DNA of 43,311 nt from Candidatus Sumerlaeaceae bacterium (lineage in GTDB: Bacteria > Sumerlaeota > Sumerlaeia > Sumerlaeales > Sumerlaeaceae), in assembly GCA_026419455.1 (NCBI GenBank), contig JANZZJ010000261.1, forward strand, positions 1 through 43,311, in the 5' to 3' direction. Shown here one piece after another: positions 1 through 43,311 of the stretch. A program made the position numbers and the translations under genes. The notes beneath the pieces are model-generated. The model saw only the letters and a list, made by a program, of their open reading frames with translations. It had not been told where the DNA came from and searched no databases. Position 1 is the stretch's first letter. Each line of letters opens with the position of its first letter.

Positions 1-1101
1 GTGGTGGGTATAAGCACGGTCGCGCCGGCGGCCGAAGATGGTGCGCCGGCGGTGCCAGCGGCTGCCACTCCTGCACCGTTACAGCCACCCCCTGGGGCGG
101 GAGCACCTGCGGCGGCTGGGGCTCCTACCTTGCCAGCGCTCCCGGGACTTGGATCTGATGTTTCGGGCGCAGGGGCCGCAGGGGCTGTCCCAACTCCCCC
201 TCCATTACCGAGCCTTGGTCAGGTGGCAAGCGAAGAAACAGGCACGACGCCAAGTGCTGCCGCACCTGCTGCGCCGGTCGAATTGTACGAGTTTCTTTTC
301 ATGAAGCACGACGAGTACGGACCAGTGCGGCTTAAGCTGACCCCTCAAGAGGCAGAAAAGATACGCGAAAAAGAAGTTAATTTGTTAATGAAAGAGTTTC
401 CTGCATCAGCTCAGGTTCAACAGGGCGGGCAGCCACAGCAGGATGCGACAAGGGCCATTGCCGAGTGGGACTTTTACTGCGAACAACTCGAACTTTACTC
501 GGATTACGTTAAAGAGGTTGTACTTCCTGAAAAGAAAGACGAGCTGGATACCCCGAATTTCGATTTTACGAAACAGGAAGAGCCTGCTCAGTGGCGAAGT
601 GACCTCAAGACAACATACGAGAAAAAGGCTCAGGAACTTACGAACGAGCAGCGCGATGAAAACATTGCGTTCTATGAGCGGCTTCAGCAGCGTGAGGATA
701 GGCGAAAACGCTACTACGAATGGATAGCCTCGCAACAGCGTGAGCTTGATGAATGGGCAAAAGTGTGGGCGCGACGAGCTAATGCCACGCAATGGGTCAC
801 GGCAAGTGGAGAGATTCGTCGCGATGATTGGTATTACGGGAAGAACTTTAATGCGCGCGAGCCGGTGGCAACCACCATTGATGGGCAAACTTACGTTTTC
901 TCGGCGGAGCCTGTAGCCGGTGTGCGACGCGACGAGCTTAACGTTATTTCGACGAATTTGACGCCATACGATATTCTCGATAAGAACGGTGTTTTGAAGA
1001 ACCCTGCGACAGAAAGGCAGCGTGGGACGTTGGTGGAACCGCCAGCTCAGCCGACGCCAACGCCAGTTCAGGGCATCATACAAGTTCTCGGCAGCCAGTA
1101 A
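1..1101 (+). CDS. Hypothetical protein, probably exported, with a Pro/Ala-rich N-terminal linker and a charged helical domain; likely 5'-truncated by the window edge
   Basis: Open frame from position 1 to the stop at 1101. It begins with what resembles the end of a signal peptide (VGISTVAPAA-EDG). No family motif recognised. Confidence 0.7.
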   Translation: MVGISTVAPAAEDGAPAVPAAATPAPLQPPPGAGAPAAAGAPTLPALPGLGSDVSGAGAAGAVPTPPPLPSLGQVASEETGTTPSAAAPAAPVELYEFLFMKHDEYGPVRLKLTPQEAEKIREKEVNLLMKEFPASAQVQQGGQPQQDATRAIAEWDFYCEQLELYSDYVKEVVLPEKKDELDTPNFDFTKQEEPAQWRSDLKTTYEKKAQELTNEQRDENIAFYERLQQREDRRKRYYEWIASQQRELDEWAKVWARRANATQWVTASGEIRRDDWYYGKNFNAREPVATTIDGQTYVFSAEPVAGVRRDELNVISTNLTPYDILDKNGVLKNPATERQRGTLVEPPAQPTPTPVQGIIQVLGSQ

Positions 1102-1188
1102 CCAATTTAAATTTTGGCGGCGTGCAATAAACGGAAGACGGCCGGTGTATAATCGCACAAAACTACGTTCTTTGACTTCACGTTAAAG

Positions 1189-1455
1189 GCGTTGAAGAGG
1201 AGTAGTAGGAACAAGCTCGGCCTTGAGAGAGCCGCTGGATGGTGCGAAGCGGTGGCGAGCCTTCCGAACTCGCCTTGGAGCCGCGATGGTGAATAACCGG
1301 CAAATGAGCCGGGGGTAGCTGTCGCCGCGAGCTCGGCGTAAAAGGAGCAAAGGAAGGCGTTTCGGCGGTTTTTCAACCCCCGACGCGAAGCTGGGTGGTA
1401 CCACGAATAAAAGGTTCGTCCCCGCGACTGAGTTCAGTCGCGGGGCTTTCTGTTT
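1189..1455 (+). promoter_or_regulatory. T-box riboswitch leader, leucine-specific (specifier CUC), transcription-attenuation type
   Basis: Stem I hallmarks: AGTA at 1201, AG box GAGAGAGC at 1225-1232, GGTG at 1241, specifier loop GAA-CTC (CTC at 1269-1271). T-box AAGCTGGGTGGTACCACG at 1388-1405, followed by a terminator. It lies upstream of leuA, and a TATAAT is present at 1148-1153. Confidence 0.9.
1420..1455 (+). terminator. T-box attenuator terminator
   Basis: Inverted repeat CCCCGCGACTGA (1420-1431) / TCAGTCGCGGGG (1434-1445), then CTTTCTGTTT. Confidence 0.85.
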
Positions 1456-1679
1456 AGGGATCCATGAAGACGAATGAAAAAATAGCTAGCAGGTGGCAAA
1501 GACCGAAATTCGGGTGGGTGGGTTGTACTTCATCCGCCCAGAGGGTTTGTTTCGCGTTTCGCAGCCGTAGCACCCTCGCCCTATGATGCCCGGAACGTCG
1601 TCAGCATCTAGTAGCTCGATGTTTCCACGTCAACGTTACCGCGCAACGCACTACAGCAGCTTGGCTAAGGAGAAATCTT

Positions 1680-3248
1680 ATGACAAACAACATTAACGAC
1701 CCAAATCGTGTGATCATTTTCGACACCACGCTTCGTGATGGCGAACAATCGCCTGGAGCCACCATGAATCTTCAGGAGAAACTCGAGATTGCACGCCAGC
1801 TCGCCCGCTTGGGGGTAGATGTTATCGAAGCGGGATTTCCGATTTCATCTCCGGGAGATTTCGAAGCGGTGTGTGCTATTGCCGAGGAGATTAAAGGACC
1901 AGTGATTTGCGGGCTCGCCCGCGCCATCGAGAAGGACATTGTTCGCTGTGGTGAGGCAGTTACACGGAATAAACGCGGGCGGATCCACACGTTCATTGCC
2001 ACGTCCCAAATCCACATCGAAAAGAAGCTGCGCATGACAAAAGAAAAGGTTATCGAAACGGCTGTCAACGCGGTCAAACTGGCGAAAACTTTCACGCCGG
2101 ACGTCGAGTTCTCCTGCGAAGATGCAGGCCGAACTGACTGGGATTACATGGTGGACGTGATCAATGCAGTTATTGAAGCCGGGGCCACAACCATTAACAT
2201 CCCGGATACCGTAGGCTACTGTAATCCTTGGGAATTTGGCGAGTGCATTGCTTACCTTCGCAAGAAGGTCAAGGACGCGGACAAAGTCGTGTTTAGTGCT
2301 CACTGTCATAACGACCTGGGATTGGCCGTGGCGAACTCACTGGCAGCCTTGCGTGCAGGTGCCCGCCAAGTCGAATGCACGATAAACGGGATTGGTGAGC
2401 GTGCAGGAAATGCGTCGCTCGAAGAGATCGTCATGAACCTGAAGGTTCGCCAAGATTTCTTCGGGCTGACAACAGGCATTAATACGAAGGAAATTTACCG
2501 GACATCGCGCCTCGTTTCAGAGATTACTGGCATTCGGGTCCAGCGCAACAAGGCTATCGTTGGAGCCAATGCGTTTGCCCATGAGGCAGGAATTCACCAG
2601 GACGGTGTGCTGAAGGAGCGCTCCACGTATGAAATCATGAGGGCGGAGGACGTTGGCTGGACAGGAGAGTCTATGGTGCTTGGTAAGCACTCAGGCCGCC
2701 ACGCCTTCAAAACGCGACTCGCTCAGCTCGGCTACGACACTCTCTCTGAAGAAGAGATCAATAAGGCGTTTGAGCGGTTCAAAGAGCTGTGTGACAAGAA
2801 GAAAGAGGTACTGGATGAGGACCTTTATGCCATCGTTGAAGACGAGGTTTTTCATGCGCCCGAAATTTACCAGCTCGAGTATCTTGGCTTCACGAGTGGC
2901 ACGTCGACTATTCCCACGGCAACAGTGCGGCTGCGAAAGGGCGAACAGGTCATGCAGGAGGCTAGTTGCGGCGACGGGCCGGTAGATGCCGCTTTTCGGG
3001 CAGTTGAGCGATTAGTCAATGTCGAGACTGAGCTAGTGGAATACACCGTAGATGCTGTGACGGGTGGGACGGATGCACAGGGACAAGTCTCGGTGACAGT
3101 GCGCGTTAATGGAAAGAAAGTCCGTGCTCGCAGCTCCCACACCGATATTGTTACGGCAAGCGTCAAAGCTTATCTCCATGCTATAAACAAAGCACTCCAA
3201 TTAAAAGATGCTGGGGCTGGAAATGATGTGCCGAAAACGGGTATGTGA
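1680..3248 (+). CDS. leuA: 2-isopropylmalate synthase
   Basis: [23 protein letters not shown] and HQDG motifs, plus the C-terminal regulatory domain (GDGPVDA). AAGGAG RBS and an upstream Leu T-box. Confidence 0.96.
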
Positions 3249-3293
3249 ACGCTTGTCGGTGTCGCGGAGCACGTAGAGATAGGATAAAATTTC

Positions 3294-3325
3294 AGCGGGG
3301 GGCAAGTATGTCCCGCCGCTTTTTT
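3294..3325 (+). terminator. Intrinsic terminator after leuA
   Basis: AGCGGGGGGCA-agta-TGTCCCGCCGCT hairpin followed by a T run. Confidence 0.75.
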
Positions 3326-3453
3326 ATGTTTGCGGCCTCCCGACGTCCCGCCGTCATTCGCGTCGCAACATCGTCACAGCAGACAGCTTGGAAGTGAATT
3401 AGCGTGTTTGAGGAACTAGACCGCAGTGCAGATCGGATGCATTCTGGTAATAG

Positions 3454-4089
3454 TTAGGCTTTAAGGTCTATCGCCGCTAGGCGCAGCTGGTTTATCCTAC
3501 GCATCATCTCTTGGGCCAAAGCATCGTAGGCTTCGCGCTTATCAACCGAGTGGAACAAGACTTCACAAGCTCGAAAGGGAGAGCCATAATACACCCGGAC
3601 TTTTCGTAGGCAGGGCCAAGTTTTACCGCGAGGTAAGGCTTCATACGTGCCGTCGATATAAACTGGCACAATGGGAACGTCCGCCAGTAAAGCAATCATT
3701 GCTGCGCCGGCTTTCGCCGGCTGTAGCTCTCCATTCCGCGTGCGAGTTCCTTCCGGAAAAAGAAGAAGGACATTACCAGCCTTGAGTGTATCAATGCACT
3801 CTTTGAGTGCTCGACGATCGACACCCGCGCGGTCGATGGGATGAGCATAGAGACGCCGGATAGCCCAGCCTAACACTGGAAGATCAAAAAGCTCGCGTTT
3901 TGCCAGGGTATGGCACGCCCTGGGCACACCAACGGCGACTAACGGTGGATCAAGGTTACTGGCGTGATTGGAGACCAAAAGACATCCGCCTTCTGGGGGG
4001 ATGTTTTGTCGTCCAATGTGCTCTAGCCTAAATAGGACGCGTGCGAGCCAAAGAATCAGTGCGCGCACCAAGCGATAGAAAGGACTCAT
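3454..4089 (-). CDS. plsC: 1-acyl-sn-glycerol-3-phosphate acyltransferase
   Basis: NHASNLD (HX4D) and FPEGTR motifs; located directly after the cmk domain gene. Confidence 0.9.
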   Translation of the reverse strand: MSPFYRLVRALILWLARVLFRLEHIGRQNIPPEGGCLLVSNHASNLDPPLVAVGVPRACHTLAKRELFDLPVLGWAIRRLYAHPIDRAGVDRRALKECIDTLKAGNVLLLFPEGTRTRNGELQPAKAGAAMIALLADVPIVPVYIDGTYEALPRGKTWPCLRKVRVYYGSPFRACEVLFHSVDKREAYDALAQEMMRRINQLRLAAIDLKA

Positions 4090-5303
4090 GATGGAGCACC
4101 AACGCTGCCGCCGACAAGTGCTGCGACAATTTCCACTGCTTCCTCCAAGGAAATGCCAGTTGTATCGAGTATGGTAGCCGTGGGTGCCAGGCGCAACGCT
4201 CCATGGGTTCGAATCCTGTCGCGGCGATCGCGCTCAATGATGTCCATCCGCAGGCGTTCAACGTCCACGGCATGGCCCTCCTGCTGGTGTTGCACCAGGC
4301 GCCGCCGAATCCGTTCTTCAAGACTGGCAACGACGTAAAATTTCCAATGCGCTTCGGGCACCACTACAGTTCCAATGTCGCGACCGTCGAGCACACACCT
4401 GCCGCGGAGAGCCATTTGGCGTTGCAGACGTACCAGCTCGGCTCGTACGTTCGGAATATCTGCCACGGGACTCGTATTGCGGGAAACCTCGGGAGCACGG
4501 ATAGCTTCGGTAACGTCTTCGCCATTGAGCAGGACACGACCAGGCATGTCATCGGGCTGTTCAACATATCGAATGTCCAGCGAATGTGCCAGCTCGGCCA
4601 ACGCATCTTGATCGTCAAGCGGGATCCCCCGACGCATGGCTTCAAAAGCGACGCACCGGTACATGGCTCCCGTATCAATGTGCATAAAGCCAAGGCGCTT
4701 TGCCACCTTTTTAGCGAGAGAACTTTTGCCAGAGGCCACTGGGCCATCAATAGCGACGATGGTGGCAAAAACATCCTCTTCTTCGTCTTTGTAGCGCTCA
4801 TGAAGCTCCTCAAGGATGCGTGCCGCTATTTCTTCTGGTGTATGTTCGGTAGTGTCGAGGTGGATGTGAGACGTTTCCGCATAGAGATCTCGTCGCTCGT
4901 GCAAAAGCTGTGTAAGTTTTTTTAATGGCTGAGAACGGGACAGAAGAGGTCGATCGGGATCTTCCCCAATTCGCTCTGCGAGAACTTCGGCGGGAGCATC
5001 GAGCCAGACAACGAGTCCCAAATCGCGAAGGAGCTGACGATTTTCGGCCCTCTTGACGATTCCTCCCCCCGTTGCAATCACAGCGTGGCGACTAGAAGCG
5101 ATCTCCTCGAGAACTTGGCTTTCAAGGTCACGGAAGTGTTCTTCTCCATGGCCTTGAAATATTTCGGCAATCGTCATCCCGGCTCGTCGTTCGACTAGTT
5201 CGTCGAGATCGATGAACTCCATGCCGGTTTTTTCAGCGAGGAGGCGGCCAATCGTTGTTTTGCCGCTACCCATCATACCTATGAGAACAACGTTCGTGTC
5301 CAT
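4086..5303 (-). CDS. aroK-cmk: Shikimate kinase / cytidylate kinase fusion protein
   Basis: N-terminal half has GMMGSGKT, DLD, GEEHFR, TGGG and RPLL (shikimate kinase). C-terminal half has IDGPVASGKS, DTGAMYR, DGRDIGTVV and ERDRRD (Cmk). Confidence 0.9.
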   Translation of the reverse strand: MDTNVVLIGMMGSGKTTIGRLLAEKTGMEFIDLDELVERRAGMTIAEIFQGHGEEHFRDLESQVLEEIASSRHAVIATGGGIVKRAENRQLLRDLGLVVWLDAPAEVLAERIGEDPDRPLLSRSQPLKKLTQLLHERRDLYAETSHIHLDTTEHTPEEIAARILEELHERYKDEEEDVFATIVAIDGPVASGKSSLAKKVAKRLGFMHIDTGAMYRCVAFEAMRRGIPLDDQDALAELAHSLDIRYVEQPDDMPGRVLLNGEDVTEAIRAPEVSRNTSPVADIPNVRAELVRLQRQMALRGRCVLDGRDIGTVVVPEAHWKFYVVASLEERIRRRLVQHQQEGHAVDVERLRMDIIERDRRDRIRTHGALRLAPTATILDTTGISLEEAVEIVAALVGGSVGAPS

Positions 5304-5306
5304 GCT

Positions 5307-6533
5307 TCAATAAGCGTCCAGATATTCAATGTAATTGCAGTAATTTGCTTTAATTTCAGCAACTGAGTCACCACCGAATTTTTCTAGAAACGCCTGAGCA
5401 AGCACGAAAGCGACAATAGCTTCACCCACAACGGCGGCTGCAGGTACGGCGCACACATCGCTGCGCTCGCGTACTGCTTCGAAAGAGTCTTTCGTTTTTA
5501 AATCGACACTCTGCAAAGGACGCATGAGTGTGGCGATGGGCTTCATGACGGCGCGCACGATGATAGGCTCACCATTGCTCATTCCCCCCTCAATCCCACC
5601 GGCATTATTAGATAAATGAAAAAATCCGCCGGAGGGCCCGCGCCCTCGCTCACGGACGAGTCGTTCGCGTTCCGCTGGGTCGTCGGTAAAAGCGATGGGA
5701 TCGTGCACACTTGAGCCAAGATTGTCAGCCACATCAAATCCCATGCCCACGCTCACACCCTTAATTGCCTGGCAACTCATCAATCCGTACGCAAGGCGAG
5801 CATCAAGTTTTTCGTCCCAGTTCATCGTGTTTCCTAAGCCGACTGGCACACCGGTGGCAATAACCTCGTAAACGCCACCTACTGTGTCGCCATTTTCTTT
5901 CGCCTTGCGGATGAGCTCCTTCATCTGGGACTCGACTTCTGGACGAGCCACACGCAAATCGCTGTTTTCAGCGCATGTTCGTATGGTTTCAAAGTCGAGG
6001 CCTTTGGTATTCACTCGGATTCCGCCGATGTTCACGACGTGGCTGAAAATGGATATCCCAAATTCTTCGAGAAGCCTTCTGCAAATTGACCCGACCGCGA
6101 CACGGGCAGCTGTTTCGCGAGCGGAAGCCCTCTCTAGGATATTCCGAGCGTCGCGCTGGCCAAATTTGAGCACTCCCGGCAAGTCCGCATGACCGGGGCG
6201 TGGTCGCGTGACAACTCTTTGGTCGTCAAGCTGGCCGGGTTCCGGATCCATTTGCTCGCGCCACACTTGATAGTCTTGGTTGGTAATCACCAGTGCGATG
6301 GGAGAACCGAGCGTGTAGCCTTTTCGAACTCCGCCAACAATTTGCACAGTGTCCTTTTCTATTTTCATGCGGGCCCCACGGCCATAACCCTGCTGGCGTC
6401 GCGCAAGGTCCCGGTTAATGTAATCGGCTGAGAGGTAAAGTCCTGCAGGCACTCCACGAATAATGGCCGTGAGTTGTGGACCATGGGACTCGCCCGCTGT
6501 GAGGTAATCAAGTCGTTTCACAATTTGAAACAC
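5307..6533 (-). CDS. aroC: Chorismate synthase (true start may be a few codons downstream)
   Basis: TAGESHG, RPGHAD, ERASARETAARVA, NNAGGIEGG and MKPIAT motifs. Confidence 0.96.
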   Translation of the reverse strand: MFQIVKRLDYLTAGESHGPQLTAIIRGVPAGLYLSADYINRDLARRQQGYGRGARMKIEKDTVQIVGGVRKGYTLGSPIALVITNQDYQVWREQMDPEPGQLDDQRVVTRPRPGHADLPGVLKFGQRDARNILERASARETAARVAVGSICRRLLEEFGISIFSHVVNIGGIRVNTKGLDFETIRTCAENSDLRVARPEVESQMKELIRKAKENGDTVGGVYEVIATGVPVGLGNTMNWDEKLDARLAYGLMSCQAIKGVSVGMGFDVADNLGSSVHDPIAFTDDPAERERLVRERGRGPSGGFFHLSNNAGGIEGGMSNGEPIIVRAVMKPIATLMRPLQSVDLKTKDSFEAVRERSDVCAVPAAAVVGEAIVAFVLAQAFLEKFGGDSVAEIKANYCNYIEYLDAY

Positions 6534-6590
6534 CTCCCGGATAAGAAATGTAACCAGATGAGCGGAAGGAGATGAAGCTCATCAGCTTAA

Positions 6591-7304
6591 TCACAAGCGG
6601 TCTGAACGAAGTATCTGAGCCAAATCGCCAGTCTTCACCCCCAAAGCGTTGGCATCGTCGGTATCGAGGTGGAGCTCCGCGCGAAACGTTTCCGCCACTC
6701 GAACTTGGACGTCGAAGAGAATCGCAGGTCTTTCGCCTTCGATTCGCACTGCTACTACGTCCCTATCCCGTAATCCTAGCACACTGGCTTGGCTTGGGTG
6801 CATGTGAATATGGCGGTTAGCTCGTATCACTCCAGCGGCAATGGTTATGGAACCAGCAGGACCTACAAGCGTTATTCCAGATGTGTCGCGGTGGTCACCG
6901 CTAGGACGAATAGGTGGGAGTCTCTTAAGGCCAAGGCCGTAACAATCTGTAAGCGAGAGCTCGACTTGAGTGGTAGAACGCAGGGGCCCTAACACGCGAA
7001 TCGGCCCCAGACAACGGCCTACTGGCGAAACAATCGTGACCTGCTGCTCACTGGCATACTCCCCTACTTGCTTGAGAGGGCGCAATACAGTGAGTTGCGA
7101 ATCTGCTCCAAAGAGAATGGCATGGTGTTCCCGACTCAAATGCACATGCCGCGCGGAAACGCCAATGGGTACCCGCCCGGCTTTAATGTCCTCGCTAATA
7201 AGCCCATTATCCGATTGAGGCATTAGCGACGATGCATTCCCACGGCTACTAGCGAGACGCTCGAGGACGCGCGCCACTATTGTATCCACCACACGTTCAT
7301 CCAT
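6591..7304 (-). CDS. pduL: PduL-type phosphate acyltransferase with an N-terminal extension
   Basis: PIGVSARHVHLS, RVLGPLR..QVELSLTD, RHIHM and LHLDTDDANA motifs. Confidence 0.9.
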   Translation of the reverse strand: MDERVVDTIVARVLERLASSRGNASSLMPQSDNGLISEDIKAGRVPIGVSARHVHLSREHHAILFGADSQLTVLRPLKQVGEYASEQQVTIVSPVGRCLGPIRVLGPLRSTTQVELSLTDCYGLGLKRLPPIRPSGDHRDTSGITLVGPAGSITIAAGVIRANRHIHMHPSQASVLGLRDRDVVAVRIEGERPAILFDVQVRVAETFRAELHLDTDDANALGVKTGDLAQILRSDRL

Positions 7305-7336
7305 ACAGGGATGGAGTATGAAGAAGGGTTAGAGAA

Positions 7337-9757
7337 TCACTCAAGATCGAAATGAGGATGTTCGGCTGTTTGGCTGACTGTTTGAGCTTCGATAAGGTGA
7401 CCATCGGTCTGGATAAGAATAGCGCCATGCTGGTCGGTGCGATAAACTCTCGCCCCGTGTGCGTTCAGACGCTCGACGACCACCTGCGAAGGATGACCGT
7501 AACGATTCTTACGTCCGCAGGAGATCACTGCAATTTGCGGTGACAGCACATTCAGAAAGTCGTCCGATGTGCTTGAGGCACTGCCATGGTGGGCAACCTT
7601 AAGAACGTCACATTTGGGAACGCCGTCCCGCAACAGAGCGCTTTCGGCTTTTCTCTCTGCATCCCCTGTCATGAGGATAGAGAAGTCTTTATAAGTGACT
7701 GTGAGGACAAGTGAGTCGTCGTTTTCCGATGCTACTGTCGCTGTCGTCGAGCAGTCTGGGTTGAGAACCCTGACATCTAGGCCTGGACTAACAAGCGTCC
7801 TGTGGCCAGCACACACACGAACGACGCGCGGCAATTTGTCTGCTTGTGCGCCCTGGGGCAAAAGTCGATCCAGCTCAGCGACATTGTTTCCGATGACGAG
7901 GGTTCCGACCTGCCATTCTTCCAGCACTGCCTGCACACCACCCGAATGATCGCTGTCAAGATGAGTGACAACGAGATAGTCGAGAGGGTAGCAACCGAGA
8001 GCCTGGAGGTGAGGAACGACCACCAAACGTCCGACATCGGGCAGGGAGTTGCCCGCATCCACAAGGATATTTTGGCCAGTCGGGAGCTGAAGAAGAGCTG
8101 AATCCCCCTGGCCGACATCGAGAAACCATATCTTTAGGCGCCGGTCAGCCCTTTGCCAGGCCATAGCCACGAGAAGAACGAGAAGAGCCCCAAGACAATG
8201 GAGAGTTAGCCGTGCCCGTGCCTTGGGGACAAATTCAGGGGAATCGCGTCGTACAAAATAATATCCTGACAAAAGAATGACATAGTAGCCGCCGACAGCA
8301 ACGAGAGGACAGTGGCCAGTCCGTGCTATTGCCCAACTTTGGTGGGCGGTCATTTCAATAACTCCCATAAGAGCCCGCGCTAACATGGCTGTGGAAGCGC
8401 CAATGATGTTGGCCAGTGGGGCGGAGACGAGTGACGCTCCCACAGTAAGAAGCGAACTCACGATCACAGGACCTGCCAGAATTGCCCCGAGCACGTTCGC
8501 AAGTGGGGACAACATGTTGACCTGATGGAAATAATAAAGCTGGAGCGGGAAGATCAGTAAGGACACAGCGATTGTAACCCGGACGGTGTCGGTCAAAAGC
8601 TGCCAACATGAATTTAGCCATGTTGGAAAGTGGGATAACTGACCGACCGGCAGAATTTGTTTCAAGAGGGGGTAAAAAGATACAATACCAAGAACTCCTA
8701 CGGCTGAGAGGATAAATCCAGTCTGGTAAATGAGGGTTGGCTGCGCCAACAAAAGCGCCAAGCATGCCAGGCCGAGAGCACCTATGGGATCAATTTCTCT
8801 GCGAAACCATGTACTGGCGCCGTACGCAGTGAGCATCGTTCCGGCGCGCAACGCCGACGGCACAAATCCCGTCATAGCGACGTACGCCCACATAATGATC
8901 ACAGTAACGCCCCACGAAAGAGGCCACGACAGGCGTAGCGCTCGAACGGCCATCAACACGAAGGCAGCGAGCGCGCCTACGTGAAGGCCGCTAACGGCAA
9001 ACAGGTGAAACATGTTGCTATCGCGCAGCCAGCGGATTTCATCACGAATGAGGAGCCGCCGGTCGTTAAACAGTAAACTACCTACCCACCGGCTTTCTTT
9101 CCCCGACAACGTTTCAGACAGAGCGTTTAAAGCGTAGCGACGAACATCCCCTAGCCCCTCGTCAATAGTGCCAACGATGCCGCGGGGACTCAAGGCAGTC
9201 CATGAGCTGGTTCGAAGCACTGCGTAAATTCGCTGACGCGCTAGTCGTTCTCCGTAATCCAATACGAAAAAATTCCTATAGCTTTGAGGTTCATCCAAAA
9301 TTCCGCGGACTTCGATCCTCTGCCCCACTGTGGGGCATTGTGTCGTCAATTCTTCTCCGCGCGCGGTCAATGTGACAAGTACACCACCCTCCAGCGAAAC
9401 CGTGCCCAGGGCAGTCCTAATCACAGCCTGCCGCAGAACAAACCGCCTGCCAGTATCGCTCGTTGGCTCGATAAATGACACCGTGCCTTCGACTGTTGCT
9501 GACGTTGGGGGAGCAAGCGAGCGCAGAGAGTTTGTCGCCTGATGTGCTTCTCGAACCAAATTCCGGCTTACAGCACCACCTAAAAGGAAGACTACCCCCA
9601 TTATTGCGGGTGTGATGTCGCGGCGCAACACACCCCCTACGCAAGCAACGGCCCCAGCTCCCACGAGCAGATAAATCAGGGGTACATAGCGCCCAATTGC
9701 TAACCCAAACCCGTAGAGACATAAGAGAGGAATGATTGGGCGCTTGAAATAGGTCAT
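7337..9757 (-). CDS. comEC: DNA internalization competence protein ComEC/Rec2
   Basis: Multi-TM protein with an OB-like region, HLFAVSGLHV competence motif and C-terminal metallo-beta-lactamase domain (DVGQGD, THLDSDH, KVAHHGS, NRYGHP). Confidence 0.93.
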   Translation of the reverse strand: MTYFKRPIIPLLCLYGFGLAIGRYVPLIYLLVGAGAVACVGGVLRRDITPAIMGVVFLLGGAVSRNLVREAHQATNSLRSLAPPTSATVEGTVSFIEPTSDTGRRFVLRQAVIRTALGTVSLEGGVLVTLTARGEELTTQCPTVGQRIEVRGILDEPQSYRNFFVLDYGERLARQRIYAVLRTSSWTALSPRGIVGTIDEGLGDVRRYALNALSETLSGKESRWVGSLLFNDRRLLIRDEIRWLRDSNMFHLFAVSGLHVGALAAFVLMAVRALRLSWPLSWGVTVIIMWAYVAMTGFVPSALRAGTMLTAYGASTWFRREIDPIGALGLACLALLLAQPTLIYQTGFILSAVGVLGIVSFYPLLKQILPVGQLSHFPTWLNSCWQLLTDTVRVTIAVSLLIFPLQLYYFHQVNMLSPLANVLGAILAGPVIVSSLLTVGASLVSAPLANIIGASTAMLARALMGVIEMTAHQSWAIARTGHCPLVAVGGYYVILLSGYYFVRRDSPEFVPKARARLTLHCLGALLVLLVAMAWQRADRRLKIWFLDVGQGDSALLQLPTGQNILVDAGNSLPDVGRLVVVPHLQALGCYPLDYLVVTHLDSDHSGGVQAVLEEWQVGTLVIGNNVAELDRLLPQGAQADKLPRVVRVCAGHRTLVSPGLDVRVLNPDCSTTATVASENDDSLVLTVTYKDFSILMTGDAERKAESALLRDGVPKCDVLKVAHHGSASSTSDDFLNVLSPQIAVISCGRKNRYGHPSQVVVERLNAHGARVYRTDQHGAILIQTDGHLIEAQTVSQTAEHPHFDLE

Positions 9758-9943
9758 GCGACGATGTGTAAGCTTCGATGGGAAGAGATTGCAAATTATT
9801 ATCCCTCCTTTGTTGAGGAAACTACTCGGGACGATCGTGAAAGAAGCGGGGTAGAACTACGCGCTGGCAGTGGTAAAGCGATAAAAAAGATAGTTTTGTT
9901 ATTGAAATGTTAAACTGCTTAGCGTTGCTAGAGGATCACAAAA

Positions 9944-11173
9944 ATGCTTTTCTGGACGATCGTCAAAGTTGCTCTCCGAAGCTTGGCCGCAAATAAATTG
10001 CGGTCCTTTCTCACGATGCTTGGCGTGATCATTGGGGTTGCCGCTGTGATTGCGATGCTTGGTCTGGGCGCTGGCACACGTGAAAAGGTCATGGAGTCGG
10101 TTCGCACGATGGGGGCGAATTTGCTTGTTATTCGGCCCGGAATGACAGGCGGGGGAAGCGGCGTTTTTACGGCTGAGCGAGTGAATCTGCGTGTGGAAGA
10201 CGCTGAAGCTATTTTAGCACATGTCCCTGAAATTGAAATGGTTTGTCCAGAAGTCACTGGGCGTTATCAAGTCAAGTTCATGAACAAAAATAGTCGCCCC
10301 AGTGTGCAAGGCGAAGCTGTAACCTACTTCCCAGTCCGTAACTACGTGGTAGAAAAGGGGCGTGCTTTCACCGAAAGTGACGTTTTACGCAGTGCTCGTG
10401 TGGCTGTCATAGGACCTAAAACTGCTGAAGACCTTTTCGGCGAACTGGATCCAATCGGTCAGACGATCAAAGTGCGCGGGATTAATTTTCTCGTGGTTGG
10501 GGTGACGAAACCAAAGGGCGATCAGGGATGGTTCAACCCTGACGATCAGGTTATAATCCCATACACGACAGCGATGAACCAAGTGATGGGACGCGACTCG
10601 CTGAGTAGCATCTACTGCAAGGTGAAAAACGGGGCAGACATGGCCAAAGCCCAAGAAAAGGTGGCGGAAGTCTTGCGACGCCAACATAGAATTCAGCCTG
10701 GCGCCCCCGACGATTTCACCATCAGAAACCTCCAAGAAATCTCTGATTCACTTAATCAGGTATCCCAAGTTTTCACTATGCTTTTGGCCGGAGTTGCAGC
10801 CGTGTCGCTGCTTGTCGGCGGAATTGGCATTATGAATATCATGCTCGTAACGGTGACAGAGCGGACTCGTGAGATAGGGGTGCGCAAGGCACTGGGAGCT
10901 CGGGCTATTGATCTTATGAGCCAGTTTCTGCTGGAAGCTGTGGTGATTAGCCTAACAGGCGGAATTATTGGGGTAACGCTGGGAATAGGAGCTATTGTCG
11001 CTTTCAACAAGATAACGGAAGCAGTCTCGGGAACGGCGTATGGAGCGCAGGTTCAAATGCTCCCCGTTGTCATCTCATTTGGTTTCTCGGTGCTCGTAGG
11101 AGTGTTTTTCGGTTGGTATCCGGCGAGAAAAGCTGCGAAATTAGACCCGATTGAGGCCCTTCGTTATGAATAG
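9944..11173 (+). CDS. MacB/FtsX-family ABC transporter permease
   Basis: LRSFLTMLGVIIGV, GGIGIMNIMLVTVTERTREIGVRKALGA and PARKAAKLDPIEALRYE motifs. Confidence 0.93.
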   Translation: MLFWTIVKVALRSLAANKLRSFLTMLGVIIGVAAVIAMLGLGAGTREKVMESVRTMGANLLVIRPGMTGGGSGVFTAERVNLRVEDAEAILAHVPEIEMVCPEVTGRYQVKFMNKNSRPSVQGEAVTYFPVRNYVVEKGRAFTESDVLRSARVAVIGPKTAEDLFGELDPIGQTIKVRGINFLVVGVTKPKGDQGWFNPDDQVIIPYTTAMNQVMGRDSLSSIYCKVKNGADMAKAQEKVAEVLRRQHRIQPGAPDDFTIRNLQEISDSLNQVSQVFTMLLAGVAAVSLLVGGIGIMNIMLVTVTERTREIGVRKALGARAIDLMSQFLLEAVVISLTGGIIGVTLGIGAIVAFNKITEAVSGTAYGAQVQMLPVVISFGFSVLVGVFFGWYPARKAAKLDPIEALRYE

Positions 11174-12956
11174 GTTCCGAGTCTTTGCCCGTGTTGCAGC
11201 TGCTGCAACGTTCTGTTTTTTTCTAGCGATTCGTCTTTGTGCCGAGGACTTCACGTCACCTCCAGTGACAAGAAGCGGATCAGTAACCGTTGCCAGGTTG
11301 GTCGAGCGTGGTGACCAACTCGATCCGCTAGAGCTTTTGCAGGAGGTGACGGAATCCCCAACGGAGGCTACGCTCGAGACGAGTGGGCCTACATTTGGAT
11401 TCAACCGGGAGGACTATGGCACGTCGGTTGGCCGGCATAGCTTGCAGTTGTTGCCTGATACTCCATTGCCAGTCGCAGAGCTTGACGCCGTGAGTACTTC
11501 AGGAATGGGTGCCAAGCCAGTTTCGTTGCTAGAAGCCATTTGCTGGGCACTGGAGTCAAACCAAAACCTGAAAATTGAGAGGTTGCGTCCTGAGATTTCC
11601 GCTACGTCTATCGAAAGTGCATGGGGGGCTTTCGACACGCGGCTTTCGGCGCAGGCGTCAGCGGGAAGCGTGCACTCCTCGACGCTGGGCCCCCGTTCAA
11701 AGAGCGCTCCATCGAGTCCACGAGAAGAAAACGAAAATATCTCACGAGCACGTAACTTGTCCGCTGACCTGAGTGGCCGGCTGCCCACGGGAACCGACTA
11801 TGATCTGGGAATCACGCTTAACCGCTCTGCCACGAATTCGAGTTATCCTTTTTACTCCTCGGCAGTAAACCTAAACATTACCCAGAATCTGCTCAAGGGC
11901 GGTGGCTCGCGGGTTAATCTCGTCCAAGTGCGAGTTGCCGAAAACACGTATCTCATATCTCTTTATCAGCTGCAGCAGGCTCTTATTAACCTTATAGCGA
12001 ATGTGGAAACCGCTTACTGGGACTTGTATCTTTCTTATAAGACTCTCGAGATCCGGCTTGAGGCATACCGGCTGGCAAAGGAACAGCGCCGCCGAACGGA
12101 AGAATTTGTTCGGGTGGGGCGGGATACCCCTCTGGGGCTATTTGGTGCACACGCGGAAGAAGCAGCCCGAATCTCCGACGTCATCAATGCGGTGGCTGAG
12201 GTTAAACGGCGCCGGATAGTATTCTTGCAGCTTGTGAATCCCGAGCGGGTTCCCAAGGGGTGGGAGACGCGAGTTTTTCCCAGAGAGGACCCTGTGGTTC
12301 CCAGCGAACCCCTTATACCGGAACAACACGTTGCCGTGGCGATGAAACACCGGCCTGACCTTCAGCAGGCACGTCTTGACCTTGCGAATGGTGAGCTGGA
12401 AGTAGTGCGGACAAAAAATGGGCTTCTCCCGTCCCTAGATTTTTTTACAGACCTCGGTCTGGCGTCGCGAGGAGATAATCCCAGCGATGCTAATGCCAAA
12501 TTGGGAGACTATCCGAGTTGGCGGATAGGGCTTCAGTTTTCCTACGCTTTGCAGAATCGGACAGCGCGTGCAGCTTTTAGGCGTGCCGAGTTCAATCGTG
12601 CGATCGCGGAGGAGGCCATCGAGAACTATAGGCAGATCATCGAAGTGGACGTACGCTTGGCAATTAATGAGATTGAGCGGACAAAACGGCTAATAGAGTC
12701 CACGCACATTACGCGGTTGCTGCGCGGGGAAGAACTTGCTGCGGAAATCGAAAAGTTTCGCGTAGGACGTTCTACGCAACTGTTGGTGGCACAGGCGCAA
12801 CGTGACCTGACTGCCGCGCGGGTGGATGAAATTTCCGCCATTGTGGCGCATGTAAAGGCTTACCTGACCTTGTTCAAAGCGGAAGGGAGCATCCTGCAGC
12901 GTCGCGGCATCCAGCCTGTCGTAAATACGGCTAGAAATGGAGTAAAGGGACATTGA
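11166..12956 (+). CDS. TolC-family outer membrane efflux protein
   Basis: ATG at 11166 overlaps the permease stop region. Signal peptide, OEP repeats (ETAYWDL, RPDLQQARL, LLPSLD, FRVGRSTQLLVAQAQ), and position inside the exporter operon. Confidence 0.85.
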   Translation: MNRFRVFARVAAAATFCFFLAIRLCAEDFTSPPVTRSGSVTVARLVERGDQLDPLELLQEVTESPTEATLETSGPTFGFNREDYGTSVGRHSLQLLPDTPLPVAELDAVSTSGMGAKPVSLLEAICWALESNQNLKIERLRPEISATSIESAWGAFDTRLSAQASAGSVHSSTLGPRSKSAPSSPREENENISRARNLSADLSGRLPTGTDYDLGITLNRSATNSSYPFYSSAVNLNITQNLLKGGGSRVNLVQVRVAENTYLISLYQLQQALINLIANVETAYWDLYLSYKTLEIRLEAYRLAKEQRRRTEEFVRVGRDTPLGLFGAHAEEAARISDVINAVAEVKRRRIVFLQLVNPERVPKGWETRVFPREDPVVPSEPLIPEQHVAVAMKHRPDLQQARLDLANGELEVVRTKNGLLPSLDFFTDLGLASRGDNPSDANAKLGDYPSWRIGLQFSYALQNRTARAAFRRAEFNRAIAEEAIENYRQIIEVDVRLAINEIERTKRLIESTHITRLLRGEELAAEIEKFRVGRSTQLLVAQAQRDLTAARVDEISAIVAHVKAYLTLFKAEGSILQRRGIQPVVNTARNGVKGH

Positions 12957-14341
12957 GTAAGAGGACCGTCATTATTATAATTCTCGTGGCAGGAGTTGTT
13001 GCTGCGTATTGGAAATGGGGACGTGCCGCGAAATCCCCGGTACAGGAGGCTGAGCAGGCAACCCGCACGGTCAAGGTTGAACGTGGGACGATAGAACTGA
13101 AAGTCTCAACGACGGGTCGTGTGATTTCCAACCGTGACGTTGACATCAAGTCCAAGGCGAGCGGTCAAATCGTCCGATTTCCCTTTGACATCAGCGACCA
13201 GGTAACAAGTGGCGCCCTGCTAGCTGAGCTCGATCCAGTTGACGAAATTCGCAACGTAACTCAGCGCGAGGCAGCGCTCGCATCGGCAAGGGCGCGTCTC
13301 GAACAGGCAAAGCAGGAGTATCAGGTGGCGCTCGTCAATCTGGAGACACAGACGTCGAGCGCTTTGGCCGAACTTGCAGCAGCCACCATTCGCGAGCGAG
13401 ACGCCCGAGCACGATTAGCCCGCGAGGAAGAACTTTATCAGAAGGGGCTCACGACAAAAGAATCGCTTGATGCTGCACGCAGCGAGGCGGCAAGCGCTGC
13501 GAATCAACTTCGGCAGGCCGAGGTCAAGGTGGCGCAAACCAGGAATTTACCGCGCACGGTTGAAATGAGGCGGCAGGATGTTGTGTTGGCGGAATCCGAC
13601 GTCAGGCGCGCTGAAGTGGATCTTCAAAATGCCCAACAGCGCTTACGCGAGACTAAGATCTTTGCCCCCATGGACGGCGTAGTGACTGCGAAGATGGTCC
13701 AGGAGGGGCAAATCATTTCATCAGGAATCTCAAATGTGGGGGGAGGAACAACGCTTCTCACACTTAGCGATCTCTCACGAATTTTCGTTAGCGCGAGTGT
13801 GGATGAATCCGACATAGGCAAAGTGAAACTGGGTCAACGTGCGATCATAACGTGTGATGCTTATCCGGGACGCCGCTTCCGCGGAAAGGTAGTCCGGATT
13901 GCCACAAAGGGGACAAACAACAACAATGTTGTGACTTTTGAAGTGAAAATCGAGGTGGAGGGTGAGGGCAAAGAGCTGCTGCGTCCGGAGATGACGGCAA
14001 ACGTCGAAATCCAAGCCGACCGGAAGGAAGATGTCTTGCTCCTTCCAAATGAAGCTGTTCAGTTTGGACGGATGGGCTATTATGTTGAAACAAAGAAGGC
14101 CGATGATCCCACCACCACCGTGCGCAAACCCGTAAAAACGGGCATCACCGACGGGCTAATGACCGAGATCGCCGAAGGCGTCCAAGAGGGTGAAGAAGTT
14201 CTGGTGCCAAGCACCGTGCAAAGTCGCTGGGTACAGGGACAAGCTGGTGGCCCTGGCCAGCGTGGTGCGAACTTCGATCGCGGCATGCGGATGGCCACAT
14301 TCCGGCTGAGCGGGGCAGGTGGGGGCGGAGGGAGACGCTGA
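12953..14341 (+). CDS. Periplasmic adaptor (MacA-like membrane fusion protein)
   Basis: N-terminal anchor, DIKSKASGQI lipoyl half, long coiled coil, IFAPMDGVV, VDESDIGKVKLGQ and LRPEMTA motifs. Confidence 0.92.
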   Translation: MSKRTVIIIILVAGVVAAYWKWGRAAKSPVQEAEQATRTVKVERGTIELKVSTTGRVISNRDVDIKSKASGQIVRFPFDISDQVTSGALLAELDPVDEIRNVTQREAALASARARLEQAKQEYQVALVNLETQTSSALAELAAATIRERDARARLAREEELYQKGLTTKESLDAARSEAASAANQLRQAEVKVAQTRNLPRTVEMRRQDVVLAESDVRRAEVDLQNAQQRLRETKIFAPMDGVVTAKMVQEGQIISSGISNVGGGTTLLTLSDLSRIFVSASVDESDIGKVKLGQRAIITCDAYPGRRFRGKVVRIATKGTNNNNVVTFEVKIEVEGEGKELLRPEMTANVEIQADRKEDVLLLPNEAVQFGRMGYYVETKKADDPTTTVRKPVKTGITDGLMTEIAEGVQEGEEVLVPSTVQSRWVQGQAGGPGQRGANFDRGMRMATFRLSGAGGGGGRR

Positions 14342-14342
14342 C

Positions 14343-15068
14343 GTGAGCCGCTGCATCGAACTACGTGACATTGTGAAAATCTATCGCATGGGCGATCAGG
14401 ATGTACGCGCTGTTGACGGCGTGAGCTTCTCCGTGGAAAGCGGTGAAATGGTGGCCATCACGGGCGCTTCTGGAAGTGGGAAGACGACGCTGATGAATAT
14501 TATAGGCTGCCTCGATCGTCCGACGTCGGGTCAATACTTTCTCGATGGGGAAGACGTCAGCCGTCTGAGCGAGAATGCTTTGGCACGCATTCGCAACCGA
14601 AAGATCGGTTTCGTTTTTCAGAATTTTAATCTTCTTCCGCGTATGACGGCACTCGAAAATGTTGAGGTGCCGCTGCTCTATGCCGGGTTCCATCACGCTA
14701 AAGAACAGGCGATGGCAGCGCTTGAAAGGGTTGGACTCGCCTCGCGTGCAAATCACGAACCCAACCAACTGTCGGGTGGACAACGACAGCGCGTGGCCAT
14801 TGCGCGCGCCCTGGTGACAAACCCCACAATTATCCTAGCAGACGAACCAACGGGTAACCTCGACAGTAGGACAAGTGTGGAAATCATGGAACTGTTTAGT
14901 GAACTGAATACTCAGGGTGTGACACTGATTATTGTGACGCACGAGCACGATATAGCCTCGTGGTGTCGTCGCATTATTCAAATGCGCGACGGCAAAATTC
15001 TTGATGACCGCCCAGTGGAGCCGAAACGGATCGTTCACAGCACGCTGACGGCACCTAATTCAAAATAA
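14343..15068 (+). CDS. ABC transporter ATP-binding protein (MacB/LolD type)
   Basis: [23 protein letters not shown] and [11 protein letters not shown] motifs. GTG start at 14343, just after the upstream stop. Confidence 0.94.
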
Positions 15069-15138
15069 CAAGTTCTCGTTTTTTGTTTGCTCTCAAGCCG
15101 ATGCGAGGACATGTTTGGGGATCGGAAGGTGATGTGGT

Positions 15139-16221
15139 GTGCCGACAATCAGCAACAAACAGAAGACCTTAGGCGGCAAACGAGAACGGGAAAATGCGGT
15201 TACGCGCCTGTTGACCGTTGTGTGTGCGCTGGCAAGCAAGAAAGGCGGGCTCACCTATGCGGAGATCCAAGATTACCTTGCGAGAGCCAATCATAAAGTT
15301 AGTCGCCGAACCATCGAACGCGACATTGATACACTGATGCGCTTTTGGGAGATTGAACGTGTTCGAAAAGGAACGACGGTGCGATGGAAGCTTCTGGGGC
15401 CGATTGAAAGTGAGCTTCCTTTTCCGCTCGAGACCCTGGAACTCTTCGCGCTAACCATCGCATATCAGGCGCTTGCGGTAAGTGATTTGCGGTGGCTAGC
15501 TCCGTACCTAAAGAATCTCGTTGCACGCCTGCGGCCAGAATTTTCGCGTTCGTATCAGAAATTTTTCGATTTTTTGGAAAATAAGTTTACCAATGCCACA
15601 ATAGCCACCCCCAATCCGCCCGGATGTTGCGGCCGTTACGACTCCCTTATGGAAGCCATCATACAGCGCCGCCGGGTGATTATAAGTTATCGTGACAGCA
15701 AAGACCAGTTAACAAAGAATCGTGAGATAGCGCCGCTTCTTATTGTTCATGAGCGTGGAGGAACATACCTAGCAGCGCACTGCTTTCGAAGAAATGGACA
15801 TCGACTATTTCGTCTCTCGCGCATCCAAAATCTCGAGGTAACGGACAAAACATTCGACGATGGGCTGCTTGAGGGACTTAAAGAAAAACTTGGGACATCG
15901 CTCGGCGCGTTCCATGCTGAACCCGAGAAAGTAGTCGTCGAAGTTGATAAATTGTTAGCTCGGTATCTTGAGGAAAATCCCATCCATCGCAGCCAGACTT
16001 TGAAAAAAGAGAAGGGTCGTTATTACGTGCACCTTTTCGTCGGTCTTAATGAAACCCTTTTCCACCAATTGATGGGATTTGGTCCCCACGCACGCGTCAT
16101 CGAACCTCAGAAACTGGCCAGCCTGCTTCTCGAGCGACATCGAGAAGCACTGGAGTACCAAACTGGCGTCATTACGGAAAACAGGATCCAGCCTGATTTG
16201 CCACTAAGTTACAAGGACTGA
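15139..16221 (+). CDS. HTH-WYL-WCX transcriptional regulator (DriD/PafC/YafY-like)
   Basis: N-terminal wHTH (VSRRTIERDIDTL), WYL domain (ISYRDS...REIAPL...TYLAAHC...RLFRLSRI) and WCX region (HRSQ...LMGFGPHARVIEPQKL). Confidence 0.92.
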   Translation: MPTISNKQKTLGGKRERENAVTRLLTVVCALASKKGGLTYAEIQDYLARANHKVSRRTIERDIDTLMRFWEIERVRKGTTVRWKLLGPIESELPFPLETLELFALTIAYQALAVSDLRWLAPYLKNLVARLRPEFSRSYQKFFDFLENKFTNATIATPNPPGCCGRYDSLMEAIIQRRRVIISYRDSKDQLTKNREIAPLLIVHERGGTYLAAHCFRRNGHRLFRLSRIQNLEVTDKTFDDGLLEGLKEKLGTSLGAFHAEPEKVVVEVDKLLARYLEENPIHRSQTLKKEKGRYYVHLFVGLNETLFHQLMGFGPHARVIEPQKLASLLLERHREALEYQTGVITENRIQPDLPLSYKD

Positions 16222-16253
16222 TTTACGGGAAGCTTGGGTTTCATAAATCAGTC
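16216..16253 (+). terminator. Hairpin overlapping the WYL stop codon (possible terminator or insulator)
   Basis: GACTGATTTA (16216-16225) is perfectly complementary to TAAATCAGTC (16244-16253). There is no clear U-tract. Confidence 0.45.
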
Positions 16254-16265
16254 ATCGCAAAACAA

Positions 16266-16286
16266 GTATGACCTAAACTGTCGGAT
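16266..16286 (+). promoter_or_regulatory. 21-bp box, copy 1 (GTATGACCTAAACTGTCGGAT); candidate WYL operator
   Basis: Exact duplicate at 16512-16532, with a GAC-N7-GTC pseudo-palindromic core. It starts 45 bp after the WYL stop codon. The operator role is inferred. Confidence 0.65.
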
Positions 16287-16317
16287 GCCCGGCAACCCAT
16301 AATGGTACATTATCGCG

Positions 16318-16456
16318 TAAGACATCTGCGGCTAGTACGCTTTATGGCAAGTTCTAGCCAGGAGAAAACAAGTCCCGAGAAGGAGACGGGGAGAGGAAAA
16401 CGGGGCAGGGGGGAAAAGAGAGGCGCCGACTGGGGGGACGGCGCCTCTCGCGTTTT
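16318..16456 (+). ncRNA. Candidate small RNA 1 (~140 nt)
   Basis: Lies downstream of the box and TACATT (16306-16311). 5' hairpin GGCTAG...CTAGCC (16330-16359), purine-rich linker, 11-bp stem 16418-16428/16439-16449, then GCGTTTT. Transcription is inferred, not shown. Confidence 0.5.
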
Positions 16457-16511
16457 CACGGCAGTGGGTCCGAGTTGCAATACACGATTCTTACGGAACT
16501 ACGAAAACGAT

Positions 16512-16532
16512 GTATGACCTAAACTGTCGGAT
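16512..16532 (+). promoter_or_regulatory. 21-bp box, copy 2; candidate WYL operator
   Basis: Identical to 16266-16286 while most flanking sequence has diverged. Confidence 0.65.
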
Positions 16533-16557
16533 ACTCGGGATGAAGCAACAGTATAGC

Positions 16558-16700
16558 TAAGACAAACGCGTGCAGTTTTGGCTTCACCGACAAGCCACAT
16601 CCTGCCAAATAAGAGTCAGGGGCGAGTTGGGAACAGTAAAGACGGGGAGGAGAAAACGAGAGGCGCCGGCTGGGGAGGAGGACGGCGCCTCTCTCTTTTT
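16558..16700 (+). ncRNA. Candidate small RNA 2 (~140 nt), paralog of candidate 1
   Basis: Lies downstream of the box and TATAGC (16552-16557). 5' hairpin TGGCTT...AAGCCA, purine-rich linker, identical 11-bp stem 16658-16668/16683-16693, then TCTTTTT. Confidence 0.5.
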
Positions 16701-16798
16701 GCACAGGACGAAAAGCACAGCTGTGCGGTGTAGGCTTAGAGAGCAATTTAACCAAATTTTTCTTTACCGCCATCGCCACAGCCCCCAGAACAGCCAGC

Positions 16799-17923
16799 AT
16801 GCGAGTGGCACTAGTCCATGATTGGCTCAACGGGATGCGGGGGGGAGAAAAGGTTTTTGAAGTGCTTTGCGAACTTTATCCCCAAGCTGACGTGTTCACC
16901 CTGTTTTTCGAACCCAGGCGCGTGTCGCCGATCATCCGAGCGATGAAAGTTCACGAATGGTGGGCTGCCCGTCGCATTCCCTTTGCACGTCGCTACTACA
17001 GATGGTTTCTACCATTTTTTCCGAGGGCAGTCGAACATTTTTCTATTACGGGATATGATCTCGTCATTTCGACGTCACATTGTGTTGCTAAAGGGATTTG
17101 TCCCCGCCCTGAGAGCACAGTCCATATCTGTTATTGTTTCACCCCCATGCGCTATTTGTGGGATAAATTCGACGACTACTTTGGAAACCCGTGGCACTTC
17201 AGCTCATGGGTTATGCGAGCGTTGCGCGAACCGCTAAGGCGCTGGGATGTAGAAACGGCGTCCCGGGTGACGCATTTTCTTGCGCCGTCGGAATACGTGC
17301 GGGAGCGAATACGGCGGCATTATATGCGTGATGCTGTTGTCATTCCGCCCCCTGTGGACTGGGGAAGGTACTCGGTGGTCGAAAGGGTTCCTGCGGATTT
17401 CTTCTTGGTCGTTTCAGCCCTTGAACCGTATAAGCGTGTGGATATTGCCATCGAAGCCTGCAATCGGCTCAAAGTACCTCTGAAAATTGTCGGCACCGGC
17501 ACGCAAGAGAAGCGCCTTCGGCGACTTGCGGGGCCCACGATCGAATTCCTCGGTTGGGTTTCTGACACTCAGTTGGCAGCATTGTATTCGTGTGCGCGAG
17601 CACTGCTATTTCCATCGGATGAGGATTTCGGTATTGTGCCCGTGGAGGCCATGGCGTCGGGTTGTCCGGTGATTGCATTCCGCAAAGGTGGAGCCTTAGA
17701 GACTGTTGTTGAGGGGCACACGGGGATTTTTTTCGACGAGCAGACACCTGACTCGCTCATAGTTGCCATGCAACAAATGGAAACTTTCCAGTTTGATGAA
17801 GAGTTCGGGAGACGTCATGCACAGCGATTTGCGCGCGAAACGTTCATGGCCCGACTGCGCGAAGCGATAGAGAAACTGGCAGGACTATCGTCGGGATCTT
17901 TTCGGGCTGTGAAAAACGACTGA
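16799..17923 (+). CDS. Glycosyltransferase family 4 (GT-B)
   Basis: MRVALVHDWL..RGGEKV and EDFGIVPVEAMASGCPVIA motifs. Confidence 0.92.
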   Translation: MRVALVHDWLNGMRGGEKVFEVLCELYPQADVFTLFFEPRRVSPIIRAMKVHEWWAARRIPFARRYYRWFLPFFPRAVEHFSITGYDLVISTSHCVAKGICPRPESTVHICYCFTPMRYLWDKFDDYFGNPWHFSSWVMRALREPLRRWDVETASRVTHFLAPSEYVRERIRRHYMRDAVVIPPPVDWGRYSVVERVPADFFLVVSALEPYKRVDIAIEACNRLKVPLKIVGTGTQEKRLRRLAGPTIEFLGWVSDTQLAALYSCARALLFPSDEDFGIVPVEAMASGCPVIAFRKGGALETVVEGHTGIFFDEQTPDSLIVAMQQMETFQFDEEFGRRHAQRFARETFMARLREAIEKLAGLSSGSFRAVKND

Positions 17924-17996
17924 CGCAGAAGCTTAGCCTTGCATGCCGCTCCTGAATGGCGCTAAATGTTGTCGATACTCACGGAGGCTGGTGCAC

Positions 17997-19295
17997 ATGA
18001 CAGTCGTGGCAATGCTGTTGGCCGGCGGACAAGGATCTCGCCTTTCGATACTCTCGCAACACCGGGCAAAACCTGCTGTCCCGTTTGGTGGAAACTATCG
18101 GATTATTGATTTCACACTGAGCAACGTCATGCATGCGGAGATTCCCTACATAGGAATCCTTACGCAGTATAAGCCCTATTCGCTGATGGAGCATTTTGGA
18201 AATGGCGAGTGGTGGGGTTTTTCCGGACGTGGTAGAATAGGCCGCATTCTACCACCGGCAACAGGCGAAGAGGATAGCGATTGGTACGCAGGGACAGCAG
18301 ATGCCGTATGGCAAAATCGGAATTTCTTGGCCCGCTTCGATCCAGACCTTGTCCTGGTGCTTTCAGGAGACCACATTTACCGGATGGATTATGCGGACCT
18401 CATCGCATTTCATCGTGAGCGCAAGGCGGATTTGACAATTGCAATGCAGCGGGTGCCATGGGAGGAAACATCGCGGTTTGGCGTTGCGGAAACGGACAAA
18501 ACCGGCAGGATTATCCGCTTTCAAGAAAAGCCAAAGAAAGATCCTATTAGCAACTTAGCTTCGCTGGGGATCTACGTGTTCGACACGGACGTTTTGTTGC
18601 GGCGATTGGCTGAAGACTCTGAACGAGCCGACAGCAAGCATGATTTTGGAATGAACGTTATTCCTAGTATGCTTGGTCGCGACAAAGTTTTTGCTTACGA
18701 GTTTTCGGGTTATTGGCGCGACGTGGGTACTTTGCAGTCCTATTGGGACGCGAACATGGAATCGCTTGATCCGAATTCTGGCTTGGACTTGCTAGGCTGG
18801 CAGCTCCACACAAACTATTACGAGCCTCGCCCGCACAATGAGCTCCCACCGCGCGTTAGCCGAGGAGCAGTTGTTGAAGATAGTTACATTGCCCGTGGCT
18901 GCGTTGTGGAGGGAAAGGTTGTTCATTCTATCTTGTTTCCAGGTGTGCGCGTCGAGCGCGATGCTGTCATACGAGATTCGATTGTTATGAACAATTCGTG
19001 GGTCGGACCAGGGTGTGTGATCGAGCGAGCAATTCTCGATAAGAACGTTGAAGTGGCAGCTTGCTGCAAAATTGGTACTGGCGGCGAGAACGTGCCAAAC
19101 AAGCAGTTCCCGCATCTCCTCGATACGGGGTTGGTTGTGATTGGGAAAAATGCAAAACTTCCAGCTGGCCTGGAGATCGGCAAGAATGTTTTGATTTACC
19201 CCGACACTGCGCATTCGGATTTTGCCGCCGGCAAACTTGAATCGGGAACGACCATCTTTTCTTCGAAAAAAAGCAAAGGAGTCTTCGAGATTTGA
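17997..19295 (+). CDS. glgC: Glucose-1-phosphate adenylyltransferase
   Basis: LLAGGQGSRL, RAKPAVPFGG.YRIIDF, WYAGTADA, GDHIY.MDY, FQEKP and YWRDVGT motifs, plus a C-terminal beta-helix. GGAGG RBS before ATG 17997. Confidence 0.93.
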   Translation: MTVVAMLLAGGQGSRLSILSQHRAKPAVPFGGNYRIIDFTLSNVMHAEIPYIGILTQYKPYSLMEHFGNGEWWGFSGRGRIGRILPPATGEEDSDWYAGTADAVWQNRNFLARFDPDLVLVLSGDHIYRMDYADLIAFHRERKADLTIAMQRVPWEETSRFGVAETDKTGRIIRFQEKPKKDPISNLASLGIYVFDTDVLLRRLAEDSERADSKHDFGMNVIPSMLGRDKVFAYEFSGYWRDVGTLQSYWDANMESLDPNSGLDLLGWQLHTNYYEPRPHNELPPRVSRGAVVEDSYIARGCVVEGKVVHSILFPGVRVERDAVIRDSIVMNNSWVGPGCVIERAILDKNVEVAACCKIGTGGENVPNKQFPHLLDTGLVVIGKNAKLPAGLEIGKNVLIYPDTAHSDFAAGKLESGTTIFSSKKSKGVFEI

Positions 19296-20305
19296 AACCA
19301 CGTTTGTGGCGACATGGGCTCTCCATTCTTGTAGTGTTGAATTTGTGGGCGGCGCTCGTCGTGGTTGGCGAAGTGATTCAGAGCGGCCCATGGAGTGGGC
19401 GAACTCTCTTGCCAATTGGACCTAGCGATCCCGCAATTGCAGAAAGTGCATTTGCTGCAGCCATTGTGTGCCGCCATGCGAGCTCGAATTACGAAAGGTT
19501 AGCGCTTTTCGAGTCTCTGTCGCAAACGACGTCCACCATGGGGACGCCGTTCTTCGCTGTAATCCAGGTAGCAAACGAAGATCAGATTGATGTGGTCGAA
19601 GAGGTAGCGAATCAGCGAGGAATTCGAATTCCGCTCTTTGCGACAACGGATGATTTCCTTGGCAGCCGCGACTTTGCTGTGTTTCTTTTGACTCAAGGTA
19701 GAGTCGAAGAGATTCCGGAATTCAGCGCAGACAGGCTAGTGGGAGCAATTGCGTCGAAGCGCCCCTCTTTCTCTGCAGTGCAGGTTGGAGAGGCCCCAAC
19801 GACATCTTCGGTTGTGTTACCGGCAAGAAATCCCCTGTACGTGAATCAGCGCTACGAGTTTTCTGTGCGGTGGCCAAAGGGGTGGAATTATAAGATTGCG
19901 CGCAATAATGATGGGGCAGTGGGTGTGCCGCCCTCGGGGAGTGCCCTCGAGGCCCGTGTTTGGGCGGCACCGGAACTCAAAAGTAGCGATCCGACAGATC
20001 CCCCTGCATACGTTCAAATCAAAGATTATTTAAACTATCTAAAATCTCAGGCCCGCGGCGATATCAAAGTAGAAACGAAGCTTAAAGTGTTCGACGGCGA
20101 CATCGAGGGACGGGACTACACTTATACTTACATACGGGCAGGAAAGGATGGAAAGCCGGATGAAAAGTACAGGGGTCGCGTTCAGGCCTTTGTGGTTGAT
20201 GGTGTTGCCAAAATGATAAGCGTGGAGGGGCCTGAGGACGAGTTCAAGCGCGAGGAAGACACAATCGACAAGTTTATCTACTCATTTCACCCGACAATCG
20301 AATGA
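19292..20305 (+). CDS. Hypothetical exported protein, possibly with a PsbP-like C-terminal domain
   Basis: Start overlaps the glgC stop. Hydrophobic N-terminus; YVNQRYEFSVRWPKGW and a terminal FIYSF pattern are reminiscent of PsbP/DcrB-like domains. Confidence 0.65.
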   Translation: MKPRLWRHGLSILVVLNLWAALVVVGEVIQSGPWSGRTLLPIGPSDPAIAESAFAAAIVCRHASSNYERLALFESLSQTTSTMGTPFFAVIQVANEDQIDVVEEVANQRGIRIPLFATTDDFLGSRDFAVFLLTQGRVEEIPEFSADRLVGAIASKRPSFSAVQVGEAPTTSSVVLPARNPLYVNQRYEFSVRWPKGWNYKIARNNDGAVGVPPSGSALEARVWAAPELKSSDPTDPPAYVQIKDYLNYLKSQARGDIKVETKLKVFDGDIEGRDYTYTYIRAGKDGKPDEKYRGRVQAFVVDGVAKMISVEGPEDEFKREEDTIDKFIYSFHPTIE

Positions 20306-20367
20306 AAGTGGCCTGGCAACTCTCCGGCCTTCGTGTCCGTGCGGGGCATGGATGAGAAGGGGATGAG

Positions 20368-21180
20368 TTAGACGTTTAAGTCTCGCCGGAGAAAAACATA
20401 AAAGCCAACGGCAAGACACACGACAATGGCTGTGAGACTTGTTCCCAACATGTAGTAAGTGCTTTCCTGGAACCACGTCTCGTACATCCCCCCTATTTTC
20501 GCCAAGGCGATTTTCATCGGCTGGTCATAATACGTGCTGAACACGAATTGCCGAATTTCATACCCCCCAATGCTAATAAACTGTTTGGCCGCGGTGACTG
20601 TAAGGAGAAGTCCAAGTGCAATTCCTACGGCAGAGCCCCCTGAGCTAGCTAGAACGCTCACCAAAAAGGCAAATGCGATAGTTGCCAGTTGCGGGAGAAG
20701 CGACAACAGTATCCCCATAAAACAGAGCGCCATTTGGACGAGAAACGGAGGGGATTCGATCATAGCGTCGAAGCTAGTGCGCGTTGGGTAGCCCTGAGCA
20801 ATAAATGCGGCGACCACCGCATTGGCGACAAAAAGTAATACGAGGTAGAATACGGAAGAGAAAGCTTTTGCCACAAGGAAGTGGGTACGAGTCACCGGGC
20901 GAACCAGGATTGTTCGCAAGGTGCCCCCTGAAGTTTCCGAAGCTATACTAAGAGCAGCGTACACAGTAGCAAAGATGGGAGTGGTCAGCGTGGCGCTTAG
21001 AATGATGGAAGAGATGAAGTAAGTGAAAGATGTTACCTCACCAGGCTGGGCAAAGCTTTCCACACTTTGCTTTGCCACAAGTGCCATAAGCGCACTACAC
21101 GCCAGGCCTATGTATGGCAGTTTGGTCCGCCATACTTTCACCATTTCGCAGATAAACAGGCGCCGCACTTCCGATAACAT
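20368..21180 (-). CDS. ABC-2 type transporter permease
   Basis: About 6 TM segments, IASETSGGTLRTILVRPVTR...AK motif and FLRRDL terminus. Confidence 0.85.
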   Translation of the reverse strand: MLSEVRRLFICEMVKVWRTKLPYIGLACSALMALVAKQSVESFAQPGEVTSFTYFISSIILSATLTTPIFATVYAALSIASETSGGTLRTILVRPVTRTHFLVAKAFSSVFYLVLLFVANAVVAAFIAQGYPTRTSFDAMIESPPFLVQMALCFMGILLSLLPQLATIAFAFLVSVLASSGGSAVGIALGLLLTVTAAKQFISIGGYEIRQFVFSTYYDQPMKIALAKIGGMYETWFQESTYYMLGTSLTAIVVCLAVGFYVFLRRDLNV

Positions 21181-21411
21181 TCCGCTATCTAGGCTAAGAA
21201 CTTTGTGCGGTGCCTTGTAAAGCTAGAAAACAGGGCGTCCCAATTGAACGGAGGTGGCTTTAATGCCACGGGGGAATGGCAGAGCGGATTGAGGTCCACC
21301 ATTCGGTTTGCCAAGAAAGCAGAAAACGTTGATGCCGGGCCCTTAATTATACGCCGAATTTTAGAGTCTTCAAAATGAGAAGGAGTTCAACGGGTGGCCA
21401 TTCTGGGCAGG

Positions 21412-22191
21412 ATGATCATTGATACGCATGCGCATTTGCACGACCAAGAATTTGATTATGACTTCAGGGAAGCCCTAGAGAGGGCTAGCGAGGCGGGAGT
21501 TAGCCGCATCGTTCTTATAGGCGAAAATGTGCAAAACAGTGTGCGAGCTATCGAAAAAACTCAAATGGCACCGGCCAGGTGGGCAACAGTTGGAATCCAC
21601 CCCCACCACGCTAAGGAGTTTTCTGCTACTTCGATAAGTAAGCTGCGTGAGTTAGCAACCCACCATCGCGAAACGGTTGTTGCGATTGGCGAAATCGGTC
21701 TCGATTTCTATTATGATTTTTCACCGCAGGCAATACAGGAGCGGGCGTTTCGCGCACAGATTGAACTTGCTATGGAGTTGCAGCTGCCTGTGGTCATTCA
21801 TTGTCGAGAAGCCTACGACCAATCCCTAGAAATTTTGAGGAGTTATTGTGCCAGCTTTGGAAAAGCACCGTGGGGGGTCATGCACTGCTATTTTGGAACT
21901 GTTGAGCAGGCTTGGGAGTTTTTTGAATTGGGGATGCTCATCGGCGTAGGCGGTTCAGTGACATTCAAGAAGGCTGAGACAGTCCGCGCGGTTGTGCGAG
22001 AACTTCCTCTGGAAGCTTTCGTATTAGAAACCGATGCGCCATACCTTGCGCCTGTTCCCTACCGCGGCAAGCGCAATGAACCCAGCTTTCTGCCGCTCGT
22101 CGCTCAACGAGTCGCTGAAATCAAGGGCATAACCGCCGACGATGTTGCTACCGCGACAACGCAAAACGCACAAAGGTTGTTCTGGCCATGA
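21412..22191 (+). CDS. tatD: TatD-family deoxyribonuclease
   Basis: IDTHAHL, GIHPH, AIGEIGLDF, IHCREA, HCY, LETDAPYLAP and RGKRNEP motifs. Confidence 0.93.
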   Translation: MIIDTHAHLHDQEFDYDFREALERASEAGVSRIVLIGENVQNSVRAIEKTQMAPARWATVGIHPHHAKEFSATSISKLRELATHHRETVVAIGEIGLDFYYDFSPQAIQERAFRAQIELAMELQLPVVIHCREAYDQSLEILRSYCASFGKAPWGVMHCYFGTVEQAWEFFELGMLIGVGGSVTFKKAETVRAVVRELPLEAFVLETDAPYLAPVPYRGKRNEPSFLPLVAQRVAEIKGITADDVATATTQNAQRLFWP

Positions 22192-22834
22192 AAGACAAAC
22201 ACGCGATTTCTGATCGAGGGCAGACCCTTGCAAAGACACGCATGGGGCCATCGGCTTCCCGTTGCACCACATAGCACCCACACTCGTTTAATGCTAATTC
22301 AAAACGGCTAGGCGTATGCCCACCGGTCTTTTGCCAGACTGACAAATACCACCGTTTCTTTACCAGCAGTAAGATCAAAACAAGATAACCAATAATTGTG
22401 GACTGCTCGTGCGGATGTCTTGATGCCCCAAAAGGGGGTGATAAGGCGATTTCTTGTCACCGTTTTCGCTGGAGACAACCCCTATATCTGCCTCTTCAGG
22501 GACCTGCTTTGGGAACACGGGCATTGCAGGCTTGGTCATGTGTGGTGCCAGAATGGATCTCTACAAGGCATCTCGGCGAGATTTCTATGAGAAGCTAGAA
22601 CTGGACGTTATTCTTCAGGTCGATGCGCACTGCTAGTGCGCCTTCAGAATACTCTTTGTGTATAAGATCATAACATGTGCCCCCTGAAAACGTCGAATAC
22701 AAAATAAAGCTTGGGTTCGGCCGGCCTACGGCGAACAAACTTCATAAAGTGCGTTTTCGAAAACAGAATTGCATCGAAAAATGTTTCACAAGGTTTTGCA
22801 ATTCGGCAAAGGGTATCCGCGATGAATGATCCCT

Positions 22835-25420
22835 TTAATCGTTTTTGGTCGGCATCTTCGAGGTCCGTCGGTAAAGAACATTTTTATTGGGCGGAATTGA
22901 ATGGTACGCAAGTCCATCGCGCCAGCTCCGCTGGGACGAGTCGCTGCGAAAAATTTCGCGAAAATACTCCTGCCCAATAAGTTCGTCCATTCCGAGCCAT
23001 GAATTCGCGCGGTGCTTGTCTTCATTGGGCACGTAGAGGTAATATTTTATCCCTAGTGAGTCGAGAATCCGAACCCGCTCCTCAATGGGCTTATGGTAGG
23101 CCTTCTGCACCTCCCAGTCGTCAAGATGAACGATTCGTATTTGTGGCTCGAGGAGGAGGTGACGGTTTTCATGGGTAAGGACCGTTGTTCCAGGTGCGAG
23201 AGAATTGACCTGGCGAAACATAAGCATGTCGCCGTTGAACTCCATACGGTAAAAGAGATCTCGATCTATGAAAAGATTTTTTAGGGCAGAGAGAGTAATT
23301 TGAGAGTAATTCTGAGTGCCGAGAGTTCCGCTCGTTTTGAGCTTGAATCCCATGAGTGCCATCAACAGGCCCGGCGCCAGACCAATAATGAGGGTTGCAG
23401 CATAAAGTTGGCGACGTGTTCCGACTGTCGGGCATAATTCGAAAACCCTCGCGGCGAAGATTGCGAAAAGAGGCAAGATGACGATGATCTGGTACAGATA
23501 CATGTCGGCGACAGCATAAGCATAAAACCAGAGGAGACAAAAAAGGAGTGCCGCACACAGGGAAAACTTAGTCCAATCGTCCCAAATTACCGGTAGATCA
23601 TCTTCCTCCTGTCCCTGTCTACGCCCCCGCCGACGCTTCTCGGCGCGGATTAAAAAACCAGAAAGAAAGAGGACAAATCCTGAGGCCACAAAAGCCATGA
23701 AAACTGGGCCAAGTTTCCAGTGATGAGGCCCTGTGACGAAATAATACCACGAATTTAGAATTTTTTCGGCGAGGGTGCTTCCTACCCGGCTAAGCCCATC
23801 GCCATTGAGCCGCCACTCCACTTCCGCGGACTTCATGACTTCTGGATTAACATTTTTACTAGGGAAAATGTTATAAAAGAAAGCATAGACGGGGTTCCCT
23901 GTCACAACTATGTTGCGAATGTACCATGGAGAGGCGATTAGGAGAGAGAGCGCAACAGTTACGACGAACTGACCTGACCTGAAGAACTTGCGAAGTTGTA
24001 GCCGCTCGGTCATCTGTAGCTCCTGCCAGGCCTTTTGGTCGTAGGGAACAAGCTGGATCTCGCCCGTAGCACTCCAGTCATCCTCCCAATCTTCTTCAGC
24101 CCATCGCTTGGGAGTAATGGCTGAAAGACGATCCACCAGTTGCTCGCAGGAGCCGCCTCGAACGTGGGCAAGGGCAGTCGCAAGTAATGCCACAGGCCAA
24201 AGCACCCACATCAAATAATTTATATGAACCGCAAAGGCAGGAATGAGCCACAGGAGCAATAACGCCTGATATGTTCCCCTGGTTATGTATTGGGCGGCGG
24301 CATACAGAAAGGCAGCGGTGTAGAGGATTGCCACAGCATAGTCGCTGGCATATTGAAAATAGGCGATCCCATAGGGAACGGCCCGAAACAGCAGTGCACA
24401 CGAGGCGGAGAGCAACTTATCTCGGGTGAACTCGAGGACTATAGCGTAGACGAGAATCGTAGCAGCTAGTCCCACCACAGGCGGTAGCAGTTGGGCGTAA
24501 ACGTCGTGCCACTCGCCAACAAGGGTTGCTGTTTGCGCTGTGAGAAGAGGATACAAATGCGGATAATTTGCGCCAAGCCCTATGCCTACTTGGCCGCAGA
24601 CTTTAATGGGAAAAGAGTGCTGCAAAAACATCATGCGGGCATAGCCCACGTATAAGATGAGCGAATCCCAGTAAGTTTCGGGCAAGCCCACGGCATGGAG
24701 CATCACAAGTAAGGAAATCACACCAATGAGCAACCAGGTGCCTAAGTAATAGAGGCCCTCAGTTTGGTTAGTGGGCGCGAGGCTATTGCGACGGAAATAG
24801 GCAATGGCATTTCCCCGCCTGCGGTCCCGAACGAACTGTCCTTCCTCATGGGGATATAGGGGATCTGGGCGCCGCCGCCGCCACCACCTGATTCCTCCGG
24901 CGAGAACAAAGAGCAAAACCCACACGACGAGGACAATCGGTTGGTATAGCGCCTTGACGAGCGTGACCAATTCAAACGTCACACCAGCGACCCCCGAGCC
25001 AACGACCAGCGCGATACAGGCACGAGGTATAGTTGGCATGCAATCTTCGAACCAATCGAGGATAAGCCAACCAAGAATAATATAAAAGGTAATCATCAGA
25101 GCCGAAACGGTCAGCGCAAACCATGGGATATTGTCCCACCAAATGCGATAAGGACCTTGAAAAAGGCTTTGAATAATAAGGGGATAGGCGCCGGGGCTCG
25201 TTTGGTCACCGATAAGGAAAGGCGGAATGAGGCGTCCGATGCTCGGCCAGTACGAAACAAGGCCGGAAAACCGTAGCAGTCCTTCGCGCGCAAGAAAGTA
25301 GATGAGGAGAATCCAAATCCATGCTAGCACGACCGCGCGCGCCGTGCGCACCCCGATGTCTTCGCGGTACGCGACCTGCTGCCTTTCCGTTCTCTGTGTT
25401 TCCAGTGGAGAGTTTTCCAT
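22835..25420 (-). CDS. Large polytopic membrane protein, probable GT-C (ArnT/PMT-like) glycosyltransferase
   Basis: More than 12 hydrophobic segments, with WDSLILY in an early loop, YPHLYP and PWYIRN..TGNPVY motifs typical of GT-C-like proteins. Confidence 0.7.
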   Translation of the reverse strand: MENSPLETQRTERQQVAYREDIGVRTARAVVLAWIWILLIYFLAREGLLRFSGLVSYWPSIGRLIPPFLIGDQTSPGAYPLIIQSLFQGPYRIWWDNIPWFALTVSALMITFYIILGWLILDWFEDCMPTIPRACIALVVGSGVAGVTFELVTLVKALYQPIVLVVWVLLFVLAGGIRWWRRRRPDPLYPHEEGQFVRDRRRGNAIAYFRRNSLAPTNQTEGLYYLGTWLLIGVISLLVMLHAVGLPETYWDSLILYVGYARMMFLQHSFPIKVCGQVGIGLGANYPHLYPLLTAQTATLVGEWHDVYAQLLPPVVGLAATILVYAIVLEFTRDKLLSASCALLFRAVPYGIAYFQYASDYAVAILYTAAFLYAAAQYITRGTYQALLLLWLIPAFAVHINYLMWVLWPVALLATALAHVRGGSCEQLVDRLSAITPKRWAEEDWEDDWSATGEIQLVPYDQKAWQELQMTERLQLRKFFRSGQFVVTVALSLLIASPWYIRNIVVTGNPVYAFFYNIFPSKNVNPEVMKSAEVEWRLNGDGLSRVGSTLAEKILNSWYYFVTGPHHWKLGPVFMAFVASGFVLFLSGFLIRAEKRRRGRRQGQEEDDLPVIWDDWTKFSLCAALLFCLLWFYAYAVADMYLYQIIVILPLFAIFAARVFELCPTVGTRRQLYAATLIIGLAPGLLMALMGFKLKTSGTLGTQNYSQITLSALKNLFIDRDLFYRMEFNGDMLMFRQVNSLAPGTTVLTHENRHLLLEPQIRIVHLDDWEVQKAYHKPIEERVRILDSLGIKYYLYVPNEDKHRANSWLGMDELIGQEYFREIFRSDSSQRSWRDGLAYHSIPPNKNVLYRRTSKMPTKND

Positions 25421-25553
25421 CGTATCTTTATTTGCGCAACTTCAACTGTGGTTCTACGAAAAAATGTCGTGATAAAAACATTGCACGGATTTTATGGGTC
25501 AACCGTATTGACGTAGAGTAATGTGAGAAAAGCGCCAGCAAAGGAGGTCACAG

Positions 25554-25862
25554 ATGCGGAATCCGCGTCACGGCAATTTAGCCTTTTTATCAGCGGTCCT
25601 TCGTGTGATTGGAATACTGCTGATCATTGCTGGATTCTGCCATGCAGCTGTGTATTTTGCACTCCAGTACAAGACGGCGCCTTCGCTAATGGAGCTTGTG
25701 GTGGGAACAGTAGGCAGACTAATGCGCAGTTTACTGACGGGCGTTTTGGCCATGGCTGTGGCACAGGCTTTTTTAGTCCTACTCGACATTGAAGAAAGTG
25801 TCCGGCGCACAGCCGACGCCGTCGAGGGGAAGAAAACGGTCCCTACCCCACGCATGGAGTAA
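25554..25862 (+). CDS. Small two-TM membrane protein
   Basis: Strong RBS AAGGAGGT, two hydrophobic segments and a C-terminal LLDIEE..RRTA. Confidence 0.8.
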   Translation: MRNPRHGNLAFLSAVLRVIGILLIIAGFCHAAVYFALQYKTAPSLMELVVGTVGRLMRSLLTGVLAMAVAQAFLVLLDIEESVRRTADAVEGKKTVPTPRME

Positions 25863-25904
25863 TGAGACCAGGAAAGGCAGAGAGATTGAAAGGAGCGGCT
25901 TGAT

Positions 25905-26876
25905 TTGACTCATGTATTAGTCACCGGAGGCGCAGGTTTCATTGGGTCCCATCTCGTGGAAGCCTTGTTGGCGCGTGGGTATGAAGTCACTGCCATTGAC
26001 GACCTCTCGACGGGCAGTATTCGAAACCTCGACGAAGCCCGCAAACACAAGAGGTTTTCGTACTACATTGACTCAGTCATGAATGAGCGTCTGATGGCAG
26101 AATTGATTGATCGCGCAGACATGGTCTACCATTTGGCTGCAGCCGTGGGCGTGCGGCTCATTGTAGAGAAGCCCGTGCACACAATTGAGACTAACATCCG
26201 TGGCACCGAAATTGTTCTCGAGCTAGCCGCCCGCAAAAGAAAAACTGTCCTCATCACGTCAACCAGTGAGGTCTACGGGAAGAGTTCCAAGGTACCGTTC
26301 AACGAAAACGACGATTTGGTGCTGGGCTCCACTACCCGGCCACGGTGGGCCTACGCGTGCTCTAAGGCTATAGATGAGTTTCTTGGATTAGCCTATTATC
26401 GTGAATTCGGCATGCCCGTGGTGATTGTGCGCTTATTTAATACCGTGGGGCCACGCCAGACAGGCCAATATGGGATGGTAGTTCCGCGATTTGTGACGCA
26501 AGCGTTAAAAGGCGAACCGCTTACGGTGTATGGGGACGGGACGCAAACGCGCGCATTCGCGTACGTTGGAGACGTCGTCGAAGCGATGATCGCGCTTACG
26601 GAGAACTCGCTAGCTTATGGACAAGTGTTCAACATTGGAAACGACAAGGAGATCTCCATTGCCGAGCTGGCGCAACTCGTCATCCAACGGACCGCAAGCA
26701 CAAGTCCAATAGAGTACATTCCTTTTGAAAAAGCTTACGATGAGAACTTTGAAGACCTTCAGCGGCGGGTGCCAGACCTGACAAAAGTCCGCAAACTTAT
26801 TAACTATACTCCGAAGGTCTGTATTGAGGAGATCATTGATAGAGTTGCAGCGTCAGTGAGGTCAACGCTTCGATGA
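25905..26876 (+). CDS. NAD-dependent nucleotide-sugar epimerase/dehydratase (extended SDR)
   Basis: TGGAGFIGSH, STSEVYG, YACSK, RLFNTVGP and GDGTQTRAF motifs. Confidence 0.92.
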   Translation: MTHVLVTGGAGFIGSHLVEALLARGYEVTAIDDLSTGSIRNLDEARKHKRFSYYIDSVMNERLMAELIDRADMVYHLAAAVGVRLIVEKPVHTIETNIRGTEIVLELAARKRKTVLITSTSEVYGKSSKVPFNENDDLVLGSTTRPRWAYACSKAIDEFLGLAYYREFGMPVVIVRLFNTVGPRQTGQYGMVVPRFVTQALKGEPLTVYGDGTQTRAFAYVGDVVEAMIALTENSLAYGQVFNIGNDKEISIAELAQLVIQRTASTSPIEYIPFEKAYDENFEDLQRRVPDLTKVRKLINYTPKVCIEEIIDRVAASVRSTLR

Positions 26877-28381
26877 GCAAGAACAAGAAAACGAATGTGC
26901 AAGTCTGGGGCGAGCGAATGAAGGAGCCGCCGGATTCGGCAACGGTTGCTTATTGCGCAGGCCGCGATGTGGCGGCGCGCCCCATGGCTGATGCAGTGCT
27001 CGTACCCTATGACCTTTGGCAGAATCGCGCCCATGTCACAATGCTTGCCCGCCAAAAGATCATCGAATCACCGGCAGCGATTCGTATTCTTCAGGCCCTC
27101 AGCGATTTCGAGCGACGTTGGTTTGAAGGAAAGATTGCACTCGACCCGCAGAAAGAAGATGTTCATATCAATATTGAACACTTCGTTGCCGCCCTGGTGG
27201 GGGAAAACGTTGCGGGCAAATTGCACACGGCTCGCAGTCGCAACGACCAGTCAGCCACGGTGGTGCGCATGTACGTGCGCGACCAGCTTCTGAGCTTCGG
27301 CGAAAATCTATGCCGGACGACCGAGGCCGTGGTCCAACTTGCTAGTCGCCATCTCAAAACTGTTGTTGCCGGATTGACCCATTACCAGCCAGCGAGCGTG
27401 ACGACGTTTGGCCATTGGTTCGCTTCCTACGCTCAGGCTTTGCTGCGCGACACTGAGCGAATATTGGCAAGTTACGATCGGATCAATGTTTCGCCTCTGG
27501 GCGCAGCAGCATCATTTGGAACGTCGTGGCCGATTGATCGTCATTTCGCGGCGAAGTGCCTTGGTTTCGCTGATGTGCAGGAGAATTCCTTGGACTGCAT
27601 TACCAATCGGTGGGAAATGGAGGCCGATGCGGCGTCGGCGGTGGCTTTTGCGATGACGCATTTGAGTATCATGGCCCAGGACTTGATTTTGCTAAGTCAG
27701 CCACAGTATGGTCTTTTGGAACTGGCGGACCGGCATACCACAGGAAGCTCCATTATGCCGCAGAAACGGAATCCGGATTTTGCCGAGGTGACACGTGCCA
27801 AGACTGTGGTTGTCCAACAGCTCATGACGGCGTTGCTGGGGATTGCGAGGGGACTGGTATCGGGCTACAACCGCGACACCCAATGGACAAAGTATCTCAT
27901 TATGGATATTTTCGCAGAAGTGGAAACCGCACCCGCAGTCTTTCGGTCGGTATTTGAAACTTTGCGCATCAACAAAGAGCGTGCCTACGCGACAGCGTCT
28001 GCGCACTTTGTTAATGCCGTCGATGTAGCTGACACCCTCGCCCGTCAAACAGAATTGTCGTTCCGCGAAGCTTACAAAATTATTTCGCGCGCGGTGCGGG
28101 AATGCGAAGCGAGCGGGGCTTTGGACAACGAAACCGTTTTAAATCTTTGCCGCGAAGAGGCTCAACAGCTCCCAAGTGGCCCGGTGGTATGCGATCCACT
28201 CTCTGTTGTCGGCCAGAAAAACCACGTCGGGGGCCCTGCTCCCGAAGCAGTAGGTGAAACGCTGAGGAGGCTCAAGACGAATGCCCGAGCGCTGGCAAGA
28301 GAATTTGCGGTGCGTCGGCGACACCTGGAACGCGCGCAAGAGTACTTGAGACAGGCTATAAGTAGGCTCAAGGCGAACTGA
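26873..28381 (+). CDS. argH: Argininosuccinate lyase
   Basis: EDVH, LHTARSRNDQ, THYQPA, SPLGAAA and GSSIMPQKRNPD signature, plus GYNRD. Confidence 0.9.
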   Translation: MSKNKKTNVQVWGERMKEPPDSATVAYCAGRDVAARPMADAVLVPYDLWQNRAHVTMLARQKIIESPAAIRILQALSDFERRWFEGKIALDPQKEDVHINIEHFVAALVGENVAGKLHTARSRNDQSATVVRMYVRDQLLSFGENLCRTTEAVVQLASRHLKTVVAGLTHYQPASVTTFGHWFASYAQALLRDTERILASYDRINVSPLGAAASFGTSWPIDRHFAAKCLGFADVQENSLDCITNRWEMEADAASAVAFAMTHLSIMAQDLILLSQPQYGLLELADRHTTGSSIMPQKRNPDFAEVTRAKTVVVQQLMTALLGIARGLVSGYNRDTQWTKYLIMDIFAEVETAPAVFRSVFETLRINKERAYATASAHFVNAVDVADTLARQTELSFREAYKIISRAVRECEASGALDNETVLNLCREEAQQLPSGPVVCDPLSVVGQKNHVGGPAPEAVGETLRRLKTNARALAREFAVRRRHLERAQEYLRQAISRLKAN

Positions 28382-28465
28382 CTTTGGGGCGCGCCAGCAA
28401 GCGAACATTTGCTTCCCAGCACTGGCATGGCACTGCTAGTATACTTTGAGGGAATGGTGCCAGTG

Positions 28466-30973
28466 TCAGTCAACTCCACATACCGCTGCCTTGAGCCACA
28501 ACTGCGAAGCGGCTTTCGCTCCTTTGCCGAGTTCGAGGGGAGGACCCACGCACGAAGGACAGCCATCGCGACACGGGCACTGTTCCACAAGCTCCAAAGC
28601 AGCACGGAAAATTGTGGCATACGACTCAAAAACCTTTCGAGCGAGTCCTGTGCCACCGGGGTATTTGTCGTACACAAATAGAGTGGGGAGGGCAGTATGT
28701 GGATCGCGCAAATTGGGAACAACGCCTACATCCTTTGGGTCGCACAGGACATAAAGCGGGACAACGTTCGTAAGGACATTGGCGACCCCCTGCAAACCAG
28801 CCGCTGCATCAAGCATCCGCTGCTCAAAACCGTGCAGAAGCGATGCGTCGTAGCAAAACCATGCGGCTTCAGTCTGCATTTCTAACGGCGGCACGTTAAC
28901 TTCACCGTAACCAACGTTTTCGTGAGTTTCAAAACGAAGCTTCTTATACTTTGCGATAACCGTGATGACAGCGACATTTCCGAACGACCGAAAACTAAGG
29001 GCGCTAGCGGAAGGCGCAGACGCACGCTTGCCGTTACCACTTTCCGATTCAAGTGATCGGCGGGCTCGCTCGTGACTGTCGTCGACAATGTCGCGCGACG
29101 CAGGAACCACATCAGCAGATGTTGGCAGAACGGGGTATTCCTGAGACTGGGCAGCAAGTTTCGTTGAGATGGGCGGTGCTATTTCGACCGAGGTGTCAAT
29201 AAAGTCCCCGGTTTTCACTTTTTCAGTCATGTCCTCGTAGAGAATACGAATATCCGTTTTTGCGAGGGCCTCTGTATAGTAGTCACTTTTGTGAGGTCGA
29301 ACGAACGCGGTGCGGCGATCCCAGTCCAGAAGGTCAACGTGGTAAACTTCTCCCAGGTGCATGTAAATAGCTTCGGTGTGGATGAGGAAGGGAGCAGAAT
29401 CGTAATCAATCTCAGCTATGACCCGGTTTTTGTCAGTAACATCAACAACGACGAAGTTTTCAGCGCTTGCGCTCCGTAGGGAAATATTTTCGCTCGGATA
29501 AATATCAGCGGACCAAAACCATTTTTCCCCGACGTGGCGGACAAGATGATCGGCCGCAAGGTATTCTAAAAACGAGCTGGGGTCGATTTTGCCGAATCGC
29601 TCACCATTGGAAAAAGGCAGCTCGAACGCAGCGCATTTGATGTGCGCAGCAAGAATGCTAGGATTGTCTGGATTTACGATGGCCATTTCCGGCGGCTTGC
29701 CGAAAAAATAATTGGGGTGAGTAACGACGTATTGATCGATAGGAAGAGAGCTTGCAATGAGCACGGCAACGGCCGTGTCGGCCTTGCGTCCGGCGCGTCC
29801 AGCTTGCTGCCACGTGCTAGAAACTGAGCCGGGATAACCGGCAAGAATGGCCGCACGTAGTTGCCCAATATCAATGCCGAGCTCGAGAGCGTTGGTGCTT
29901 ACGATACCTAGAATTTCGCCGGACTTTACCGCTCGCTCGATGATTCGGCGCTCGTTGGGAAGATAGCCGCCGCGGTAGCCGGCGATGCGGTCAGGATTTT
30001 GCCTGATGCGGCGCATGGCTTTTTTCAGATAATTCACGAGGAGCTCGACGCGCATGCGGCTCCGTGCGAAGATGATCGTCTGGATATTGTCAGCAAGAAA
30101 CCGTGTGGCAAGGCGGCGCGCTTCGTTAATTACATTGCGCCTTATCCCTAAGGCCTCGTTCACGACAGGCGGGTTATAGAATACGAAAAACTTTTCACCA
30201 GTGGGCGCTCCACTCTTGTCGATCAGACTGAATTCTCGCTCGCACAATTTTTCGGCTATCTCTTTAGGATTGGCTATTGTAGCGGAGCAGCAAATGTACT
30301 GCGGGTGGGCGCCGTAGAATTCACAAATCCGCTGCAGGCGCCGCAAAACGTTGGCAACATGCGAACCAAAAACGCCGCGATAATGATGAATTTCGTCAAT
30401 GATCACAAAGTCAAGGTGCTCAAAGACCCGGCTCCATGCAGTGTGGTTAGGCAGGATGCCAGTGTGTAGCATATCCGGATTGGTGAGGATGATGTTGCCT
30501 GCAGTGCGAATGGCTTTGCGAGCAGAAGCTGGGGTGTCTCCGTCGAACGTAAAGAATTTTACGTGACCGCCTGTGTCGGCGGCTAGCTCCTCTAGCTCGA
30601 TGTACTGGTCCTGGGCAAGTGCTTTAGTCGGGTATAAGTAGATAGCACAGCGCTTCGGATCCGTGAGTATTCGCTGGAGGACAGGGAGATTGAAGCAGAG
30701 GGTCTTGCCCGACGCTGTGGGGGTTACTACGACAACGTTTTTTCCTTCCAGAACCTGGGCCACGGCTTCAGCTTGATGGGAGTAAAGCTTATCAATGCCA
30801 CGGCGTTTTAACGCTTCGCGCAGACGAGGGTCGAGAGGCGTGGGAAAATCAGCATAGTTCGGCGCTTGAGCGGGAATGTGGGCAACATAAGTAATGTTGC
30901 GTGCGAGATGCGGAGTGGACAATATGCGATCGATAACACTGCGGAGATTTGGTTGGGATGGCCTAGAGGACAT
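28466..30973 (-). CDS. DEAH-box helicase with C-terminal DUF1998 metal-binding domain (MrfA/SftH/Hrq1 type)
   Basis: LYSHQ, TPTASGKT, YPTKALAQDQ, DEIH, SAT, TNALELGIDIG and QQAGRAGR motifs, plus YD..PGG.G and C..CPC..GCPSC. Confidence 0.93.
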   Translation of the reverse strand: MSSRPSQPNLRSVIDRILSTPHLARNITYVAHIPAQAPNYADFPTPLDPRLREALKRRGIDKLYSHQAEAVAQVLEGKNVVVVTPTASGKTLCFNLPVLQRILTDPKRCAIYLYPTKALAQDQYIELEELAADTGGHVKFFTFDGDTPASARKAIRTAGNIILTNPDMLHTGILPNHTAWSRVFEHLDFVIIDEIHHYRGVFGSHVANVLRRLQRICEFYGAHPQYICCSATIANPKEIAEKLCEREFSLIDKSGAPTGEKFFVFYNPPVVNEALGIRRNVINEARRLATRFLADNIQTIIFARSRMRVELLVNYLKKAMRRIRQNPDRIAGYRGGYLPNERRIIERAVKSGEILGIVSTNALELGIDIGQLRAAILAGYPGSVSSTWQQAGRAGRKADTAVAVLIASSLPIDQYVVTHPNYFFGKPPEMAIVNPDNPSILAAHIKCAAFELPFSNGERFGKIDPSSFLEYLAADHLVRHVGEKWFWSADIYPSENISLRSASAENFVVVDVTDKNRVIAEIDYDSAPFLIHTEAIYMHLGEVYHVDLLDWDRRTAFVRPHKSDYYTEALAKTDIRILYEDMTEKVKTGDFIDTSVEIAPPISTKLAAQSQEYPVLPTSADVVPASRDIVDDSHERARRSLESESGNGKRASAPSASALSFRSFGNVAVITVIAKYKKLRFETHENVGYGEVNVPPLEMQTEAAWFCYDASLLHGFEQRMLDAAAGLQGVANVLTNVVPLYVLCDPKDVGVVPNLRDPHTALPTLFVYDKYPGGTGLARKVFESYATIFRAALELVEQCPCRDGCPSCVGPPLELGKGAKAASQLWLKAAVCGVD

Positions 30974-31067
30974 CGTCGTTTCCTTCGCAAATACTGCTTT
31001 TCAAAAGTGGTGCTCACTAGAGTGTAGGGCGGAGCAAGTGGTGCTCAATGCCAAATGTTAGACGACA

Positions 31068-32012
31068 ATGAAAGAGATTATGAGGAAAGATCGTGGGCGA
31101 AAGTCAGTTGGCACGCTCAGGCACTGGCTCGAGTACGCCGGATGGTTGGCGATGGCAATGGTACTGCGCTGGCTGCCGCGCCGCGCCCTTGTATTGTTGG
31201 CAGATGCGCTCGGCTGGTTGCTCTATCGTGTCGCACGGGTGCGTCGCTCTGTGGTGGAGGAAAATCTGAGGCGCGCCTTTGGCACAACCAAGTCGAGGCG
31301 AGAGCTTGATCGCATTGCGCTTCGGGCCTACCAGAACGCTGTTCTTACATTCTGCGAATTTGTACGGCCTGACTACGTGGGCCAAACAGCAGTTGCACTT
31401 TATAGCGACGTGATTGGCCTAGACCATGCACTTCCGTTCATCAAGAAACCAGCTGTGTTTCTCACGGCACATATGGGCAATTGGGAATTACAGGGGGCAG
31501 CGATCTCCGCGATGGGCTTTCAAGTGGACGCTGTTCTGAAACCGCTGCATAATCCCTTTATTGACGGGTGGGTTGCGCGCCGACGGCAACAGGCAGGGTT
31601 TGGGCTCATTCCGACGACGGGGTCGCTAAAACGCATTGTCAGCTCAGTACGCCGCGGACGCCACCCAGTATTCCTCGCGGACCAGGATGCGCGCCGTTCG
31701 GGGCTGTTCGTAGATTTCCTCGGCTCCCCTGCTTCTACCGCAGCTGGACCGGCCTTTTTTGCCCTTAAGTTGGGCGTGCCCATTGTTGCAGGATTCTCCG
31801 TGCGTAACTGGGACCGACTTCGTACGTTGCGACTTCTAGTTTTTCCTCCACTTCACGCCGATCCCGATGCGCCTTTTGAAGAGGAAGTGGAGCGGCTTAC
31901 CAAGGCTCACGTGCAACTACTTGAGCAAGTGGTCAGGGAGCATCCCGAGAGCTATTTTTGGCTTCATCGCCGTTGGAAAACACGGCCCAAGGCGAAAGCC
32001 GGTAGTCTGTAG
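31068..32012 (+). CDS. LpxL/HtrB-family lipid A lauroyl / lysophospholipid acyltransferase
   Basis: AHMGNWE, LADQD, FLG and YFWLHRRWK motifs. Confidence 0.88.
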   Translation: MKEIMRKDRGRKSVGTLRHWLEYAGWLAMAMVLRWLPRRALVLLADALGWLLYRVARVRRSVVEENLRRAFGTTKSRRELDRIALRAYQNAVLTFCEFVRPDYVGQTAVALYSDVIGLDHALPFIKKPAVFLTAHMGNWELQGAAISAMGFQVDAVLKPLHNPFIDGWVARRRQQAGFGLIPTTGSLKRIVSSVRRGRHPVFLADQDARRSGLFVDFLGSPASTAAGPAFFALKLGVPIVAGFSVRNWDRLRTLRLLVFPPLHADPDAPFEEEVERLTKAHVQLLEQVVREHPESYFWLHRRWKTRPKAKAGSL

Positions 32013-32131
32013 TAAGTGAACTCGGTGGCCCTGAGCTCCGCAGGAAGCAGGAAATGCGCCAGGCTGCCAGGGCGGGAGAGGACGTTTTCGCGTTGCATTA
32101 ACAGAAAGGGGGCCAGTTATAGTCGGTGGCG

Positions 32132-33166
32132 ATGGTTCGCGTAGAGCACGTATCAAAGTATTTTGGTGACATCAAAGCTGTGGACGACCTGAGCTTTGAG
32201 GTTCTCGAGGGCGAGGTTTTAGGTTTCCTCGGACCCAATGGCGCGGGCAAAACCACAGCCATGCGGATTTTGACGTGTTACTTTCCCCCCTCGCAGGGAC
32301 GCGTGACCGTGGGGGGATTTGATGTCGTTACTGACTCTGACGAAGTACGTCGCATCGTCGGTTATATGCCAGAACACGTGCCAGTTTACCGTGACATGAC
32401 AGTAGAGGACGCGCTGGACTTTGTGGCTCATGCAAAAGGCTATGGCCCTGCTGCGAGACGACGCTTTGTTGATTCAGTGATCGAGGAGACAGGTCTGGGG
32501 ACGGTGCGCAAGCGCCTGATCGGACACCTGTCGAAGGGCTACCGCCAGCGTGTGGGTTTAGCCCAAGCTTTAATTGGTGAGCCCAAGGTGCTTATCTTAG
32601 ATGAGCCCACAGTTGGGCTCGACCCGCGCCAGATTGCAGAAGTCCGCCAGCTGATCAAAAATATGGCAGGTCGCCGAACAGTGATACTGAGCACTCATAT
32701 TCTGCCCGAAGTGCAGATGACGTGTTCACGGGTCGTCATTATCAATCAGGGGCGGATTGCAGCTAGTGGGACGCCCCAAAAGCTAACCACCCAGATGCGC
32801 GGGGGCACGCAGGTTGTTGTTAAGGCCATCGCACCGGAGCAAAAGCTGCGGGAGATGCTCGAACAACTCCCTCAGGTGAAAAAAGTAATTCCGCGGGAAA
32901 CCTTGCCGACGCAAGCCAGCGATGATGGGACGATAGGTGATCGGCTTTGCGAATTGGTTGTCGAAACCAGTTCACTCTCGCCCGAAATAAATACCACAGT
33001 GGCTGATGCAGTGGTGCGACGCGGATGGCGCCTTGTGGAACTCTATGAAGCAGGCATGACGTTAGAAGAGATCTTTCTCAGAGTTATCGCGAGTGATACG
33101 GCTGAAGCTTCCACAGGTAAGGCCGACCTGCAGGAGAAAGCATCCGCGGAGGTCATGAAGTCATGA
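32132..33166 (+). CDS. ABC transporter ATP-binding protein (GldA-like)
   Basis: GPNGAGKTT, LSKGYRQRVGLAQAL, ILDEPT and STHILPEV motifs. Confidence 0.92.
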   Translation: MVRVEHVSKYFGDIKAVDDLSFEVLEGEVLGFLGPNGAGKTTAMRILTCYFPPSQGRVTVGGFDVVTDSDEVRRIVGYMPEHVPVYRDMTVEDALDFVAHAKGYGPAARRRFVDSVIEETGLGTVRKRLIGHLSKGYRQRVGLAQALIGEPKVLILDEPTVGLDPRQIAEVRQLIKNMAGRRTVILSTHILPEVQMTCSRVVIINQGRIAASGTPQKLTTQMRGGTQVVVKAIAPEQKLREMLEQLPQVKKVIPRETLPTQASDDGTIGDRLCELVVETSSLSPEINTTVADAVVRRGWRLVELYEAGMTLEEIFLRVIASDTAEASTGKADLQEKASAEVMKS

Positions 33167-33939
33167 GGGTGCACTTTTATCCAATACTTCGCCGAGAACT
33201 TAAAAGCTATACGACGAGCCCAACAGTCTACATAGCCGCTGGACTGTTTCTCTTTATGAGCGGTTTGCTTTTTTACGGCATTCTGGAGAATTTCTCCCTA
33301 TTATCAGGCGACGCGCAGTACCGGCGGGAGATGGGCTTTGAGAAGCTCAATTTTACACGCCACGTCGTATCCAATCTTTATTGGATCATTAACTTTCTCC
33401 TGCTATTTGTAGTGCCAGCATTTACCATGCGCCTGATAGCGGAAGAAAAAAAGACGGGAACTTTTGAACTGCTGGTTTCACTTCCCTTTCGTGACTGGGA
33501 CATTGTCGTTGGGAAATTCCTCGCCGCCTATGCCGTTCTCGGCGTTATCTTGGGTATTTGCGGCTACTATGTTCTCATTATGATGCGCTTTGGCACACCA
33601 GAATTGCCAGTTGTGGCAGTTGCGTACCTGGGGAGTTTTATCGTTGCAGCTGCGTATGTGGCGATAGGTCTTTTTGCGTCGTCGCTGACGGAAAATCAAA
33701 TAGTTGCGGCAATTCTGGCTTTTGTGATCTTGTTGGGGCTTTATCTTATAGGCGACTTCACGACGCCGGCAGCGGGAGGGATTTCGCGTGTGCTTGAGGC
33801 CCTTTCATTTCGCTACCACAGCGAACAATTTACCCATGGTTTGTTGAGGGTGCAGGACGCGGGGTATTTTGCCGTTGTAGTTGTTGCAGCTCTATTTATG
33901 ACGTGTCGAGTTCTGGAACTGAGGAGGTTGCGCCCCTGA
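33163..33939 (+). CDS. ABC-2 permease (GldF-like)
   Basis: TMRLIAEEKKTGTFELL, GKFLA and GLFASSLTENQIVAA motifs. Confidence 0.9.
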   Translation: MRVHFYPILRRELKSYTTSPTVYIAAGLFLFMSGLLFYGILENFSLLSGDAQYRREMGFEKLNFTRHVVSNLYWIINFLLLFVVPAFTMRLIAEEKKTGTFELLVSLPFRDWDIVVGKFLAAYAVLGVILGICGYYVLIMMRFGTPELPVVAVAYLGSFIVAAAYVAIGLFASSLTENQIVAAILAFVILLGLYLIGDFTTPAAGGISRVLEALSFRYHSEQFTHGLLRVQDAGYFAVVVVAALFMTCRVLELRRLRP

Positions 33940-35537
33940 TGCGTCCTCTTCGTCTCTTATCTTACCTTGGTCTGTTGATGCTTCTCAGTGGATTGGTAGC
34001 AACTGGTCTCCACGGACGCTTTACAGCTGTGACCGCCCCAGTTTGCATCGTCGGTCTGTTGTTGGCACTTTTGTTTTTTGCTCCCCAAACGACGCGCAAC
34101 CTGAAGCTCTACAGCTATTTTGGTGCGTACAGCACGCTTGTGATCGGAACGCTGGTTCTCCTTTTTTTGATTTTGGAGCGCCACGGCTGGCAGTACGATG
34201 CCACACGTAATAAACGCTACAGCCTGACGCCCATAACACTCAATTTTCTCAAGCGTCTTCCCCAGCCGGTGCACATCACGGCCTTTGTTGCCGAAACGGA
34301 AAAAGATCAGGCACGGCTGCTATTGGAACAATACGCTGCAGCCTCGCCTAAGGTCAGTTATACCATTGCCAATCCTTTTCGTGAAGCGATGTTAGCGCGC
34401 CGCTACGGGCTGCAGGTAATGCCTGGGGACATTTTTATTGAGGCTGTGACAAGTTCCACTCAGGCAAACACGCGGGTGACACGAGTCAATCGCATTAGCG
34501 AGCAGGACATCACCAATGGGATAGTGCAGGTTTTGCGAGATCGAGACATTGTGCTCTATTTCCTGATAGGACACGACGAGCTCCCGTTGGAAAGAAGCAC
34601 AGCTCTCGCGACGCTCGCGGGCCAGAAGGTATCTTTGCGAGATCTTGCGTGGGTTCGAGATCAGCTAGAACGGATGGGGATGCGGGTGGTTCCCCTCTCG
34701 TTAGCGCAGCGAGGGCGGGTGCCAAGCGATGCTAGCGCCGTCGTGTGGGTTGGCCCGCGCAGCGATCTCTCGGGTTTAGAGGCTCAGCTTTTGCGGCAGT
34801 ACCTGGAGGAAGGTGGACGCGTACTCTTACTCTTGCCCCCCGACCTTCCGCAAACAACGGGGGAAATCAGTTCGGTTTTTCGCAATGTTGGCGAGCTCCT
34901 CGGACGTTTTGGCATCATTTTGCCTAATGAGTTAGTGGTGAGAGTGGGTGCCGGCCAGCCGAGCATGGACCATTTCAGTGTCCCAGCGATATTCCTGCCT
35001 CACCCGATCACCGATATCTCACTAGAGGAGCCACTATTTTTTACTTACGCGCGACCGGTTCAGCCAGCATCCCTGCTTCCTTCGGATATGCGTGTGGACA
35101 CCATCGTTCAAAGTCCTGGCGATTGCGTGCGTTTGAGTAGCGCTGAGGTTGCCACTGCGATCGTTCGCCGTCAGGATCTATCCAAAGCGTTTTCCCCCCA
35201 GGAAATTGGAGCCGTACCGTTGGGAGTTGCAGCACTGAGAGTGGACCCCAACAAACCAGAGGAAAAAGCCGCACGCCTGGTGGTTTTTGGGAATTCCGAC
35301 TTTGTGTCGAGTGAGCGCATCAACCAGAAAGGGTGGCTGCTTTTTAGCAATGCCGTAAACTGGCTAGTACAGTCAGGGGAGCTTCTGCCCATTCCGTCCG
35401 TGGACATTGAAAATACGCCAATTGTTCTCAGCGAGGGAGAGCGGCAGTTTTTGTTTCTCACGATGGTGATTTTCGTGCCTACTTTTGTTGGTTTGATCGG
35501 CCTAGGCTACAGCTTAGCGAGGCGGGAGCGGCAATGA
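33939..35537 (+). CDS. GldG-like ABC auxiliary component
   Basis: ATG overlaps the upstream TGA. DATRNKRYSL, EQDITNGI, YFLIGHDE, YLEEGGR and LVVFGNSDF motifs, plus a C-terminal TM. Confidence 0.85.
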   Translation: MRPLRLLSYLGLLMLLSGLVATGLHGRFTAVTAPVCIVGLLLALLFFAPQTTRNLKLYSYFGAYSTLVIGTLVLLFLILERHGWQYDATRNKRYSLTPITLNFLKRLPQPVHITAFVAETEKDQARLLLEQYAAASPKVSYTIANPFREAMLARRYGLQVMPGDIFIEAVTSSTQANTRVTRVNRISEQDITNGIVQVLRDRDIVLYFLIGHDELPLERSTALATLAGQKVSLRDLAWVRDQLERMGMRVVPLSLAQRGRVPSDASAVVWVGPRSDLSGLEAQLLRQYLEEGGRVLLLLPPDLPQTTGEISSVFRNVGELLGRFGIILPNELVVRVGAGQPSMDHFSVPAIFLPHPITDISLEEPLFFTYARPVQPASLLPSDMRVDTIVQSPGDCVRLSSAEVATAIVRRQDLSKAFSPQEIGAVPLGVAALRVDPNKPEEKAARLVVFGNSDFVSSERINQKGWLLFSNAVNWLVQSGELLPIPSVDIENTPIVLSEGERQFLFLTMVIFVPTFVGLIGLGYSLARRERQ

Positions 35538-37306
35538 GCGCGAAGAGACTTATTTTTGCAACCCTAGCGTTCATTTTGGCGCTTGGGCTGTATCTTGTGG
35601 ACCGCATGCAGGCAGAAAAAGCGGTGTATGCCGCGGTGAACGAGGCCTCTTTAGCTCCTGGCATTAACGCTAGTGAAGTGCAGGAAATAGAGCTCCAGAA
35701 CAGGTTCGGAGTGATCCGGCTTCAGCGCGACAAAAAAGACTGGTGGATGCGTTCTCCGGTCGATGCCCCTGCCGACAGAGAAACGGTTGAGCAGCTTCTT
35801 GTGAACGTCACGGGAGCACGCAAGCGCAACGAAATCTCTGCGGAAGAGCTGGAGCAATATGGGCTGGATAATCCAATTGTTCGCCTAACGCTAAAAACCT
35901 CGAAGGGTCAGATATTTGAACTTCTGATAGGCTTAACGTCCACATACACAGGACAAGTGTTTGCCACCTATCCTCAGTCGAAGCGCGTGTTTACCATCAG
36001 TGAAGGTGTGAAGAACACTTTGCTTCGCCAGCCCTTAGATTTCCAAAGAACGCGACTCGTGGAAGTCGATGTAGGAGCACTGGATTCCTACACAACGATC
36101 CGGTTCGAGCAACCCAATAGAACTCTGGAATTGCGCAATGAGCGCGGCCATTGGCAGATTGCGATTCCAGAAACGGCGCCAGCGGAAAACGCTGTGGTGG
36201 AAGAATTCCTTCGTCGCGTGAGCATGTTGCGAGCGTCGGGATTCGTGACTCAGGATTCAGACAAACCGACAAGTTTAGCTGCAGCACTTGAGGCCTTATC
36301 GCGCCCAGTGCTGAAATTCGAGCTCAAACATGCTACTCAACCGGCGCAGCAGCTTGTGGTTGGCCGTTTGGGGCCAGGGGAGCGGCCAATTTACGTTGCA
36401 AAAACTAACAATGCGCCCGAGATTCTCCACTTTGGCCACGAGAAATTCGCCGAGTTCGATGTAGATGAGAATCACTTTCGGTCGCGTAATCTGTTCACGC
36501 TGCGCCCCACCGATGTGGGCTACGTGATTTTTGAAATCGGCCGCGCACGAACGGATCTCATGCGCAACGAAAAAGGTGAGTGGGAGTTTGTCGGCGATGC
36601 GACGCGGCGAGTGGATCAGGATAAGGTTAACGCGCGGCTCGAATCGCTGCTGGGCCTCAAAATACGCGAGTACGTGGATAGCGACCCGCGCGATGCCTCG
36701 GTTTACGGTTTAGCTCCGCCACGATTTCGCTTTACGGTGACAGCGCGCGACAAATCGCGCAGCGAAATTCTCGAAATTGGCAAAAGCGAGCCACAGAACG
36801 TCACCAGCGTTTATGCGCGTAAGGGGGGAGACGCAAAAGTTTTCACTATTGAGATGGGACGGGAATTGATCGTGCTCCCTGAGAGCTTAGCGGATCCCCA
36901 TTTCGCTGCCTTCGACGACAAAAAGGCCGTACGTGTGACGATTGAACTAGGTGGGGAAAAATACGATCTGCGGCGCGACGGCCCCGAATGGAAGGTACTG
37001 AGACCTGGACACAACGTTTACTCGCCTGTAGACCTTGGAAAGTGGCGCCGTGTAGTTGAGACTTTGCAACGCCTAAAATTTGAGAAAGATTTCACAGCCA
37101 GCGGGGAGCAGGTTATTGCCCCAGTGGAACAGCAGACACTGCGGCTGACGGCCTACGGCGACAACGAAACAGTGCTCGTCTCCTTTGAGGTCGGCAAACG
37201 CCTGCCCAAGACTTCTTTTGTTACGGACGGACAGAAACGCGTTTACGAAGTGTTGAACTCCGAGCTGGATCTTCTGCTTTCACAATTGCGCTCACTACTG
37301 GAATAA
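35534..37306 (+). CDS. DUF4340-like membrane-anchored protein with about three repeated domains
   Basis: N-terminal anchor; repeated W..P..AD/VD...YGL..P units; typical fourth gene after GldAFG-like ABC genes. Confidence 0.75.
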   Translation: MSAKRLIFATLAFILALGLYLVDRMQAEKAVYAAVNEASLAPGINASEVQEIELQNRFGVIRLQRDKKDWWMRSPVDAPADRETVEQLLVNVTGARKRNEISAEELEQYGLDNPIVRLTLKTSKGQIFELLIGLTSTYTGQVFATYPQSKRVFTISEGVKNTLLRQPLDFQRTRLVEVDVGALDSYTTIRFEQPNRTLELRNERGHWQIAIPETAPAENAVVEEFLRRVSMLRASGFVTQDSDKPTSLAAALEALSRPVLKFELKHATQPAQQLVVGRLGPGERPIYVAKTNNAPEILHFGHEKFAEFDVDENHFRSRNLFTLRPTDVGYVIFEIGRARTDLMRNEKGEWEFVGDATRRVDQDKVNARLESLLGLKIREYVDSDPRDASVYGLAPPRFRFTVTARDKSRSEILEIGKSEPQNVTSVYARKGGDAKVFTIEMGRELIVLPESLADPHFAAFDDKKAVRVTIELGGEKYDLRRDGPEWKVLRPGHNVYSPVDLGKWRRVVETLQRLKFEKDFTASGEQVIAPVEQQTLRLTAYGDNETVLVSFEVGKRLPKTSFVTDGQKRVYEVLNSELDLLLSQLRSLLE

Positions 37307-37338
37307 GCTTCTCATGCGACATTGCGGCACCAGGTAAT

Positions 37339-37372
37339 AAAATAAGTGAGGGCGCCTCTGATCGGGCGCCCT
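37339..37372 (-). terminator. Terminator hairpin between convergent genes (best fits gltA)
   Basis: AGGGCGCC (37349-37356) / GGCGCCCT (37365-37372); the minus strand continues CACTTATTTT. Confidence 0.55.
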
Positions 37373-37403
37373 GTGCTTAGCAATCGTTGGGGGTTACGCC
37401 AGT

Positions 37404-38690
37404 TCAGCGTTTTTCCATGGGGACATAGTCCGTTATGGTTTCCCCAATGTAAATCTGCCGCGGCCGCGCAATGCGGGCCGTCGGGTCGTCGTGTTGTTCT
37501 TTCCATTGAGCAATCCAGCCCGGCAAGCGGCCAATGGCAAACATGACTGTAAACATGTTTAACGGGATTCCCAGAGCACGCATGATAATGCCGCTGTAGA
37601 AATCCACGTTGGGGTAGAGCTTGCGCTCGACGAAATAAGAATCCTGAAGGGCAAGTTCCTCAAGTTTGCGAGCAATATCAAGCAAGGGGTCGTTCACGCC
37701 AAGTTTGGCGAGCACTTTGTCGCACTGTTCTTTGAGGATTTTGGCGCGCGGATCGAAGTTCTTGTACACGCGATGGCCAAAGCCCATCAGCCTGAAGCCG
37801 CTGTCTTTGTCCTTTGCCATTTTCAAGCACTGCTCGGGCGTCAAGCCGCCCTTGTACATAGCTTCAAGCATCTCGATGACGGCGACGTTCGCTCCGCCGT
37901 GAAGTGGCCCCCACAAAGCACAAACACCCGCCGCGCAGGAGGCAAACAGATTTGCCCGGCTGGAACCAACCATGCGCACTGTGGATGTGCTGCAGTTTTG
38001 CTCGTGATCTGCGTGAAGAATGAGCACAAGATTTAACGCGTCCTCTACTTCGTGGGGGACCTCGTACTCGGCGTAGGGCATGGAGAACATCATATGGAGG
38101 AAGTTTGCACAGTAGCGACGCTTCGGATCAGGGTACATGAAGGGGAGGCCACGCGAACGCCGATACGAGTATGCTGCGATGGTGCGCACCTTACTGATAA
38201 GCTTTGCTGCCGCGTGCTCGAAGGCTTCATCGTCTTCAAACTTTGAAAACTGCGGCTCAAAGCATGACAGAGTGTTTATCATCGCAGACAAAATTGCCAT
38301 GGGGGGCGCATCAACGGGGAAACCCTCGAAGTGGTGCTTCATGGCTTCGTGCAAGGGAGCATACTCGGTTAGTAAAGCACTAAAGCGTTCAAGCTCTTCT
38401 TTCTTAGGGAATCGCCCGAATATGAGTAGCCACGCTACTTCGACAAAATTGGGGTGGTCGACAAATTGTTCAATGGGCACTCCGCGATAACGAAGAATCC
38501 CCTTTTCGCCGTCGATAAAAGTGATAGTGCTTTTGCAGCTGCCGGTATTTCCAAATCCGGGATCGTAGGTAATATAGCCAGTCTTGGAGCGGAGGTTCGT
38601 GATGTCGATGGCTTTTTCACCCTCAGTTCCCACAATCACAGGCAATTCGATTGTCTGATCGCCGAGGATTAATTTCGCCGTTTCTGTCAT
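37404..38690 (-). CDS. gltA: Citrate synthase
   Basis: YDPGF.NT, LHADHEQNCST, GPLHGGAN, GFGHRVYK, YPNVDFYSG and RPRQIY motifs. Confidence 0.97.
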   Translation of the reverse strand: MTETAKLILGDQTIELPVIVGTEGEKAIDITNLRSKTGYITYDPGFGNTGSCKSTITFIDGEKGILRYRGVPIEQFVDHPNFVEVAWLLIFGRFPKKEELERFSALLTEYAPLHEAMKHHFEGFPVDAPPMAILSAMINTLSCFEPQFSKFEDDEAFEHAAAKLISKVRTIAAYSYRRSRGLPFMYPDPKRRYCANFLHMMFSMPYAEYEVPHEVEDALNLVLILHADHEQNCSTSTVRMVGSSRANLFASCAAGVCALWGPLHGGANVAVIEMLEAMYKGGLTPEQCLKMAKDKDSGFRLMGFGHRVYKNFDPRAKILKEQCDKVLAKLGVNDPLLDIARKLEELALQDSYFVERKLYPNVDFYSGIIMRALGIPLNMFTVMFAIGRLPGWIAQWKEQHDDPTARIARPRQIYIGETITDYVPMEKR

Positions 38691-38977
38691 AGCTGTTTAC
38701 TCTCCTCTACTCTTTTATTGGGGTAAGTTGCGACGCCTCATTTTAGTTAAAGGCCAAAAAGGGGACAAATTCAATCTAAAAAGGGACATATCAGTGGGTT
38801 GTGAGCCGGGAGATAGAACTTCTTTCACTTCTATTATTTTTCGCTTGCGGCACGCATGTAACGGCTACGGAATGCCGCGCGGGAAGCGTAAACTTGGGGA
38901 GTAATTGCGGTTACGGTTGCAGTGTTGCTGCTGCACCCCCCAAGCTAGCAAAAACAACTGTGTGAAAGGAGCAGCGC

Positions 38978-41900
38978 ATGGCTGATCGAATTATGATCGC
39001 CGTTGACGGCAACGAAGCGGCAGCAAGTGTCGCTTACCGTCTCAACGAGGTGATCGCGATCTATCCAATCACTCCGTCGTCGCCAATGGGCGAGTTGTCG
39101 GATGAGTGGGCAGCAAAGGGAAAACCGAATTTGTGGGGAACTGTGCCCCAGGTCACTGAGATGCAGTCCGAAGGAGGTGCAGCGGGCGCCGTCCACGGCG
39201 CACTGCAGGCCGGAGCCCTGACGACCACATTTACTGCAGCGCAGGGTCTCCTGCTTATGATCCCTAACATGTACAAGATTGCCGGTGAATTAACTGCTAT
39301 GTGCATGCACGTGACGGCGCGCACGGTGGCAACACATGCGTTGTCCATCTTCGGCGATCACTCCGACGTCATGGCGTGCCGGCAAACAGGATTCGCCCTG
39401 CTTGCATCCGGAAGTGTGCAGGAGGCGCATGATTTCGCGTGCATCGGTCAGGCAGCGTCGCTTCATTCGCGAGTCCCATTCTTGCATTTCTTTGATGGGT
39501 TCCGCACATCACACGAAGTTTCGAAGATTTGCTACCTGACGGACGATGAACTTCGTCAAATGGTGCCAGATGAGCTTATCGCTGCTCATCGAGCGCGGGC
39601 CATGAATCCAGAGAAGCCTGTCCTTCGAGGAACGGCTCAAAATCCGGATGCTTTTTTCCAAGCACGAGAAGCATGCAATCCGTTCTATTTTGCCTGCCCC
39701 GGCCACGTGCAGGCGGTGATGGATCAATTTGCGAAAGTCACGGGAAGAGCTTATAAGTTGTTTGATTACGCTGGTGATCCTGAAGCCGAGCGCGTAATCG
39801 TGATCATGGGTTCCGGCGCTGAGACCACCCATGAGACAGTCGAGTGGCTGATGAGCCGTGGCGAGAAAGTGGGTGTGGTAAAAGTCCGCCTGTATCGTCC
39901 GTTTGACGTGAAGGCTTTCGTTGAAGCTCTGCCGGCAACGACCAAAGCTATCGCGGTGCTGGACCGGACAAAGGAGCCCGGCGCTGTTGGTGAGCCACTA
40001 TATCTTGACGTCGTAGCAGCTCTCGATGAGGCAGAAGCTCTCGGAATCTCCAAATTCGCGGCTCAGCCTAAAGTCATTGCCGGGCGCTACGGTCTCTCCT
40101 CAAAAGAGTTCACTCCGACGATGATCAAGGCTGTTTACGACGAACTCTCGAAGGAAAAACCGAAACGGCACTTCACCGTCGGAATTATGGATGACGTGAC
40201 CCACCTGTCGCTGTCCTATGACGCAGATCTCGACATTGAGCCGGACGATGTTCAGCGCTCAGTGTTCTTCGGTCTCGGGTCCGATGGTACGGTGGGGGCC
40301 AATAAGAACTCCATCAAGATCATCGGTGAAGAGACGGATAACTGGGCACAGGGTTACTTCGTCTACGACTCAAAGAAGGCTGGAGCCGTGACCATATCCC
40401 ACTTGCGGTTCGGCCCACGCCCGATCCGAAGCGCCTATCTTGTCAGGAAAGCCCAGTTTGTTGGCTGTCATCAGTACAACTTCCTCGAGAAGTACGATGT
40501 GCTTGACTATGCGGCGCCTGGGGCTGTTTTCCTGCTTAACTCCCCACTAGGGCCTGACAAGGTCTGGGACGATCTGCCACGAGAAGTGCAAGAGCAGATC
40601 ATCGAGAAAAAGATCAAGTTCTACGTGATCGACGCTTACGATGTGGCGGCTAAAACGGGTATGGGGCGCCGCATCAACACCATCATGCAAACGTGCTTTT
40701 TTGCAATCTCCGGGGTGCTGCCGCGCGATGAGGCTATCGCTCAAATCAAAAACGCCATCGAAAAGACTTACGGCAAGAAGGGGTCGGAGGTGGTTAAGAA
40801 AAACTTTGAAGCCGTGGACCAGACGCTTGCCAACCTGTTTGAGGTCCCGGTACCTGCGCAGGCCACATCTCAGAAACGGCGGCCGCCGATCGTCGCAGAT
40901 GAAGCTCCGGACTTCGTAAAGCGCGTGACTGCTGTGATGCTGGCTAACAAAGGCGACCTCTTGCCCGTGAGTGCTTTCCCAGTGGACGGCACGTGGCCTA
41001 CTGGCACAGCAAAGTGGGAGAAGCGAGCCATTGCGCTTCAAATTCCTGTATGGGATCCGAAGATTTGCATCCAGTGCAACAAATGCTCGCTGGTGTGCCC
41101 GCATGCAGCGATTAGGCCTAAAATCTATGATCCGTCGTACCTCGAGAAGGCGCCGGCAACGTTCAAGAGCGTGGACTTCCGCTCGCCAGAGTTCAAGGGG
41201 CTCAAGTACACGTTGCAAGTGGCCCCTGAGGATTGCACCGGCTGTGAGGTGTGCGTAGCCGTTTGCCCGGCGAAAGATAAAACCAACCCGAAGCACAAAG
41301 CTCTCGACATGAGTCCGATGCCGCCGTTGCGGGAAAGTGAGCGTGAGAATTTCAAGTTCTTCCTCGAGCTTCCTGAGTTTGATCGCGCAAAGCTGGAGAT
41401 CTCGGTTAAAGGCACTCAGTTCATGGAGCCGCTCTTCGAGTTTTCGGGAGCTTGCGCCGGCTGCGGCGAAACACCCTACGTGAAACTGCTCACGCAGATG
41501 TTCGGCGATCGTGCCCTTATCGCCAACGCAACCGGATGCTCCTCAATCTACGGCGGCAACCTTCCGACGACACCCTACACAACGAACCGCGACGGCCGCG
41601 GGCCCACGTGGAATAACTCGTTGTTCGAGGATAATGCGGAATTCGGGTTCGGCTTCCGGCTCGCGATTGATAAACAAAAGGAATTCGCTGAGGAGCTACT
41701 GAAGAAATTCGCATCGCAGATTGGCGAGCAACTGGTTAACGAGATTCTCACAGCCGATCAGAACACCGAGACCGGCATCGCTCAGCAGCGCGAGCGGGTG
41801 AAAGTGCTGAAAGAAAAGCTCGCGAAGATTGACAGTGACGATGCAAAGCGCTTGGCGCTACTTGCTGACTACCTTGTAAAGAAGAGTGTGTGGATCGTTG

Positions 41901-42553
41901 GCGGTGACGGGTGGGCGTATGACATCGGTTACGGTGGACTCGACCACGTCTTCGCCATGAACCGCGACGTGAACATTTTGGTACTCGACACAGAAGTCTA
42001 TTCGAACACGGGTGGTCAGCAATCGAAAGCCACACCACTGGGCGCAGCAGCGAAATTTGCGATGGCAGGTCGTGAGCTAGCAAAGAAGGACCTTGCACTC
42101 ATGGCGATGAGCTACGGCAACGTCTACGTTGCCCGCGTGGCGTTTGGCGCCCGCGATAACCAGACCGTTCTGGCGTTCAAAGAGGCAGAATCCTTCCCGG
42201 GAACGTCGCTCATCATCGCGTACTGCCATTGCATCGCCCACGGATACGACCTTGTCCACGGCCCAGAGCAGCAGAAGCTGGCTGTTGAGAGCGGTTATTG
42301 GCCGCTGTTCCGGTTTGACCCACGGCGTGCTGCTGCCGGTGAATCGCCACTGAAGCTGGATTCACCTCCGCCGAAATACGATGTTGCCGAATTCATGCGC
42401 AATGAAACGCGCTTCCGGATGGTTGAGCAAATGAATCCAGAGCGATTCAAGAAGCTTGTGGAGGCGGCTCGCCATGAGGTGCGGACTCGTTACCATCTCT
42501 ACGAGGAATTGACGAAAGCTTTTGCGGCTGACGGCGGAAAGAAAGACAACTAA
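38978..42553 (+). CDS. nifJ: Pyruvate:ferredoxin (flavodoxin) oxidoreductase, single-chain type
   Basis: YPITPSS, EMQSEGGAAG, DGFRTSHE, two CxxCxxCxxxCP ferredoxin motifs, GACAGCGETPY and GGDGWAYDIG. Confidence 0.97.
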   Translation: MADRIMIAVDGNEAAASVAYRLNEVIAIYPITPSSPMGELSDEWAAKGKPNLWGTVPQVTEMQSEGGAAGAVHGALQAGALTTTFTAAQGLLLMIPNMYKIAGELTAMCMHVTARTVATHALSIFGDHSDVMACRQTGFALLASGSVQEAHDFACIGQAASLHSRVPFLHFFDGFRTSHEVSKICYLTDDELRQMVPDELIAAHRARAMNPEKPVLRGTAQNPDAFFQAREACNPFYFACPGHVQAVMDQFAKVTGRAYKLFDYAGDPEAERVIVIMGSGAETTHETVEWLMSRGEKVGVVKVRLYRPFDVKAFVEALPATTKAIAVLDRTKEPGAVGEPLYLDVVAALDEAEALGISKFAAQPKVIAGRYGLSSKEFTPTMIKAVYDELSKEKPKRHFTVGIMDDVTHLSLSYDADLDIEPDDVQRSVFFGLGSDGTVGANKNSIKIIGEETDNWAQGYFVYDSKKAGAVTISHLRFGPRPIRSAYLVRKAQFVGCHQYNFLEKYDVLDYAAPGAVFLLNSPLGPDKVWDDLPREVQEQIIEKKIKFYVIDAYDVAAKTGMGRRINTIMQTCFFAISGVLPRDEAIAQIKNAIEKTYGKKGSEVVKKNFEAVDQTLANLFEVPVPAQATSQKRRPPIVADEAPDFVKRVTAVMLANKGDLLPVSAFPVDGTWPTGTAKWEKRAIALQIPVWDPKICIQCNKCSLVCPHAAIRPKIYDPSYLEKAPATFKSVDFRSPEFKGLKYTLQVAPEDCTGCEVCVAVCPAKDKTNPKHKALDMSPMPPLRESERENFKFFLELPEFDRAKLEISVKGTQFMEPLFEFSGACAGCGETPYVKLLTQMFGDRALIANATGCSSIYGGNLPTTPYTTNRDGRGPTWNNSLFEDNAEFGFGFRLAIDKQKEFAEELLKKFASQIGEQLVNEILTADQNTETGIAQQRERVKVLKEKLAKIDSDDAKRLALLADYLVKKSVWIVGGDGWAYDIGYGGLDHVFAMNRDVNILVLDTEVYSNTGGQQSKATPLGAAAKFAMAGRELAKKDLALMAMSYGNVYVARVAFGARDNQTVLAFKEAESFPGTSLIIAYCHCIAHGYDLVHGPEQQKLAVESGYWPLFRFDPRRAAAGESPLKLDSPPPKYDVAEFMRNETRFRMVEQMNPERFKKLVEAARHEVRTRYHLYEELTKAFAADGGKKDN

Positions 42554-42564
42554 GGGAGCGGACT

Positions 42565-43311
42565 ATGGACCTTTCGACAACCTACCTTGGACTGAAACTG
42601 GCTCATCCGTTCATGCCGGGTGCATCACCGTTGGTGGACGACCTCAGCGTTGTGAAGCGCTTGGAAGACGCCGGTGCTTCCGCGATTATCATGCACTCGG
42701 TGTTTGAGGAACAAATTCTGCGCGAGGGGATGGCGACCCTAGGTGCCATTGAAGAAACGTCTGAGGCTTACGCCGAAGCACTCAGTTTTTTCCCCAAGGC
42801 AGATGAATTCAGGCTAGGCCCCGATCAGTACCTCGAGCAGATTCGTAAGATCAAAGAGTGTGTCAGCGTACCGGTTATCGCCTCGCTGAACGGCTCCACG
42901 CCGGCGGGCTGGATCGAATATGCAAAACTCATCGAACAAGCAGGAGCTGACGCGCTAGAGCTCAATGTCTACATCCTTGCCACCAACCCGTGGGAGACAG
43001 GAGAGACCATAGAGCAGCGTGTGCTCGACATCGCCCGCGGAGTAAAGAAGGCGGTCAAAATTCCCGTCGCGGTGAAACTCTCGGTTTTCTATTCGTCGCT
43101 GGCTAATCTGGCGAAAAAGCTCGACGAAGTTCCGGTCGATGGCCTTGTGCTCTTCAATCGCTTCTATCAGCCGGATATTGACATCGAGAATTTAGAAGTT
43201 GTGCCCACGCTGCATCTGACCGATTCGTCGGAGCTTTTTATGCGCCTGCGCTGGAACGCGAGTCTCTACGTCAACGTGAAGGCAACGCTAGCGATTTCTG
43301 GCGGAGTACAC
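42565..43311 (+). CDS. Dihydroorotate dehydrogenase-like flavoprotein, 3'-truncated by the window edge (absent from the supplied ORF track)
   Basis: Translated by hand from ATG 42565 (GGGAG RBS): MDLSTTYLGLKLAHPF..., PVIASLNG, GADALELNVY, IPVAVKLS, GLVLFNRFYQPDID, AISGGVH. The frame is open to the window end. Confidence 0.9.
   Translation, partial: MDLSTTYLGLKLAHPFMPGASPLVDDLSVVKRLEDAGASAIIMHSVFEEQILREGMATLGAIEETSEAYAEALSFFPKADEFRLGPDQYLEQIRKIKECVSVPVIASLNGSTPAGWIEYAKLIEQAGADALELNVYILATNPWETGETIEQRVLDIARGVKKAVKIPVAVKLSVFYSSLANLAKKLDEVPVDGLVLFNRFYQPDIDIENLEVVPTLHLTDSSELFMRLRWNASLYVNVKATLAISGGVH

What the first reader, a model, noticed from the sequence alone, without database searches (positions are those of the whole stretch)
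15139..16700. WYL regulator followed by two tandem box-plus-structured-RNA cassettes: candidate WYL-controlled small-RNA system
Seen: the 577-bp gap after the HTH-WYL gene holds two cassettes with the same ordered blocks. These are an identical 21-bp box (16266, 16512), a -10-like hexamer exactly 40 nt after each box start (TACATT 16306, TATAGC 16552), TAAGACA, a 5' hairpin, AGACGGGGAG and an identical 11-bp stem plus T tract. Sequence between blocks has diverged and no protein is conserved between units. Known: HTH-WYL proteins such as DriD and PafBC are nucleic-acid-sensing regulators of damage responses, and their described targets are mainly protein genes. Inference: here the adjacent targets are two paralogous ~140-nt ncRNAs, each with its own operator and terminator. 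I do not recognise this architecture, but cannot confirm novelty without a search.
Basis: partly seen in the sequence, partly recalled or inferred. Interest (0 to 1): 0.85.

Follow-up and report, generated by a model that had tools for sequence, protein, structure and literature searches.

The report
WYL-controlled pair of small RNAs
In an uncultured Sumerlaeota bacterium, a regulator gene of the DNA-damage-sensing DriD/WYL type is followed by two small non-coding RNA genes that each carry its likely binding site, an output not yet described for this regulator class.

Summary
The protein at 15139-16221 has WYL and WCX domains, and its closest solved relative over its full length is Caulobacter DriD. 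The identical 21-bp box (16266, 16512) has the DriD operator format (GAC-N7-GTC) and matches the published DriD 21-mer at 14 of 21 positions. Each box is followed by a -10-like hexamer, about 140 nt without an ORF, and an intrinsic terminator.

The arrangement WYL, box, G/A-rich terminated RNA, GT4 glycosyltransferase recurs in 4 of 13 genomes of the family (Sumerlaeaceae) and on 3 metagenome contigs. Relatives have one unit; this genome has two. Terminator stems differ between genomes. The motif GGGCAGGGGG(G) next to the terminator is kept in 6 of 7 units. Rfam has no match. Three of the four literature searches looked for a WYL-driven sRNA and showed none.

New lead: that motif is perfectly complementary (10-13 nt) to the C-rich apical loop of a conserved hairpin upstream of a moxR-DUF58 operon, in the same four genomes.

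My reading is that these are stress-induced, WYL-activated trans-acting sRNAs. Expression, protein binding and the target are all untested. It is a new variant of a known kind, of moderate to high interest.

The parts
14319..15068 (+). ABC-transporter ATPase gene; conserved upstream neighbour of the WYL gene (context)
   Evidence: Pfam ABC_tran 8.7e-38. A co-directional ORF of 241, 241 and 233 aa lies directly upstream of the WYL gene in G001, G002 and G006; those ORFs were not run against Pfam.
15139..16221 (+). DriD-like wHTH-3HB-WYL-WCX regulator gene (360 aa)
   Evidence: WYL and WCX domains. Full-length alignment to DriD 8tp8/9pfq, E about 2e-12, including the FRLSR stretch opposite DriD WRLDR.
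16266..16286 (+). Operator box 1, 21 bp, TATGAC-N7-GTCGGA pseudo-palindrome
   Evidence: Exact repeat, none expected by chance. 14 of 21 positions match the DriD 21-mer printed (counted by eye).
16306..16311 (+). -10-like hexamer TACATT of unit 1; no -35-like hexamer at the usual distance
   Evidence: Sequence. GTAYA is conserved between the units. No consensus promoter was called.
16318..16457 (+). sRNA unit 1 (about 140 nt): 5' hairpin, purine-rich tract, seed, terminator
   Evidence: Fold -51.1 kcal/mol, z -3.0. No ORF of 12 aa or more. No Rfam family.
16402..16414 (+). Conserved G-rich motif GGGGCAGGGGGGA of unit 1 (candidate seed)
   Evidence: GGGCAGGGGG(G) is kept in 6 of 7 units, next to the terminator. 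It is a 13-nt perfect complement to the moxR-leader loop and one of only 2 such sites in the genome.
16418..16456 (+). Terminator 1: 11-bp GC-rich stem, 10-nt loop, TTTT
   Evidence: I6.
16512..16532 (+). Operator box 2, identical to box 1
16552..16557 (+). -10-like hexamer TATAGC of unit 2
16558..16701 (+). sRNA unit 2 (about 144 nt)
   Evidence: Fold -50.3 kcal/mol, z -2.0. No ORF of 12 aa or more.
16644..16652 (+). GGGGAGGAG of unit 2, complementary to the 5' half of the moxR-leader loop
   Evidence: Sequence, compared by eye with the loop printed.
16672..16681 (+). GGGGAGGAGG in the loop of terminator 2, a 10-nt complement to the same loop
   Evidence: longest perfect complement of unit 2 to the G000 hairpin is 10 nt.
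16658..16700 (+). Terminator 2: same 11-bp stem, 14-nt loop, TTTTT
   Evidence: I4; one search finds its inner part.
16799..17923 (+). GT4 glycosyltransferase gene; conserved downstream neighbour (context)
   Evidence: Pfam Glycos_transf_1. Orthologues follow the sRNA in G001, G002 and G006 and in L065, L066 and L068.

Best explanation
The gene at 15139-16221 encodes a DriD-like homodimeric WYL transcription activator. The 577-bp gap behind it holds two tandem paralogous genes for G/A-rich small non-coding RNAs of about 140 nt. Each gene has its own DriD-type 21-bp operator, a -10 element without a usable -35, and its own intrinsic terminator.

Inferred mechanism:
1. By analogy with DriD, the WYL domain binds single-stranded DNA made during DNA damage or phage attack.
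2. This frees the wHTH domains, which bind the boxes and recruit RNA polymerase, so both sRNAs are induced.
3. The sRNAs act in trans. Hfq is encoded in these genomes.
4. The best candidate partner is the 21-nt C-rich apical loop of a conserved hairpin in the leader of a moxR(AAA+)-DUF58/VWA operon on another contig. Unit 1 pairs with the 3' half of that loop (13 nt). Unit 2 pairs with the 5' half (9-10 nt).

Shown: the sequence anatomy, the conservation, the operator likeness and the complementarity. Inferred: transcription, binding, activation, the inducing signal and the target.
For: Regulator
- WYL and WCX domains.
- The best solved relatives are DriD entries, aligned over residues 13-337.

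Operator
- Same format and length as the DriD site, 14 of 21 positions identical (counted by eye).
- A TGAC-N7-GTC box lies beside the WYL gene in 9 of 10 family genomes that have the gene.
- In the relatives the -10 (TAnnnN) starts 12 nt after GTC. I read the same spacing from the DriD promoter oligo in PMC13004042. The paper states that the site overlaps the -35 position at a fixed distance from the -10.

sRNA
- Seven units in six genomes or contigs sit at the same place between the WYL and GT4 genes.
- Every terminator stem has a different sequence, yet each forms a hairpin followed by a T run.
- GGGCAGGGGG(G) lies directly 5' of the terminator in 6 of 7 units.
- G000 units have no ORF of 12 aa or more, and relatives have no conserved ORF.
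- No Rfam family matches.
- The cassette is not dispersed: there are 4 boxes in the 80%-complete genome and no other copy of the unit.

Regulon flavour
- Other boxes lie between pyrH and cse1 in G000 and upstream of pyrH in G001 and G002.
- One lies upstream of cas3 in G006.
- One lies near a Hel308-like helicase and a GNAT gene.
- This mix of repair and defence genes resembles the DdaA regulon (PMC12392091, passages).

Cofactors
- Hfq was found in 4 of 4 genomes and CsrA in 0 of 4.

Target
- Of the 22 complement sites in G000, only the moxR-leader loop is conserved at an orthologous place in G001 and G006.
- The hairpin folds at -40 kcal/mol, z -5.6. It is present in 11 of 12 family genomes with a moxR orthologue, and the stems differ.
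- In G000 only 2 sites other than the hairpin's own antisense have 12 nt or more of perfect complement to the loop, and one is unit 1.
- The sRNAs match hairpins of sRNA-bearing genomes by 10-13 nt, and those of other family genomes by 5-10 nt.
- In shuffles of unit 1, P(13 nt or more) is 0.0006-0.0024.
Against: - I had no transcript data of any kind.
- In G000 the -10-like hexamers lie 23 nt after GTC, not 12 nt. That is one helical turn further than in DriD promoters and in all relatives.
- The other two G000 boxes have no recognisable -10 at either spacing (my reading).
- All examples come from one small family (13 genomes) plus 3 contigs, two of which are near-identical. Kin are not independent.
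- The sRNA bodies do not align, so there is no covariation statistic for the 5' hairpins. Unit 2 folds only 2 sd better than shuffles.
- The units are always co-directional with the GT4 gene and upstream of it, so a cis role is not excluded.
- The moxR-loop partner was found post hoc. Both partners are low-complexity (a G run and a C run). Genome counts of the 9-mer and 10-mer equal the reversed-pattern controls. Only 30 of the 41 G006 sites were fetched for the conservation test.
- The box was not found within about 1.5 kb of the WYL homologue of G003.
Confidence: 0.6

Rival explanations
1. The units are cis-acting leaders or attenuators of the downstream GT4 glycosyltransferase operon. Transcription starts at the box promoters, and regulated read-through of the terminators controls polysaccharide genes.
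For: The unit is co-directional with the GT4 gene and upstream of it in all six genomes or contigs, about 100 nt away in G000, G001 and G006.
Against: The stems are strong, 11-17 bp and GC-rich, and I saw no alternative antiterminator. G002 has about 520 bp between the terminator and the GT4 gene. A motif TTTTYCTTTACC about 45 nt before the GT4 start is kept even in G007, which has no unit, which suggests the GT4 gene has its own promoter. GT4 orthologues in G003, G004, G005 and G007 have neither a WYL gene nor the unit upstream. There is no conserved ligand-binding core.
Confidence: 0.12
2. The RNAs act on a protein rather than by base pairing. They could be a decoy or feedback ligand for the Sm-like WYL domain of the neighbouring regulator, or a sponge for another RNA-binding protein that recognises the repeated GCAGGGG and GGAG motifs.
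For: The G-rich motif occurs twice per RNA in G001 and G002, once in a hairpin loop. WYL domains have an Sm-like fold and bind single-stranded nucleic acid (PMC6789036, passages). The RNA gene is tightly linked to the WYL gene.
Against: CsrA, the classic partner of GGA-rich sponges, was not found in 0 of 4 genomes, although controls rang. The known effector of DriD, PafBC and CapW is ssDNA (abstracts listed). Nothing here tests binding.
Confidence: 0.1
3. The box is a repressor site, or the site of another factor. The RNAs would then be made constitutively from ordinary promoters and shut off by the WYL protein, as CapW and BrxR repress their operons.
For: In G000 the box centre lies near -42 relative to the proposed -10, not at the DriD position (my reading). 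WYL repressors exist (PMC11662680, abstract).
Against: No -35-like hexamer accompanies either -10, and no consensus promoter was called in the gap. Relatives show the DriD activator geometry. The closest solved relative is the activator DriD.
Confidence: 0.1
4. The units are decaying remnants, such as duplicated promoter and terminator debris, with no function of their own.
For: The middle parts of the units are diverged. Unit 2 lacks the GGGCAGGGGG motif next to its terminator.
Against: The box, the TAAGACA start region, the purine tract and the terminator are selectively kept between the paralogues. The architecture and seed are kept across genera whose WYL proteins are only 33-40% identical.
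Confidence: 0.05

Closest known systems
DriD of Caulobacter crescentus (WYL activator of an SOS-independent DNA-damage response)
   Same: The domain order wHTH-3HB-WYL-WCX aligns over the full length. The operator is a 21-bp pseudo-palindrome with GAC-N7-GTC and an A/T-rich spacer, 14 of 21 positions identical. In relatives the operator overlaps the -35 position at a fixed distance from the -10. One target lies next to the regulator gene.
   Different: The DriD targets named in the passages I read are protein genes (didA, recA, recJ, bapE, dnaG). Here the adjacent targets are non-coding RNAs. In G000 the box sits one helical turn further from the -10. Sequence similarity is only at the E about 1e-12 level, and the phylum is different (Sumerlaeota).
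DdaA of Moraxellaceae (DriD-related WYL activator of DNA-damage and anti-phage genes)
   Same: The palindromic motif is of the CGAC-N7-GTCG type. The regulon mixes repair genes with CRISPR-Cas promoters (PMC12392091). Here boxes lie before cse1 and cas3 and near a Hel308-like helicase.
   Different: I did not compare the protein directly with DdaA.
PafBC and SiwR of mycobacteria
   Same: These are WYL activators that replace -35 recognition ('sigma adaptation', named). SiwR controls the adjacent operon through an imperfect palindrome between -35 and -10.
   Different: PafBC is a heterodimer with a non-palindromic motif, and its similarity here is limited to the WYL-WCX part (6sj9, 1.3e-09). 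Their targets are protein genes. The PafBC paper states that no sRNA had been implicated in the damage response.
Stress regulators with a dedicated sRNA output, such as OxyR-OxyS or Fur-RyhB (recalled, not searched)
   Same: The logic is the same: a sensor transcription factor drives a short terminator-ended RNA that acts on mRNAs, often with Hfq. Hfq is present here.
   Different: The sensor family is different (WYL). The RNA is G-rich, whereas most seeds target Shine-Dalgarno regions with C/U-rich sequence. The two copies are in tandem.
CcsR/'cuckoo' RNAs with CCUCCUCCC loops (Rfam RF02791, RF02344)
   Same: The candidate partner hairpin carries CCUCCUCCCC in an apical loop. Weak Rfam hits to CcsR1 and ar14 fall on the antisense of unit 2 (14 and 18.9 bits).
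   Different: Both hits are far below gathering score (65.3 and 58.8) and lie on the wrong strand. The moxR-leader hairpin itself gave no CcsR hit. This is a resemblance only.

Membership tests
DriD-type wHTH-WYL-WCX transcription activators | WYL domain followed by a WCX dimerisation domain | tested here: met
   PF13280 63.8 bits and PF25583 47.9 bits, both above cut-off.
DriD-type wHTH-WYL-WCX transcription activators | N-terminal winged HTH and three-helix bundle colinear with DriD | tested here: met
   phmmer aligns residues 13-337 to DriD 18-340 (8tp8) and 4-324 (9pfq). Pfam itself calls no HTH domain.
DriD-type wHTH-WYL-WCX transcription activators | Pseudo-palindromic operator of the form GAC-N7-GTC with an A/T-rich spacer | tested here: met
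   Box TATGAC-CTAAACT-GTCGGA against ATACGAC(X)7GTCGTAT. GTGAC-N7-GTCAC lies next to the WYL genes of relatives.
DriD-type wHTH-WYL-WCX transcription activators | Operator overlaps the -35 position at a fixed distance from the -10 | tested here: inconclusive
   Met in relatives: GTC, 12 nt, TAnnnN, as in the DriD oligo (my reading). In G000 the spacing is 23 nt in both units.
DriD-type wHTH-WYL-WCX transcription activators | ssDNA binding by the WYL domain switches on DNA binding and activation | not testable with these tools
   Only the FRLSR stretch aligned to DriD WRLDR is seen.
Any Rfam RNA family | Covariance-model score at or above the gathering threshold | tested here: not met
   No hit in 16150-16850 at gathering score. 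The best E-value hits are on the minus strand and far below threshold. There were none in the relatives' loci.
CsrB/RsmZ-type protein-titrating sRNA | A CsrA/RsmA protein in the genome to be titrated | tested here: not met
   PF02599 was found in 0 of 4 genomes (completeness 80-96%), while 3 control genomes rang.
Hfq-dependent trans-acting sRNA | Hfq present; intrinsic terminator with a U tail; short conserved single-stranded seed | tested here: met
   Hfq was found in 4 of 4 genomes. Terminators are present in all units. The seed GGGCAGGGGG(G) is in 6 of 7 units. Hfq binding itself was not tested.
Hfq-dependent trans-acting sRNA | Conserved complementarity to a target RNA | tested here: inconclusive
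   Complementarity of 10-13 nt to the moxR-leader loop in the four sRNA-bearing genomes. It was found post hoc and the sequence is low-complexity.
Riboswitch or attenuator leader of the GT4 operon | Conserved aptamer core and mutually exclusive terminator and antiterminator | tested here: not met
   The bodies do not align between genomes. I saw no alternative pairing in the folds. G002 has a 520-bp spacer.

The most novel reading that the evidence does not exclude
An ssDNA-sensing WYL activator has an RNA arm. Genome stress induces G-rich sRNAs whose seed occupies the 21-nt C-rich apical loop of a structured leader hairpin of a moxR-DUF58/VWA operon. This would couple DNA damage or phage attack to a MoxR chaperone system. 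In this genome the sRNA gene has duplicated and the two copies divide the loop between them: unit 1 takes the 3' half and unit 2 the 5' half. The hairpin itself is an undescribed RNA element found across the family. Its loop carries the UG that matches the seed's CA only in the genomes that have the sRNA.
Probability: 0.3. Interest if true: 0.75.

Novelty: new variant of a known kind. Interest (0 to 1): 0.6.

Why it matters
WYL regulators (DriD, PafBC, DdaA, CapW, BrxR) are emerging as widespread sensors of single-stranded DNA that control DNA-damage and anti-phage responses. In the papers I could read, all their described outputs are protein genes.

A dedicated sRNA output would add a post-transcriptional arm to this class. 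It would also give the first candidate regulatory RNAs in the uncultured phylum Sumerlaeota.

The system is compact: regulator, operator and RNA fit within 1.7 kb. A heterologous reporter test is therefore feasible. The predicted seed-loop pair makes a testable statement about what the response controls.

Tried and rejected
Expression. The look-up of sequencing runs: no RNA holder was listed. I draw no conclusion from this.

Covariance model. MAFFT could not align the unit bodies or the terminators, so a model would have been little more than a G run plus a terminator. I used synteny and patterns instead.

More copies of the unit.
- BLASTN of the gap found only itself in 13 family genomes.
- The pattern GGCAGGGG-N25-55-TTTTT gave counts like the reversed control. 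It recovered the G001, G002 and G006 units. I inspected only three other candidates (G003:C19, G007:C74, G003:C8), and none had a box.
- The first metagenome scan, with the WYL alignment, found nothing. The second, with the GT4 alignment, gave 80 loci, of which 3 had the WYL gene and the unit.

Rejected readings.
- CsrA sponge: rejected.
- Small protein like DidA: rejected, because no ORF is conserved.
- Sigma-54 promoter: considered by eye and dropped, because unit 2 has no GG/GC pair.
- Pairing between the G/A-rich sRNAs and a separate conserved C/U-rich sRNA (G000 C66): duplex energies were no better than for random genomic windows (fractions 0.62 and 0.89).

Other checks.
- My first regulon pattern was too strict and found nothing.
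- A box-like site in C45 lies inside coding sequence and I took it as chance.
- RNAalifold on the MAFFT alignment of the 11 moxR hairpins recovered only 8 pairs, because the 3' arms were misaligned. Single folds were used instead.
- G-run candidates in G003 that match that genome's own loop variant are not distinguishable from chance: 18 hits against 16 in the control.

Literature limits. Supplementary tables of the DriD, DdaA and PafBC papers were closed. They could list RNA targets that I did not see.
Full report
OBSERVATION

- The ORF 15139-16221 (360 aa) has a WYL and a WCX domain.
- The 577-bp gap (16222-16798) holds the 21-bp box GTATGACCTAAACTGTCGGAT exactly twice, at 16266 and 16512. 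No match appeared in 100 shuffles even at 3 mismatches.
- Forty nt after each box start lies a -10-like hexamer (TACATT, TATAGC), followed by TAAGACA.
- AGACGGGGAG occurs at 16384 and 16640.
- Each unit ends with an identical 11-bp GC-rich stem and a T run.
- The two units are 76% identical over the MAFFT columns. Identity is concentrated in the box, the start region, the purine tract and the terminator.
- Neither unit has an ORF of 12 aa or more on the + strand.
- As RNA, unit 1 folds at -51.1 kcal/mol (z -3.0) and unit 2 at -50.3 kcal/mol (z -2.0).
- The simple consensus scan calls no sigma-70 promoter in the gap. That fits an activator-dependent promoter without a -35, but it is not evidence for one.

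THE REGULATOR AND THE BOX

The closest solved relatives of the protein are Caulobacter DriD entries 8tp8/8tpk and 9pfq. They align over residues 13-337, E about 2e-12. PafBC and other WYL proteins match only the C-terminal part.

DriD binds the pseudo-palindrome ATACGAC(X)7GTCGTAT (PMC13004042 and PMC10853764, passages). The 21-mer used for its crystal structure matches the box here at 14 of 21 positions, including GAC, ACTGTCG and the A/T-rich spacer (counted by eye).

The DriD papers state that the site overlaps the place of the missing -35 and sits at a fixed distance from the -10. From the promoter oligo printed, I read that distance as 12 nt between GTC and the -10 hexamer.

RELATIVES

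Record titles place the nearest genomes in Candidatus Sumerlaeota, family Sumerlaeaceae.
- Homologues of the WYL protein (E <= 1e-20) occur in 10 of 61 genomes searched. All are in the window's own family (9 of 12 besides G000), and none is in the 48 genomes of other families of the class.
- The order holds the same 13 genomes.
- A TGAC-N7-GTC(A/G) box lies within the fetched flanks of the WYL gene in 9 of these 10 genomes. It was not found in G003.
- In every relative the -10 (TAnnnN) starts 12 nt after GTC, the spacing I read from the DriD promoter oligo.
- In G004, G007, G010, G011 and G012 the box promoter points at a protein gene with a Shine-Dalgarno sequence. Two of these proteins have a weak Cas3 C-terminal-domain match; the others match no family.
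- In G001, G002 (same genus) and G006 (another genus) the order is the same as in the window: a co-directional upstream ORF of 233-241 aa where the window has its ABC ATPase gene (not run against Pfam), WYL, box, a G/A-rich stretch ending in a strong terminator, then the GT4 glycosyltransferase.
- A scan of metagenome contigs with the GT4 alignment returned 80 loci. Three of them (L065, L066, L068; L065 and L068 are near-identical here) carry a WYL homologue upstream, and all three have a box, a -10, a G-rich RNA and a terminator in the gap.

That makes seven units in six genomes or contigs. Only G000 has two, so the tandem pair is a local duplication.

Across the units the terminator stems all differ in sequence, yet each forms a hairpin with a T run. 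A purine tract of the GGAGAGGAAA kind recurs. GGGCAGGGGG(G) sits directly 5' of the terminator in 6 of 7 units, the exception being unit 2. ORFs seen in G001 and G002 are not conserved. No Rfam family matches the window region or the relatives' loci.

NOT DISPERSED

In the window's own assembly (2.63 Mb, 272 contigs, 80% complete) the box occurs four times at up to 3 mismatches.
- Two are the sites in the window.
- One lies between pyrH-frr and a cse1 gene.
- One lies between a Hel308-like helicase gene and a GNAT gene.

No other copy of the unit exists there. In G001 and G002 a box also precedes pyrH, and in G006 one precedes cas3. This mix of nucleic-acid metabolism and CRISPR genes resembles the DdaA regulon of Moraxellaceae (PMC12392091).

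AN ODDITY

In both G000 units the -10-like hexamer is 23 nt after GTC, not 12 nt, which is one helical turn more. This puts the box centre near -42. The other two G000 boxes show no -10 at either spacing. I have no explanation beyond a shift of the activator to the same face of the helix.

WHAT THE RNAs MAY DO

CsrA was not found in 0 of 4 sRNA-bearing genomes, while Hfq was found in 4 of 4. This disfavours a CsrB-like sponge and allows an Hfq-type base-pairing RNA.

I looked for the complement of the conserved motif.
- CCCCCTGCC occurs 22 times in G000.
- I compared these contexts with the sites of G001 (23 sites) and G006 (30 of 41 sites fetched). Only one is conserved at an orthologous place.
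- That site is the 21-nt apical loop UCCCUCCUCCCCCCUGCCCCC of a hairpin with about 21 paired positions (-40 kcal/mol, z -5.6).
- The hairpin lies between an HtrA-like protease gene and a moxR (AAA_3)-DUF58/VWA operon, 72-83 nt before the moxR start.
- It is present upstream of moxR in 11 of the 12 family genomes with a moxR hit (not in G007). The stems differ and the tops are C-rich. RNAalifold on the MAFFT alignment recovered only part of it. It matches no Rfam family.
- The loop version with CCCCCCUGCCCC occurs only in the four genomes that have the sRNA.

In G000, sites with 12 nt or more of perfect complement to the loop number three. One is the hairpin's own antisense, one is unit 1 (16402-16414, 13 nt), and one is an intergenic G-rich site at C116:9171. 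Unit 2 offers GGGGAGGAGG in its terminator loop (10 nt) and GGGGAGGAG in its purine tract to the other half of the loop.

Each sRNA matches the hairpins of sRNA-bearing genomes by 10-13 nt, and those of other family genomes by 5-10 nt. Shuffles of unit 1 reach 13 nt in 0.06-0.24% of trials, and shuffles of unit 2 reach 10 nt in 1-2.6%.

Caveats: the partner was chosen post hoc, both sequences are low-complexity, and the four genomes are kin. I rate this target at about one in three.

LITERATURE

I ran four full-text searches. Three looked for a WYL-driven sRNA: WYL domain, small RNA, PafBC and DriD; WYL, sRNA and DNA damage; WYL, ncRNA, terminator and promoter. The fourth searched for Sumerlaeota. 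None listed a paper describing an sRNA as a direct WYL target.

I read passages only of PMC6789036, PMC13004042, PMC10853764, PMC10693628 and PMC12392091. The PafBC paper says that no mycobacterial sRNA had been implicated in the damage response. Supplements were closed.

VERDICT

The element is a DriD-type WYL regulator with a pair of adjacent, operator-bearing sRNA genes of a new RNA family, restricted so far to a subclade of Sumerlaeaceae. It is a new variant of a known kind.

My confidence that these are WYL-controlled sRNA genes is about 0.6-0.7. My confidence in the moxR-leader target is about 0.3.

Noticed in passing
window 1183-1426 (+): T-box leader, 103.6 bits, above the gathering score. 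It is the only Rfam match in the window.
   Followed up: no
G000 contig C165:4660-4725 (L228:1661-1726); also L230, L231, L233-L240: An undescribed conserved hairpin with a C-rich apical loop, 40-160 nt upstream of moxR, in 11 of 12 family genomes. The stems differ between genomes. No Rfam match.
   Followed up: partly
G000 contig C66:~6730-6875; L063 and L064 upstream of the GT4 gene: A second conserved sRNA-like element: a small hairpin, then a CCAUAACCUCCUAACCUC single strand, then a terminator. It is about 97% identical over 32 nt between G000 and G005. In G003 and G005 it sits upstream of the GT4 orthologue. No Rfam match in L063 or L064.
   Followed up: partly
G000 contig C116:~9100-9280: An intergenic purine-rich stretch with GGCAGGGGGGAGG. 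It is the only other site in the genome with a 13-nt complement to the moxR-leader loop. I saw no box or clear terminator.
   Followed up: no
L004 1599-2402 and 2412-3020 (G000 contig C236): The cse1 ORF is only 267 aa and matches the first half of the Cse1 models. A second ORF follows at once, so the gene may be split or frameshifted, or this may be an assembly error.
   Followed up: no
L008, L010, L012, L013, L014: In five other family genomes the WYL box promoter drives an adjacent protein gene of 256-313 aa. Three have no family match. Two (G011, G012) have a weak Cas3 C-terminal-domain match.
   Followed up: partly
window ~16750-16762; L006, L009, L059, L061: A motif TTTTYCTTTACC about 45 nt before the GT4 start codon is kept in G000, G001, G002, G006 and G007. 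It may be that gene's own promoter element.
   Followed up: no
G000 contig C240, first ~45 bases: The contig end reads like a sequencing-adapter remnant, seen. The identification is from memory.
   Followed up: no
window 16209-16260: An A/T-rich inverted repeat (17 nt, 82% complementary) spans the WYL stop codon, just before box 1 (I2). Its role is unknown.
   Followed up: no
L241 (G003:C1:~251250) and L262 (G003:C19:~5680): G runs with an internal U are followed by terminator-like hairpins. They are complementary (12 and 11 nt, by eye) to G003's own loop variant CCCCCCCACCCCCCCC. The pattern count equals the control, so this is only a lead.
   Followed up: partly
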